A program made the position numbers and the translations under genes. Shown here one piece after another: positions 1 to 64,000 of a DNA stretch of 64,000 nucleotides (position 1 is its first letter; each line of letters starts with the position of its first letter). Below the pieces are notes generated by a model. The model was not told where the DNA came from, did not search any database, and saw only the letters and a program-made list of their open reading frames with translations. The stretch is taken from the NCBI GenBank assembly GCA_950097015.1, contig CATNEN010000011.1, positions 5,518,001 to 5,582,000 on the forward strand. The letters are read 5' to 3'. The stretch comes from Macrostomum hystrix. Lineage: Eukaryota; Animalia; Platyhelminthes.

Positions 1-890
1 AGTACATAAGAGACAGCTTAGACAGAGCATATTTTGAGACGGTAGATAGACGATATTGTAGAGTAGATAAGAGACAGTAAACTAGAGTAGATATGATATT
101 GTTGACTTAAATAGATCAGAGACAGTAGACAGAGTAGATAAGATATGGTAGACAGAGTAGATAAGATATGGTAGACAGAGTAGATAATATATGGTAGACA
201 GAGTAGATAAGATATGGTAGACAGAGTAGATAAGATATGGTAGACAGAGTAGATAAGATATAGTAGACAGAGTAGATAAGATATGGTAGACAGAGTAGAT
301 AAGATATGGTAGACAGAGTAGATAAGATATGGTAGACAGAGTAGATAAGAGACTGTAGATAGAGTAGATAAAAGACGGTAGACAGAGTAGATAAGATATG
401 GTAGACAGAGTAGATAATATATGGTAGACAGAGTTGATAAGAGACTGTAGACAGAGTAGATAAGATATGGTAGACAGAGTAGATAAGATATGGTAGACAG
501 AGTAGATAAGAGACTGTAGACAGAGTAGATAAGATATGGTAGACAGAGTAGATAAGATATGGTAGACAGAGTAGATAAGAGACTGTAGACAGAGTAGATA
601 AGATATGGTAGACAGAGTAGATAAGAGACTGTAGACAGAGTAGATAAGATATGGTAGACAGAGTAGATAAGAGACTGTAGACAGAGTAGATAAGATATGG
701 TAGACAGAGTAGATAAGAGACGGTAGACAGAGTAGATAAGATATGGTAGACAGAGTAGATAAGATATGGTAGACAGAGTAGATAAGAGACGGTAGACAGA
801 GTAGATAAGATATGGTAGACAGAGTAGATAAGATATGGTAGACAGAGTAGATAAGATATGGTAGACAGGGTAGATTTGAGACGGTAGATA
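1..890. repeat. 23-bp minisatellite (GTAGACAGAGTAGATAAGATATG)n
   Basis: Direct tandem copies with a GAGACTG variant; probably continues beyond the window start. ORF 18..950 is a read-through of it. Confidence 0.95.
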
Positions 891-1421
891 AAGTAGGCGA
901 TTCACAAAAGCACTTCTTACAAACTGATGTCTAAGTAAATTTGCCAACATATCGTTGCAAATTCAGACTCGCATGCGATGAGTTTCTGAGCTTTAGATGC
1001 TTTGAGTTTAGACAGAAAAATCTCTTACCTAGAAAGAACAAAGCCAATTAGAAAATCCATCACTGAACAGCCTTTTACCTCAGCCGTGCTTCTAATTTTA
1101 ACCATTACGCAGCAAGTGTCGCATCATGCAACTGACTAGGTACAAACAGTGTACAGCTGCAAGCATTGTACAGCAGCTGAAACCTAGCAATATTGCTATT
1201 TGTGCAGCAGAAGATCTGGATATGTAATTTAGTTTCTTAAAAACGACTTTCTTTCTAGCAAAAATTTTATAGAAGTAACTCAGTTGCGTCCCCAATACAA
1301 TCCAAATATTGTAGCTTTTAGTTTAAAGTTTATTTGTGTCGATCATTCATTTCATTTAGATAGACTTGCTCATATAGTTGATCATACAGTTAATCATAAA
1401 GTAATCATTTGGTAGTTCATA

Positions 1422-2848
1422 GTAGCTAAACAGTAGTATCTAAATGATGCTGAACTGTAGTATCTGAAGGATGCTAAACAGTAGTATCTGATGGAAGCTA
1501 AACAGTAGTATCTGAAGGATGCTAAACAGTAGTATCTCTAGGAGGCTTAACAGTAGTATCTGAAGGAGGCTAAACAGTAGTATCTGAAGGATGCTAAACA
1601 GTAGTATCTGATGGAAGCTAAACAGTAGTATCTGATGGAAGCTAAACAGTAGTATCTGATGGTAGCTAAACAGTAGTATCTGAAGGATGCTAAACAGTAG
1701 TATCTGATGGAAGCTAAACAGTAGTATCTGATGGAAGCTAAACAGTAGTATCTGATGGAAGCTAAACAGTAGTATCTGATGGAAGCTAAACAGTAGCATC
1801 TGAAGGATGCTAAACAGTAGCATCTGAAGGATGCTAAACAGTAGTATCTGAAGGATGCTAAACAGTAGTATCTGAAGGATGCTAAACAGTAGTATCTGAA
1901 GGATGCTAAACAGTAGCATCTGAAGGATGCTAAACAGTAGTATCTGATGGAAGCTAAACAGTAGTATCTGATGGAAGCTAAACAGTAGTATCTGAAGGAT
2001 GCTAAACAGTAGTATCTGATGGAAGCTAAACAGTAGTATCTGAAGGATGCTAAACAGTAGTATCTCTAGGAGGCTTAACAGTAGTATCTGAAGGAGGCTA
2101 AACAGTAGTATCTCTAGGAGGCTTAACAGTAGTATCTGAAGGAAGCTAAACAGTAGTATCTGATGGAAACTAAACAGTAGTATCTGATGGAAGCTAAACA
2201 GTAGTATCTGATGGAAGCTAAACAGTAGTATCTGATGGAAGCTAAACAGTAGTATCTGATGGAAGCTAAACAGTAGTATCTGATGGAAGCTAAACAGTAG
2301 TATCTGAAGGATGCTAAACAGTAGTATCTGATGGAAGCTAAACAGTAGTATCTGATGGAAGCTAAACAGTAGTATCTGATGGAAGCTAAACAGTAGTATC
2401 TGATGGAAGCTAAACAGTAGTATCTGATGGAAGCTAAACAGTAGTATCTGATGGAAGCTAAACAGTAGTATCTGATGGAAGCTAAACAGTAGTATCTGAT
2501 GGAAGCTAAACAGTAGTATCTGATGGAAGCTAAACAGTGTCTCAAGAATGCTAAACAGTGTCTCAAGAATGCTAAACAGTGTCTCAAGAATGCTAAACAA
2601 GATTGCATCAGCTATATACTAAATTGCATCAGCTATACACTAAATTGCATCAGCTATATACTAAATTGCATCAGCTATATACTAAATTGCATCAGCTATA
2701 TACTAAATTGCATCAGCTATATACTAAATTGCATCAGCTATATACTAAATTGCATCAGCTATATACTAAATTGCATCAGCTATATACTAAATTGCATCAG
2801 CTATATACTAAATTGCATCAGCTATATACTAAATTGCATCAGCTATAT
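1422..2848. repeat. Three abutting minisatellites: 24-bp (AAACAGTAGTATCTGATGGAAGCT)n to ~2538, about three 21-bp copies (AAACAGTGTCTCAAGAATGCT), then 21-bp (CTAAATTGCATCAGCTATATA)n
   Basis: Visible tandem units; they explain ORFs 1440..2600, 2123..2608, 2523..2954 and 2603..2962. Confidence 0.95.
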
Positions 2849-3050
2849 CCAAAGTATTGCAAAGCACAAACAGTGCTTTGTCCTCAAAGTGTTAGCTTCT
2901 CAAAGTTCAGAACAGTACATGTTAGATACTTTACGCATTCACATTACCCCATAAAGACGTAATTAAGAGAAATCACAGTTGCTACTGTTCTTAACAATCC
3001 GTTGACTTCGCACTGGCCCGATCGTCCATTAAACTCGACCGAGTTCTCAC

Positions 3051-3439
3051 AACTCGGGGTTGAACGGTGGCTCAGGTGGATCAGGATTTCTTACTGGCTG
3101 ATTGACCGTTCTTGTTTCGCTACTTGGCTGTGCTGTTATTTCCACTGACGGAGACACATTAGGTGAGGGTTCAAACACTGCAGCACCAGAACCTGCAGCA
3201 ACTGCAGCACTAAAACCTGCAACAACTGCAGCATCGAACGGTACAAACGGATCGCTGCGTTTAACAGCTGCAGCTAGTACGGCTAAACTGTCAGTACTGG
3301 GGTCCGCACGCGACACAGGTGTTGGATCTCCTATTCCATGAGTCGGGTCGGATCGCTGACGCAACTCTTGCGGCTGGGTCAGCAGCGGCAGAGTTACCAA
3401 CAGAACCAATGGCAAAGGGCCGAATGCTAGACGAAACAT
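3051..3439 (-). CDS. Probable first coding exon of a secreted or membrane protein (signal peptide plus A/S/P-rich region)
   Basis: ATG, hydrophobic N-terminus (FRLAFGPLPLVLLVTLPLLT); the ORF ends at a GTGAG donor (GAGTT|GTGAG). Downstream exons not resolved. Confidence 0.45.
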
Positions 3440-4286
3440 TTTTTTAGAATTAGAACTGAAATTTTCCTTGAATCTAGGTTGATAATTTTTTTTTGCCCCC
3501 GGCCTTTGCCATCAATTACACTTTATAAGGACAAAAAGTAACGACAATATGATGAAACCTTTTTACCAATCTATTTAGAATGTTCCTTGTAACATGCCAC
3601 GTTTGCGTCGCCTCTAAAGTCCATAAATCCTGTGCAAGAAAAGCAGTAAAGCAAATTTACAATGACGTACAGTGGCTAGTACAGCCAACCAAACACAGCC
3701 AGTACTGCAATTGGGGTTCACTATAACGTACAGCTAGACATTAAAACGCAAGACTCTGCGAGTCCAGGATAGAACAACGCGCTGAACAACACAAAATAAT
3801 CTTTTTTCTTTCTTCTCTTTCTTCAATCTCGCTACCTTAATTCACATAAGCAAGCTGCATGCAGCTTTTGAAAGCCTTTTCAGTTGTCGCCAATTGCTAC
3901 TGTAAAATTTATGCCGCCGAGATAAACAAGTTGAAACTTATTTGTACTTTTTCGTTCGAACTAATAATTCTTACTAGTTACAGCACTAGCTAGTTCTGGA
4001 TGCTACAGCCACACTGACAGGCAATTTTCTAAGAATCTTCATTTCTAGCACCTGTAGAAAATCGCCAATTATCCTTTGTGAGAAATCTCTACTCGACAAC
4101 CAAAGCGACACAACTGAAAACAAAAATATGCTTTTAGTGCTCGCAGATTGTTCCTAAAATGGGTTCTTAGCTCGACAGTGCACTTTTTGCAAGCAGTTTT
4201 ACATCAGATAAAACTGAAAGTCGTTGTACCTGCCTGGCATTCCTTACTTAATTAAAAACTTTCAGAAGCCAAAGTGTCACGGGACC

Positions 4287-7200
4287 ATGTCCGTGTTGAA
4301 AGGAGGAGCGGTGACCGTGATTCTGTACTGCTTGACAGCAGGTCAAGGTGAGTGTTCGTACCCGAATTCTCTGTTGCATCGAGTTGCCGAGCCGCCTGAC
4401 CTCAGTTGAAACCCCGATGTCCAGTCGTGGACTAGAAGACAAACGCGGTCGGCAGGTTCGTGGCGATGTCCCAGCCAGTCCTTCTGCTGAGCAACGCGTC
4501 TATCAGCGAGCAGCTGAATGTGACAGGCGCACAGTCGAGCAGAACGTGCCTGGTGGAGTGCCAGTTCAGAGGCTGCGCTGCCGTTTCACATGTTCCCAGC
4601 CCCGGCCTCTGCCAGCTGCTTGTTGTCCGCGACGCCTCAATCGGGCAGGGGCCGGCTGGCACTCACGCGGAGCGGCTGCTCAGCTTCCAGGTCGGCGCCA
4701 AGCTGTGGACTCTTGAGAACTTTCAAAGCCTGCTCAAGCTGAGGATGCTCAACATCATCATGGAGATTAGAAGTGAGCAGCTCTGATTGCTTCTGCCTCT
4801 GATTGCTTCGTTCTTCATTTTGATTTTCTATTCCTGAAATAGCTGCGGGTTTTGCAATCCGATGATCTGTCCTCGTGAAGGAAAGGAGTGTGGGGATGGC
4901 GATAGAGTCAGAAGTCGTACCGCAAAGTCTCGCGAGTTGCCGCGGAAAGAGGGATGAAGGGAGAGATGAAGGGAGAGACAGTGGATGCAGGGAGTGGTCC
5001 TCTCGGCCTCAGGCTGGCCAGTCCCACTCAACCCATAGGCCACAGGCATGACCGCCGTGCCTACCCCAAGCAGTGCTCGAAACCGGCTAAAAGTCTAAAT
5101 AGATGTCGGACTACCCGCAGACGGATAGGACAGGGCTATGCAGCCTACTGTCATCAGTAGCATGTTCGTAACTGACTCCTAAACTTGGTAGCAGTGGTCG
5201 ACTCGGCCTAGGCTCTTGTCTTAGAAATGCGGAAAGGCTATCGGCAAAGCGGAAAATGATCTAGGGTAGCGCCACCACCCAATGCGCCTACGTGGCCACC
5301 GCAGACATTTGGGAACTTGGGTCCCCGGAGCTCGCGGCTCCTAGTTTGTCACACAGATCTTAGACAAGCCGAAAAAATAGAGCCTTCTGTAACTTCCGTT
5401 TTAGACTAGGGTGAAGACCCCAGAATGGATCGAGACACGCCTCACCAGGGGATTCCTGAATTTGCGCTACAGTGGTCTAGAAAGGTGGTACTCCGAACCC
5501 GAAAGAGAAATCCATAGCCAGAATCCCACTCATGGGACATCAGACACATTCGGTACATTAGACTGCAGCCTACACATTAGATAACTAGCAAATCCGGTCT
5601 GTGTGAGTTGAGGAAAACAGAGGCAGGAGAGGTTAAGCTGAACACTGGCTGAGTGATTATGCGAGCGTAAGATTAAAAGATCATCACCCCCCACTTCCCT
5701 GGCGGTGGAAGCGAGAGGGGGAACGGAAGGGAAGCTCAATTGGCAGGGGAGCTTGACACGCATTCCCAGTTCCGCCAGGAAACGAGGAAAACCCGCCAGG
5801 GAATTCCCCACCCCTGGGCAGAAAGACAACACGTGCTACACTCCGCATTTTACTTGCAAATCCCTAGCTCCCTATTGCTCTCATACGCGCTTACAATTGC
5901 CTTCCTGCCGCAGCTTTCAGCTCGGCTGTGCCAGAGCCCATTCCCCTAATAGATTAGCCACTCATGGTAGAGGGCTGTCTAAGGTTAAAATAAAGGTGAA
6001 AAGGAGACATAGTAAAAGAAATTAAATTGTTATAAAGTTAAGCCCGATAAGTTAAAAGTGCTTAGATTGGATAGTTTATTAGGCGAAACAATCCCTAGCT
6101 TCCCTCCCACTAAATGCCGCCTAACTAATAGAAAACCCCTTAGGAGCAATAATTGCAAACCGCTGCGCGGATTACTTATCTGGAGTCGCTTCGGCCGCGT
6201 GCTGCAATCCCGTTGTTCTCGGGGAAGAGGATGGGGTAAGATAGCAAAAGCCGGGAAGGGAAAGATGCTGCGAGTCGGCAAGGGGGCCAACACGCTTGGA
6301 GCTCAAGGCTCAATTTAGCAGCTCACCTAAAGAGGTGGCTCGCGCTCAGGGGGCATGGGGACAGGCAATGGGCCTGCGCTAGCTGTGGAGCTATGAGCTC
6401 TAGGGTCTATGCCCTAAATGGGTCTGGGGGATAAGTCCTGGGTCCGGTGGGAGTCCGGCCCGGCAAAAGTAAGTCCGGCAGGGGAGAAGGGGAAGAGCCG
6501 GTGGGAGAAAAGAGGTCCTAGAGGGAGCAGCGCAGCGCACTTACTTAAATAGTCCTGCAGCACGCCAACCCCGACATCCATCAAAGCAAACCACATTCGC
6601 GCCAGCCTGTCAACGAGGAATTGAAGCGGCGATTGCCGCCCCAATTGCCCAATGAACCGGCGGCGAGAAACGACAGATGTTCTGCTCGAACAGCCGTCGG
6701 CAGTCAGCCAGCGATTGTTACTCCGCCGGGACAATGGGAAGCGCAGGCGCCGACCTGCCTACAGTGACATTTACATGTATCTAAAGGAGGGAGGTCATAA
6801 AGTCGAGCTGAGCTCGAATACTGTAAAGAAGTGGGGACATGAAGAATTAATGATCACTCATAACGCCCGAGTGATCCCCTATATCTGATCGCGGTTTGGA
6901 GGAGAATTATGACCTAAACTACTCATACAATAGAAGCTATGGCCGCGATCAGTCATTCCTACAGGGGTCTAGACAGATCCAGGGAGAAGGGATTCGACGG
7001 CTACTTAATTCACCGCCGCCCAAAACCCGGCCCTAAGATTAATGATCGTGTTTGCGGCCAGCTGCTACGTGGGTCGCAATTATTAGGCACTTAAAAATTT
7101 GAAAAATTATGCTGGCTCACACTCCCACTCGATTCCCGCAGCACACTCCACATCATTCCATGAAATTCCAGACAGCAGCTCGGGCCGCAACGGCTCGGTC

Positions 7201-7564
7201 CAGTTCGTAACGATCCCATCAGCCGGCTGCTACTCAATCGAGGTGTCAGGCGCCAGTGGCGGCAGCAATTCGTTCTCCGGCAAGGCTGGCGGCAGAGGCG
7301 CCTTCGTGTCGGGCCGATTCGTCGACGGCGAGACGAGACGACGGCGACGGTGGAGGCTGCCGAGCCGAAGGTTGGGCTGGTGGACTCGCCGGTGGAGACA
7401 ACACCGGCGTCGGTGGCTTCGGCGGCGGCGGCGGAGGCGGCCTGGAAATGACCGGAGTCTGGGCCGCCTCTGACGCCGGCGGCGACTTCAGCGGTGGCAA
7501 CTCTCGTGAGCAAGGCTTTGTGACCATTCGACTTGTCAGCCCGTTCTTGGATCATTGCGAGTAA
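4287..7564 (+). pseudogene. Disrupted gene for a secreted protein with a PAN/apple-like Cys module and an ALK/LTK-type glycine-rich domain; exons 4287-4347, 4406-4772, 7172-7564
   Basis: Signal-peptide exon MSVLKGGAVTVILYCLTAGQG|GTGAG. CLVECQFRGCAAVSHVPSPGLCQL is PAN-like. GSVQFVTIPSAGCYSIEVSGASGG..GGRGAFVSGRF and GGFGGGGGGG..FSGG..GFVTI match the start and end of the ALK/LTK Gly-rich domain. Splice phases are compatible. Frame changes near 4435 and 7330; most of the Gly-rich core is missing. Confidence 0.65.
4835..7155 (+). mobile_element. Solo LTR (~2.32 kb), copy 1, probably of a Gypsy-type LTR retrotransposon
   Basis: Begins TGAAATAG, ends CCACATCA; TTCC on both sides (4831-4834, 7156-7159). 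Homologous to 59523-61893 and the reverse complement of 62059-64000. TATA-like CTTAAATAG near 6546. No credible ORF. Confidence 0.8.
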
Positions 7565-7671
7565 CGGCATCAATGCGAGACATTGTTTCGTGTTATTTAC
7601 GGAAGTATGAAACGCAAACAGCTTCTTTTCTGGGTCTTTAGAGTTTTAACAATGTCTGTTACCCTTTGTCA

Positions 7672-8142
7672 GTGTCCTAGATCATTGACGTCAGTGTCCT
7701 AGATCATTGACGTCAGTGTCCTAGATCATTGACTTCAGTGTCCTAGATGATTGACGTCAGTGTCCTAGATCATTGACGTCAGTTTCCTAGATCATTGACG
7801 TCAGTTTCCTAGATCATTGATGTCAGTGTCCTAGATCATTGACGTCAGTGTCCTAGATCATTGACTTCAGTGTCCTAGATCATTGACGTCAGTGTCCTAG
7901 ATCATTGACGTCAGTGTCCTAGATCATTGACGTCAGTGTCCTAGATCATTGACGTCAGTTTCCTAGATCATTGACGTCAGTTTCCTAGATCATTGATGTC
8001 AGTGTCCTAGATCATTGACGTCAGTGTCCTAGATTATTGACGTCAGTGTCCTAGATCATTGACGTCAGTGTCCTAGATCATTGACGTCAGTGTCCTAGAT
8101 CATTGACGTCAGTGTCCTAGATCATTGACGTCAGTGTCCTAG
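7672..8142. repeat. 22-bp minisatellite (GTCAGTGTCCTAGATCATTGAC)n, about 21 copies
   Basis: Direct tandem units; unit junctions create TGACGTCA. Confidence 0.95.
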
Positions 8143-8533
8143 TCTCTTTGTCTGTGATTCAAACCACCAATAAGGTTAGGTTAGTTCACCGAAAGTACAA
8201 GTGCTAACAACCGTAATGATAATAGTTGTACTGCAAAGAGATTTATAATTTTGAACCAAAATTTCTCCAGTTCAGTTCATTTGTGATTTCAGAATCTCAA
8301 ATTATATTTTGCTGCTATGGAACTATCAAAATCAATAAACTAATCAATAAAATATTAATATCACTATAACGCTAAATGCAGTACAGCATTTGCTAATCTA
8401 TGGCTACCCTGTAAAAATTTAACCTATTCCATATTTCGATGTCCCCATCGCAAGAGGAAAATCTCCGAGTAGTTGCCAGGCAAGATACTATTGGGTTGCA
8501 ACTCAGACGGAGGAGTTCAAGTCACGTGATCAG

Positions 8534-9328
8534 TTAATCTGACGGCTGCTGCTGCTGCTGCCTTCGTCTGGGCGGTGGTCCCTCCCTCTGCTTAGCCGTG
8601 AAAGCGTCCCGACTGGTTGTTGTTGAAACCATGGCAACCGGAGCGCCGCCGACGTCGTATGCGCCTCCACCGGCCAGCGAAGCGGTCGCCGTCAGCTCGC
8701 CGACTCGGCGCACAGCGGCTTGGCGACTCTGCGGCTGCCCGCTGGTGCTGACTGCGAAGTCCTGGCGCGACACCGAGCTGCCTGTGAACGGCCCAGTGAG
8801 CAGCTGCGGCAGGGACGGAGTGGGAGGAATCTTAATCGAGCAACGTCTAAAAATATACCGATACTTCCTATGAGAAACTCGCCAACCAAGGCACAGAGTG
8901 AGATTGTACACTGGCTGCAGACGATCAGAAAGACAGGGCAGATGTAAGACGAAGCTGCGAAAACTATCGTTTGGTTGATTCATAGATTCCAGCTAATTTC
9001 TAGGGTCAGAGTGAGCATACTATATAGTATGTGTTTCACCTGCAGCTCTCCAGTCGGTCTGATCGGCTGTCTCCTCCCCGATCCGATCACGTCACCATTC
9101 GTCGCGACTGTAGACGATGCTGCCGCCTCCTTGTTCGCCAATGTCGTCGTTTTCGCCGTGTTCGTCGGAACCTCATTGCCCAGGCTGATCAGCTGATCGG
9201 CAGGTCGCACCGGTCGGAGGCGCTGCGGCGGCGCCCCGGCATTGTAGTCTCCCTGGTAGCTGGATCGAGCCGGGGCGCCCTGGTCCTGCTCTTGATGATG
9301 CAGAAGCTGCTGTCTGTGCGGCTGCATT
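8534..9328 (-). CDS. Probable last two exons (about 9328-9040 and 8914-8534) of an unidentified gene; further fragments possibly at 9.8-10.7 kb
   Basis: GC-rich open frames joined in phase 0 by CAG|GTGAAA and CTGCAG|CCA; Q/R/A-rich product; no recognisable domain. Confidence 0.35.
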
Positions 9329-10731
9329 CTGGTGATTGGCCTCTTAGTGATGCTTCTGCAACCGTCGGCCCTCTAAATTCCAGAGTCTATGCGTCAGGTT
9401 ATTCCTATTGTAGTTCAATTTATCTGAATTATTCAGTCTCTATTGTCCTATCCAGAGCACTGCTCAGTGACCAGATAGTCTAATGACACACCGAGACTGA
9501 GCGTCCCAATGTGCAGTTGAATTTAGACTGCGTTCCCAGTTGTTATGGCAACGCGAGGGTAAGGGTTAGAGCGAGGCATGGAGAGGAAAGCTAGGGAAGG
9601 CAGGACAGAGTTTTGGGGGGTGTTTCTATACTCAGTTTGTGCGGAATGCTTTTTGGGTCTATTCTCTGTTCAGCTTTCTCCGAGGTCACAATATCCCAAA
9701 TCCCAGATATTCAGTTGGAATCGCCACTTTGGCATCGTCTGGCACCTCATGCAAAATTGATTTTTATAATGCCTGGCCTTTTTAAGGAATGACTGTCACA
9801 GATGTAGCTTGTCTGCTTTATTCATTTGCAGTAAATTTTTGGGTGGCTTGATATCACAGCTTCCCTCCCATCATCAGTCCCGATGGTGTCCGAAGGCCTC
9901 TCTTAATCAGGGTGTTCCTGAAATGCAGAAGTGCTTGCTTCACATTTGTTCACGAAACCCTTGACAGTAGAAACAACATGCTATTTTTCCCCTGAAATTG
10001 GGATCAAACTTTCAAAGTTTGACGTCAGCATCGTCAGGATGTTCAGCGATTCTTAAGGTATAACCCTGGGGACAAGGACAAAACTAACATTGCTCTGTGT
10101 AAGCCTCTATGGCGAATCCGTATTGTTTCAGTAATCTGAGTCCATCTGTCGTAGGGACCTTTGTTGTCAGCATCCCAGGCACCAGGGTCCCCTTCATCGC
10201 CGCCTGGAGCATCGAGTCGTCATCGGAACCTTAAAAACGGAAGCAGTCGTCTTTGAGATTCCATTCGACATATCACAGTCCACGTCTACTCAACTACAGA
10301 GTACTTCTCTCCCACACTGCACCGAACCAAGTACACAGTTAATTTATTTGAGTACTCTTAACCGAATGCAGAAACCTAGCTATCGTGAGAAGTTGGAGTC
10401 AGATTTGGGTGCTCAACTGTACTCAGAGCTACTCAGAGCCGGACCTCTCTGTTCCAGCCGCAGAGAATTGAGCAGAATGCATTTTGAATGCGCACTGCGA
10501 ATAAACAAAAACTGATTTCCCTTTCACTGGTTCTCGCCGACACACGGCGGTGCAGAGCAGCTCAAGGATTTCATTCTGTACTCTAATATTGACCAGACTC
10601 AGGCTTCCCACTGTTGCTATGGGACCAGTGAGTTTAACTGACACACCTGGCTGACACCTGACAGTCATAGGAGGCTCCTGATCAGGTCGGCGCCAGCATC
10701 TGCTGGTTGCTGACTGTTTCAACAAGCGACT

Positions 10732-11038
10732 CGAAGGAGGGAGACGGGAAGGAGGGAGACGGGAAGGAGGGAGACGGGAAGGAGGGAGACGGGAAGGAGG
10801 GAGACGGGAAGGAGGGAGACGGGAAGGTGGGAGACGGGAAGCAGGGAGACGGGAAGGATGGAGACGGGAAGGATGGAGACGGGAAGGAGGGAGACGGGAA
10901 GGAGGGAGACGGGAAGGAGGGAGACGGGAAGGAGGGAGACGGGAAGGAGGGAGACGGGAAGGATGGAGACGGGAAGGAGGGAGACGGGAAGGAGGGAGAC
11001 GGGAAGGAGGGAGACGGGAAGGAGGGAGACGGGAAGGC
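10732..11038. repeat. 15-bp polypurine minisatellite (GGAGACGGGAAGGAG)n, copy A
   Basis: Direct tandem units; source of the EGDGK, PSFPS and ETGRR ORFs. Confidence 0.95.
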
Positions 11039-11301
11039 ATGAAAGACATGTTTCAAAGCTTTTTGTCCGTCTGGTAAATAGTAAATAGTGAGCAACTTTT
11101 CCACGCAATGTCAAAGCGTGACACCGCTAACTCAATCTTAGGTGACACCGCAATACATAATTTGAACTAACTGTTGTCATGCTTTGCTGGAATTCATTAA
11201 TTCTTTACTTATTTCTTATTACGCATGGTAGCAACGTCGCAAAAAAACAAACTTCCTGTGCAGTATGTGTTAGCAGTGTGCACAACAGGAAAGTGTGTCT
11301 G

Positions 11302-13527
11302 TCAGAACAATTGAATTATTTGTTGCCGCCTCACACCAACACCGTTGTATTCTTCTTCTTCTTCACCTTTTGTCGCCTTACGGCGTGGTCACTCGGGGAC
11401 AACGAGTTAGTGGCAAGTCTTCTGGTGCCGGGCCATGTTGGTGGCCGACAACATCCTCCCACAGTTCACGCAGGCTTTCTGTTTCGCTCGATACTTTCTG
11501 GCGGGCTGAGTTATCTGAAGGCTTGTGTTCGCGGCCTTGTCTCCGCAAGCCCTCTTATGCCTCGCTCGGTTTGTTTTCGAGACGGTTCTGCCGCACTCAT
11601 TGCATCTGTAGCTGCTCGCGTTAATCTCTTCCTCACCTGTGCATACCTTCATGTGGTTCTTCAGCGTTGCTTCTTGACGGAAATTCTTCTTACATCTGTT
11701 GCATGTGAACACTACCGGATCCTCTACTCTGCGGTGGAGGCGTTTCTGGTGGATCGTGAGGCCTGCCTTGTTCTTGCATATTTTGCCGCAATCCTCGTAT
11801 TCGCAGCGAAACTCATTCTTGTCCGGTTCAGTCACGGTCTGGTTGCGCTGTGCTAGTGTTGCGTTCTCAGGTCCTTGTTTCGGTGCCTTCTTGCCTTGTT
11901 GGCTCTCCCATCGTGCTAGATGGTCTCTTCTCGCGTTCACCCAGGCTCTCCATGTGTCTCTTTTAATCGCTCTTCTTTCGACATCCTGTCTCTCCACGCC
12001 GCCTTCTCGAAGCAGTTTGTGCCAGTAAGATCTGGTGTTGTTCTTCTTTGTTCTTCTTTTCGGGATCTCTTCGAGTCTCGTGAGCCATCCGAGAACCGCT
12101 CTCTTTGTTTGACGCTCATCTGGCATACGGATGACGTGTCCGATTCTTCGTAGATGTGCTATCTCCACCTTCAGTCGGATCGAATTTATCCCCAGTTCAT
12201 TTCGTACATCTTGCATGTTGACGCCTTTCTGTTGCATTTCCCGCAGTGGTTCTGTGGTCCGGGAGCACCAAATGTGACGATACGCTTTGTCGATGAACTT
12301 CTGCAGAGTGCGTATCTCTGTGTTCATAAAAGGACGCGTGGACGCGTTGAACAAGAGTATGCTCTCTACGCATGTCTCGACAATTTTTGCTTGTGTTGTT
12401 TTCTTCATTTTGCTTTTGAAAAGTCTTTTCCTGACGGTAGCCCAGCCTTTGGCCGCTTTTTGGATCCTCTGGTTTATGTCGAACTTGCGATCCAGCCATG
12501 ATCCTAGCATCCGGACTTCGCCTCCGTCCTTCGTTCCGAACGTGAGGATTTCTTGTTTGTCATCGTTGGTTTTTTCCTCGTATTTTTCCATGATTTTTTT
12601 TGTGCTTACCAGTGCTGTTTCCAGCTCTATTCGGTTTCCCAGTAGTGTGGTGTCGTCCGCGAAGAGCGAGCACGTGAACTGGTGAGTCTTTGTTTCCGAG
12701 TTGTATTGTGCGGTGCGTTGAGGTGGGAGGGAGTGGCCCGGTAGCCAAGTCCAGCCGATGCCTACCTCGCAGTCTCCCGCTGTAGTGTTTTGACGCTCTT
12801 TTTCGCACTCTCGCGCCTCACACCAACACCGTTGTATTCGTTTCCATCGTTGTCTCCTTCGTCCTCGTCAACTGGAAGGTCTTCGACTGCGACATTCATT
12901 TCGGGCTTGAGCAGGTTGTGCAGGGCCACACAGCAGCGGATGACGTGGCAAGCGAACACAGGCTCCAATGAGTTTGCACCGGTTGCGAGGAACCGCAATG
13001 CTACTCGCACCTGCTGCGACGGCTCCAGAGCAGCATTCGATCGAGTGGGGTGTTGCAGTCGATGTCCAATTGCCGTGCATACTGTCTCCACGTCCTCCTC
13101 TGTCAGTCGAAATCGGGATTGATGATTGACAGGGCGATCTTCAAATTGAAAATTTATCCGCGGTTTGAACATTCGTGGTCGCCTCGCAGCGTTCTGAGGC
13201 TGATCCTCCTCGTCTGAGGAGTCCGACTCGAACATAGTGACTCGATTAGTGACTATGACTGCCGTAAGATCATGACTGCCGTATGACTGTCGAGTTACAA
13301 GCTCGACAAGAAGAAATATATTATTCAGACTATTCATCTCCAGACGGCTGCTCACTCATCCAGGCGCGCTGTCTATGAAACAAACCGCTTGTAACTGGCA
13401 CTTGTCACTACTCGCTTGTCACTTGTTGGAGCTTGTAACTTGTAAAAATCCTATGTAACGAAAATCGCTGCTCACTGCTCACTTGTCACACTTGTAACTC
13501 TGACAAGTGCTCTATGAAACGGGGCCC
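11302..13527 (-). mobile_element. Internally deleted PIF/Harbinger element (HARBI1-like nuclease lacking the DDE core), interrupted by the LINE
   Basis: ATG at 13235; FRL..ALEPSQQVRVALRFLATG joined directly to VIRCCVALHNL; C-terminus GVRRQQIIQLF* resumes at 11352-11302 beyond the LINE. Harbinger-like terminus GGGCCCCGTTTCATAG at 13512-13527; the other TIR was not found. Confidence 0.75.
11353..12813 (-). mobile_element. 5'-truncated RTE-like non-LTR retrotransposon (RT C-terminal half plus four C2H2-type zinc fingers)
   Basis: The frame of ORF 11407..12591 is open upstream to the FADD catalytic motif (12652-12663). HLRRIGHVIRMPDER..K motif; Zn fingers such as CEYEDCGKICKNKAGLTIHQKRLH; (GAA)n 3' tail; 26-bp TSD at 11327-11352 and 12814-12839. 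Confidence 0.9.
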
Positions 13528-13651
13528 AGGACAACTGCTCGGGAGTGAAAACTGGGTGACAACGGATATTTTATTATCCATGGGGTCTGACGGTCGTGAC
13601 TGGAGGTCGGCGCCAGCATCTGCTGGTTGCTGACTGTTTCAACAAGCGACT

Positions 13652-14112
13652 CGAAGGAGGGAGACGGGAAGGAGGGAGACGGGAAGGAGGGAGACGGGAA
13701 GGTGGGAGACGGGAAGCAGGGAGACGGGAAGGATGGAGACGGGAAGGATGGAGACGGGAAGGAGGGAGACGGGAAGGAGGGAGACGGGAAGGAGGGAGAC
13801 GGGAAGGAGGGAGACGGGAAGGAGGGAGACGGGAAGGAGGGAGACGGGAAGGAGGGAGACGGGAAGGAGGGAGACGGGAAGGATGGAGACGGGAAGGAGG
13901 GAGACGGGAAGGAGGGAGATGGGAAGGATGGAGACGGGAAGGAGGGAGACGGGAAGGAGGGAGACGGGAAGGAGGGAGACGGGAAGGAGGGAGACGGGAA
14001 GGAGGGAGACGGGAAGGAGGGAGACGGGAAGGAGGGAGACGGGAAGGAGGGAGACGGGAAGGAGGGAGACGGGAAGGAGGGAGACGGGAAGGAGGGAGAC
14101 GGGAAGGAGGGA
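13652..14112. repeat. 15-bp polypurine minisatellite (GGAGACGGGAAGGAG)n, copy B
   Basis: Same unit, same variant run and same ~50-bp left flank as copy A. Confidence 0.95.
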
Positions 14113-14585
14113 GCCACTAGTGTGCCCGACGCTAGACTGATCACCTTGGTAACCGTGCTGATTTCAGTCGACCTACCGCTTATTGGCATCTCTCTCATAT
14201 TGGCTGTCAATTGGCTGTTGTAAGCTTAAATCATAAGCGGAAGAGTGAAAAAAGCATTAGAAAGGACTTTTATGCCTATCTTATGATAATTTTAGCATGT
14301 CCAGGTGTCATTAACATGCCGCATCTTCTGAGTTACTTTCAAAGCTTATACATTTTTGGATTGAAATCTAAATTGAAATTCAAACGAAATAGTGTATGAC
14401 GGGATGTCAGATGTAAAATAACGAAATGACGAGTCGGCCCGCGACACTTGTCTATGGTAATACGAGTATAGAGGCATAGCGAGAGAGAGACGCGTCTAAG
14501 TAGAGACGGCCATAGTACTCGTGCTCCTCTGTAGCGAATCTGCTCTGTTAAAATTGCTTGCACCAGATCTGACGCAGACTTCAAG

Positions 14586-17500
14586 ATGAGACAATTCCAA
14601 GAAATCAAAGAAGAGAAAGTGCTTCCTAACTGGACACCACAGGAACTGGAGAAAATTGCCAAGGTGTATAATAAGCGAAAATCGTCCATTTATCATCTGG
14701 ACCTAGAGTTACCAGAAAACCGCTCTAGGAGCCGTTCGGAGACCTCGGAAAGTACTTGTACAACTGAAGTGAACTCGATGCAAAATTGGAAATTTTCCTT
14801 CACTTGCCTTAGCGTCCTGAAAGAGCCAGAAAATATTTTGTCAGCTCTCACACTGTTGTCAATGATTCTTGCTGTGCCAGTTGGCCTTTCGGTTAGCCGA
14901 CTGAAGCCCAGAGAACTGACTGTCGAGCTTATCGGCTTACCGGGTGAATTGCTGATGAACATGCTTAAGCTGATGCTTTTTCCGTTGCTTTTCTCATCAC
15001 TAGTGTCCGGTACGTGCTTGCTCGTGCTTTTCTATTTGATCATTTTTACTTTTAGCTCAGAACGTTAGTGAGCAAGCAATCGAACAACAGAAGGGTTTGG
15101 GAGTGGGAGAAAACTTCTACTGATTAGCGGGGGTTGTTGAAGCCAATTATAAATGAGCAGGGTTAGAGGTAAGAGAAGACACTGCCTGAGGACAGGGGTT
15201 GTTGCGGCCAATTATAAATGAGCAGGGTTAGAGGTAACAGAAGACACTCCCTGAGGACAGGGGTTGTTGCGGCCAATTATAAATGAGCAGGGTTAGAGGT
15301 AAGAGAAGACACTGCCTGAGGACAGGGGTTGTTGCGGCCAATTATAAATGAGCAGGGTTAGAGGTAACAGAAGACACTCCCTGAGGACAGGGGTTGTTGC
15401 GGCCAATTATAAATGAGCAGGGTTAGAGGTAAGAGAAGACACTGCCTGAGGACAGGGGTTGTTGCGGCCAATTATAAATGAGCAGGGTTAGAGGTAAGAG
15501 AAGACACTGCCTGAGGACAGGGGTTGTTGCAGCCAATTATAAATGAGCAGGGTTAGAGGTAAGAGAAGACACTCTGTGAGGGCAGGGGTTGTTGCAGCCA
15601 ATTATAAATGAGCAGGGTTAGAGGTAAGAGAAGACACTCTGTGAGGGCAGGGGTTGTTGCAGCCAATTATAAATGAGCAGGGTTAGAGGTAAGAGAAGAC
15701 ACTCTGTGAGGGCAGGGGTTGTTGCAGCCCATTATAAATGAGCAGGGTTAGAGGTAAGAGAAGACACTCTGTGAGGGCAGGGGTTGTTGCGGCCAATTAT
15801 AAAGCATCCAGGAGTTAGGAGCTCAATATTGCGACCTTAAAACGCTGTAAAAAGTGCCCAAATAAGTGTCTAAAATAGACCTTTCACTTTAAATTATAAC
15901 GCCAGGGTTGTCTAATCCGAACATAAAATCTATAAAACGGATTAGCGTCTTCATGGTGTTTTACTTCTTCTTTTCGTGCTTGGCTGCTGTGTTAATCGGC
16001 ATCATTGTAACGGTCATTATTCAGCCAGGCAACAATAACATAAAGAACCAACTCGCGAGAAGAGGCTACGTGACCGATAAAAGCAAAAGCGGCGAAGTGC
16101 TTGAACATATTCTGGACCTAATACGGTGCGTTTCGAATGGTCTTATTAAAATTTGCTGTTAGGAATATATTCTAAATCATATCGAAGCATCGTTTGATTC
16201 TCGCTGCAACTAGAATAAAATAGCAATCCAAATCCCTTGATACCTTCTGCATGGAGCAGATTAGCAATCCAAATCCCTTGATACCTTCTGCATGGAGCAG
16301 ATTAGCAATCCAAATCCCTTGGTACCTTCTGCATGGAGCAGATTAGCAATCCAAATCCCTTGATACCTTCTGCATGGAGCAGATTAGCAATCCAAATCCC
16401 TTGATACCTTCTGCATGGAGTAGATTAGCAATCCAAATCCCTTGATACCTTCTGCATGGAGCAGATTAGCAATCCAAATCCCTTGATACCTTCTGCATGG
16501 AGCAGATTAGCAATCCAAATCCCTTGATACCTTCTGCATGGAGCAGATTAGCAATCCAAGTCCCTTGATGCCTTCTGCATGGAGCAGATTAGCAATCCAA
16601 ATCCCTTGATACCTTCTGCATGGAGTAGATTAGCAATCCAAATCCCTTGATACCTTCTGCATGGAGTAGATAAGCAATCCGAATCCCTTGATACCTTCTG
16701 CATGGAGTAGATTAGCAATCCAAATCCCTTGATACCTTCTGCATAGAGTAGATTAGCAATCCAAATTCATTGAAGCTCACAATATAGAGTAGACTAAGAA
16801 TAGATTAACTTACAACTTATAATATCATTTGATTCTCACTGCATAGAGTGCCCCATTTCAGAAACATTTTCCCCGATGGCTTACTTCAAGCAGCATTTCG
16901 CGAAAATAATTTAACTGTAAAATACGGCAATGACACCACCAATGGCTTAGTGCAGATCGAGAATAGACTTGTTACAGGGATGAACTTGCTGGGTAAGTTT
17001 TAAGTCTACTTATGTGCTCAGTTTCATAATTGGCCTGTCACTAAGGCGCAACCCAACCCCAATGTCAGCCTGCGTCAGTTTCTCAATTTTCTTCGGTTTG
17101 GTGATTAAACGCTTGTCAAATCAGACGCGAGACCTGATTGACCTGATGGTTGCCATCAACGACACTTGCTGCTCGATGGTGCGGGTCATAACTTGGTGAG
17201 TACTCGGTGCAATCTAATGACCAAAAAAGCAACTGACCCAATCTCGAACTGACCCAATCTCGAACTGACCCACTCTCTAACTGACCCCATCTCTAACTGA
17301 CCCAATCTCTAACTGACCCAATCTCTAACTGACCCAATCTCTAACTGACCCACTCTCTAACTGACCCAATCTCTAACTGACCCAATCTCTAACTGACCCA
17401 TCTCTAACTGACCCAATCTCTATCTGACCCAATCTCTAACTGACCCAATCTCTAACTGACCCAATCTCTAACTGACCCAATCTCTAACTGACCCATCTCT

Positions 17501-20500
17501 AACTGACCCAATCTCTATCTGACCCAATATCTAACTGACCCAATCTCTAACTGACCCAATCTCTAACTGACCCATCTCTAACTGACCCAATCTCTATCTG
17601 ACCCAATCTCTGACTGACCCAATCTCTAACTGACCCAATCTCTAACTGACCCACTCTCTAACTGACCCAATCTCTATCTGACCCAATCTCTAACTGACCC
17701 AATCTCTAACTGACCCAATCTCTAACTGACCCAATCTCTATCTGACCCAATCTCTAACTGACCCAATCTCTAACTGACCCAATCTCTAACTGACCCAATC
17801 TCTAACTGACCCACTCTCTAACTGACCCAATCTCTAACTGACCCAATCTCTAACTGACCCATTCTCTAACTGACCCAATCTCTAACTGACCCAATCTCTA
17901 ACTGACCCAATCTCTAACTGACCCAATCTCGAACTGACCCAATCTCGAACTGACCCACTCTCGAACTGACCCAATCTCTAACTGACCCAATCTCTAACTG
18001 ACCCATTCTCTAACTGACCCAATCTCTAACTGACCCACTCTCTAACTGACCCAATCTCTAACTGACCCACTCTCTAACTGACCCAATCTCTAACTGACCC
18101 AATATTTAACTGACCCACTCTCTAACTGACCCAATATTTAACTGACTCAATCTCTAACTAACCCATTCTCTAACTGACCCACTCTCTAACTGACCCAATC
18201 TCTAACTGACCCAATCTCTAACTGACCCAATCTCTAACTGACCCAATCTCGAACTGACCCACTCTCGAACTGACCCAATCTCTAACTGACCCAATCTCTA
18301 ACTGACCCATTCTCTAACTGACCCAATCTCTAACTGACCCACTCTCTAACTGACCCAATCTCTAACTGACCCAATCTTTAACTGACCCAATCTCTAACTG
18401 ACCCACTCTCTAACTGACCCAATCTCTAACTGACCCAATATTTAACTGACCCACTCTCTAACTGACCCAATATTTAACTGACTCAATCTCTAACTAACCC
18501 ATTCTCTAACTGACCCACTCTCTAACTGACCCAATCTCTAACTGACCCAATCTCTAACTGACCCAATCTCTAACTGACCCAATCTCGAACTGACCCAATC
18601 TCGAACTGACCCACTCTCGAACTGACCCAATCTCTAACTGACCCAATCTCTAACTGACCCATTCTCTAACTGACCCAATCTCTAACTGACCCACTCTCTA
18701 ACTGACCCAATCTCTAACTGACCCAATCTTTAACTGACCCACTCTCTAACTGACCCACTCTCTAACTGACCCAATCTCTAACTGACCCAATCTTTAACTG
18801 ACCCAATCTCTAACTGACCCACTCTCTAACTGACCCAATCTCTAACTGACCCAATATTTAACTGACCCACTCTCTAACTGACCCAATATTTAACTGACTC
18901 AATCTCTAACTAACCCATTCTCTAACTGACCCACTCTCTAACTGACCCAATCTCTAACTGACCCAATCTCTAACTGACCCAATCTCTAACTGACCCAATC
19001 TCTAACTGACCCAATCTCTAACTGACCCAATCTCTAACTGACCCAATCTCTAACTGACCCATTCTCTAACTGACCCACTCTCTAACTGACCCAATCTCTA
19101 ACTGACCCAATCTCTATCTGACCCAATCTCTAACTGACCCAATATTTAACTGACTCAATCTCTAACTAACCCATTCTCTAACTGACCTAATCTCTAACTG
19201 ACCCAATCTCTAACTGACCCACTCTCTAACTGACCCAATCTCTATCTGACCCAATCTCTAACTGACCCAATCTCTAACTGACCCAATCTCTAACTGACCC
19301 AATCTCTAACTGACCCATCTCTAACTGACCCAATCTCTATCTGACCCATCTCTAACTGACCCAATCTCTATCTGACCCACTCTCTAACTGACCCAATCTC
19401 TAACTGACCCACTCTCTAACTGACCCAATCTCTAACTGACCCAATCTCTAACTGACCCATTCTCTAACTAACCCAATCTCTAACTGACCCACTCTCTAAC
19501 TGACCCAATCTCTAACTGACCCAATATTTAACTGACCCACTCTCTAACTGACCCAATATTTAACTGACTCAATCTCTAACTAACCCATTCTCTAACTGAC
19601 CCACTCTCGAACTGACCCAATCTCTAACTGACCCAATCTCTAACTGACCCAATCTCTAACTGACCCAATCTCTAACTGACCCAATCTCTAACTGACCCAC
19701 TCTCTAACTGACCCAATCTCTAACTGACCCAATCTCTAACTGACCCATTCTCTAACTGACCCAATCTCTAACTGACCCACTCTCTAACTGACCCACTCTC
19801 TAACTGACCCAATCTCTAACTGACCCAATCTTTAACTGACCCAATCTCTAACTGACCCACTCTCTAACTGACCCAATCTCTAACTGACCCAATATTTAAC
19901 TGACCCACTCTCTAACTGACCCAATATTTAACTGACTCAATCTCTAACTAACCCATTCTCTAACTGACCCACTCTCTAACTGACCCAATCTCTAACTGAC
20001 CCAATCTCTAACTGACCCAATCTCTAACTGACCCATTCTCTAACTGACCCACTCTCTAACTGACCCAATCTCTAACTGACCCAATCTCTATCTGACCCAA
20101 TCTCTAACTGACCCAATATTTAACTGACTCAATCTCTAACTAACCCATTCTCTAACTGACCTAATCTCTAACTGACCCAATCTCTAACTGACCCACTCTC
20201 TAACTGACCCAATCTCTAACTGACCCAATCTCTAACTGACCCAATCTCTAACTGACCCAATCTCTAACTGACCCACTCTCTAACTGACCCAATCTCTAAC
20301 TGACCCACTCTCTAACTGACCCAATCTCGAACTGATACATAACCAACCCAAACCACAACTGACTCAAGCATATGAGTCGTGGAAAAATTCGTTGAGTCGT
20401 CGCCATTTAAACTTTGATCTAACCTCTCACCTCACTAAACCAAGGTACACACCGGTTGGGGTGTTCTCGTTACTGATGAGTACGTTACTGATATCGAAAC

Positions 20501-23500
20501 CGGTACCATATTCTAAAGAAGAATTTCAACTATTTGGCTACTTCATACTGACTGTGTTTATTGGCTTTGTATTGCAAACCTGCCTTCAGGCATTGTCCTA
20601 CCTGGTTCTGGTTAACAGGAATCCGATCAACATTTTTCTGGGCACCTTCCAGGCTTGTGTGACTGCTTTGGGCACCGCATCCTCAGCTGCCACCCTGCCG
20701 ATCACTTTCCATCGCACGGAGGACAACCTGGGCATTGATAAGAGAATCACTAAAATTGTGCTGCCAATTGGTATAACAGTAAACAAGAACGCGGCTGCAA
20801 TGTACATTGCTGCGGCTGGGGTTTTCGTGGCACAGCTTAATGACATCAGACTTACCCCTGTTCAGATAATAACCGCCAGGTGAGAAGCACTCTGTCACCT
20901 GTTAGACCAGAGTGTCACCTGTTAGACCAGAGTGTCACCTGTTAGACCAGAGTGTCACCTGTTAGACCAGAGTGTCACCTGTTAGACCAGAGTGTCACCT
21001 GTTAGACCAGAGTGTCACCTGCTAGACCAGAGTATCACCTCTTTGATTGGAGTGTCACCTGCTAGACTGGAGTATCACCTGTTTGACTGGAGTGTCACCT
21101 GCTAGACCAGAGTATCACCTGTTTGACTGGAGTGTCACCTGCTAGACAAGAGTATCACCTGTTTGACTGGAGTGTCACCTGCTAGACCAGAGTATCACCT
21201 GTTTGACTGGAGTGTCACCTGTTAGACCAGAGTTTCACCTGTTAGACGAGGGTGTCACCTGTTAGATGAGGGTGTCACCCGTTAGACCAGAGTGTCGCCT
21301 GCTCTAATGTCGCCTGTTAGACTGGAGTATCACCTGTTAGACTGGAGTATCACCTGTTAGACTGGAGTATCACCTGTTAGACTGGAGTATCACCTGTTAG
21401 ACTGGATTACCACCTGTTAGACTGGAGTATCACCTGTTAGACTGGAGTATCACCTGTTAGACTGGAGTATCACCTGTTTGACTGGAGTGTCACCTGCTAG
21501 ACCAGAGTATCACCTGTTTGACTGGAGTGTCACCTGCTAGACCAGAGTATCACCTGTTTGACTGGAGTGTCACCTGTTAGACCAGAGTTTCACCTGTTAG
21601 ACGAGGGTGTCACCTGTTAGATGAGGGTGTCACCCGTTAGACCAGAGTGTCGCCTGCTCTAATGTCGCCTGTTAGACTGGAGTATCACCTGTTAGACTGG
21701 AGTATCACCTGTTAGACTGGAGTATCAGCTGTTAGACTGGTGTATCACCTGTTAGACTGGAGTATCACCTGTTAGACTGGAGTATCACCTGTTAGACTGG
21801 AGTACCACCTGTTAGACTGGAGTATCACCTGTTAGACTGTAGTATCACCTGTTAGACTGGAGTATCACCTGTTAGACTGGATTACCACCTGTTAGACTGA
21901 AGTATCACCTGTTAGACTGGATTACCACCTGTTAGACTGGATTATCACCTGTTAGACTGGAGTATAACCTGTTAGACTGGAGTATCACCTGTTAGACTGG
22001 AGTATCACCTGTTAGACTGGAGTATCACCTGTTAGACTGGAGTATCACCTGTTAGACTGGTGTATCACCTGTTAGACTGGAGTATCACCTGTTAGACTGG
22101 AGTATCACCTGTTAGACTGGAGTATCACCTGTTAGACTGGAGTATCACCTGTTAGACTGGAGTATCACCTGTTAGACTGGAGTATCACCTGTTAGACTGT
22201 AGTATCACCTGTTAGACTGGAGTATCACCTGTTAGACTGGAGTATCACCTGTTAGACTGGATTATCACCTGTTAGACTGGAGTATCACCTGTTAGACTGG
22301 AGTATCACCTGTTAGACTGGAGTATCACCTGTTAGACTGGATTACCACCTGTTAGACTGGAGTATCACCTGTTAGACTGAAGTGACAATGCAAACATTGT
22401 TTCAATAGACTAATCTCTACCCAGCAAATTAATCGCTATATTAATCCGCAGCTTTCTAGCAATGATTGCTTCTGTTAACACGCCTGGCGTACCTGGTGGC
22501 GTTGCATCTGCAATAGGAGTTGTGAGCTCTGCTTTCGGCTGGCAGGGTTTTGAAGTTTTTTGGATTTTGCCAATTGACTGGCTAATGTGAGAGTCACATT
22601 TTCTCTTTTATTAAACTTTCTACATAAGTTTTATTATGATTTTCCTAAATTGGGAACTCTTACTTGAGTCCTTTCTTCAGTTTTGCTTTGTAGAAAACTC
22701 CTGTTTAAGGATCGTTTGTTTTTTATGCAGTGACAACACTTCCAAGTGACTTAATATTGTATTTGTTTTCCCTTATAACCTTCAAGATCTTAGCACCCTG
22801 TGACCCTGTGTGATTATCAGCAAAACCGTGGCCAGAACATTCCTTCCTTGGATTGTGACAGCTGCTGCGAAGAGCTCGGATCCACGTCTCATAAGATGGA
22901 GTTCCTCCTTATCGTAGTACCCCTAAGTACCCTAGCTCTAACGCATAGACAATCTATGCAATGTGGCATTTATTTTCTAACTCGTGGATCTCAGCGAATC
23001 TGAATGGATTAAGTCTCTGTCTAACTGGTAGGTATCTGTCTTGCAGTGTTAGTAACAAGCTGTCACTACAATCGCGTACCTCAAAAGCTGACTTACGAGT
23101 AAATTATGCCGTGTCTACACAAATTATAACCCCCAAAATTGCAGAGATAGATTCGGCACAGTCGTCAATGTCATGGGCAATGTATTTTGTGCAGCGATTC
23201 TGCAGCACATTTGCAAATTTGAAGAAGAGGGCCCCTCGGAGCCCAACAGCGACATGTCTGAGGAGCTTAAAGAAATTGACGAAGGTAAGTTAACAAGAAA
23301 GAGTACTTTTAAATAAGAGTACTAGTTAACAGCTTCTTCCAAATTCTGTAGTCTTTGGATCTTTTTTATGATCAAACTGTACATCTGTCTCATCTAACTA
23401 TTTGTCTGAAACCTTTAATTTTTAGAAGCGCGAGTTATTTACTTTTCTGATGAATACATAAAATAAATGACCCCGATGCTTTCATGTAACCCCTGCTATT

Positions 23501-23548
23501 ACCTTTTCAGATCCGGCTGGTCAATCACCGCGTGGAAATGACATTTAG
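14586..23548 (+). CDS. SLC1/EAAT-family (dicarboxylate/amino acid:cation symporter) transporter; exons 14586-15009, 15906-16125, 16862-16992, 17069-17195, 20445-20879, 22452-22586, 23145-23284, 23511-23548
   Basis: Motifs LPGELLMNMLKLM..PL..SSLVSG, RNIFPD, GMNLL..FSIFFG, WYTPVGVFSL, ALGTASSAATLP, DKRIT..VLPIG.T.N and DWLIDRF.T.VNV.G, joined in frame through GT-AG sites with consistent phases. Confidence 0.9.
15130..15803. repeat. 65-bp minisatellite in SLC1 intron 1 (about 10 copies)
   Basis: AAATGAGCAGGGTTAGAGG recurs at 15151, 15216, 15281 and onward. Confidence 0.95.
16222..16765. repeat. 41-bp minisatellite in SLC1 intron 2
   Basis: (TTAGCAATCCAAATCCCTTGATACCTTCTGCATGGAGCAGA)n. Confidence 0.95.
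17232..20335. repeat. 16-bp minisatellite in SLC1 intron 4 (~3.1 kb)
   Basis: (AACTGACCCAATCTCT)n with recurring variant blocks. Confidence 0.95.
20893..22382. repeat. 20-bp minisatellite in SLC1 intron 5
   Basis: (TCACCTGTTAGACTGGAGTA)n, starting about 13 nt after the donor. Confidence 0.95.
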
Positions 23549-24844
23549 AGACACCAAAAAATGATACTGCGTGGTTTTTTTTGCGAAAATGTCTGTAGTT
23601 TTTAGTACGTATATTTGCCGCTTTCTTTTAATTCTCTGTGAAATATACAAAATGCTCGAGCACAACGCATTCTCGACACTTTTTCTTGCTTGTCGCCAAT
23701 ATTCTTATCATAATGACAATTATAAATAGTTCCATTCAATTTTCAAGAAAAAACTAAATAACCTATTATGTATTATATGTCCTAAACTTGACGGCAACCA
23801 AAAATTGAAGTCAACAAGGTAGCATATTTGCGCAACACTCTACCTACAATTGAAATGAGGAGCATTAAAGCGCACGTACTTAAAATATTTACATGATTTT
23901 CTTTGAAAAATTTAGGGTTTTAATATAGTAATTTCACTAGGACAGACGATTAGCAAACTCCAAATTATATTTAGTGCCTTAAAATTTACGTAATTTAGTT
24001 ATTTTTAACAAAAGCACTGCACGTAAAATTAAATAGTGGAATTTTTATGACGATAATTTGATTAAAAACTAAAAAAACTTATTTTATACTGTTTAAAGTT
24101 AATAAAAATTAATTTTACTTTTGCCACTGACAAGAGTTATTGAGATTGCGTGTCGTGGTTTCTAAAAAGTTACGAAAACAATGAGAAGGGAAACTGCAGT
24201 CACATGAGCGTAAAGTTCTGCTTTTCAGAGCTAGAGCAACTGAAAATGAATTAAAAACAATTGTGGCTTAGAATCTTTTTAAGCCTGTTTCATAACCAGA
24301 TGTTTTCAAACAAATAATAATGTAGCACTTCTGGTTGGGTGGTGGATATTAAGTTCATACAAAGTTTCTTGATGCATGCGTTACTGGTTGTTCGGTTATG
24401 TAAACATTTTCCTGTAGGCTTTCTGTTAATATTACATTTATTTCATTTAAAAAAGTCCACTTTTAGTTAAACGTTATCAGCTTTTTTCCAACCTAATTAT
24501 ACAGCCTGCAGATATTTAAGTAGCAGACTTTTATTACCTGAATTTGCTAGATAAAATATGCAATTTAAAAATTAACTGACTGACAATGACGTTTCAATCT
24601 CTTTCTGTTTGTCTAGCAGGCCCTGACAAATTGTTGACAGCTGTAGCATGATGTCGTCCTGTCGCGAAGTCGGTGAGTCCTGATCACCAGTCCCGGAAGA
24701 AATATGGGTCCTGGGAAGCAATTGATGAGGAATTTGATTAGAGCAAAGTAGATAATCAAAGATAACTTCATAAGACGAGCTTAGCAACCTTCAAGGATTG
24801 AAGTAGTAAACATATTTTCACAGCACACGACATGTCTCACAAGT

Positions 24845-24905
24845 CCACTGGCCATAGCCTCGAACTCCTAAGCCGAAAGGTCTGAAGTTCGATTCTGGGC
24901 CCAGG
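24845..24905 (+). mobile_element. Degenerate tRNA-derived (Arg-CCT-like) SINE head
   Basis: CTCCTAAGCC anticodon-arm-like sequence followed by the B-box-like GTTCGATTC; no full cloverleaf. Confidence 0.3.
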
Positions 24906-25355
24906 ATAAATAGTTTTAATGCAAGAAACTCGATATATTCCCTATAGTGAATTTTAGCCTTTTCCGTGCCTCATTGTGGACACAATCAGCGGTTTTTGAG
25001 TAGAAATTTTTTTGCGCCGTATCCATATTGCATATTTTTCTCTGACGGCGTTATGAAATCTGTACAGGGTTTGTGGAGTGTATTAAAATCATACAGCATG
25101 CTCAATGAGCTACATAAAGTAATAGTTCAGGGAAATCGAAGTTATATAGCTGTTAATCTTTTTTTAGGAATGAGTCATCATTGCACATGCTATTTTTAGA
25201 AACAATGTCATGTGACCTGGTAATATTACATTATCGGAAAAACAATTTTTGACAGTTATACGTCATTCGTATTCAAGCTCAAAATATAGAAATGCTCACC
25301 CCAAAACCCTGCTCTGCAAACACCACTGATCCCATTGACCCCATTGGCTCACCTT

Positions 25356-25720
25356 GCCACCCTTGGTGGGTCGTCCAACCCCCGGCGGCACACCTGGATG
25401 CCTAGCAACCAGCTCAGCTGGCGCCATTTCGTCCTCATAATCTTCCATAGCAACGCCATGGTGAGACGGATTCAGGCCCCGCATGTAGGCACGGCGGGCC
25501 AGTTCGCGCGCGGTGGTCTCTCGGCTGATGGGCAGCGGTTTGCCCGCCGCGGCCGTGTTGAGAAACGCCGAGGTTCGGATCAGTCCGCCGTCTGTCTGGC
25601 CGTAGCCGTAGCCGTCAGCGTAGTCGTAGCCGGCGTCTTCGAAGGCGACAGCGGAGACGGTGGCAGCAGCGGCGCGGCCCTAGGCGGCGACGGCGAATCG
25701 CGACGCGTCTAGTCGATGGA
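25356..25720 (-). CDS. Possible isolated coding exon of unknown protein (AFEDAGYDYADGYGYGQTDGGLIRTS...RPTKGGK)
   Basis: GC-rich stop-free frame ending at AAG|GTGAGC; partner exons not resolved. Confidence 0.3.
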
Positions 25721-25859
25721 CAGGGCGAGGGTGAGTATTGTTAGTAGGCTAAATTTCCAGTTTTCAGTTGTCAAAATTTCATTGGCTACATTAGTTCACG
25801 CGCAATGTGGCTCGGGTTTTTTGAAAAGGGGTTCCCCGCCATTTTCTAAATAGTCTAGC

Positions 25860-26608
25860 CTTGAAGGTGGCGGGCTGCCAATGGGGGTCCACTGAGCCGA
25901 CTGCTGCTTGCTCTCCGGGTCAAAACAGTACACCCAGGTCTCATCACCACTGACGATGTCCCAGGAGCCCGTTGATCTTCCACCGTCGAATCTTTCGAGC
26001 ATTGAATGGCACCAATCGATCCGGGCCTGTTTCTGCTCCTGGGTCAGGTGATGAGGCACCCAGCGTGCGGACACCTTGCTGAGGCCAAGCCTTTCATGTA
26101 GGATGGTTGAGGTGCTACCCGGTGAAATGAAATGAAGCAGTGGCTAGCTGTTGCACTGTCAACCGCGGGTCTTCCTCAACCAGGGCGTGCACTGCAGCCA
26201 CTGCTTCCTGAGTGGTCGAACTCGGGGGTCGTCCTTCGCGAGCCTCGTCTTCGAGCGACACTCGGCCCCGACGAAATTCTGCGAACCAGTCAAAGACGGT
26301 TGTTCTCGAGGGTGCCGCATCCCCGAAGGCTAGGCGAAGCCGTTATAAGCTTTGCGACTGGTTCAGACCACATTTGTAGTCGTAAAAAATCATCGCTCTC
26401 CAGTGGATGCGTGACAGTTCCATAATAGATACTTGAAGTTGGAGGTGATAGGTGACTTTGAAGTGAAGTTGTGAGATTGAGGTTTATTGTGTAATAAATA
26501 TATTTTATGTCAAATCTCAGGAGATCTCACATTTTTCATGCGAGTACATTTTGAGCAGCCTAGAGTGCGCTGGCTCTTATGGTCCGGAAACTTATTGAAC
26601 GCCCCTCG
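25860..26608 (-). mobile_element. 5' half of a mariner (Tc1/mariner) transposon with a degraded transposase
   Basis: TA followed by the TIR CGAGGGGCGTTCAATAAGTTTCCGG at 26608. ATG at 26423; HTH region (FDWFAEFRRGRVSLEDEAREGRP), WVPHHL and first catalytic Asp (IVSGDETW). One stop and one frameshift; truncated after ~25860. Confidence 0.9.
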
Positions 26609-27608
26609 TAGAGCAACAAAAGGCGTATTCGACACTTTCAACGGGACCAGTATTGATAATTTGTATTAGATCGCAATGTGGTTATCTTATTTTTATAAAA
26701 TCCGTGTTCTCCTGCCATTCTAAGCCATGAATTGGCGACTAATTGGATAATGCAAAAACTTTGCCTCGTCCAAAACAGAGACGCAATAAAGCTACATTTG
26801 GCCGATGCTGCTAGACCAATAAAAACTTTATTACGCTCGTAGAAAATTAGCTGAAACTACGCTAAATCCGAGAAGATGAACATAAAACATGAATGCGTGA
26901 AATATAGAATATTTTGTCATTTTGATCCCTGCACTGGCGCAGCTATGGCTTAATAAAAATATTTTGGAAAAGGTGGAGAAAAAATTTTGAGAAATGAATT
27001 TTATATCTTGTTTGGCTTATTGTAGCAATGTTTCAAGTTTTAGTACATTTTGCAAACCACTGAATTACTGAATACAGTGCGTGTGGGGTACATTGTGACA
27101 TACTCTGTACTTTCATTTCATTTCATTTCATTTCAACAGGAAGACACTGTTACGTTTCATTATTTAATATTGAGGTGCGCACGCAAAGTGGGATTTTTTT
27201 GTTTATTTGATGTTTGAGGTTAAACAATTCGATTTTTTTCAAAAAGAAGGCGATAGAAAAACAGTAGCATGCATAAGATTAATTTTAGGTGAATATAAAA
27301 TATTTGAAAATAGAAATATTTGAAATAAACAAAGGCATTAAAACAAAAAATTGAATATTGAAATTTAAAGAGAAAATAAAAACTGTGACTGAAATCACTT
27401 CGCTCCCGAAAGGAGAATAGCGATTGTGTTTTTGCATTCTAACTATGGGCCTCATGGCAGTGGCTTTATTATCTAGCCTTTAGTATGCTTTCTATGACGT
27501 CCACAAAACTTTGTTAGGTCTGTGCTTTCCTGTGTCATTAAATACACAATTTTGTCATCAGCTGTTAGTATAGGCTTTCGAAATTTCGAACAGTACCTGC
27601 CACTTTCT

Positions 27609-27900
27609 CTATGAATTTATTTCTAATTGGAACATAATGGACCAATCACATCTAAAGAGAATATGAGTTTCGTTCTCTACCTCTCTACATTTTGGACATG
27701 TTCTGTTTTCATAGGCGATTTTCGGTCTTACAGTGCGCAATGTCTCACAGGCCAGTTTGTGGTTTCCTAGACGAAATCGGGACATTGTGCGCCTTTGTTC
27801 TGGGTTAGAGATTATTGTTAGGTAACTTTTTTCGGGAGAAATCTTTCTTGAATGTGTAATAGAAGTGGCTGAGATTGGCTGATTTTCCCATCCTCTGAGT
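27609..27900 (-). mobile_element. 3' fragment of a non-LTR retrotransposon ORF2
   Basis: SRFRLGNHKLACET..RTCPKC..VENETHILFRC is the typical LINE C-terminal cysteine motif. Confidence 0.7.
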
Positions 27901-29706
27901 CCCATCCTCTTTGACTTAGCGGCAGGGAGCCCTCTTGACGGACGCAGCGTTAAGGAGTCCCATCCTCCCATCCTCTATTGTTCCCTTCACGTTTATGTGA
28001 AACCCAACGTGAAGGAATCAGGAATTGGAATTGGAACCCAAGGAATCCAAGTTGGGTTCCAAGGAATTGGAACCCAACGTGCAGGAATCCCTCCGCGCTG
28101 TCCCATCAGCTGACCCATGGGTACACGTCCCGCGAGTATTCAAGGCTGACCCTAAGGCAGCCGGACAGAATGGGCAACAGCGCTGGATGACCCATCCAGG
28201 GCCTCTGGCCAAACTGGGTACCTCTAGCCCTGGCTGGAGGGAAAGGTGTCACCCTTTGACCTTAACAGGGTATGCGGCCAGTCCGCATCTAGGCACTGCT
28301 CTAGATGCCCTCTTATGCCTAAGGTCTCACCGCGCTGAGGGGCTGAAAGATCCGGGGAGTATATCCGGCCGTTAGCGGTTTTTATTTCATTTAAAATGTT
28401 CTCTCATTCCAGCGACCTATGGAGTCCAACTTTATCTCCAGCAGCACCCTGCTGAAACGCTGACCCCGGTCGGCGACGCAGATCCTCAGGACCAGCGCCA
28501 GGGCGACACCGGTTCCACCGGCACCGGAGACGGGAAGGAGGGAGACGGGAAGGAGGGAGACAGGAAGGAGGGAGAGAGGAATTAGCAACACAGAACGGAG
28601 GGAGAAAGTAGGGAGATCGAAGGAGGATGAGAGAAAGGAGGGAGAGAGAAAGTAGGGTGAGTGGAAGGAGGTATGGAATAACAATTTGAGAGGCAATCAG
28701 CCAGTTCTCTTGTGAATTTCTGCTAATTAATCTGCGGCTGTGGCCGATCGGGTGGCTCCGGATATTGCATATAGGTGCGTTAGTCTCTACAGCCTTCGGC
28801 CGCTGCTGATCAACGTCTCGACAAGTCCTACCAAAGCAACGAAATCCGATCAGAGCGACGACCACGGCCACACCGGCGGGGAGAACGAGCCACTTCAGCC
28901 AGTGACGGCTCGGCGCGTCTTCTTCGGGTGCGTAACGTCGTTGCCGTCAAAGCGAAATTGGCGAAATGTCAAGCTTTTCGGCGCTCGTTGACTCTTCCAC
29001 GTCATCGGGCATAACCTGCTAGGAGACTCTGCCATTCGTTTCGTCTGCTTCCTCGAGCATGAAGGCTGCCATGGGCGATTCTCAGGCCGAATAGTTGCCT
29101 AAGATTTCTTCGCCATGAGGATTTTCGCTCACAGTGCAGTTCCTCGATTCGTTCTCGAACTCGGTGTATGAAAGATCGCATTTGGGTTGCAAAACCTTAT
29201 GGCCTATTGATGCTGAAAGCGATTCTGACTTGGAAAGATGATCATGTTCACCCGTGCAAGTGTTGAAATGATTGGACGAGCTGCATAATTTGTTCGATGA
29301 CTCCAGATATGGACTGTAGTACCTGCGAATCGAGCATCAGACCTGATGCGACGACCACCCCGTGACGGCTGGGAGCAGCAGGATCAATAGTACAGGATGA
29401 AGCTACAACATTGAGATTCTGATGGCAAAAGTTTTATTGTTTGTTTCTTTTCACTTTAAGTCACTTTCACTAACTGGACAGATATCTACGTAGTAGCAGA
29501 GAGTACGTAGTAGCTCTCTCGTAGTAGCAGAGAGCTTCAAGAGTAGAGTGAGCTTTGGAACGCCCATTTTGAAGGTCCAATATTACAAAGGTACAGTGAG
29601 AGTGTGCACTGCCGGACGATAAGAAAGTCAGGGCCTATTACAAACTTCAGTAAGCAGCGAGCAGTATCAATGTGTGCTCAAAGCTCCCTGTAAAAATATA
29701 ATCATA

Positions 29707-31581
29707 CTAGCTTTTTTTGCCCGTTGTTTTTGGGGCAGAAATTTAAAGCAAAGCAGTAAGCAATTCACGTCTCTGTATTAACTTTATAGTGAAGGTCACC
29801 ATTTATTTATTTAAACTGCATTAATGAAAAGTGAAGAGTTTGTTTAAGGGCGTTTTAAGTAAAAAATAAGTGAAAAGTTTGTCCAAACAGCCCCCTCTTG
29901 ATTACTTCTTTAGAAACATGTCTCTTAGCCACTCCCCTATACAGTCAGTGGCAGATCCAGGAATTTTGTTTTGGGGCGGTCTGTCAGGGGACCGCCATGA
30001 GAATCACAGAGGGGGTGCCAACGGCCGAAAAAGGGCGCCAGGAGCCAAGAAAGGGCGCCAGCGGCTGAAAAACGGGAGCCAGCGGCTGAAAAAGGGGCGC
30101 CAGCGGCCGAAAAGGGGCGCCAGTGCTGCGACTGGCTCTGCGCAATAGCTCGCGGTACGCCTCTAGCTGCTCAGGCATGAGTCGGGGCTCATTCTCCTCT
30201 ATGAACTGTCCCAGCTGCTCCTGGTCATAGCCTCTTTCTCGCAGCATCTCCCTGCACAGGTTGTCCTGTTGTCCTGTCCTGCTTGCTTTTGGGAGTCCAA
30301 AAGAATCTAGATAGCGATCGGTCAACTCCAGCACCTTGTCCTCAATGCGCAGCAGGGCCTCGTTAAACACTGCTTCTGTGAATGGCAACTCTGGCTCCTG
30401 AGCCACGAATCGCGCCCGGAAGAGAATGTCTTCGGCCATGGGTTCTTTGAATGTTTCCCAAAGCTGAAGTGGATCAGAGAGACCACAGGTGGCAACCATG
30501 ATGGCAAAGAGATCTCGCAGGTGACTTGGTGAGCGCACCGTTGCCGCTTCCTCCAATGTCGCTCTCCATTGAGCATCATCTTCCAGCAGTCCCAGTCGCT
30601 GACATGCTTCATGAAAAGTTTGGCAGGTATGGCCTTCCACCGTTCTAATGTGTCTAAATGACGTCGGACCAATCACGGTGTGTAGGGCCTAGCAATATAC
30701 GCAGGTAGTAGCATTCACGGTGGTTTGGGTGCACCGTGTACACTCTGGCTAATGCATCAGTCTGTCGTAATTCAGGATGGCCCGGAACTGCAGCGCCTTG
30801 AACCCGCCGCTTCCATCCTTTCGAAGAGGCGTTCCATGTGTAATAGGCAGGCACCTGGTGGTACAGCAAAGTCCTGGCAAAGGGGTCTTCAGCGCACAAC
30901 TTGAAGAAAGCAGTAAGAGTAATGTCCTGTGGCCTTTAAGCGGCCTCTCTCTTTCTTCTATCCCAGGCTGGCTGGAGAGAAATATCGACCGGAGAGCCCT
31001 GCGCACTGGGACGCCACCGCACTCACCGCACTCAGTCTCAGTGCTGCTTGGGGGCCAGTAGACAGTCTAGGGGTTTGGGCTGTGTACATTCACGGCTTGA
31101 AATACAATGTACAGTCTGGGGCTTCGGCGCCCGGGGAAGGGAGGGGGTGGCTGTAATAAAATTTGGCCCGCAGAGTGGCGGAGGGGAGTTGGGGTGGCTG
31201 TCCTCGGAAAACAAAATTAAGTGACTCACTTTGAGATGATGCAGCTTTGCTCTGGATTGAGTAGAGATGTTCAAAATTGACAGCATTGTTGGAAAACATG
31301 TAAAGTGTAAGTGGATCAAATTTGGAGAAAATCTGACAAAGTGGGGCGACGATATGTCGAATTGAGTGATTTTTTGACGATTTTTGAGCAGTTTTTTGCA
31401 CTTTTGAGCAGGAAGGAAATGATTTTTCGGGAATTTGAGTAGCCTATTGCACTCAGCGTAGGTGGTTTTAGGTATGTGCAAAGTTTGGTGCGATTTGGTT
31501 GAGCGGTTTCGGCGTCTATAAAGACAAAAGGTTGCACACACACACAGACACACACACAGAGTTTTCACTTTTATATATACA
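29707..31581 (-). mobile_element. Non-autonomous Helitron, unit B (carries a Rep-helicase linker fragment)
   Basis: 3' end AACGGGCAAAAAAAGCTAG|T at 29707. Internal TLTAFFKLC..LLYHQVPAYYTW..RVYTVHP..ECYYLRILL..GPTSF..RTV..TFHEAC..LGLLEDD. 5' arm with a (GT)n/GTCT microsatellite. Confidence 0.9.
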
Positions 31582-33473
31582 AGCTTTTTTTGCCCGTTGT
31601 TTTTGGGGCAGAAATTTAAAGCAAAGCAGTAAGCAATTCACGTCTCTGCATTAACTTTATAGTGACGGTCACCATTTATTTATTTACTGCATTAATGAAA
31701 AGTGAAGAGTTTGTTTAAGGGCGTTTTAAGTAAAAAATAAGTGAAAAGTTTGTCCAAACAGCCCCCTCTTGATTACTTCTTTAGAAACATGTCTCTTAGC
31801 CACTCCTCTATACAGTCAGTGGCAGATCCAGGAATTTTGTTTTGGGGCGGTCTGTCAGGGGAGCGCCATGAGAATCACGGAGGGGGTGCCAGCGGCCGAA
31901 AAAGGGCGCCAGGAGCCAAGAAAGGGCGCCAGCGGCTGAAAAACGGGAGCCAGCGGCTGAAAAAGTGCTGCGACTGGCGCCCCTGGTGGGGGCATCTTAT
32001 TCCCGTGATTAAAATTTTGGGGGGGGCGACTGCCCCCCGCCCCCCCCCCTAAATCTGCCTCTGTATACAGTATGCATGTACACGCGTATACATAAGGAAA
32101 ATAGCTATGGCATAACAATAACAATGTCAAAGAAACAAAATTAAACTGTTTCAGAGTTCAGAGTTAGACAGGTCAAGGTCAATTCGTGACTACTTTTCTA
32201 TTAATTGCTTGCGAGTCACCTCAAGGCCTGGGGATACACCACATTCTTCGTTCTTCCCCTTGGTGCGAAAATGAATAGGCCAGCTGGAGTTCCAACACGG
32301 GAGCAGGCGACATAAAGCTGCCCATGCGAGAAGCAAGGAGTCTCCAGGTTGATGCCAGCCACCTTCAGCGACTGTCCCTGAGCCTTGTTAATAGTCATCG
32401 CAAAGCACACTCTCACAGGGAACTGCAGTCGCTTGAACTGAAATGGCAGGTCCGTGGGGATAATTGGAATCCGGGGAACGAACACAGACTCTCCTCTGCC
32501 AGATCCAGTCATTATCGTGGCCTCAATCACGTGTGGGAAGAGCCGCCCGCCTGAGCCGTGGGAAATGCCGTTACACAGCATTGGCGCATTCAGGTTGCGG
32601 AGGAGCATAATTGGTGCCCCAACTTTCAGCTGCAAGTTGTGCGATGGAGTTCCAGGAGGATCTAGAGAGTTCAGAAACTCAACAGGATACTCCACAGCGG
32701 TGTCATCAGTCAACGTTGTATCAATTGACTTGTAGGTGAAAACTGCACCTGGCAACTCCTGAAGCAGTTGGTAGTTAATTTCGTTGGTGGCATCATTTCT
32801 AGGACACAGAATTGCCCTCTCTGACAACCAGTCAACGTCAGCATATCGAGAGAAATAGGCTGGCTGGAGAGAAATATCAACCGGAGAGCCCTGCGCACTG
32901 GGACGCCACCGCACTCACCGCACTCAGTCTCAGTGCTGCTTGGGGGCCAGTAGACAGTCTAGGGGTTTGGGCTGTGTACATTCACGGCTTGAAATACAAT
33001 GTACAGTCTGGGGCTTCGGCGCCCGGGGAAGGGAGGGGGTGGCTGTAATAAAATTTGGCCCGCAGAGTGGCGGAGGGGAGTTGGGGTGGCTGTCCTCGGA
33101 AAACAAAATTAAGTGACTCACTTTGAGATGATGCAGCTTTGCTCTGGATTGAGTAGAGATGTTCAAAATTGACAGCATTGTTGGAAAACATGTAAAGTGT
33201 AAGTGGATCAAATTTGGAGAAAATCTGACAAAGTGGGGCGACGATATGTCGAATTGAGTGATTTTTTGACGATTTTTGAGCAGTTTTTTGCACTTTTGAG
33301 CAGGAAGGAAATGATTTTTCGGGAATTTGAGTAGCCTATTGCACTCAGCGTAGGTGGTTTTAGGTATGTGCAAAGTTTGGTGCGATTTAGTTGAGCGGTT
33401 TCGGCGTCTATAAAGACAAAAGGTTGCACACACACACAGACACACACACAGTTTTCACTTTTATATATATAGA
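31578..33473 (-). mobile_element. Non-autonomous Helitron, unit A (carries the PIF1-type helicase C-terminus)
   Basis: 5' end A|TCTATATATATAAAA at 33473. ORF 32216..32914 contains FPVRVCFAMTINKAQGQSL..FSHGQLYVACSRV..TKNVVY. 3' end GCTTG is fused to unit B. Confidence 0.9.
31817..32063. mobile_element. hAT-type MITE (247 bp) in the Helitron 3' region; a partial copy at 29947-~30140 in unit B
   Basis: Imperfect TIRs CAGTGGCAGATCCAG / CTAAATCTGCCTCTG; 8-bp TSD TATACAGT at 31809-31816 and 32064-32071. Confidence 0.85.
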
Positions 33474-33964
33474 TTTGCAGGCGGGCTGCGGGCGATGGCG
33501 CATCATTTTGTGAGATTAGATCTGCAGCCAGATAAGAAGCATGAGCACACACGCAAACAGATACCGTACGTACACAGGCACACGCTCACACAGGTGTCTA
33601 CATCTGCCCTGAATTTCTCTTTGTTAGGCAGTGTGCACTCTCCATGTACCTTGTAGGTTGGCCCCAATGGCGTAAATTGCACACGACAAGCCACCAAGCC
33701 TTTTTTAAGCGACTGCGCCCCAAATGAATGTGGCCTCGCAGCGGAATCGAGCTCAAGGACATTGGTGCGAGCGGCAAACGCTCAGCCAATCATCCCGGAT
33801 CCATGTGTACTTTACTCAGGGCCTGCTCTGCGGGCTCTCTGGGTAAAGTGTGTTAACCCCCCACCCCTTCCTCCGCCTGTGCGCGCGCGCGGGGTTTTTA
33901 TGCCGCCCCTCTGTCTGTCCTGCCGTTCAATCTCGCTGCCCCCGCACGCGTGCGCTAAAAATTT

Positions 33965-34336
33965 ACCTATCTACAATACTCCAAGAAGATAGGCGAACTC
34001 CTTGACGCCAACTACAACCCGAACGTAGTGTGGGAGTTTGATGAGGACTACAGAAGGCTGATGGCGGAGTCCGACACGCATCAATGGGGCTGTGAGCCTC
34101 CCCAGCTTTACCATCGCCACCTCAACGCACCTCGCAACCTAAAGGTTACGCTGAATCGCCAAGGCACCTCGCACCAGCAGGCGCCACCCATCTGCCTGAG
34201 CTTTAACTCTCCGGCCGGCTGCCAGCGGTCCAACTGCAGGTACCGGCACGTCTGCAAAATCGCCGGCTGTGGCAAGCCGCACCCCGCCCATCAGCACCGA
34301 CCGACTGGCGATGCGGCGGAGGGAGCAAAAAACTAG
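33965..34336 (+). CDS. gag C-terminal fragment with a CCCH/CCHH-type zinc finger
   Basis: YLQYSKKIGELLDANY..VVWEFDEDYRRLMA..W and CLSFNSPAGCQRSNCRYRHVC..CGKPHPAHQH; no 5' part or start codon. Confidence 0.7.
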   Translation, partial: TYLQYSKKIGELLDANYNPNVVWEFDEDYRRLMAESDTHQWGCEPPQLYHRHLNAPRNLKVTLNRQGTSHQQAPPICLSFNSPAGCQRSNCRYRHVCKIAGCGKPHPAHQHRPTGDAAEGAKN

Positions 34337-34457
34337 ATTTATTTTATAGCCACCCTGCTTTTAATTCCCAGTTTCCTTCGCCCCATCGCTTGCTCCCCGC
34401 CACCCCGCCCCCGCCACTGCCTGCTCGTCTGCCCCGCTCCCCCCGCCGCGCCGCGCC

Positions 34458-35975
34458 ATGTCTTCCGACATGAACCTCACCGCTTGGGACGCGCTGCTGC
34501 ACAACGACCCGGACGAAGAATTCCTTCGCGACGGCCTGCACAACGGTTTCCGTCTGGTCAACAAGCCTCCTCCCGTCATCACGCACTCCTCCAACTACCG
34601 CTCCGCTATCGACAATGCCCTGCAGGTGGAAAAGCAGCTCTCTGACGAGCTCCGCCTGGGTCGGCTGCAGTTCGCTAAGGGCCTCGTCATGGTGAACGCC
34701 ATCGGCGCGATCCCAAAACCTGACGGAAGCGTCCGGATCATTCACGATCTCTCCAGCCCCTCGGGCTCTTCCGTCAACGACAGCTACGAGCAGAAAAGAG
34801 GCCTGAGATTTGCATCCGTTCGGGACCTGGTGCGCCATGTCCGGCCTGGCTCCTTCATCGGCAAGGTGGACCTCAAGCAGGCTTACCGTTCCGTCGGCAT
34901 CCACCCGGAAGATCAGATGTTGACAGGCCTCAGCTGGCGCTTCGCCACGGACAGCGCCCCATCGCTGCTCATCGATACCCGGCTGCCTTTCGGTGCCCGG
35001 GCCTCGTGCGAGATCTTCCACCGCCTCTGCCGTCATTCAGCGACACATGCTGAGGCAGGGTTTCTCCGCCACCATCAACTACCTGGACGACTGGGCGGTG
35101 GCTGGCGACTCGCAGGAAACTGCCAACCACGCCTACACCTACCTTGTGAACCTCCTGCAAGATCTAGGCTTCACCATCAATTGGAGCAAATCTGCCGCGC
35201 CGGCGCAGCGAGTGGTGTTCCTCGGCGTCCAAATTGACACGACAGAGGGCACGCTGACTCTCCCACAAGACAAGGCCGAGAACACTCGGGTGTTGCTGAA
35301 CGACTGCCTCACTCGTTCTACCGTCAAGATCAAGCAGCTGGAGAGACTGGTCGGGAAGCTGTGCTGGCTGGGCCAAATCAACAAGTTGCTGCGCCCCTTT
35401 TTGCGCCCGCTTTTCGACCTCATTAGCGTTGGCAGAGACCTCCGGCTACCTCAAGAAGCTCGCGAGCTGCTGCAATGGTGGCTGCAAGCTGTCAGCATGC
35501 TTCCACCCACTCCGATTCACCCCCGCTTCCGCCAGCTGGTGGCCATCGAGGCCGATAGCAGCAGCGAAGGTGCCGCTGGCATCGTGAGCGGCTCCAGCCT
35601 CAACGACTGGGTGTTCTTTAGCTGGGAGCACGACTTCGAGTCCAAGTATAAGGACCTCCACATCAACTATAAGGAGGCCCTGACTCCGCTTCTCACCATC
35701 CTGCGGCTCTGCGATCAGCTCAACAACAGCCGGGTGGTGATCTACTCGGACAGCACCGCGGCCGTCGGCATGATCAACAAGCTGACCTGCAGGCATCCGC
35801 AGCTCATTCAGATCTATCAGTCCGTGGCCCTCCTGTGCCTCAAGTCTGGCATCCAGCTGCAGGCTTTTCACCTGCCCGGTCGCATGCAGCTCATCAGTGA
35901 TCCCGCCTCTCGCATGCTCAGCTCTAAGCAGGAGCTCGTTAACTTCCTTTGCCGCCACTATGGCTCTCTCACTGT
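34458..35975 (+). CDS. Reverse transcriptase-RNase H of the YR element, with a frameshift at ~35025
   Basis: GAIPKPDGSVRIIHDLS, KVDLKQAYRSV, LPFG, YLDD, FLGVQID; RNase H motifs EADSS, INYKEA, YSDS, DPASR. The frame changes at CACCGCCTCTGCC. Confidence 0.9.
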
Positions 35976-36068
35976 CTGTCGCAATGAATTTGTCTCCCAC
36001 ACAATTTCTGCCGCGTCCCGCACCGCCCTCCACTCACAGGTCGCAGCCGCACTCCCGACCGTCCTGCC

Positions 36069-37025
36069 GTGTCCGTGCCCGCCCTGTGCCGCCTGTCACT
36101 CGCGCCCAGCACCCGGAAGTCGTACGCGTGTCACCTGCGATCGTGGAGTGACTTCTGTCGTCAACAGCGAGTCCCCCCGACTGCTGCATCGAAGTCAGAC
36201 GCACGCCGCTTCGTCGCGTTCCTCATCGATCGAGGCCGCACCTCCTACTCAAGCGTGCAAGCCAGCCTCAGCGCGGTGTCATTCGCCCATAGGACTTCGG
36301 ACTCTCCAGACCCTACAAAGCACAACGCCCGACTGGAGCTCGTCTGCCGTGGAGCCCGACGATTGCTGGCCAAGCCACCGCGAAGGGCAGAACCCCTACA
36401 GCCTCGCCATCTCTGCCTGCTCTGCAGCAACCCAACGCTCCAGCGCTCAATGCCCCCGCGTCTCCTGGCGGCTTTCAAAGCAGCGCTACTTGTCGCCTGG
36501 TGGGGTGTGCTCCGACTGGGTGAGCTGCTACCGTCGCCACACGGCCTGCGACGCGGCGCGCTGACTTCCTGCCCCGGCGGCCTATGCCTGTCGATTGAGA
36601 GGTCCAAAACCAACCAATTCAAGGAGCGCCAGCTGCGGGTCTTCATTCCGTGGTGCTCGGACTGTCCGACAATCTGCCCAGCCGCCGCTCTGACCGCTCA
36701 TCTGCGCGAGAACCAAATTTTCGAGCCTCAGCAACCTTTGTTTTCCATCCTGGGCGCCCGCAGGCGAGTTCCGCTGGCTGCCGCAACCTTCATCCGTCTC
36801 CTCAAGCGAGGCCTCGCGGCGTGCGGCGTCGCTCAGCAAAACTTCTCTGGCCACAGCCTGCGCAGAGGCGGAGCCAGTGCCGCCTTCCAGAGCGGCCTCT
36901 CAGTCGCTGACATTCGCTGCCTCGGCGACTGGCGTTCTGACTCGGTCTTCCGCTATTTTTCCGATGATGCGTCTCTCGCGCGCAGGCGATCTGCTGCCCT
37001 GCGGGTTGCTGCCGCCATCAAGTGA
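36069..37025 (+). CDS. Tyrosine recombinase of the YR element
   Basis: SLAPSTRKSY N-terminal domain; catalytic residues in WGVLRLGEL, RSKTNQ, GHSLRRGG and W.SD..RY. Confidence 0.9.
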   Translation: MSVPALCRLSLAPSTRKSYACHLRSWSDFCRQQRVPPTAASKSDARRFVAFLIDRGRTSYSSVQASLSAVSFAHRTSDSPDPTKHNARLELVCRGARRLLAKPPRRAEPLQPRHLCLLCSNPTLQRSMPPRLLAAFKAALLVAWWGVLRLGELLPSPHGLRRGALTSCPGGLCLSIERSKTNQFKERQLRVFIPWCSDCPTICPAAALTAHLRENQIFEPQQPLFSILGARRRVPLAAATFIRLLKRGLAACGVAQQNFSGHSLRRGGASAAFQSGLSVADIRCLGDWRSDSVFRYFSDDASLARRRSAALRVAAAIK

Positions 37026-37454
37026 CCCTCCTGCGTTGACCTTTGCCTTGCCGGCCTTTGTTCGCTCCCTTTCTCCTCCTCTTCCGCTCCTCCCCTTGTG
37101 TCGGGGTTTGGGGTCGCTTTCCCCGCCTCGACCTGCTGGCTCGCTGCCATCCGCTTTGTGCTCGCTGCCACTCTTTGTGCGTTCGCCTTGCTCTTTCTAG
37201 GGGTCTGGTGGTTAATAAATATTTTTATGGATCAAATTTTATGGTCAAATTTATTTAGCTAGAGTAGACGTTTTAAATTTGCATGGTAGCTTATTTAGTC
37301 CATGGACTAGAAGGCTGTACACAAGATCCGGGTGTGTACGAATGCGTACAACGTGGCCCAAAAACGTCCAGGTCGTGCTTGTCATTCTGCCATTCGCTAA
37401 ATATTCAATGCAATAGATAATCCGTCATAGTGATCACACACAGACAAATTGCTA

Positions 37455-38445
37455 CGAGTGAGAAGAAACGGAGTTGGAATCGAACGTGTGAGAAGAAACA
37501 GAGCAGGAATCGAACGTGTGAGAAGAGAGCAGGAATCGAACGTGTGAGAAGAGAGCTGGAATCGAACGTGTGAGAAGAGAGCTGGAATCGAACGTGTGAG
37601 AAGAAACAGAGCTGAAATCGTACGAGTGAGAAGAGAGCTGGAATCGAACGTGTGAGAAGAGAGCAGGAATCGAACGTGTGAGAAGAAACAGAGCAGGAAT
37701 CGAACGTGTGAGAAGAGAGCAGGAATCGAACGTGTGAGAAGAGAGCTGGAATCGAACGTGTGAGAAGAGAGCTGGAATCGAACGTGTGAGAAGAGAGCTG
37801 GAATCGAACGTGTGAGAAGAGAGCTGGAATCGAACGTGTGAGAAGAAACAGAGCTGAAATCGTACGAGTGAGAAGAAAGAGAGCTGGAATCGAACGAGTG
37901 AAAAGAAACGGAGCAGGAATCGAAGGAGTGAGAAGACAGAGAGCTCAAATCGAACGAGTGAGAAGAAACGGAGCTGGAATCGAACGAGTGAGAAGAAACA
38001 GAGCTGGAATCAAACGAGTGAGAAGAAGCAGAGCTGGAATCGAACGAGTGAGAAGAAACAGAGCTGGAATCAAACGAGTGAGAAGAAAGAGAGCTGGAAT
38101 CGAACGAGTGAGAAGACAGAGAGCTGAAATCGAACGAGTGAGAAGAAAGAGAGCTGGAATCGAACGAGTGAGAAGAAACGGAGCTGGAATCGAACGAGTG
38201 AGAAGAAACAGAGCTGGAATCAAACGAGTGAGAAGAAACGGAGCAGGAATCGAACGAGTGAGAAGACAGAGAGCTGAAATCGAACGAGTGAGAAGAAAGA
38301 GAGCTGGAATCAATAGACTGAGAAGAAACGGAGCTGGAATCGAACGAGTGAGAAGACAGAGCTGAAATCGTACGAGTGAGAAGAAAGAGAGCTGGAATCG
38401 AACGAGTGAGAAGAAAGAGAGCTGGAATCGAACGAGTGAGAATGA
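37455..38445. repeat. 26/30-bp minisatellite (GAATCGAACGAGTGAGAAGAAACAGAGCTG)n
   Basis: Direct tandem units; they explain ORFs 37397..38608, 37838..38365 and 37945..38313. Confidence 0.95.
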
Positions 38446-38652
38446 GAATCGAAGGATCTGGAAAAAACGATAATATAGTCAAAAAAACTACCGATTGCAG
38501 TTCGGAAAAGTTCAAGTAGTTTTTAACTGTGACGCCATTTTGAAACAAAAAAATCAGGGCAAACGATTTTGAAACGAGAAAGTAAAAAACGTAAAAATAT
38601 ATAAGCATTTTTATGACCGAACGAAATCGAATTTTTCAAAAATCCCTTTTAA

Positions 38653-39259
38653 CAGTAGAACTACCAAGGGGGGAGGGAATTCCCCCCTGACAATTTTTTT
38701 GCTGCACCCGAACGGAACAATGCGAGCACACGAAACTCAAGAACACGGGCCAACTTTTTGTTGCGCATCTTCTGAAACAAGAAACAAGTCGCCAGCTCTT
38801 CAGACCGTCGAGATATTCAATGTTTCTGGCCGAAGGTCCGATTTTTCCCATAAGAGCTAGTGTATTTAATTCACCCCTATACACGAATTTTCACTGCGCC
38901 TCAGTGCGGCCTTTCCAGACCTTCAAACTTTATCAGCATGTCACCCGAATGTGCCTGCATCATCTCCGACTTCGGTGGTCACCTACCTTTATCTAGACGG
39001 ACTGCTGGACCTTCAAGGGCTACAACAGGTGGAACTAGCCTCTATGGAAACCCTGAGGCGAATTTATCTAATTTCACTGATCAAGCCTAAATATTAGGCG
39101 CAGCTCAACCATAGGACACCATCGCCTAGTCTGTCAACCAATCAGTCACCACCCAACGCTGTTAGCATTCGGGCGCTGCCAAAAAAATTGTCAGGGGGGG
39201 GGAATTCTCCCTCCCCTTGGTATAAAAACGGGCGGCAAAATGGCTTGGTAGTCCTACTG
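38653..39259. mobile_element. Non-autonomous TTAA-target DNA transposon (piggyBac-like MITE, 607 bp)
   Basis: TTAA|CAGTAGAACTACCAAG...CTTGGTAGTCCTACTG|TTAA, plus internal inverted blocks GGGAATTCCCCCTGACAATTTTTT / AAAAAATTGTCAGGGGGGGGAATTC. Confidence 0.8.
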
Positions 39260-39481
39260 TTAAGCCAAAACACATTTATATTGTCACTAGCGAATGTTAA
39301 TCTGTGTCCTAATCTTTTAAAATTGATTTAAAATGGCAAGAATGGCAAAGGTGATTGCACTAACAAAGTATCATAAAAACGACAAATCTTGCAAAAATAC
39401 ATAGTCTGAGTATTACAAAAACGAAATGAAAGACACAAGAAACCATTTTGGGAAATGGTCGAAGATTTGCAAATTATGGTA

Positions 39482-40312
39482 TTCCTCATCTCCTAGCACC
39501 AACTCATATCCACTTCCTCATCTCCTAGCACCAACTCATATCCACTTCCTCATCTCCTAGCACCAACTCATATCCACTTCCTCATCTCCTAGCACCAACT
39601 CATATCCACTTCCTCATCTCCTAGCACCAACTCATATCCACTTCCTCATCTCCTAGCACCAACTCATACCCACTTCCTCATCTCCTAGCACCAACTCATA
39701 TCCACTTCCTCATCTCCTAGCACCAACTCATATCCACTTCCTCATCTCCTAGCACCAACTCATATCCACTTCCTCATCTCCCAACAGCACTAACGAATGT
39801 CCAGTTCCTCATCTCCTGGCACCAACTCATGTCCACTTCCTCATCTACCAAAAAAAACAACTCATGTCCACTTGCTCATCTACCAAAAACAACTTATGTG
39901 TCCACTTCTTAATCTCCTAGCACCAACTCATGTCCACTTCCTCATCTCCCAACAGCACTAACGAATGTCCAGTTCCTCATCTCCTAGCACCAACTCATGT
40001 CCACTTCCTCATCTACCAAAAAAACAACTCATGTCCACTTGCTCATCTACCAAAAACAACTTATGTGTCCACTTCCTCATCTCCTAGCACCAACTCATGT
40101 CCACTTCCTCATCTCCCAACAGCACTAACGAATGTCCAGTTCCTCATCTCCTAGCACCAACTCATGTCCACTTCCTCATCTACCAAAAAAACAATTCATG
40201 TCCACTTGCTCATCTACCAAAAACAACTCATGTGTCCACTTCTTAATCTCTTAGCACCAACTCATGTCCACTTCCTCATCTCCCAACAGCACTAACGAAT
40301 GTCCAGTTCCTC
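39482..40312. repeat. 32-bp minisatellite grading into a ~167-bp higher-order repeat
   Basis: (ATATCCACTTCCTCATCTCCTAGCACCAACTC)n; CCAACAGCACTAACGAATG at 39781, 39949, 40116 and 40283. Confidence 0.9.
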
Positions 40313-41272
40313 AGCCGCTCACTTTTTTAATTCATCGGTCATTCTATCAAGAACAGATATAGTCGTTCAAATTTTAATAAAGTGTACTCGTATGTTGAAT
40401 AAAGTTTCTTTCTTTATTGACGATGTAAAAATATTGAACAGCTAAATAATATAGAAGCAAAGAACAGGAATTCAATAACTTATATCAGCTAAGCAATTAG
40501 TCATCGAACAGCTTTAGTTCTGCATCGACCAAGAGCTAAAAATTTTATCTGATTGAATTCAGCGTTAAATATCTGAATAAGTAATTCAAAAATTTTACTA
40601 TGTACATAAAACTGTCTTGCAAAACATGATGACATGTTAAGAGCAGAAATATAATGCCTATATTGGTGTTTTTGCCACCAGACACCTCGACGAAGATAGT
40701 TGAATATCTCGACGATGCCGATGTTTTGTGATCATGGAAGTTGAGAGTTGGGAGTTGTTTTATCTGATAAATCTGAACATTTTAGCCCGTGTTCTGAATT
40801 TAAATGGCGATTGTTTGAATCTTTTGGGAGATACCGAAAAAACGTGTAGGTATTTGAAATTCACCCGTCTTGTTTCTTCTTCCTATAGAGTCGGTGAGAA
40901 AATATTTCAGTAAATAGCCAAGGACCACTAGTAGCTAGCTTGTCAATAGCTTGACTAATTCAGTAATTCTCGTAGTTAAGTAACAATTTACAAGTATAGA
41001 TTATTGGCTGAATAGTTCAAAGCCTGTTGAATCGAGTTAACCAATCTTAACAGCACTGACGTCAGAGATATTTACGCGCTCTGTAGATGTGTGTACACAG
41101 ACGGCCAACACTCGCATGAATTTGTGTACATCTTTAGGCTCGATTTAGACCCTTTGCGCTTGTTGTGCTACGATGCACTAGGTTGTGCGTCTTCATTGTT
41201 GGAAGTTGATTTTCTCTTGTGTCGTCTCGAAGTCGCTATCACTGGCAAGGTAAAATGTGCTTAAGCGAGGCT

Positions 41273-42619
41273 CTAGAAAAGCGGACTTTCTGGTATATTC
41301 GGCACTTCCGGATTGGTCCGCGGGCCATTGAACTCTTCAGAGCGAACAGGTGAAACTGTTTCTGTTTTAAGCGCGTATGGGTTAGCAACAGTTAAAGTAC
41401 AAAATAATCTTTGGTTTTCAGCCTTCTGAATCGCTTGAGCTTGTTCTTCAGTCACTGGAGCTTGCTCCTGAGTCGCTTGAGCTTGCTCCTGAGTCGCTTG
41501 AGCTTGTTCCTGAGTCGCTTGAGACTGTTCCTGAGTCGCTTGAGACGGTTCCTGACTCGCTTGAGACTGTTCCTGAGTCGCTTGAGCCTGTTCTTCAGTC
41601 ACTGGAGCTTGCTCCTGAGTCGCTTGAGCATGTTCTTCAGTCACTGGAGCTTGCTCCTGAGTCGCTTGAGACTGTTCCTGAGTCGCTTGAGCTTGTTCCT
41701 GAATCACTGGAGCTTGTTCCTGAGTCGCTTGAGACTGTTCCTGAGTCGCTTGAGCCTTTTCTTGAGTCACTAGAGCTTGTGCGTCGTCTTCATGATAAAC
41801 AGGAAGTTCATTACGAAGGCTGATGTCAATAGATTGCGGATAGTTATCAACGGAGACTGTTTCATCCGAGATCGTTGGATAATTATTATGTGGCGTGTAA
41901 TGATATGTCGCAGTAACCAGTGAATCTTCACTACTGTTCATCGAGTTCAGTGACACCGTTTCGTCGACATGCAGTACATTTATCGATAGCAGGGATGTGG
42001 AGTGCTGTTCTGTAGCTCTTAACTCAAAATTGGCATAAGAACGTTGTTGACTTCCATTTTCTCGGCGTAGAAGTTTTCGGAAATAAACAAAAGAGACAAT
42101 CGGTATGACCACAAAACCAGTTACAACCACCGCAACAACACTAATAATCACAATAATGCCATTGGTAATAGGCACAATGCTAACGTCAGTCTGGTTTACG
42201 CTTGGTTTTGTAGGTAGACTATCAGCTGTTCGATTGGCAGTTGCAGTAGCTCCAGGTATTTGTTTGACAATCCGAACTGAGGTTTTCACCAGTGGCTTAG
42301 GAGTCGTTGAGAGGCCACTATGAGAACTGGTTTTCAAGTCATCACTATCAATCATTTGTTGAGCAAACATACCTGTGCAGTACCCATTCTTCTCCCAAGT
42401 GTCGCAAAGGCTTTTCTCAGTTGGATTTAAAACTCGTCTAGTTCTACAATCTATTTTGCAAGTCTGACACAGGCAAGCCTCATTGATAAACTCATGGAAC
42501 AGGTTGCAAGTGTTAGGTCTTTCAGTAATGCTGCAAGCCAAAGCTATGTCCAATTGATACAGCACATAAAAATGGAAAACTACTAAAATTAGTTTGAAGT
42601 ACGTGTATATATCTTTCAT
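41273..42619 (-). CDS. Type I single-pass membrane protein: signal peptide, small Cys-rich ectodomain, S/T stalk, TM helix, cytoplasmic 7-aa QATQEQ repeats
   Basis: Intronless 449-codon ORF from ATG 42619 (MKDIYTYFKLILVVFHFYVLYQLDIALA|CS); TM GIIVIISVVAVVVTGFVVIPIVSFVYF followed by RK; acceptor TTGCAG just upstream of the ATG. Confidence 0.75.
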   Translation of the reverse strand: MKDIYTYFKLILVVFHFYVLYQLDIALACSITERPNTCNLFHEFINEACLCQTCKIDCRTRRVLNPTEKSLCDTWEKNGYCTGMFAQQMIDSDDLKTSSHSGLSTTPKPLVKTSVRIVKQIPGATATANRTADSLPTKPSVNQTDVSIVPITNGIIVIISVVAVVVTGFVVIPIVSFVYFRKLLRRENGSQQRSYANFELRATEQHSTSLLSINVLHVDETVSLNSMNSSEDSLVTATYHYTPHNNYPTISDETVSVDNYPQSIDISLRNELPVYHEDDAQALVTQEKAQATQEQSQATQEQAPVIQEQAQATQEQSQATQEQAPVTEEHAQATQEQAPVTEEQAQATQEQSQASQEPSQATQEQSQATQEQAQATQEQAQATQEQAPVTEEQAQAIQKAENQRLFCTLTVANPYALKTETVSPVRSEEFNGPRTNPEVPNIPESPLF

Positions 42620-44674
42620 ATTTTGTATGGTGACTTTCTGCAATTGAGAAAGAGGTGTATAACGATTGTGTATTACAATAATATGTTTCTTCTGACTACT
42701 TAATTACATAAGTACTACAATATTCAGAGAAAATTATATATGAAAAAAATATTATCCAATATCATTTTCTTAAGGAGAGAATTTTAACAGCTAACTTCTT
42801 TTATTAAGTTGAAACATAACTTAGATAGTAGTAGAAACAAAAATCTAAATTCTTAGTCCTTAAACTTTGTTATATTAAAAAAGTTTAATTTGCTCAATTT
42901 TAAAATAAATTAAATTAATTAAATGTATTTACAAAATTGATGATAATAACCAATAAAAGCTAACCAAAAAATTTGGTAACTTTTTCAAATTTTTAATTAC
43001 TTAAATTCCATGTTTTTCTTGTCCATGCCCAGTGATTATTTGTTCCTGGCACATTTTTTCAAGGAAAAACTGCATCTGGAAATAGGTTTTATAAAAATAG
43101 TTTATGAGCTTACAAAAGTTATCCATATGTAAGTGATTGCAAGCTAGAGAATAATTTTATAGTGTGTATATATTGTGAATAACAGCTGCAGATTACGATT
43201 GTTGTATATGGTCATTTAAAACTGCAGTGACAAAAGCAAAGTCTAACACACTTATTGAGAACTTAACTTATTAAATAAATGTATGTCATAATAATTTAAG
43301 CATAATGATACAGATTTCGTAGGAATTTAAGTTACATATAAAACTAAACATTTTCTTGTAGTGTCACAAAAGCGAATGTTTTTAAACAATTAAAAATACT
43401 GAAGCTATCTTGTCAAGTAAACTTAAAAGCCATATGCACTTGTTAAATGTATGTATTAAAGAAGGAATATACATGAGAATATTCTAGTAACCGGCACAAA
43501 AAAACTAATTAGGGGGTTAAAATTTTACTTAATTATTAAAAAACGGTTGTATATAGTTTAAAAAATCTAGATCATTGGTTCCATGTTCAGTAAGTAAAGG
43601 CATATATTAATTACATTGCCGCGGTAATTCCAAGGGATTCCGAATGCAGTGCCACGGAATTTCCCTGTTTAATTTTTAAAGTGTGAAACAAGGTTAGTTC
43701 TAAAGTTATTGTACAAAAAATTAATATTCACACTTGCCTCACCTTCATAAGAGTATTACCTATGGCGCAAAGTCAGTGAAAACTTGTTAATCTCATTGCC
43801 CTGAAGCATTTTCAAACGAATTTAGTTCTTCGAAGCTTGAAATTCTAGATGTAAAAACTAACCATGAACGATCCACGATTAACACCTATCTAAGAATCTA
43901 AGATATTACGACTTTTTATTTATAGACACTTTTTTATTCTTATTTCTGCTCTATTATATGATATGCTGGAAGAAACCTTATGTATAATAAGATCTAGGCT
44001 CCTCTAATTTAAAGAAGTCAAACATATTTGATGTGTAGATACAAAATTAAGGGTCAATAGCATGACTGAACCGTTACAAGACAACGTTACTTCGCTAATG
44101 TTATCGATGTAATTTTTAGTATTTATAGTAAAAAATTAAAACCAAGGAATGTAACTTTTTTATGTTTTTTTCTATGTAGTAATGAAGGAAAGAAGAAATT
44201 TAAATGCAAGGAATACAACATTGTTGAAATTATCAGAAATATAATTTCTAAGTATTACAAACTAACTTATAATGTTTCCTACCTAAATGTATAGAACAAA
44301 AATAAAACAGAAAACTAATATTTAAATACAAATTCTGTGTTTATTTTGACTTTAGAAAGAAAATATCTAAAAACATTATTTCATATGTTTTATGGTTTTT
44401 ATCATAAAAATGTAATCTGTAAAACAAGAAATATGTTATTACTGTATTATAAAGCAATATTAGCGAAAACTTATGTAAATTGCCTTGATATTATGCTCGA
44501 AATATTGCATTAGGCTCAATATTTTTTCTAATCTGAAATGATTTGTTCTTGTTTGTGAAAAAACTGCTGTTTTAGAATTCTACTTAATCAGATTTTTTTA
44601 ATTATTGTGACATAGCTTCTTAAAAATGCAACTAATTAAATAAATGTTAACTTATTTTTTTCACTTTTCAGTTT

Positions 44675-47600
44675 ATGCATTGTTGCTTGATTTGGGCACA
44701 TTCAACAATGCAACTGCGACTATGTAATCTCGTTTGTCTTTTGTTTTTTTGGCCAGGCTTAGCTAAATTGTCGACTGGTTTGATAGTGGAAAACCCATGC
44801 CCGCCCATGGAACCTTGTCAGACTTTAATTTGTCCTGGCAAATATTTTGTTCCACCATGCGTCGAACTAAAACTGTACTTTGACATTGCCACTACTCGAG
44901 ACTCAACATTCGACATTGCAACAGCTGCAGCCTGCAAAGATGTTTCACCAACTTATGGCACAGATACACCCGCTTGTCCACTAAGCGCAGAAAAATTAAC
45001 TTCTGCACTATCAAGCAAGTGAGTGTTTGTTTATTCAAAACTGCCCTTTGACCTTCATTTAAAATCAAATATTCTCAAAAGTCAATATTTTTTCTCTACA
45101 TTAAAATTTTGCATGTAGAACCAGCTGCTTTGACCGCTCAAATTTTCTCTGCAACATCAGCAATCCTGAGTCACTCAGGGGCGGCAGCATTGCTGATGTC
45201 TGCTTTTTAACTGGCAGACTGCTTCAGCTGTTCTACTATTGCGGTGAGTAGCTTTGTCTACCCGAGCACACCGGCCCCCTTTGACTGCTCTGCTAACCAA
45301 CCTACCACCTGACTGTTCTGCTAGCCTACCATCTGTCTACTCTACTAACCTACCATCTGACTGCTCTGCTAACCTACCATCTGACTGCTCTACTAACCTA
45401 CCATCTGACTGCTCTACTAACCTACCATCTGACTGCTCTACTAACCTACCATCTGACTGCTCTGCTAATCTAACATTCTGTCTTATTCAACTTCCCTGTC
45501 TACTTAATGGACAGAACCTAGCGTAACCTACCCTCTGTCTACTCTAGTAGACTACCATCTGTCTACTCTACAAACCTACCATCTGGCAACCCTAATAACC
45601 TACCATCTGACTCATCGACTAAAACTACCCTTCTGTCTACTCTACTAATCTACTTTCTCTACTTTACTCTATTATCCTTGCTGGTGACTGCTATTCCACC
45701 AGCAGTTATTTGTCTACTCTACCTTTTTAAGCGAAAATAAATATATTTTAATAGTCAGATTTATTTTCATTTTTCAAGCAACGCCAACGTCAACAACAAC
45801 GAAAACTACGTTGACTTCAACGGCCAGCAGCACCACAGCTTCCACTGTCACTTTGACAACCATGCCATCAACCAAGCCATCAACAATGCCATCAACCACG
45901 CCATCAACGACGCCATCAACCACGCCATCAACAACGCCATCAACCACGCCGTCAACCAGCAGCTCCACCAGAACGGTCATCTCTAGTAGTACAAGCTTGA
46001 AATCGACTACATCTACAACTACTGCAAAGGCGTCGACATCAACTAGACCTATCCCTGACACAGGTACTGTTAATTCTAACCATACAGATATCAGGTTAGT
46101 ATAGATTTTTGCCAGTGGCACGGCCGCAGAGAGAGACAGAGGGTTGGTTAGCAGAGTAGACTGAGGGTAGGTTAGATAAGTAGACTGAGGGTAGGTTAGA
46201 TAAGTAGACTTAGGGTAGGTTAGCAGAGTAGACTGAGGGTAGGTTAGCAGAGTAGACTGAGGGTAGGTGAGCAGAGTAGACTGAGGGTAGGTGAGCAGAG
46301 TAGACTGAGGGTAGGTTAGCAGAGTAGACTGAGGGTAGTTTAGTAGAGTAGACAGATGGTAGGTTAGTGGAGTAGACAGATGGTAGGTTCGTAGAGCAGA
46401 CAGATGGTAGGTTAGTAGAGTAGACTGAGGGTAGGTTAGTAGAGCAGACAGATGGTAGGTTAATAGAGCAGACAGATGGTAGGTTAGTGGAGTAGACAGA
46501 TGGTAGGTTAGTAGAGTAGACTGAGGGTAGGTTAGTAGAGCAGACAGATGGTAGGTTCGTAGAGCAGACAGATGGTAGGTTAGTAGAGCAGACAGATGGT
46601 AGGTTAGTAGAGCAGACAGATGGTAGGTTAGTAGAACAGACAGATGGTAGGTTAGTAGAGCAGACAGATGGTAGGTGAGCAGAGTAGACTGAGGGTAGGT
46701 TAGCAGAGTAGACAGAGGGTAAGTTAGAAGAGTAGACTGAGGGTAGGTTAGCAGAGTAGACTGAGGGTAGGTTAGCAGAGTAGACTGAGGGTAGTTTAGT
46801 AGAGTAGACAGATGGTAGGTTAGTGGAGTAGACAGATGGTAGGTTCGTAGAGCAGACAGATGGTAGGTTAGTAGAGTAGACTGAGGGTAGGTTAGTAGAG
46901 CAGACAGATGGTAGGTTAATAGAGCAGACAGATGGTAGGTTAGTGGAGTAGACAGATGGTAGGTTAGTAGAGTAGACTGAGGGTAGGTTAGTAGAGCAGA
47001 CAGATGGTAGGTTCGTTGAGCAGACAGATGGTAGGTTAGTAGAGCAGACAGATGGTAGGTTAGTAGAGCAGACAGATGGTAGGTTAGTAGAGCAGACAGA
47101 TGGTAGGTTAGTAGAGCAGACAGATGGTAGGTTAGTAGAGTAGACAGAGGCTTTATTAGCAGAGTAGACGGAGGGTAGGTTAGTAGAGTAGACAGATGGT
47201 AGGTTAGTAGAGCAGACAGATGGTAGGTTAGTAGAGCAGACAGATGGTAGGTTAATAGAGCAGACAGATGGTAGGTTAGTAGAGCAGACAGATGGTAGGT
47301 TAGTAGAGCAGACAGATGGTAGGTTAGTAGAGCAGACAGATGGTAGGTTTGTAGAGCAGACAGATGGTAGGTTAGTAGAGCAGACAGATGGTAGGTTAGT
47401 AGAGCAGACAGATGGTAGGTTAGTAGAGTAGACAGAGGCTTTATTAGCAGAGTAGACGGAGGGTAGGTTAGTAGAGTAGACAGATGGTAGGTTAGTAGAG
47501 CAGACAGATGGTAGGTTAGTAGAGCAGACAGATGGTAGGTTAATAGAGTAGACAGATGGTAGGTTAGTAGAGTAGACAGATGGTAGGTTAGTAGAGTAGA

Positions 47601-50600
47601 CAGATGGTAGGTTAGTAGAGCAGACAGATGGTAGGTGAGCAGAGTAGACTGAGGGTAGGTTAGCAGAGTAGACAGAGGGTAAGTTAGAAGAGTAGACTGA
47701 GGGTAGGTTAGCAGAGTAGACTGAGGGTAGGTTAGCAGAGTAGACTGAGGGTAGTTTAGTATAGCAGACAGATGGTAGGTTAGTAGAGTAGACTGAGGGT
47801 AGGTTAGTAGAGCAGACAGATGGTAGGTTAATAGAGCAGACAGATGGTAGGTTAGTGGAGTAGACAGATGGTAGGTTAGTAGAGCAGACAGATGGTAGGT
47901 TAGTAGAGCAGACAGATGGTAGGTTAGTGGAGTAGACAGATAGTAGGTTAGTAGAGCAGACAGATGGTAGGTTAGTAGAGTAGACTGAGGGTAGGTTAGT
48001 GGAGTAGACAGATGGTAGGTTAGTAGAGCAGACAGATGGTAGGTTAGTAGAGCAGACAGATGGTAGGTTAGTAGAGCAGACAGAGGGTAGGTTAGTAGAG
48101 CAGACAGATGGTAGGTTAGTATAGCAGACAGATGGTAGGTTAGTAGAGCAGACAGATGGTAGGTTAGTAGAGCAGACAGATGGTAGGTTAGTAGAGCAGA
48201 CAGATGGTAGGTTAGTAGAGCAGACAGATGGTAGGTTAGTAGAGCAGACAGATGGTAGGTTAGTAGAGCAGACAGAGGCTTTATTAGCAGAGTAGACGGA
48301 GGGTAGGTTAGTAGAGTAGACAGATGGTAGGTTAGTAGAGTAGACAGATGGTAGGTTAGTAGAGTAGACAGATGGTAGGTTAGTAGAGTAGACAGATGGT
48401 AGGTTAGTAGAGTAGACAGATGGTAGGTTAGTAGAGTAGACAGATGGTAGGTTAGTAGAGCAGACAGATGGTAGGTTAGTAGAGCAGACAGATGGTAGGT
48501 TAGTAGAGTAGACAGAGGCTTTATTAGCAGAGTAGACGGAGGGTAGGTTAGTAGAGTAGACAGATGGTAGGTTAGTAGAGCAGACAGATGGTAGGTTAGT
48601 AGAGCAGACAGATGGTAGGTTAGTACAGCAGACAGATGGTAGGTTAGTAGAGCAGACAGATGGTAGGTTAGTAGAGCAGACAGATGGTAGGTTAGTAGAG
48701 CAGACAGATGGTAGGTTAGTAGAGTAGACAGAGGCTTTATTAGCAGAGTAGACGGAGGGTAGGTTAGTAGAGTAGACAGATGGTAGGTTAGTAGAGCAGA
48801 CAGATGGTAGGTTAATAGAGTAGACAGATGGTAGGTTAGTAGAGCAGACAGATGGTAGGTTAGTAGAGCAGACAGATGGTAGGTTAGTAGAGCAGACAGA
48901 TGGTAGGTTAGTAGAGCAGACAGATGGTAGGTTAATAGAGCAGACAGATGGTAGGTTAGTAGAGCAGACAGATGGTAGGTTAGTAGAGCAGACAGATGGT
49001 AGGTTAGTAGAGCAGACAGATGGTAGGTTAGTAGAGCAGACAGATGGTAGGTTAGTAGAGCAGACAGATGGTAGGTTAGTAGAGCAGACAGATGGTAGGT
49101 TAGTAGAGCAGACAGATGGTAGGTTAGTAGAGCAGACAGATGGTAGGTTAGTAGAGTAGACAGAGGCTTTATTAGCAGAGTAGACGGAGGGTAGGTTAGT
49201 AGAGTAGACAGATGGTAGGTTAGTAGAGCAGACAGATGGTAGGTTAGTAGAGCAGACAGATGGTAGGTTAATAGAGCAGACAGATGGTAGGTTAGTAGAG
49301 CAGACAGATGGTAGGTTAGTAGAGCAGACAGATGGTAGGTTAGTAGAGCAGACAGATGGTAGGTTTGTAGAGCAGACAGATGGTAGGTTAGTAGAGCAGA
49401 CAGATGGTAGGTTAGTAGAGCAGACAGATGGTAGGTTAGTAGAGTAGACAGAGGCTTTATTAGCAGAGTAGACGGAGGGTAGGTTAGTAGAGTAGACAGA
49501 TGGTAGGTTAGTAGAGCAGACAGATGGTAGGTTAGTAGAGCAGACAGATGGTAGGTTAATAGAGCAGACAGATGGTAGGTTAGTAGAGCAGACAGATGGT
49601 AGGTTAGTAGAGCAGACAGATGGTAGGTTAGTAGAGCAGACAGATGGTAGGTTAGTAGAGCAGACAGATGGTAGGTTAGTAGAGCAGACAGATGGTAGGT
49701 TAGTAGAGCAGACAGATGGTAGGTTAGTAGAGCAGACAGATGGTAGGTTAGTAGAGCAGACAGATGGTAGGTTAGTAGAGCAGACAGATGGTAGGTTAGT
49801 AGAGCAGACAGATGGTAGGTTAGTAGAGCAGACAGATGGTAGGTTAGTAGAGCAGACAGATGGTAGGTTAGTAGAGCAGACAGATGGTAGGTTAGTAGAG
49901 CAGACAGATGGTAGGTTAGTAGAGCAGACAGATGGTAGGTTAGTAGAGCAGACAGAGGCTTTATTAGCAGAGTAGACGGAGGGTAGGTTAGTAGAGTAGA
50001 CAGATGGTAGGTTAGTAGAGTAGACAGATGGTAGGTTAGTAGAGTAGACAGATGGTAGGTTAGTAGAGTAGACAGATGGTAGGTTAGTAGAGCAGACAGA
50101 TGGTAGGTTAGTAGAGCAGACAGATGGTAGGTTAGTAGAGCAGACAGATGGTAGGTTAGTAGAGCAGACAGATGGTAGGTTAGTAGAGCAGACAGATGGT
50201 AGGTTAGTAGAGCAGACAGATGGTAGGTTAGTAGAGCAGACAGATGGTAGGTTAGTAGAGCAGACAGATGGTAGGTTAGTAGAGCAGACAGATGGTAGGT
50301 TAGTAGAGCAGACAGATGGTAGGTTAGTAGAGCAGACAGATGGTAGGTTAGTAGAGCAGACAGATGGTAGGTTAGTAGAGCAGACAGATGGTAGGTTAGT
50401 AGAGCAGACAGATGGTAGGTTAGTAGAGCAGACAGATGGTAGGTTAGTAGAGCAGACAGATGGTAGGTTAGTAGAGCAGACAGATGGTAGGTTAGTAGAG
50501 CAGACAGATGGTAGGTTAGTAGAGTAGACAGAGGGTAGGTTAGTAGAGTAGACAGGAGGGTAGGTTAGTAGAGTAGACAGATGGTAGGTTAGTAGAGCAG

Positions 50601-53600
50601 ACAGATGGTAGGTTAGTAGAGCAGACAGATGGTAGGTTAGTAGAGCAGACAGATGGTAGGTTAGTAGAGCAGACAGATGGTAGGTTAGTAGAGCAGACAG
50701 ATGGTAGGTTAGTAGAGCAGACAGATGGTAGGTTAGTAGAGCAGACAGATGGTAGGTTAGTAGAGCAGACAGATGGTAGGTTAGTAGAGCAGACAGATGG
50801 TAGGTTAGTAGAGCAGACAGATGGTAGGTTAGTAGAGCAGACAGATGGTAGGTTAGTAGAGCAGACGATGGTAGGTTAGTAGAGTAGACAGATGGTAGGT
50901 TAGTAGAGCAGACAGATGGTAGGTTAGTAGAGCAGACAGATGGTAGGTTAGTAGAGCAGACAGATGGTAGGTTAGTAGAGCAGACAGATGGTAGGTTAGT
51001 AGAGCAGACAGATGGTAGGTTAGTAGAGCAGACAGATGGTAGGTTAGTAGAGCAGACAGATGGTAGGTTAGTAGAGCAGACAGATGGTAGGTTAGTAGAG
51101 CAGACAGATGGTAGGTTAGTAGAGCAGACAGATGGTAGGTTAGTAGAGCAGACAGATGGTAGGTTAGTAGAGCAGACAGATGGTAGGTTAGTAGAGCAGA
51201 CAGATGGTAGGTTAGTAGAGCAGACAGATGGTAGGTTAGTAGAGCAGACAGATGGTAGGTTAGTAGAGCAGACAGATGGTAGGTTAGTAGAGCAGACAGA
51301 TGGTAGGTTAGTAGAGCAGACAGATGGTAGGTTAGTAGAGCAGACAGATGGTAGGTTAGTAGAGCAGACAGATGGTAGGTTAGTAGAGCAGACAGATGGT
51401 AGGTTAATAGAGCAGACAGATGGTAGGTTAGTAGAGCAGACAGATGGTAGGTTAGTAGAGCAGACAGATGGTAGGTTAGTAGAGCAGACAGATGGTAGGT
51501 TAGTAGAGCAGACAGATGGTAGGTTAGTAGAGCAGACAGATGGTAGGTTAGTAGAGCAGACAGATGGTAGGTTAGTAGAGCAGACAGATGGTAGGTTAGT
51601 AGAGTTGTGACTGGCGGCAAAAAAACACTAATACAGGCGTGTTTTTTTCTGCTCACAAATAGAATTTGAATCGCATTTCTTTATATTCAGGAACAGGCAG
51701 ACTAGCAACAAAATAGGCAAGGAAATTTTACAGATTCCTTTTTTATTGCTCAAAATTCGAGCAAAATATTTATCACAATTTATACTAATTAAGGGCTAAA
51801 GAAGAAATAGCAAAATGTGAAAAGCAACTGGAGAATTAAGAAAATTGGCCAAAACTGATAAACAGTTTTTTGTCTTCATTTCAACCTACATGGCCAGATT
51901 GTAGTGTGGAAGGAAATTGTTGAGTTGGAAAGAGAGCTTGGGCGCGTCACAGAGAGGGAGAGACAGAAGTTGCGTGTTTTATGAGCATACAGTGCCATTG
52001 TGCTGTGAGCTAAAAACACTGCTAGACTCGAGTTGAGAAAGTTGATGGTCTGTGAGAAAATTTTATGTAGCATAGCAAGGCACTGCATATTTAATTTGTT
52101 TTAATGCTTTATCAATTTTCTTCTAAATTAGGATGCAAAAAATAATCTTTTGTTTATCTGAATTCAGCGTTCTAGAAAAATCCTGGGATTTAAAACGGGG
52201 GATTTTTAACTTGAGGATTTCGGAAACGATTTAATAGAGATGACTGTCGCTTAGTTGTCCTGCAATTATGTCAACATTGGGAGGCTGTCAACAATTATCA
52301 CTGTAGGCCTTCTTGTGTGAATTCAATTTTATTCGTTAAACGAAACATACTACTGACTTAATTGCTATAAGTAGGCGAGTAATGAGTTTTTAGTAACGTT
52401 TTGTATTCGCGAATAAAAACTCCATTCGCCCACCACCCATTGAATGTCTCAGCGCCCACCTGTCGGCCCGGATTTTATCCTCGTCCCATCGAGTATCGGA
52501 CTGAGATTCCAGACTCAAGCTCAGCTCCCGGCTACACCTGCTTCCCGCTAGCCGAGCTCAACAGCGCCGAGTGTCGCAAACTTGCATCGACCACCGACTC
52601 CGTCTACCAGACCGAGGGCGGCAGCTGCGCCCAGGTGCCCAACACTGTGGACGATGTGAACAGCGCTGTAAGTAGGAAGACTTCAGAAAAATACGGGAAT
52701 TTGTTTTTTAACGAAAGTTTACGAATGTTAGCGAAAGTTAGCGAAAGTTAATGAAAGTTAGCGAATGTTAATGAAAGTTAGCGAATTTTAATGAAAGTTG
52801 GCGAATTTTAATGAAAGTTGGCGAATTTTAATGAAAGTTAGCGAATTTTAATGAAAGTTGGCGAAGGTTAACGAAAGTTAGCGAATGTTAATGAAAGTTA
52901 GCGAAGTTTAACGAAAATTAACGACGGTTGACGAAAGTTAGCGAAGGTTAACGAAAGTTAGCGAAGGTTAACGAAAGTTAGCGAAGGTTAACGGAACTTT
53001 GCGATGGTTAACGAAAGTTAGCGAAGGTTAACGAAAGTTAGCGAAGGTTAACGAAAGTTAGCGAAGGTTAACGAAAGTTAGCGAATGTTAAAGAATTTTA
53101 ACGAAAGTTAACGAATGTTAACGAAAGCTATTAAATGCGATTTTGAACGAAAGCTACGCACTCCCTCCCCAACTCCTTCCAGCTGAAGTCAGTCAATAGC
53201 AGTACAGTCCGGGCCCAGCTGCTAACAAAGTTCGCAAATACTCAGGGATTCGACAGCATCGACTCAGTCTCAGGCTTCGCTCGCGTTCTGACCGAGCAGC
53301 TTCCAGTAGGAGTGGACTCTGTGCGTTACTTCTCGCCAGCGAATCAGACAAGCACCGTAGTAGACTTGCTCTCATCCGTGTCCGCGTTTGTCTCGAAGGG
53401 TCTGTGGACTGGGGCAGCCGCTCCCAGATTGGTGGCTGGAGAAGCTACAACTGAGTCCGTCTCAGCTGGCGCTGACGAGGAAGTCAAGAAAAACATGGCG
53501 GCAGCTGCGGACGCAGTGCTTCGTGCCATAGACAGTCTGGGATTGGGGCTGCAGACCAGCGCGAGAACCAGCGAGGCGCTGTTTAACACGAACGGCATTG

Positions 53601-56600
53601 GTGAGACCTAGTTGCAGAGGAATCGTAGCAGGATCCTTATCTAGGAATTGAAGCAGGATCCTTATCTTGGAATCGTAGCAGGATCCTTATCTAGGAATCG
53701 AAGCAGGATCCTTATCTTGGAATCGTAGCAGGATCCTTATCTAGGAATCGTAGCAGGATCCTCATCTAGGAATCGTAGCAGGATCAATTGCTATAAATTT
53801 TATATCTAAATTGAAATATTTTTAGTTTGTTAACAAGAAGCGCTAAAGGTTAAATTTCAGTTAATTCGTTACATTCTCGCAGGCATGTCCTGCAGACGCC
53901 TGGCCAGTTCCACCGGTTTTTCCGCCCCGGCCCCCGGAGTCAGCCTGAAGGTGCACTACTCAGGCACCTCGGCAACCGTTGCCTTGGTTACCAGTTCGAT
54001 AGAATTGCCGAATTTATCTCGCTGGCTGCGCCCAGCTTCATCCGGCCAGCAGGTGGTGTCGCAGGTGATTCAAGCCAGCCTGTTTGCCGCTGAAGGCAAA
54101 TTAGAAGACAGCGGCTCCGCCCTGTTTCTCGTGCCGCACATGCCGGACCAGAGAAATCTACGAAATATTCGACGCCAGTGCGTCTTTGTCGACGCCAACG
54201 GTCGTCTGTCGGATCGCGGCTGCTCCGTAGTGACGCACCTTAGCAACGAGAGCAGCACAGCCTGTCTGTGTCAGCACCTCACCAGCTTCGCCGTGGTTGC
54301 CAGCCCCGGAGAGTCGTGGCAGTCGGTGGAGACTCAGCAGTTGATGTCGCGTCATGCTCAACCGCTCCGATTGCTAACCTACATCTGCCTGAGTCTGTCT
54401 ATTCTGTGCCTACTTCTCACCTGCCTGGCCTATCTGCCAATGCGACTGAAGTCGCCAAACGCTGAGAGCGCCATTGTGACATTGCACTGCGTGCACAGGG
54501 CATTGTGCGCCACCCTCATTGTCGCCCAGCTGCTGTTTCTTGTCGGCTTCGAGCGAGTTGAGTTCGGCTTGGTGCCCTGCCAGGTGCTGTCCGGCCTGAC
54601 TGTGTACAGCTTCCTGGCTGTGTTTGCCTGGCTGCTGTGCGAAGGCTTCTTGTACACACAGAGCCTGCTGGTTGTACTGCCCGGAGTTAACTCTGCGCTG
54701 GCCAAGGTGAGAACATTTTTGAGTAGCGTAGAGAGATTTAAAATATGTTTGATAGTTTACTTCGAGTGCACTATACTTTGAGTACAGTTGATTTTGAGTA
54801 CAATAGACAATTTTGAGAATAAAAGACACATTTTGAGTACAGTAGAAGATAGATTTTTAGTACAGTTAAGTTTGAGTACAGCAGATTGATATTGAGTACA
54901 GAAGATTGCTTTTGAGTACAATCGAGTAGCACAGTGAAATAGTAGAATGTTGAGTACACTATAGTAATATAGGGTATTCTAGTAGAATGTTGAGTTCAGT
55001 CGTAGAATGTTGAGTACACTAATAAAATGTTGAGTACGCTAGTAGAATTTTGAGTACACTAATATAATGTTGAGTACACTAGTAGAATGTTGAGTACACT
55101 AGTAGAATGTTAAGTACACTAGTAGAATGTTGAGTACACTAGTAGAATGTTGAGTACACTAATAGAATGTTAAGTACACTAATAGAATGTTGAGTACACT
55201 AGTAGAATGTTGAGTACACTAATAGAATGTTGAGTACACTAGTAGAATGTTGAGTACACTAATAGAATGTTGAGTACACTAGTAGAATGTTGAGTACACT
55301 AATAGAATGTTGAGTACACTAATAGAATGTTGAGTACACTAGTAGAATGTTGAGTACACTAATAGAATGTTGAGTACACTAGTAGAATGTTGAGTACACT
55401 AGTAGAATGTTGAGTACACTAGTAGAATGTTGAGTACACTAATAGAATGTTGAGTACACTAATATAATGTTGAGTACACTAATAGAATGTTGAGTACACT
55501 AATAGAATGTTGAGTACACTAGTAGAATGTTGAGTACACTAATAGAATGTTAAGTACACTTGTCGAATGTTGAGTACACTAATTAATTTGAGTAAACTAG
55601 TAGAGTTTTGATTACACCAGCAGAATTGAAGTACACAAGTAAATTTGAGTACACTAGTAGAAATAGTAGAACTTGAGTACTATATATTAGCTGAGTTTCG
55701 TAACTTTAATTTCAACATTAGCACTATTTGACCGCAGTTAAAGTTCTGGCATTACTGCCTAATCAGCTACCTGGCTCCAGCCATCATCATCGCTATCGTT
55801 GCCGGAGTACGTCGCGATCAGCTCATACAATTGAAGGCCGATCTGTCGTCAGATTCCAGCAGTCTGGAACGTCCCGCGGCATGCTGGCTATCGGAATCTC
55901 TCAGCACCAGGTGGGCCTTCCTTGGACCCATGCTGGCTGTGTGCTTGGCGAATCTGGTGCTATTCATCATCATCATGACTAGAATCAGCCGAAGAGACTT
56001 GGCTTATGCTTCGTCTTCTCACGATGAGGCTGGATCCGCTGAGCAGTTTATTCGAAGGCAGCTGAGAGTGTCACTGTCGCTGGGGGCCCTACTAGGCCTG
56101 AGCTGGTTGCTGAGTGTGCTGTTCCTGTTTGCTCAAATGGAACTGCTGCTAGCCGCAAACTATCTCTTCATATTGCTCAACGGAATGCAAGGCTGCTTCC
56201 TGTTTGTTACGCAGGTGAGTGTTTTGCTTTTTAACTTACTGCTATTGTTTTAGTCCGTTAAAATGTAGGTTATCGTTACTTTTTATTTGTTTTGTTTTAA
56301 TCATTCTGCAATCATATATTTAGTCCGTTAATTATTTATGGTTCATTAACAGTTTTTAATCCACTTATTAACGCTTATTTGCAAATTTTGTCATTATATT
56401 TAGTCTATAAAATTGTATTTGTTCGTATATTAGTATATATAGTTCGTTAATATCTACGATTCTTTAATCTAATTTTTGTTTTTAGTCCGTTAATTATCTA
56501 CAATTCGTTTTTTTTATTTGGTAAATAATTGGTAATGATTTATTGATTTAATGATTGGTCGTTTTAAGACAGTTATTTATGACTTATTCGTTAATTTTCA

Positions 56601-57417
56601 ACGATTACTAACTGTTCAATGCACTTTAAGCGGTTGCACCCTAGCGGTTACAGCGTCGGTCTCACGACTTGAAGGTCGCGGGTTCGATTCCCAACTTCAC
56701 TGGAACATTTTGTGTACTTTTAGCAAGACACATAACTCTGCATTGCTTCAGTTCACCCAGTTGTTGAATTGGTACAGGGCATCAGCTGGGGTAATTGAGG
56801 GTGGGTGTGGCGTCCCCCCAGTCCATGGACTGACACAGCCGTTCGCAGCCTTCAGCTGCTTCTGTGCTGTCGGCTGCGCATCTGATCCCTGATTCCGTTG
56901 AACAAAATTCTCCCAGGTGCTAGCCCACCAGCGCATCCACGAGTCCTGGGAGCGCTGGCTGCTGCAGAGTCGACTAACTCCCACCAAAATGCGTCTGTGG
57001 ATCGAATCCCGTCGAGCTGCACGCCTCACCGGCGGCGGCGTCGGAGGCAACGGCGGCGGTGGCAGCGGCAGCGGCTCCCAGCAGCGGCGAGGCAGTTCGG
57101 CTAGCAGCGGATTCGGCAGCGGAGCCTCCTTAAAAAGCCAGCATTGCTGCAACACATGGTGCTGCTGCTTCTGGTGCCGCTGGTCTGACGGCAACCGTGG
57201 CTTCACCAAGTCAACCTCGGGCGGTGGCCGGACCGACTCGTCGGGTGCCGAATCAGACAGACCGACGGGTCTTGGCCAGGCCCTGCCGAAGCTGGTGGGA
57301 CCAACTGAGCCGAATCTGCCGATTGGGCTTACCCAGGAGCCCATGGCCGAAGCCAAGAGTGTCCTGTTCTATGACAGCAGCTCGTGGCAGCGCTGCGGCA
57401 AGATCTCGCATTTTTAA
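44675..57417 (+). CDS. Adhesion GPCR (GAIN/GPS plus secretin-like 7TM); exons 44675-45018, 45119-45243, 45779-46063, 52453-52667, 53183-53600, 53883-54706, 55738-56214, 56917-57417
   Basis: Signal peptide; T/S mucin exon; GPS CVF..DRGC..TACLCQHL|TSFAV; TM motifs LTYICLSLSILCLLLT, HRALCATL, FLAVFAWLLCEG, CWL, FLGPML..N..LF, LLGLSW, LNGMQGCFLF. All junctions are GT-AG with matching phases. Confidence 0.9.
45290..45665 (-). repeat. 24-bp minisatellite in aGPCR intron 2, reverse complement of the intron-3 array
   Basis: (CTCTACTAACCTACCATCTGACTG)n; its reverse complement differs by one base from the intron-3 unit. Confidence 0.9.
46128..51604 (+). repeat. 24-bp minisatellite in aGPCR intron 3 (~5.5 kb)
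   Basis: (CAGACAGATGGTAGGTTAGTAGAG)n; source of the spurious (LLTYHLSA)n ORF. Confidence 0.97.
52720..53130. repeat. 20-bp minisatellite in aGPCR intron 4
   Basis: (AACGAAAGTTAGCGAAGGTT)n. Confidence 0.9.
53618..53785. repeat. 25-bp minisatellite in aGPCR intron 5
   Basis: (AGGAATCGTAGCAGGATCCTTATCT)n. Confidence 0.9.
54775..55680. repeat. 20-bp minisatellite in aGPCR intron 6
   Basis: (GTTGAGTACACTAGTAGAAT)n with diverged edges. Confidence 0.9.
56630..56890 (+). mobile_element. tRNA-derived SINE with a CORE/V-like central domain in aGPCR intron 7
   Basis: A-box-like TAGCGGTTACAGCG, B-box GGTTCGATTCC (56681), then TGTGTACTTTTAGCAAGACACATAACTCT..GCTTCAGTTCACCCAG..TTGG resembling conserved SINE central domains. 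Confidence 0.7.
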
Positions 57418-57477
57418 AAGGGTCTTAAACAATTTGAGACTGTAGGTCATATGATTGACACTGATTCATAACCTAGA

Positions 57478-58175
57478 AGACACTGGTCTTCTACCTGTTA
57501 GACACTGGTCTTCTACCTGTTAGACACTGGTCTTCTACCTGTTAGACACTGGTCTTCTACCTATTTGACACTGGTCTTCTACCTGTTAGACACTGGTCTT
57601 CTACCTGTTAGACACTGGTCTTCTACCTATTTGACACTGGTCTCTGACCTGTTAGACACTGGTCTTCTACCTGTTAGACACTGGTCTTCTACCTATTTGA
57701 CACTGGTCTCTGACCTGTTAGACACTGGTCTTCTACCTGTTAGACACTGGTCTTCTACCTATTTGACACTGGTCTCTGACCTGTTAGACACTGGTCTTCT
57801 ACCTGTTAGACACTGGTCTTCTACCTATTTGACACTGGTCTCTGACCTGTTAGACACTGGTCTTCTACCTGTTAGACACTGGTCTCTGACCTGTTAGACA
57901 CTGGTCTCTGACCTGTTAGACACTGGTCTCTGACCTGTTAGACAATAATCTCTGACATTTTAGAAACTGGTCTCTCACCTGTTTGGCATTGGTCTCTGAC
58001 CTGTTAGACCTGTTAGACATTGGTCTCTGACCTGTTAGACCTGTTAGACATTGGTCTCTGACCTGATAGACCTGTTAGATATTGGTCTCTGACCTGTTAG
58101 ACACTAGTTTCTGACCTGTTAGACACTGGTCTCTGACCTGTTAGACACTGGTCTCTGACCTGTTAGACACTGGAC
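57478..58175. repeat. 22-bp minisatellite with a 66-bp higher-order unit, just 3' of the aGPCR stop
   Basis: (GACACTGGTCTTCTACCTGTTA)n; the three-unit period appears as 22-aa repeats in ORF 57565..57897. Confidence 0.92.
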
Positions 58176-59522
58176 ATAAGTATATTATCCGTTAGACACA
58201 TAGCTCTGATCTTCAGTCTTAACCTGTTAATGATTTTGGCTTCATTGCTTGCTTGACATTGACTTTAAAATCATATTAACCATGCTTTTGTAAATGTTCT
58301 GTAAAGGTAAAGTTCAGACATTCAGGGGTGCTTTGATCTTATTTCTCACTAGTGTTAATTCTTAACTCGAGGCAAATCAAAATCTATTTTCAACGGTTGA
58401 CCCCAGTGCCGTCTGTATTTTGTTTTAATGTCTTCCAATAGGACCAATTACTACAGTCCGAACATTTTTATCCATGCAGTTATCTATGCATCGTTACTTT
58501 TTAACTGTGATTAATTCATCGAATTGATTTAATCGAATATATGCCATCACTTGCTCTGTCTTCGACATCGACTTCTTCATTTGTATTTTTCTATACATAT
58601 CGGACGACTTTTGTTTTCGTTAAGTCCTGACAGTTGTTTTTTGTTAAGAAATTGATTTGCTGTTTATTGAATCTCAATATTTACTATATGTGTAATCTCT
58701 TATGTTTTTACATTATTTTAATCTCTTAAAAGCCTTTATAGATAAATATTCACCTGTGTAACACAGAAAAAATACTTCCTTTTTTGTGCTATTTTAAAAA
58801 GTTCGTGATATGTTTTTTTCAAAATATAATTTTTCGCCTGATTATTATAAAAAAACAAAGAAAGACATATTTTTGTTTTTTTGTTTTTCGTTTTTAATAG
58901 TATTTTTAACGATAGATAAATATTTTTTCAACTATAGAAATAAAATAATAAACAATAGAATATTAGGGTAAAACCGAAAGTCATATTAAATAATAAAGTT
59001 GATCTATTTCGTTCTCTTGTGCGTGCCAAAACAGTTTGGTGCGCTTAATTTACCATTTATGGCAACAAGTGGGAATATCGATTTTATGATGAACGAGCAC
59101 ACCCACCTCACTCCCCTGACCAAATGTACACCATAATTATTACAAACTTGCTCTGGGTTAAAAATGTAATGTACATTCCCCGATTTTTCATATGTATCTT
59201 ATCTCTTGTTTTTTGCATGCACATTTAAAACGAATCGTTGAAAAAGTACGAGTCTGAAATGTCGAGGAAGTATGTTTTTCAATCACTGGGCTCTTAATTA
59301 GCAATCGATCTGCTTAGGTATAAAAAGCAGGTATAGCAGGTATGAAAATGAACTACTTATATGAAAAACTATTTTGTTTATTCGGCTTCGCAAAGAGATA
59401 ACACTGCACAGACAGGTAAACGTATGTGTAGAAAAAGTATTTATAGCAAAGAAACAAACTTTATGTAGTTTAAGAAAATAGCATCTGGGATATGGAATTT
59501 AACTATTTACTGTTTGTGCAGC

Positions 59523-61893
59523 TGATGTGGGTTGCTGTGAATAAGCGGTAGAGTCGGTTGTCTACCCGCTTAGCTACCCGCGGGACTACCACTGGGAGAG
59601 GGGGGAGAAGAAGGGGGAGAGGATGGAGGAGTCCAGTGGAGGTTTGGAGTGGTCCTATTGGCCTCAGGCTGGCCAGTCCCACTCGTCCCATAGGCCACAG
59701 GCATGACCGCCGTGCCTACCCCAAGCTAAGCTCGAAACCGGAGAAAAGTCTAAGGGAATAAGGGAGCGTTCGGATTGCCCGGAATCGGGAACGACAAGGG
59801 CCTCAACAGCCTACTGTCGTCAGTAGTGTGGTGCGCAACTGACTCCTAGCTTTGGTAGCGGTGGTCGAATCGGTCTAGGCCCTTGTCACAGAACTGAGGA
59901 AATTCTATCGGCAAAGCGGATAGATGATCTAGGGTAGCGCCACCACCCAGTGCGCCTACGTTGCCACCGCAGAAATTTGGGAACCTGGGTCCCCGGAGTA
60001 CGCAGCTCCTAGTTTATAGCACAGATCTGAACAAGCCGAAAATCGGGCATTGCTGCAACTTCCGTTTTAGACTGGGGTGAGAGCCCCAGAATGGATCGAG
60101 ACACGCCTCACAAGGGGATTCCTGCATTTGCGCTACAGGGGTCTAGAAAGGTGGTACTAAGAACTCGAACGAGAATCCGTTGCCAGAATCCTAATTAACA
60201 CATGAGACACATTCCATACATAAGACTGCAGCCTAAGGTAACTAACGAATCCGAATCTGTGTGAGCTGAGGAGATCAGAGGTTGGAGAGATTAAGCAGAA
60301 CAACTGGCTGAGTGATTATGCAAGCGGAAGATTATTAGATCATCACTCTCGCTCCCGTGGCCGCAGTTGCGAAAGAGGGACAGAGGGGAAACTCCATTGG
60401 AAAGGGAGTTTGACACGTACACTTGAGCCCACCCAGGAGAGAGAAGGAAAGCCGGCCAAGGATTCCCCTAACCCCCTATGAAGAAATGCACATGCTACGC
60501 TCCGCATCTGCTCGCGAATCCCTAGCTCCTTATTAACTCTCGCACCCGCTTACAGTTGTCTTCCTGCCGCAGCCTTCAGCTCGGCATCGCCAGAGCCCAC
60601 CCCCTAGCGAATTAGCCGCTCATAACTGAGGGCAGTCTAGTTACTTAGCTGAATGCCGGTCGCGGTGCTGCAGGCCTGTAGCTCTCGTGGGAGGGGGCAG
60701 GGCAAGATAAGGGGAGAAGGAGAGGTAGAGGAGGTTGGTTGCGAGTTGGCAAGGGGCCAAAACACGAGTTGAGCTCAGGGCTCGATTTAGAAGCTCACCT
60801 AAAGAGGTGGCTTGCACGTTTGGAAGTGTCTAAACAGGCAATGGGCCTGCAGTTGCTATTTGAGCTTATAGCTCTAGGGTCTCCGGAGAGTAACTTACCT
60901 CCGGAGAGTAAGTGGAAAGGGTCTTGCCTTGCCGGGCCCGGAAAGTGTAAGGTCCAAGGGTAAGAGGTGAGGTCCGTGAGGACTTAGGTCTCCGAAGGGT
61001 GCCACTCGGGAGCAGCGCAGCGCGCTTGCTTAAATAGGCCTGCGACTCCGCCAACCTCGACATTCATCAAACTGACCCGCATTTCCGCAGGCCTGTCAGC
61101 GAGGAATCGAAGCGGCGTTGCGCCACCCCGAGTCCCCACTGAACCAGCGGCGGGAAACGATAGATGCCCTCTGAGAGCAACTGCCGGCTGTCTGATACTC
61201 AATAGGGCTCACTGGGAAGGGTCAATCCCCGACTCGCTTGGCGGAGTCATCGTTTCCCGGCTGCATTGCCGGGGGCTCCCCTTGCTCGGTTAGAAGGCCG
61301 TAGGGACATTGCCCGGTCCTTTGTTAAGACAGGCCCAACCAAGGCTCGCTTTACACTAAGAGAGCCGTGCCGACCAGATTCTAGCCCGTCCTTAGGGTCG
61401 AACAATGCACAGCTTCGGGGCGCGAGCACGGGTGTCGTTAGACTCATTCCGGATCCCAGCCCCCTAACAGGTCCTCACCTAAGTCAGACTTGGTCAAAGT
61501 TATGCGGCACTTTCGGATTCAGGTACTTGAAAGCAGGCCTCCCGCGACACCAATAGTCAACGTTTATACTAGAGACCCACGTGGCATCCTACGGCAAGCA
61601 CATAAACCCGAAGACACTCTAACATGAAATCCACTCGCACAGCCTACTCATAGTAGTTCAAGGTGACTAATCAGAATTTTGGAACTAACAAAAAGCCTGA
61701 ATGAAATTGAAAATTAAAATGCGACTATTTCGAGAATTCGAATGACAGTCGACGGAATTGAAATTCAGCAAATCTAGAGATAAGATAAGTCGGCATACGG
61801 GAAATGAAATCTAGAAGGAGCCCTTTCGGCTAGCTACCACAGAAATATGCGGCGCTGTACTAAAACTGAAATGTTTGAGTTCACTCCGCATGA
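59523..61893 (+). mobile_element. Solo LTR (~2.37 kb), copy 2, diverged subfamily
   Basis: Starts TGATGTGG, ends CACTCCGCATGA (compare CACTCCACATCA in copy 1); CAGC on both sides; collinear blocks with copy 1 over about 1.7 kb. Confidence 0.7.
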
Positions 61894-62058
61894 CAGCATA
61901 ATAATTTCCCATAGCATCTGCATTAAATTTGTAATCGGATGAAAAAATTAATCAAGGAGGGATAAAATTGTTTCTGTTATTAGGATAATAAAACTTTCAA
62001 TGCGAGTTCCTTTTAATGTTTACCTGTTCTCATTACATAAAGCTCGGTTACTTCAACT

Positions 62059-64000
62059 TGATGTGGAGTGTGCTGCTGGAATCGAGTGGGAATGTGAGCC
62101 AGCATAATTTTTCAAATTTTTAAGTGCCTAATAATTGCGACCCACATAGCAGCTGGCCGCAAACACGATCATTAATCTTAGGGCCGGGTTTTGGGCGGCG
62201 GTGAATTAAGTAGCCGTCGAATCCCTTCTCCCTGGATCTGTCTAGACCCCTGTAGGAATGACTGATCGCGGCCATAGCTTTTATTGTATGAGTAGTTTAG
62301 CTCATAATTCCCCTCCAAACCGCGATCAGATATAGGGGATCACTCGGGCGTTATGAGTGATCATTAATTCTTCATGTCCCCACTTCTTTACAGTATTCGA
62401 GCCTAGCTCGACTTTATGACCTCCCTCCTTTAGATACATGTAAATGTCACTGTAGGCAGGTCGGCGCCTGCGCTTCCCATTGTCCTGGCGGAGTAACAAT
62501 CATTGGCCGACTGCCGACGGCTGTTCGAGCAGAACATCTGTCGTTTCTCGCCGCCGGTTCGTTGGGCAATTGGGGCGGCAATCGCCGCTTCAATTCCTCG
62601 ATGACAGGCTGGCGCGAATGTGGGTTGCTTTGATGGATGTCGGGGTTGGCGTGCTGCAGGACTATTTAAGAAAGCGCGCTGCGCTGCTCCCTCTAGGACC
62701 TTTTTCTCCCGCCGGCTCTTCCCCTTCTCCCCTGCCGGACTTACTTTTGCCGGGCCGGACTCCCACCGGACCCAGAGCACCTTTCCGGACCCACGTAGGG
62801 CATAGACCCCTGAGCCTTGAGCTCCGAGCAGATAGTGCAGGCCAATTGCCTGCTTCCATCCCCTAAGCGCAAGCCACCTCTTTAGGTGAGCTCCAAATTG
62901 AGCCTCTGAGCTCCCAGTGTGTTGGCCCCTGCCAACTCGCAGAAGTTTCCTCCCTCTGCCTTACTGTCTTGCCCATCCTTTCTCCCCGAGAACAACGGGA
63001 CTGCAGCACGCGGCCAAACGAGATCCAGCTAAGTAATCCGCGCAGCGGTTTATTATTGTTAATCCTAAGGGACATTTTACTTTTAGTTAGGCGGCATTTA
63101 GTGGGAGGGGAGTTAGGGAAGTTTTCAGCCTAATAAAACCACTTAATCTAAAGCACCTTTAACTTATTGGGCTAATTTTTAACATCAACCTAATTTTTAC
63201 TATGTCTCCTTTTCACCTTTATTTTCTCATTAGACAGCCCTCTACCATGAGTGGCTAATCTATTAGGGGAATGGGTTCTGGCACAGCCGAGCTGAAAGCT
63301 GCGGCAGGAAGGCAATTGTAAGCGCGCATGAGAGTAATATGGAGCTAGGGATTTGTAAGTAAATGCGGAGGGTAGCATGTGCATTTCCTTTCCAGGGGGT
63401 TGGGGGAATCCTTGGCCGGTTTTCCTTCTCCCTCTTGGGTGGGTTCAAGGTACGTGTCGAGCTCCCTTTCCAATGGAGTTTTCCCGCTGTCCCCCTTTCG
63501 CACCTGCGGCCACGGGAACGAGAGTGATGTTCAATTAATCTCACGCTTGCATAATCACTCAGCCAGTGTTCAGCTTAACCTCTCCTGCCTCTGATTTCCT
63601 CAACTCACACAGACTCGGATTGCTAGTTATCTAATGTGTAGGCTGCAGTCTAATGTACCGAATGTGTCTGATGTTTCATGAGTAGGATTCTGGCTATGGG
63701 TTTCTTTTTCGGGTTCTGAGTACCACCTTTCTAGACCACTGTAGCGCAAATTCAGGAATCCCCTGGTGAGGCGTGTCTCGATCCATTCTGGGGTCTTCAC
63801 CCTAGTCTAAAACGGAAGTTACAGAAGGCTCTATTTTTTCGGCTTGTCGAAGATCTGCGTGACAAACTAGGAGCCGCGAGCTCCGGGGACCCAAGTTCCC
63901 AAATGTCTGCGGTGGCCACGTAGGCGCATTGGGTGGTGGCGCTACCCTAGATCATTTTCCGCTTTGCCGATAGCCTTTCCGCATTTCTAAGACAAGAGCC
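62059..64000 (-). mobile_element. LTR copy 3 (close to copy 1), cut by the window end
   Basis: Reverse complement matches ~5210-7155 closely and ends ...CCACATCA at 62059; AATAAA at 62280-62285 on the element strand. Confidence 0.85.

What the first reader, a model, noticed from the sequence alone, without database searches (positions are those of the whole stretch)
20782..23200. SLC1/EAAT homolog with rewired cation and substrate sites (NMDGT to NKNAA, R397 to G, D405 to N)
Seen: LPIGITVNKNAAAMY aligns to GltPh LPLGATINMDGTALY, giving M311K, D312N, G313A, T314A. DWLIDRFGTVVNVMGN gives R397G and D405N while D390, D394, T398 and N401 are kept. HP2 reads NTPGVPGGV. Established: R397 binds the side-chain carboxylate (Cys/Thr in neutral ASCTs); D312 and D405 are Na+ ligands; Asn at 405 occurs in bacterial H+-coupled members. 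Inference: a Na+-independent or H+-coupled neutral-solute carrier, possibly with K311 acting as a built-in cation, or a channel/non-transporting member. The ORF is intact over 8 exons, so this does not look like decay.
Basis: partly seen in the sequence, partly recalled or inferred. Interest (0 to 1): 0.72.

Follow-up and report, generated by a model that had tools for sequence, protein, structure and literature searches.

The report
Divergent glutamate-transporter-family gene, sodium sites rewired
This is a real, intact, spliced and expressed gene of the glutamate/neutral amino-acid transporter family (SLC1) in which nearly all charged ion- and substrate-binding residues are replaced. It is the minor, most derived copy of a small family of fast-evolving close copies, and the striking lysine is peculiar to this copy.

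Summary
The window encodes an SLC1/EAAT homolog on the + strand, 14586-23284. TM7 reads NKNAA where the family has NMDGT. TM8 reads DWLIDRFGTVVNVMGN, which gives R397G and D405N in GltPh numbering. The EAAT proton acceptor is Ile and Na3 ligand S93 is Cys.

I found 7 coding exons with canonical splice sites and an intact 537-codon frame.

Assembled contigs from four public runs carry the exon 4-5 and 5-6 junctions and leave the intron flanks uncovered in three of the four, so the gene is transcribed and spliced.

The same runs hold at least four close copies, 6-11% different. Most contig depth reads N-M-N-A-A and one copy reads N-L-N-A-A. The window's Lys copy is about 9-14% of the depth. D312N, G313A and T314A look shared by the family. 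K311 is specific to this copy.

Listed differences among the copies are 28 non-synonymous to 11 synonymous, a pN/pS of about 0.87. The protein sits on a branch three times the median length with no supported sister.

My best reading is a lineage-specific SLC1 carrier for neutral solutes that has lost canonical Na+/H+/K+ coupling. Relaxed constraint is a serious rival.

The scan has noted four other divergent SLC1 genes elsewhere in this genome.

The parts
14586..15009 (+). Coding exon 1: N-terminus, TM1-TM2. The start codon is taken as the first ATG of the open frame; Met65 at 14778 is an alternative.
   Evidence: Pfam SDF profile positions 2-54. Donor gtacgt.
15906..16125 (+). Coding exon 2: TM3, with YFFFSC at 15962-15979 where the family has YYMTTT (Na3 ligands T92 to S, S93 to C).
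16862..16992 (+). Coding exon 3: extracellular TM3-4 loop region.
   Evidence: AG..gtaagt.
17069..17195 (+). Coding exon 4: TM4c-TM5 region. Its 3' end is joined to exon 5 in RNA contigs.
   Evidence: loose end ...GGTCATAACTT before 20444 in X1, X4, X5 and X9.
20445..20879 (+). Coding exon 5: TM5 end, TM6, HP1 (SSAATLP, 20680-20700) and TM7 with NKNAA.
   Evidence: E=2.2e-31 to EAAT2; SDF 109 bits; both junctions seen, exact-match contigs in three runs.
20782..20796 (+). The N-K-N-A-A codons (GltPh 310-314). The Lys codon AAG is at 20785-87. Most transcripts in the runs read ATG (Met) there and one copy reads TTG (Leu).
22452..22586 (+). Coding exon 6: HP2 (NTPGVPGGV, 22477-22503) and the start of TM8 (D390 at 22576-78). 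Very divergent.
   Evidence: loose end CTTTCTAGCAATGAT... after 20879.
23145..23284 (+). Coding exon 7: TM8 with D394, G (at R397) 23155-57, T398, N401, N (at D405) 23179-81, and the C-terminal tail. It may run on to a stop at 23314-16.
17231..20335 (.). Intron 4 is 96% a 16-base minisatellite (about 194 copies).
20895..22383 (.). Intron 5 is 95% a 20-base minisatellite (about 75 copies).

Best explanation
The gene is one member, the most derived and least abundant in the RNA contigs, of a young, fast-evolving group of SLC1 (glutamate/neutral amino-acid transporter family) copies in this animal. Earlier scan notes call the animal a flatworm of the genus Macrostomum. I could not verify that.

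Shown here:
- The fold-defining parts are kept: HP1 SSxxTLP, N310, the HP2 tip GVPGG, D390, D394, T398 and N401.
- The ion-coupling residues are replaced. D312 (Na3) and D405 (Na1) are both Asn, the EAAT proton-acceptor Glu is Ile and S93 is Cys.
- The arginine that binds the substrate's side-chain carboxylate (R397) is Gly, and T314 is Ala.

Inferred:
- The protein still binds an alpha-amino acid through D394 and N401.
- It does not select acidic side chains.
- It cannot use the canonical 3 Na+/H+/K+ cycle.
- It would therefore act as a Na+-independent or weakly coupled facilitator or exchanger of neutral amino acids or similar small zwitterions.
- The Lys at 311 arose on an already D312N background. 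Its role is open.
For: - Family membership and residue equivalences.
- Intact 7-exon frame with canonical splice sites.
- Transcription and correct splicing in runs from at least two studies: exon 4-5 and 5-6 junctions as loose ends, zero depth on the intron flanks in X1 and X5, and contigs with 0 differences to the window over 20744-20867 in X1, X4 and X5.
- Family-wide state N-[M/L/K]-N-A-A. The only changes listed in the codons for N312, A313 and A314 are synonymous. None of the listed contig differences is an indel or an isolated stop. The HP1 block 20581-20706 is almost invariant among the copies.
- Published effects of the single changes. D367N in EAAC1 (GltPh D312) mainly lowers Na+ affinity of the empty carrier. 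Its title says it inhibits cycling (PMC2151618 and its reference Tao 2006). D454N leaves homoexchange intact.
- T92-hydrophobic, M311L and D405N mark bacterial H+-coupled members, and R397 and D394 set acidic versus neutral and dicarboxylate specificity (PMC12668577).
- N312 variants are kept in many other lineages, and NKN occurs in teleost EAAT3-like proteins, so such cores can be maintained.
Against: - Differences among the close copies are near neutral: 28 non-synonymous to 11 synonymous, pN/pS about 0.87, codon positions 14:10:15. They are densest in TM7, normally the most conserved segment.
- The protein's end branch is 2.58 changes per site against a median of 0.87, and it has no supported sister.
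- The HP2 exon no longer finds SLC1 structures by sequence. ASCT1 scores only E=4.3.
- G313A is unique among 70 relatives.
- No ortholog above about 50% identity turned up in two large protein searches.
- No transport data exist.
Confidence: 0.5

Rival explanations
1. Relaxed constraint. The copies are redundant duplicates, perhaps from a recent genome duplication, that are still transcribed while drifting. The window's copy, the most derived and least abundant, has no transport function or is losing it.
For: - pN/pS is about 0.87 among the copies, with an even spread over codon positions.
- At R90, I110 and K114 of exon 5 the window's copy differs from the majority. The majority state (C, T, M) matches the usual family residue at R90 and K114 and a residue seen in relatives at I110.
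- The window's copy is about 9-14% of summed contig depth at 20786.
- The terminal branch is very long.
- SLC1 exon relics lie just upstream in the window.
Against: - The 1.6-kb frame is intact across 7 exons with all splice sites canonical.
- No listed difference in any copy is an indel or an isolated stop.
- HP1, N310, D394, T398 and N401 are retained on a branch long enough to have erased them if unconstrained.
- The HP1 block is nearly invariant among the copies.
Confidence: 0.25
2. The Lys at position 311 puts a fixed positive charge into or beside the Na+ sites. It replaces a bound Na+ and makes this copy a constitutively 'primed', Na+-independent carrier. Alternatively it takes over from R397 as the partner of an acidic side chain.
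For: - The M311 side chain points into the substrate pocket next to Na2 in solved structures (PMC12668577).
- Four of the relatives fetched here also carry Lys at 311: teleost P0071 and P0073, mite P0063, and this gene. All four lack Asp at 312, and three of the four (not P0073) also lack the proton-acceptor Glu.
- In the 70-row alignment the Lys-311 rows are three (P0071, P0063 and this gene), and K311 with non-Asp 312 is 3/3 against 11/67. Fisher p=0.007, or 0.03 without this gene; not corrected for phylogeny.
Against: - The Lys is specific to this copy. The more abundant copies have Met or Leu with the same N312, A313 and A314, so the family does not depend on it.
- Near-neutral divergence in TM7 means the Lys could be a tolerated or damaging change.
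- No structural model of the joined protein could be made here.
Confidence: 0.13
3. A non-transporting SLC1 derivative: a substrate-gated or leak anion channel, or a sensor or accessory subunit in heterotrimers with canonical copies.
For: SLC1 proteins carry an uncoupled anion conductance and work as trimers (established knowledge). The ion-coupling residues are lost while the scaffold and hairpins persist.
Against: Nothing in the sequence speaks specifically for a channel. The substrate-backbone ligands D394 and N401 are kept, which fits binding and transport as well.
Confidence: 0.1

Closest known systems
ASCT1/ASCT2 (SLC1A4/5), neutral amino-acid exchangers
   Same: SLC1 fold. A small residue stands where EAATs have the side-chain-binding Arg (Thr/Cys in ASCTs, Gly here). 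The proton-acceptor Glu is absent (Gln in ASCTs, Ile here). D394 and N401 are kept.
   Different: ASCTs keep NMDGA and Asp at 405 and are Na+-dependent. Here D312, G313, T314 and D405 are all replaced. Identity to an ASCT2-like relative (P0040) is about 33%.
Bacterial H+-coupled glutamate/dicarboxylate carriers (GltP/GltT/DctA type; 'ExtH' in PMC12668577)
   Same: D405N is shared. A Leu codon at 311 occurs in one close copy of this gene.
   Different: Those keep D312 and, for glutamate carriers, R397, and have a hydrophobic residue at 92. Here 92 is Ser, D312 is Asn and R397 is Gly. This gene branches among eukaryotic SLC1 proteins.
Uncharacterised teleost 'EAAT3-like' proteins (Electrophorus XP_035386270.1 NKNGS; Neogobius A0A8C6WQ30 NKNGT; Chanos XP_030635045.1 NMNGT) and a mite EAAT2-like protein (Oppia XP_054154881.1 HKTGT ... 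GN)
   Same: Lys at 311 together with loss of Asp 312, and, except in the Neogobius protein, of the proton-acceptor Glu. The mite protein also has D405N.
   Different: Only 31-34% identical to this gene and placed in other clades, so the resemblance is convergent. They keep G313, and several keep R397 and D405.
Other divergent SLC1 genes noted by this scan in the same genome (s1-313518 KGDGS branch, s1-268124, s1-300531, s1-270707)
   Same: Same family and same genome, each described as having rewired ion and substrate sites.
   Different: Different loci and different motif sets. I could not compare sequences, so any relationship to this gene is untested.

Membership tests
SLC1 / DAACS (Pfam PF00375, Sodium:dicarboxylate symporter family) | Significant match to the family profile over the transport core | tested here: met
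   Exon 5 alone scores 109.2 bits against a cut-off of 27.9. Five further exons (1, 2, 4, 6, 7) hit successive profile segments from 2 to 386 in order. PDB hits to EAAT2, EAAT1, EAAT3, ASCT and GltPh run down to E=2e-31.
SLC1 / DAACS | Hairpins HP1 (SSxxTLP) and HP2 (G-[IV]-P-x-G tip) and the TM8 D..D..T..N pattern | tested here: met
   SSAATLP, GVPGG and DWLID-R-F-G-T-V-V-N are present.
EAAT-type Na+/H+/K+-coupled acidic amino-acid transporters | NMDGT in TM7 (Met 311, Asp 312, Thr 314) | tested here: not met
   NKNAA. Close copies read NMNAA or NLNAA.
EAAT-type Na+/H+/K+-coupled acidic amino-acid transporters | Arg in TM8 that binds the side-chain carboxylate (GltPh R397, EAAT3 R447) | tested here: not met
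   Gly at 23155-57.
EAAT-type Na+/H+/K+-coupled acidic amino-acid transporters | Asp at the Na1 site (GltPh D405) and the proton-acceptor Glu (EAAT3 E374) | tested here: not met
   Asn and Ile.
ASCT-type Na+-dependent neutral amino-acid exchangers | Small residue at 397 with intact NMDG and D405 | tested here: not met
   The small residue is met (Gly), but NMDG and D405 are not kept.
Bacterial H+-coupled SLC1 homologs (signature in PMC12668577) | T/S92 to hydrophobic, M311L, D405N | tested here: not met
   Ser at 92, Lys at 311 (Leu only in one close copy), Asn at 405: one of three.
Any SLC1 transporter | Measured substrate flux and ion dependence | not testable with these tools
   Needs expression and uptake or current assays.

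The most novel reading that the evidence does not exclude
SLC1 carriers can repeatedly evolve a tethered positive charge. After Asp 312 (and usually the proton-acceptor Glu) is neutralised, Met 311 becomes Lys, whose amine stands in for a bound Na+ or for the lost R397. The same D312N-then-M311K order is suggested here, where NMN copies sit beside the NKN copy. It is also suggested in teleost EAAT3-like proteins, where NMNGT and NKNG[ST] members occur, and a third case exists in a mite. If so, this gene would be a natural example of a Na+-independent, self-primed elevator transporter.
Probability: 0.15. Interest if true: 0.75.

Novelty: new variant of a known kind. Interest (0 to 1): 0.45.

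Why it matters
How SLC1 transporters gain and lose ion coupling is an active question. PMC12668577 shows that coupling can be lost with the binding sites intact. This gene is the opposite natural experiment: a eukaryotic, expressed SLC1 protein that keeps the fold and the amino-acid backbone ligands but has neutralised both Asp Na+ ligands, the proton acceptor and the substrate Arg.

The animal also holds sister copies that differ at position 311 (Met, Leu or Lys). That offers a ready-made swap series for testing what this position does. If the copies turn out to be drifting duplicates, the finding is ordinary gene-family turnover.

Tried and rejected
- Word search with exon 5 and the exhaustive representative search: no relative above about 50% identity, and none with N-x-N-A-A except a convergent beetle fragment (P0060 NTNAS, 28% identical). 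No ortholog set for dN/dS could be built.
- Exact-product look-up of the exon ORF: not on record.
- Search for tandem paralogs in the window: only one gene, plus relic exon pieces upstream.
- Testing the 'flatworm/Macrostomum' label from earlier notes with a 394-aa retroelement ORF: only unnamed hits. The label stays unverified. The best named exon-level and full-length hits are flatworm proteins (Protopolystoma, Schistosoma, Trichobilharzia), which is weak support.
- Literature: no paper found on such variants in flatworms. The vertebrate SLC1 phylogeny paper does not discuss motif variants.
- I laid reads only on exon 5 with its unique flanks, because the introns on both sides of exon 5 are long minisatellites.
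- Misassembly is rejected: exact-match RNA contigs occur in three runs.

Full report
**What is there.**
The + strand between 14586 and 23284 carries a seven-exon gene of the SLC1 family.
- Every exon is bounded by AG..GT, and the joined frame is open for 537 codons.
- Exon 5 (20445-20879) alone scores 109 bits against Pfam SDF. The other exons except exon 3 hit successive parts of the same profile.
- Exon 5 aligns to human EAAT2 at E=2.2e-31.
- The last exon ends in phase 1 at a gtaagt. If that donor is not used, the frame stops at 23314-16, with AATAAA at 23462.

**The motifs.**
- TM7 reads N-K-N-A-A at 20782-20796 where relatives read N-M-D-G-T.
- TM8 reads D-W-L-I-D-R-F-G-T-V-V-N-V-M-G-N. 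D390, D394, T398 and N401 are kept, R397 is Gly and D405 is Asn.
- The EAAT proton-acceptor Glu (GltPh Q318) is Ile.
- The TM3 Na3 ligands read S-C instead of T-T/S.
- The HP2 tip GVPGG is kept, but the rest of that exon is so changed that it no longer finds SLC1 structures by sequence.
- In a 70-row alignment of the nearest full-length relatives:
  - G313A and R397G are unique to this gene;
  - Lys 311 is in 3 rows;
  - non-Asp at 312 is in 14 rows;
  - Asn 405 is in 3 rows.

**Expression and the family of copies.**
I laid contigs of four public runs on exon 5 with its unique flanks. The introns on both sides of exon 5 are long minisatellites, so I did not lay more.
- In all four runs the contigs break at the 5' exon border. 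They continue with the end of exon 4 before 20444.
- In X1, X4 and X5 they also break at the 3' border and continue with the start of exon 6 after 20879.
- The intron flanks have zero depth in X1, X5 and X9.
- The runs therefore hold spliced RNA, whatever their labels say.
- Contigs identical to the window over 20744-20867 occur in X1, X4 and X5.
- Many other contigs differ by 6-11%. Three different continuations appear after 20477-20479, all in frame. At least four close copies or alleles are therefore expressed.
- At the Lys codon, most depth reads ATG (Met). The contig with both 20785 and 20786 changed reads TTG (Leu).
- The window's AAG accounts for 8.7 of 100.5 (X4), 10.4 of 80.4 (X5) and 892 of 6426 (X1). 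Contig depth is a crude measure.
- In the codons for N312, A313 and A314 only synonymous changes are listed. Ten further variants were not shown by the tool.
- At three positions the majority differs from the window: Cys where the window has R90, Thr at I110 and Met at K114. Cys and Met are the usual family residues, and Thr at 110 is seen in relatives.
- So the window's copy is the derived one.

**Constraint.**
- Of the 39 listed coding differences, 28 are non-synonymous and 11 synonymous, over 257 and 88 sites. That gives pN/pS of about 0.87.
- Codon positions are hit 14:10:15.
- The differences are uneven. The HP1 block 20581-20706 has two, and TM7 (20761-20840) has 23.
- No listed contig difference is an indel or an isolated stop.
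- In a maximum-likelihood tree with 50 relatives, the gene's end branch is 2.58 changes per site against a median of 0.87. No supported clade holds it.
- The best full-length identity is 33-35%.
- Neither the exhaustive representative search nor the word search found anything closer. The subfamily looks confined to this lineage as far as those libraries go.

**Mechanistic reading.**
Established knowledge:
- D312 with T92, S93 and N310 forms Na3.
- D405 forms Na1.
- R397 pairs with the substrate's side-chain carboxylate, D394 with its amino group and N401 with its alpha-carboxylate.
- M311 contacts the substrate next to Na2 (PMC12668577).
- D367N in EAAC1 mainly lowers Na+ affinity of the empty carrier, and D454N leaves homoexchange intact (PMC2151618).
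- T92-hydrophobic, M311L and D405N mark bacterial H+-coupled members.

Inference:
- The backbone ligands are kept and every charged coupling residue is neutralised, so the protein should still bind an alpha-amino acid.
- It should not select acidic ones.
- It should not run the canonical cycle.
- A Na+-independent or weakly coupled facilitator or exchanger is the most economical proposal.

The near-neutral divergence among copies makes relaxed constraint a serious rival.

**The lysine.**
- Lys 311 also occurs in teleost EAAT3-like proteins (Electrophorus NKNGS, Neogobius NKNGT) and in a mite protein (HKTGT).
- All of these lack Asp 312. All but the Neogobius protein also lack the proton-acceptor Glu.
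- Both here and in teleosts, NMN relatives exist beside the NKN ones. That suggests D312N came first.
- This is a small, phylogenetically uncorrected sample (Fisher p=0.007, or 0.03 without this gene).

**Context.**
- Earlier notes of this scan list four other divergent SLC1 genes elsewhere in this genome and call the animal a flatworm (Macrostomum).
- I did not test those claims. My one attempt to name the organism gave only unnamed hits.
- The best named hits of this gene are flatworm proteins.

- The joined protein was built only inside sandbox scripts, from window coordinates, for local BLAST, alignment and the tree.
- It was never typed into a search or fold tool.
- Database searches were made exon by exon, by reference.
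- Searching and folding the joined protein were left out.

Noticed in passing
window 14113-14220 (+): An orphan HP2-like SLC1 exon lies about 370 bases upstream of this gene's first coding exon. It is 64% identical over 36 residues to a Schistosoma SLC1 protein, reads AVNWLL where the family has AVDWLL, and has a GTAAG donor in the usual phase. Its 5' half is overrun by a 15-base minisatellite. It is not similar to this gene's own HP2 exon, so it looks like a relic of another, more canonical paralog.
   Followed up: partly
window 3071-3170 (+, two frames): A weak, frame-shifted resemblance to an SLC1 TM8 exon (YWLIDRSC ... DGDTLGEG; E about 0.3). It may be a second decayed SLC1 relic, or chance.
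   Followed up: no
window 15010-22451 (introns 1, 2, 4, 5): Each of the four longest introns of this gene (the 558-base intron 6 has none) is mostly one private minisatellite: units of 65, 41, 16 and 20 bases covering 75%, 75%, 96% and 95% of the intron. The whole window holds more than 25 such arrays.
   Followed up: partly
window 10733-11037 and 13653-14113: The same 15-base minisatellite (GAAGGAGGGAGACGG) occurs twice, separated by a retroelement-like ORF (11407-12591, minus strand, zinc fingers; relatives carry reverse-transcriptase domains) and a second transposase-like ORF (12762-13355, minus strand). It looks like one array split by insertions.
   Followed up: partly
relatives P0013, P0071, P0073, P0066, P0083, P0128, P0132: Teleost fishes carry a set of 'EAAT3-like' proteins with NMNG[TS] or NKNG[TS] in TM7, E instead of D at 390, and C, N or R at 397. 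I found no paper that mentions these motif variants.
   Followed up: partly
runs X1-X3, X7: X1, X2, X3 and X7 are labelled 'DNA?'. X1, the only one of them laid, holds spliced contigs of this gene with no intron coverage and Nextera adapter tails, so it is RNA-derived.
   Followed up: partly
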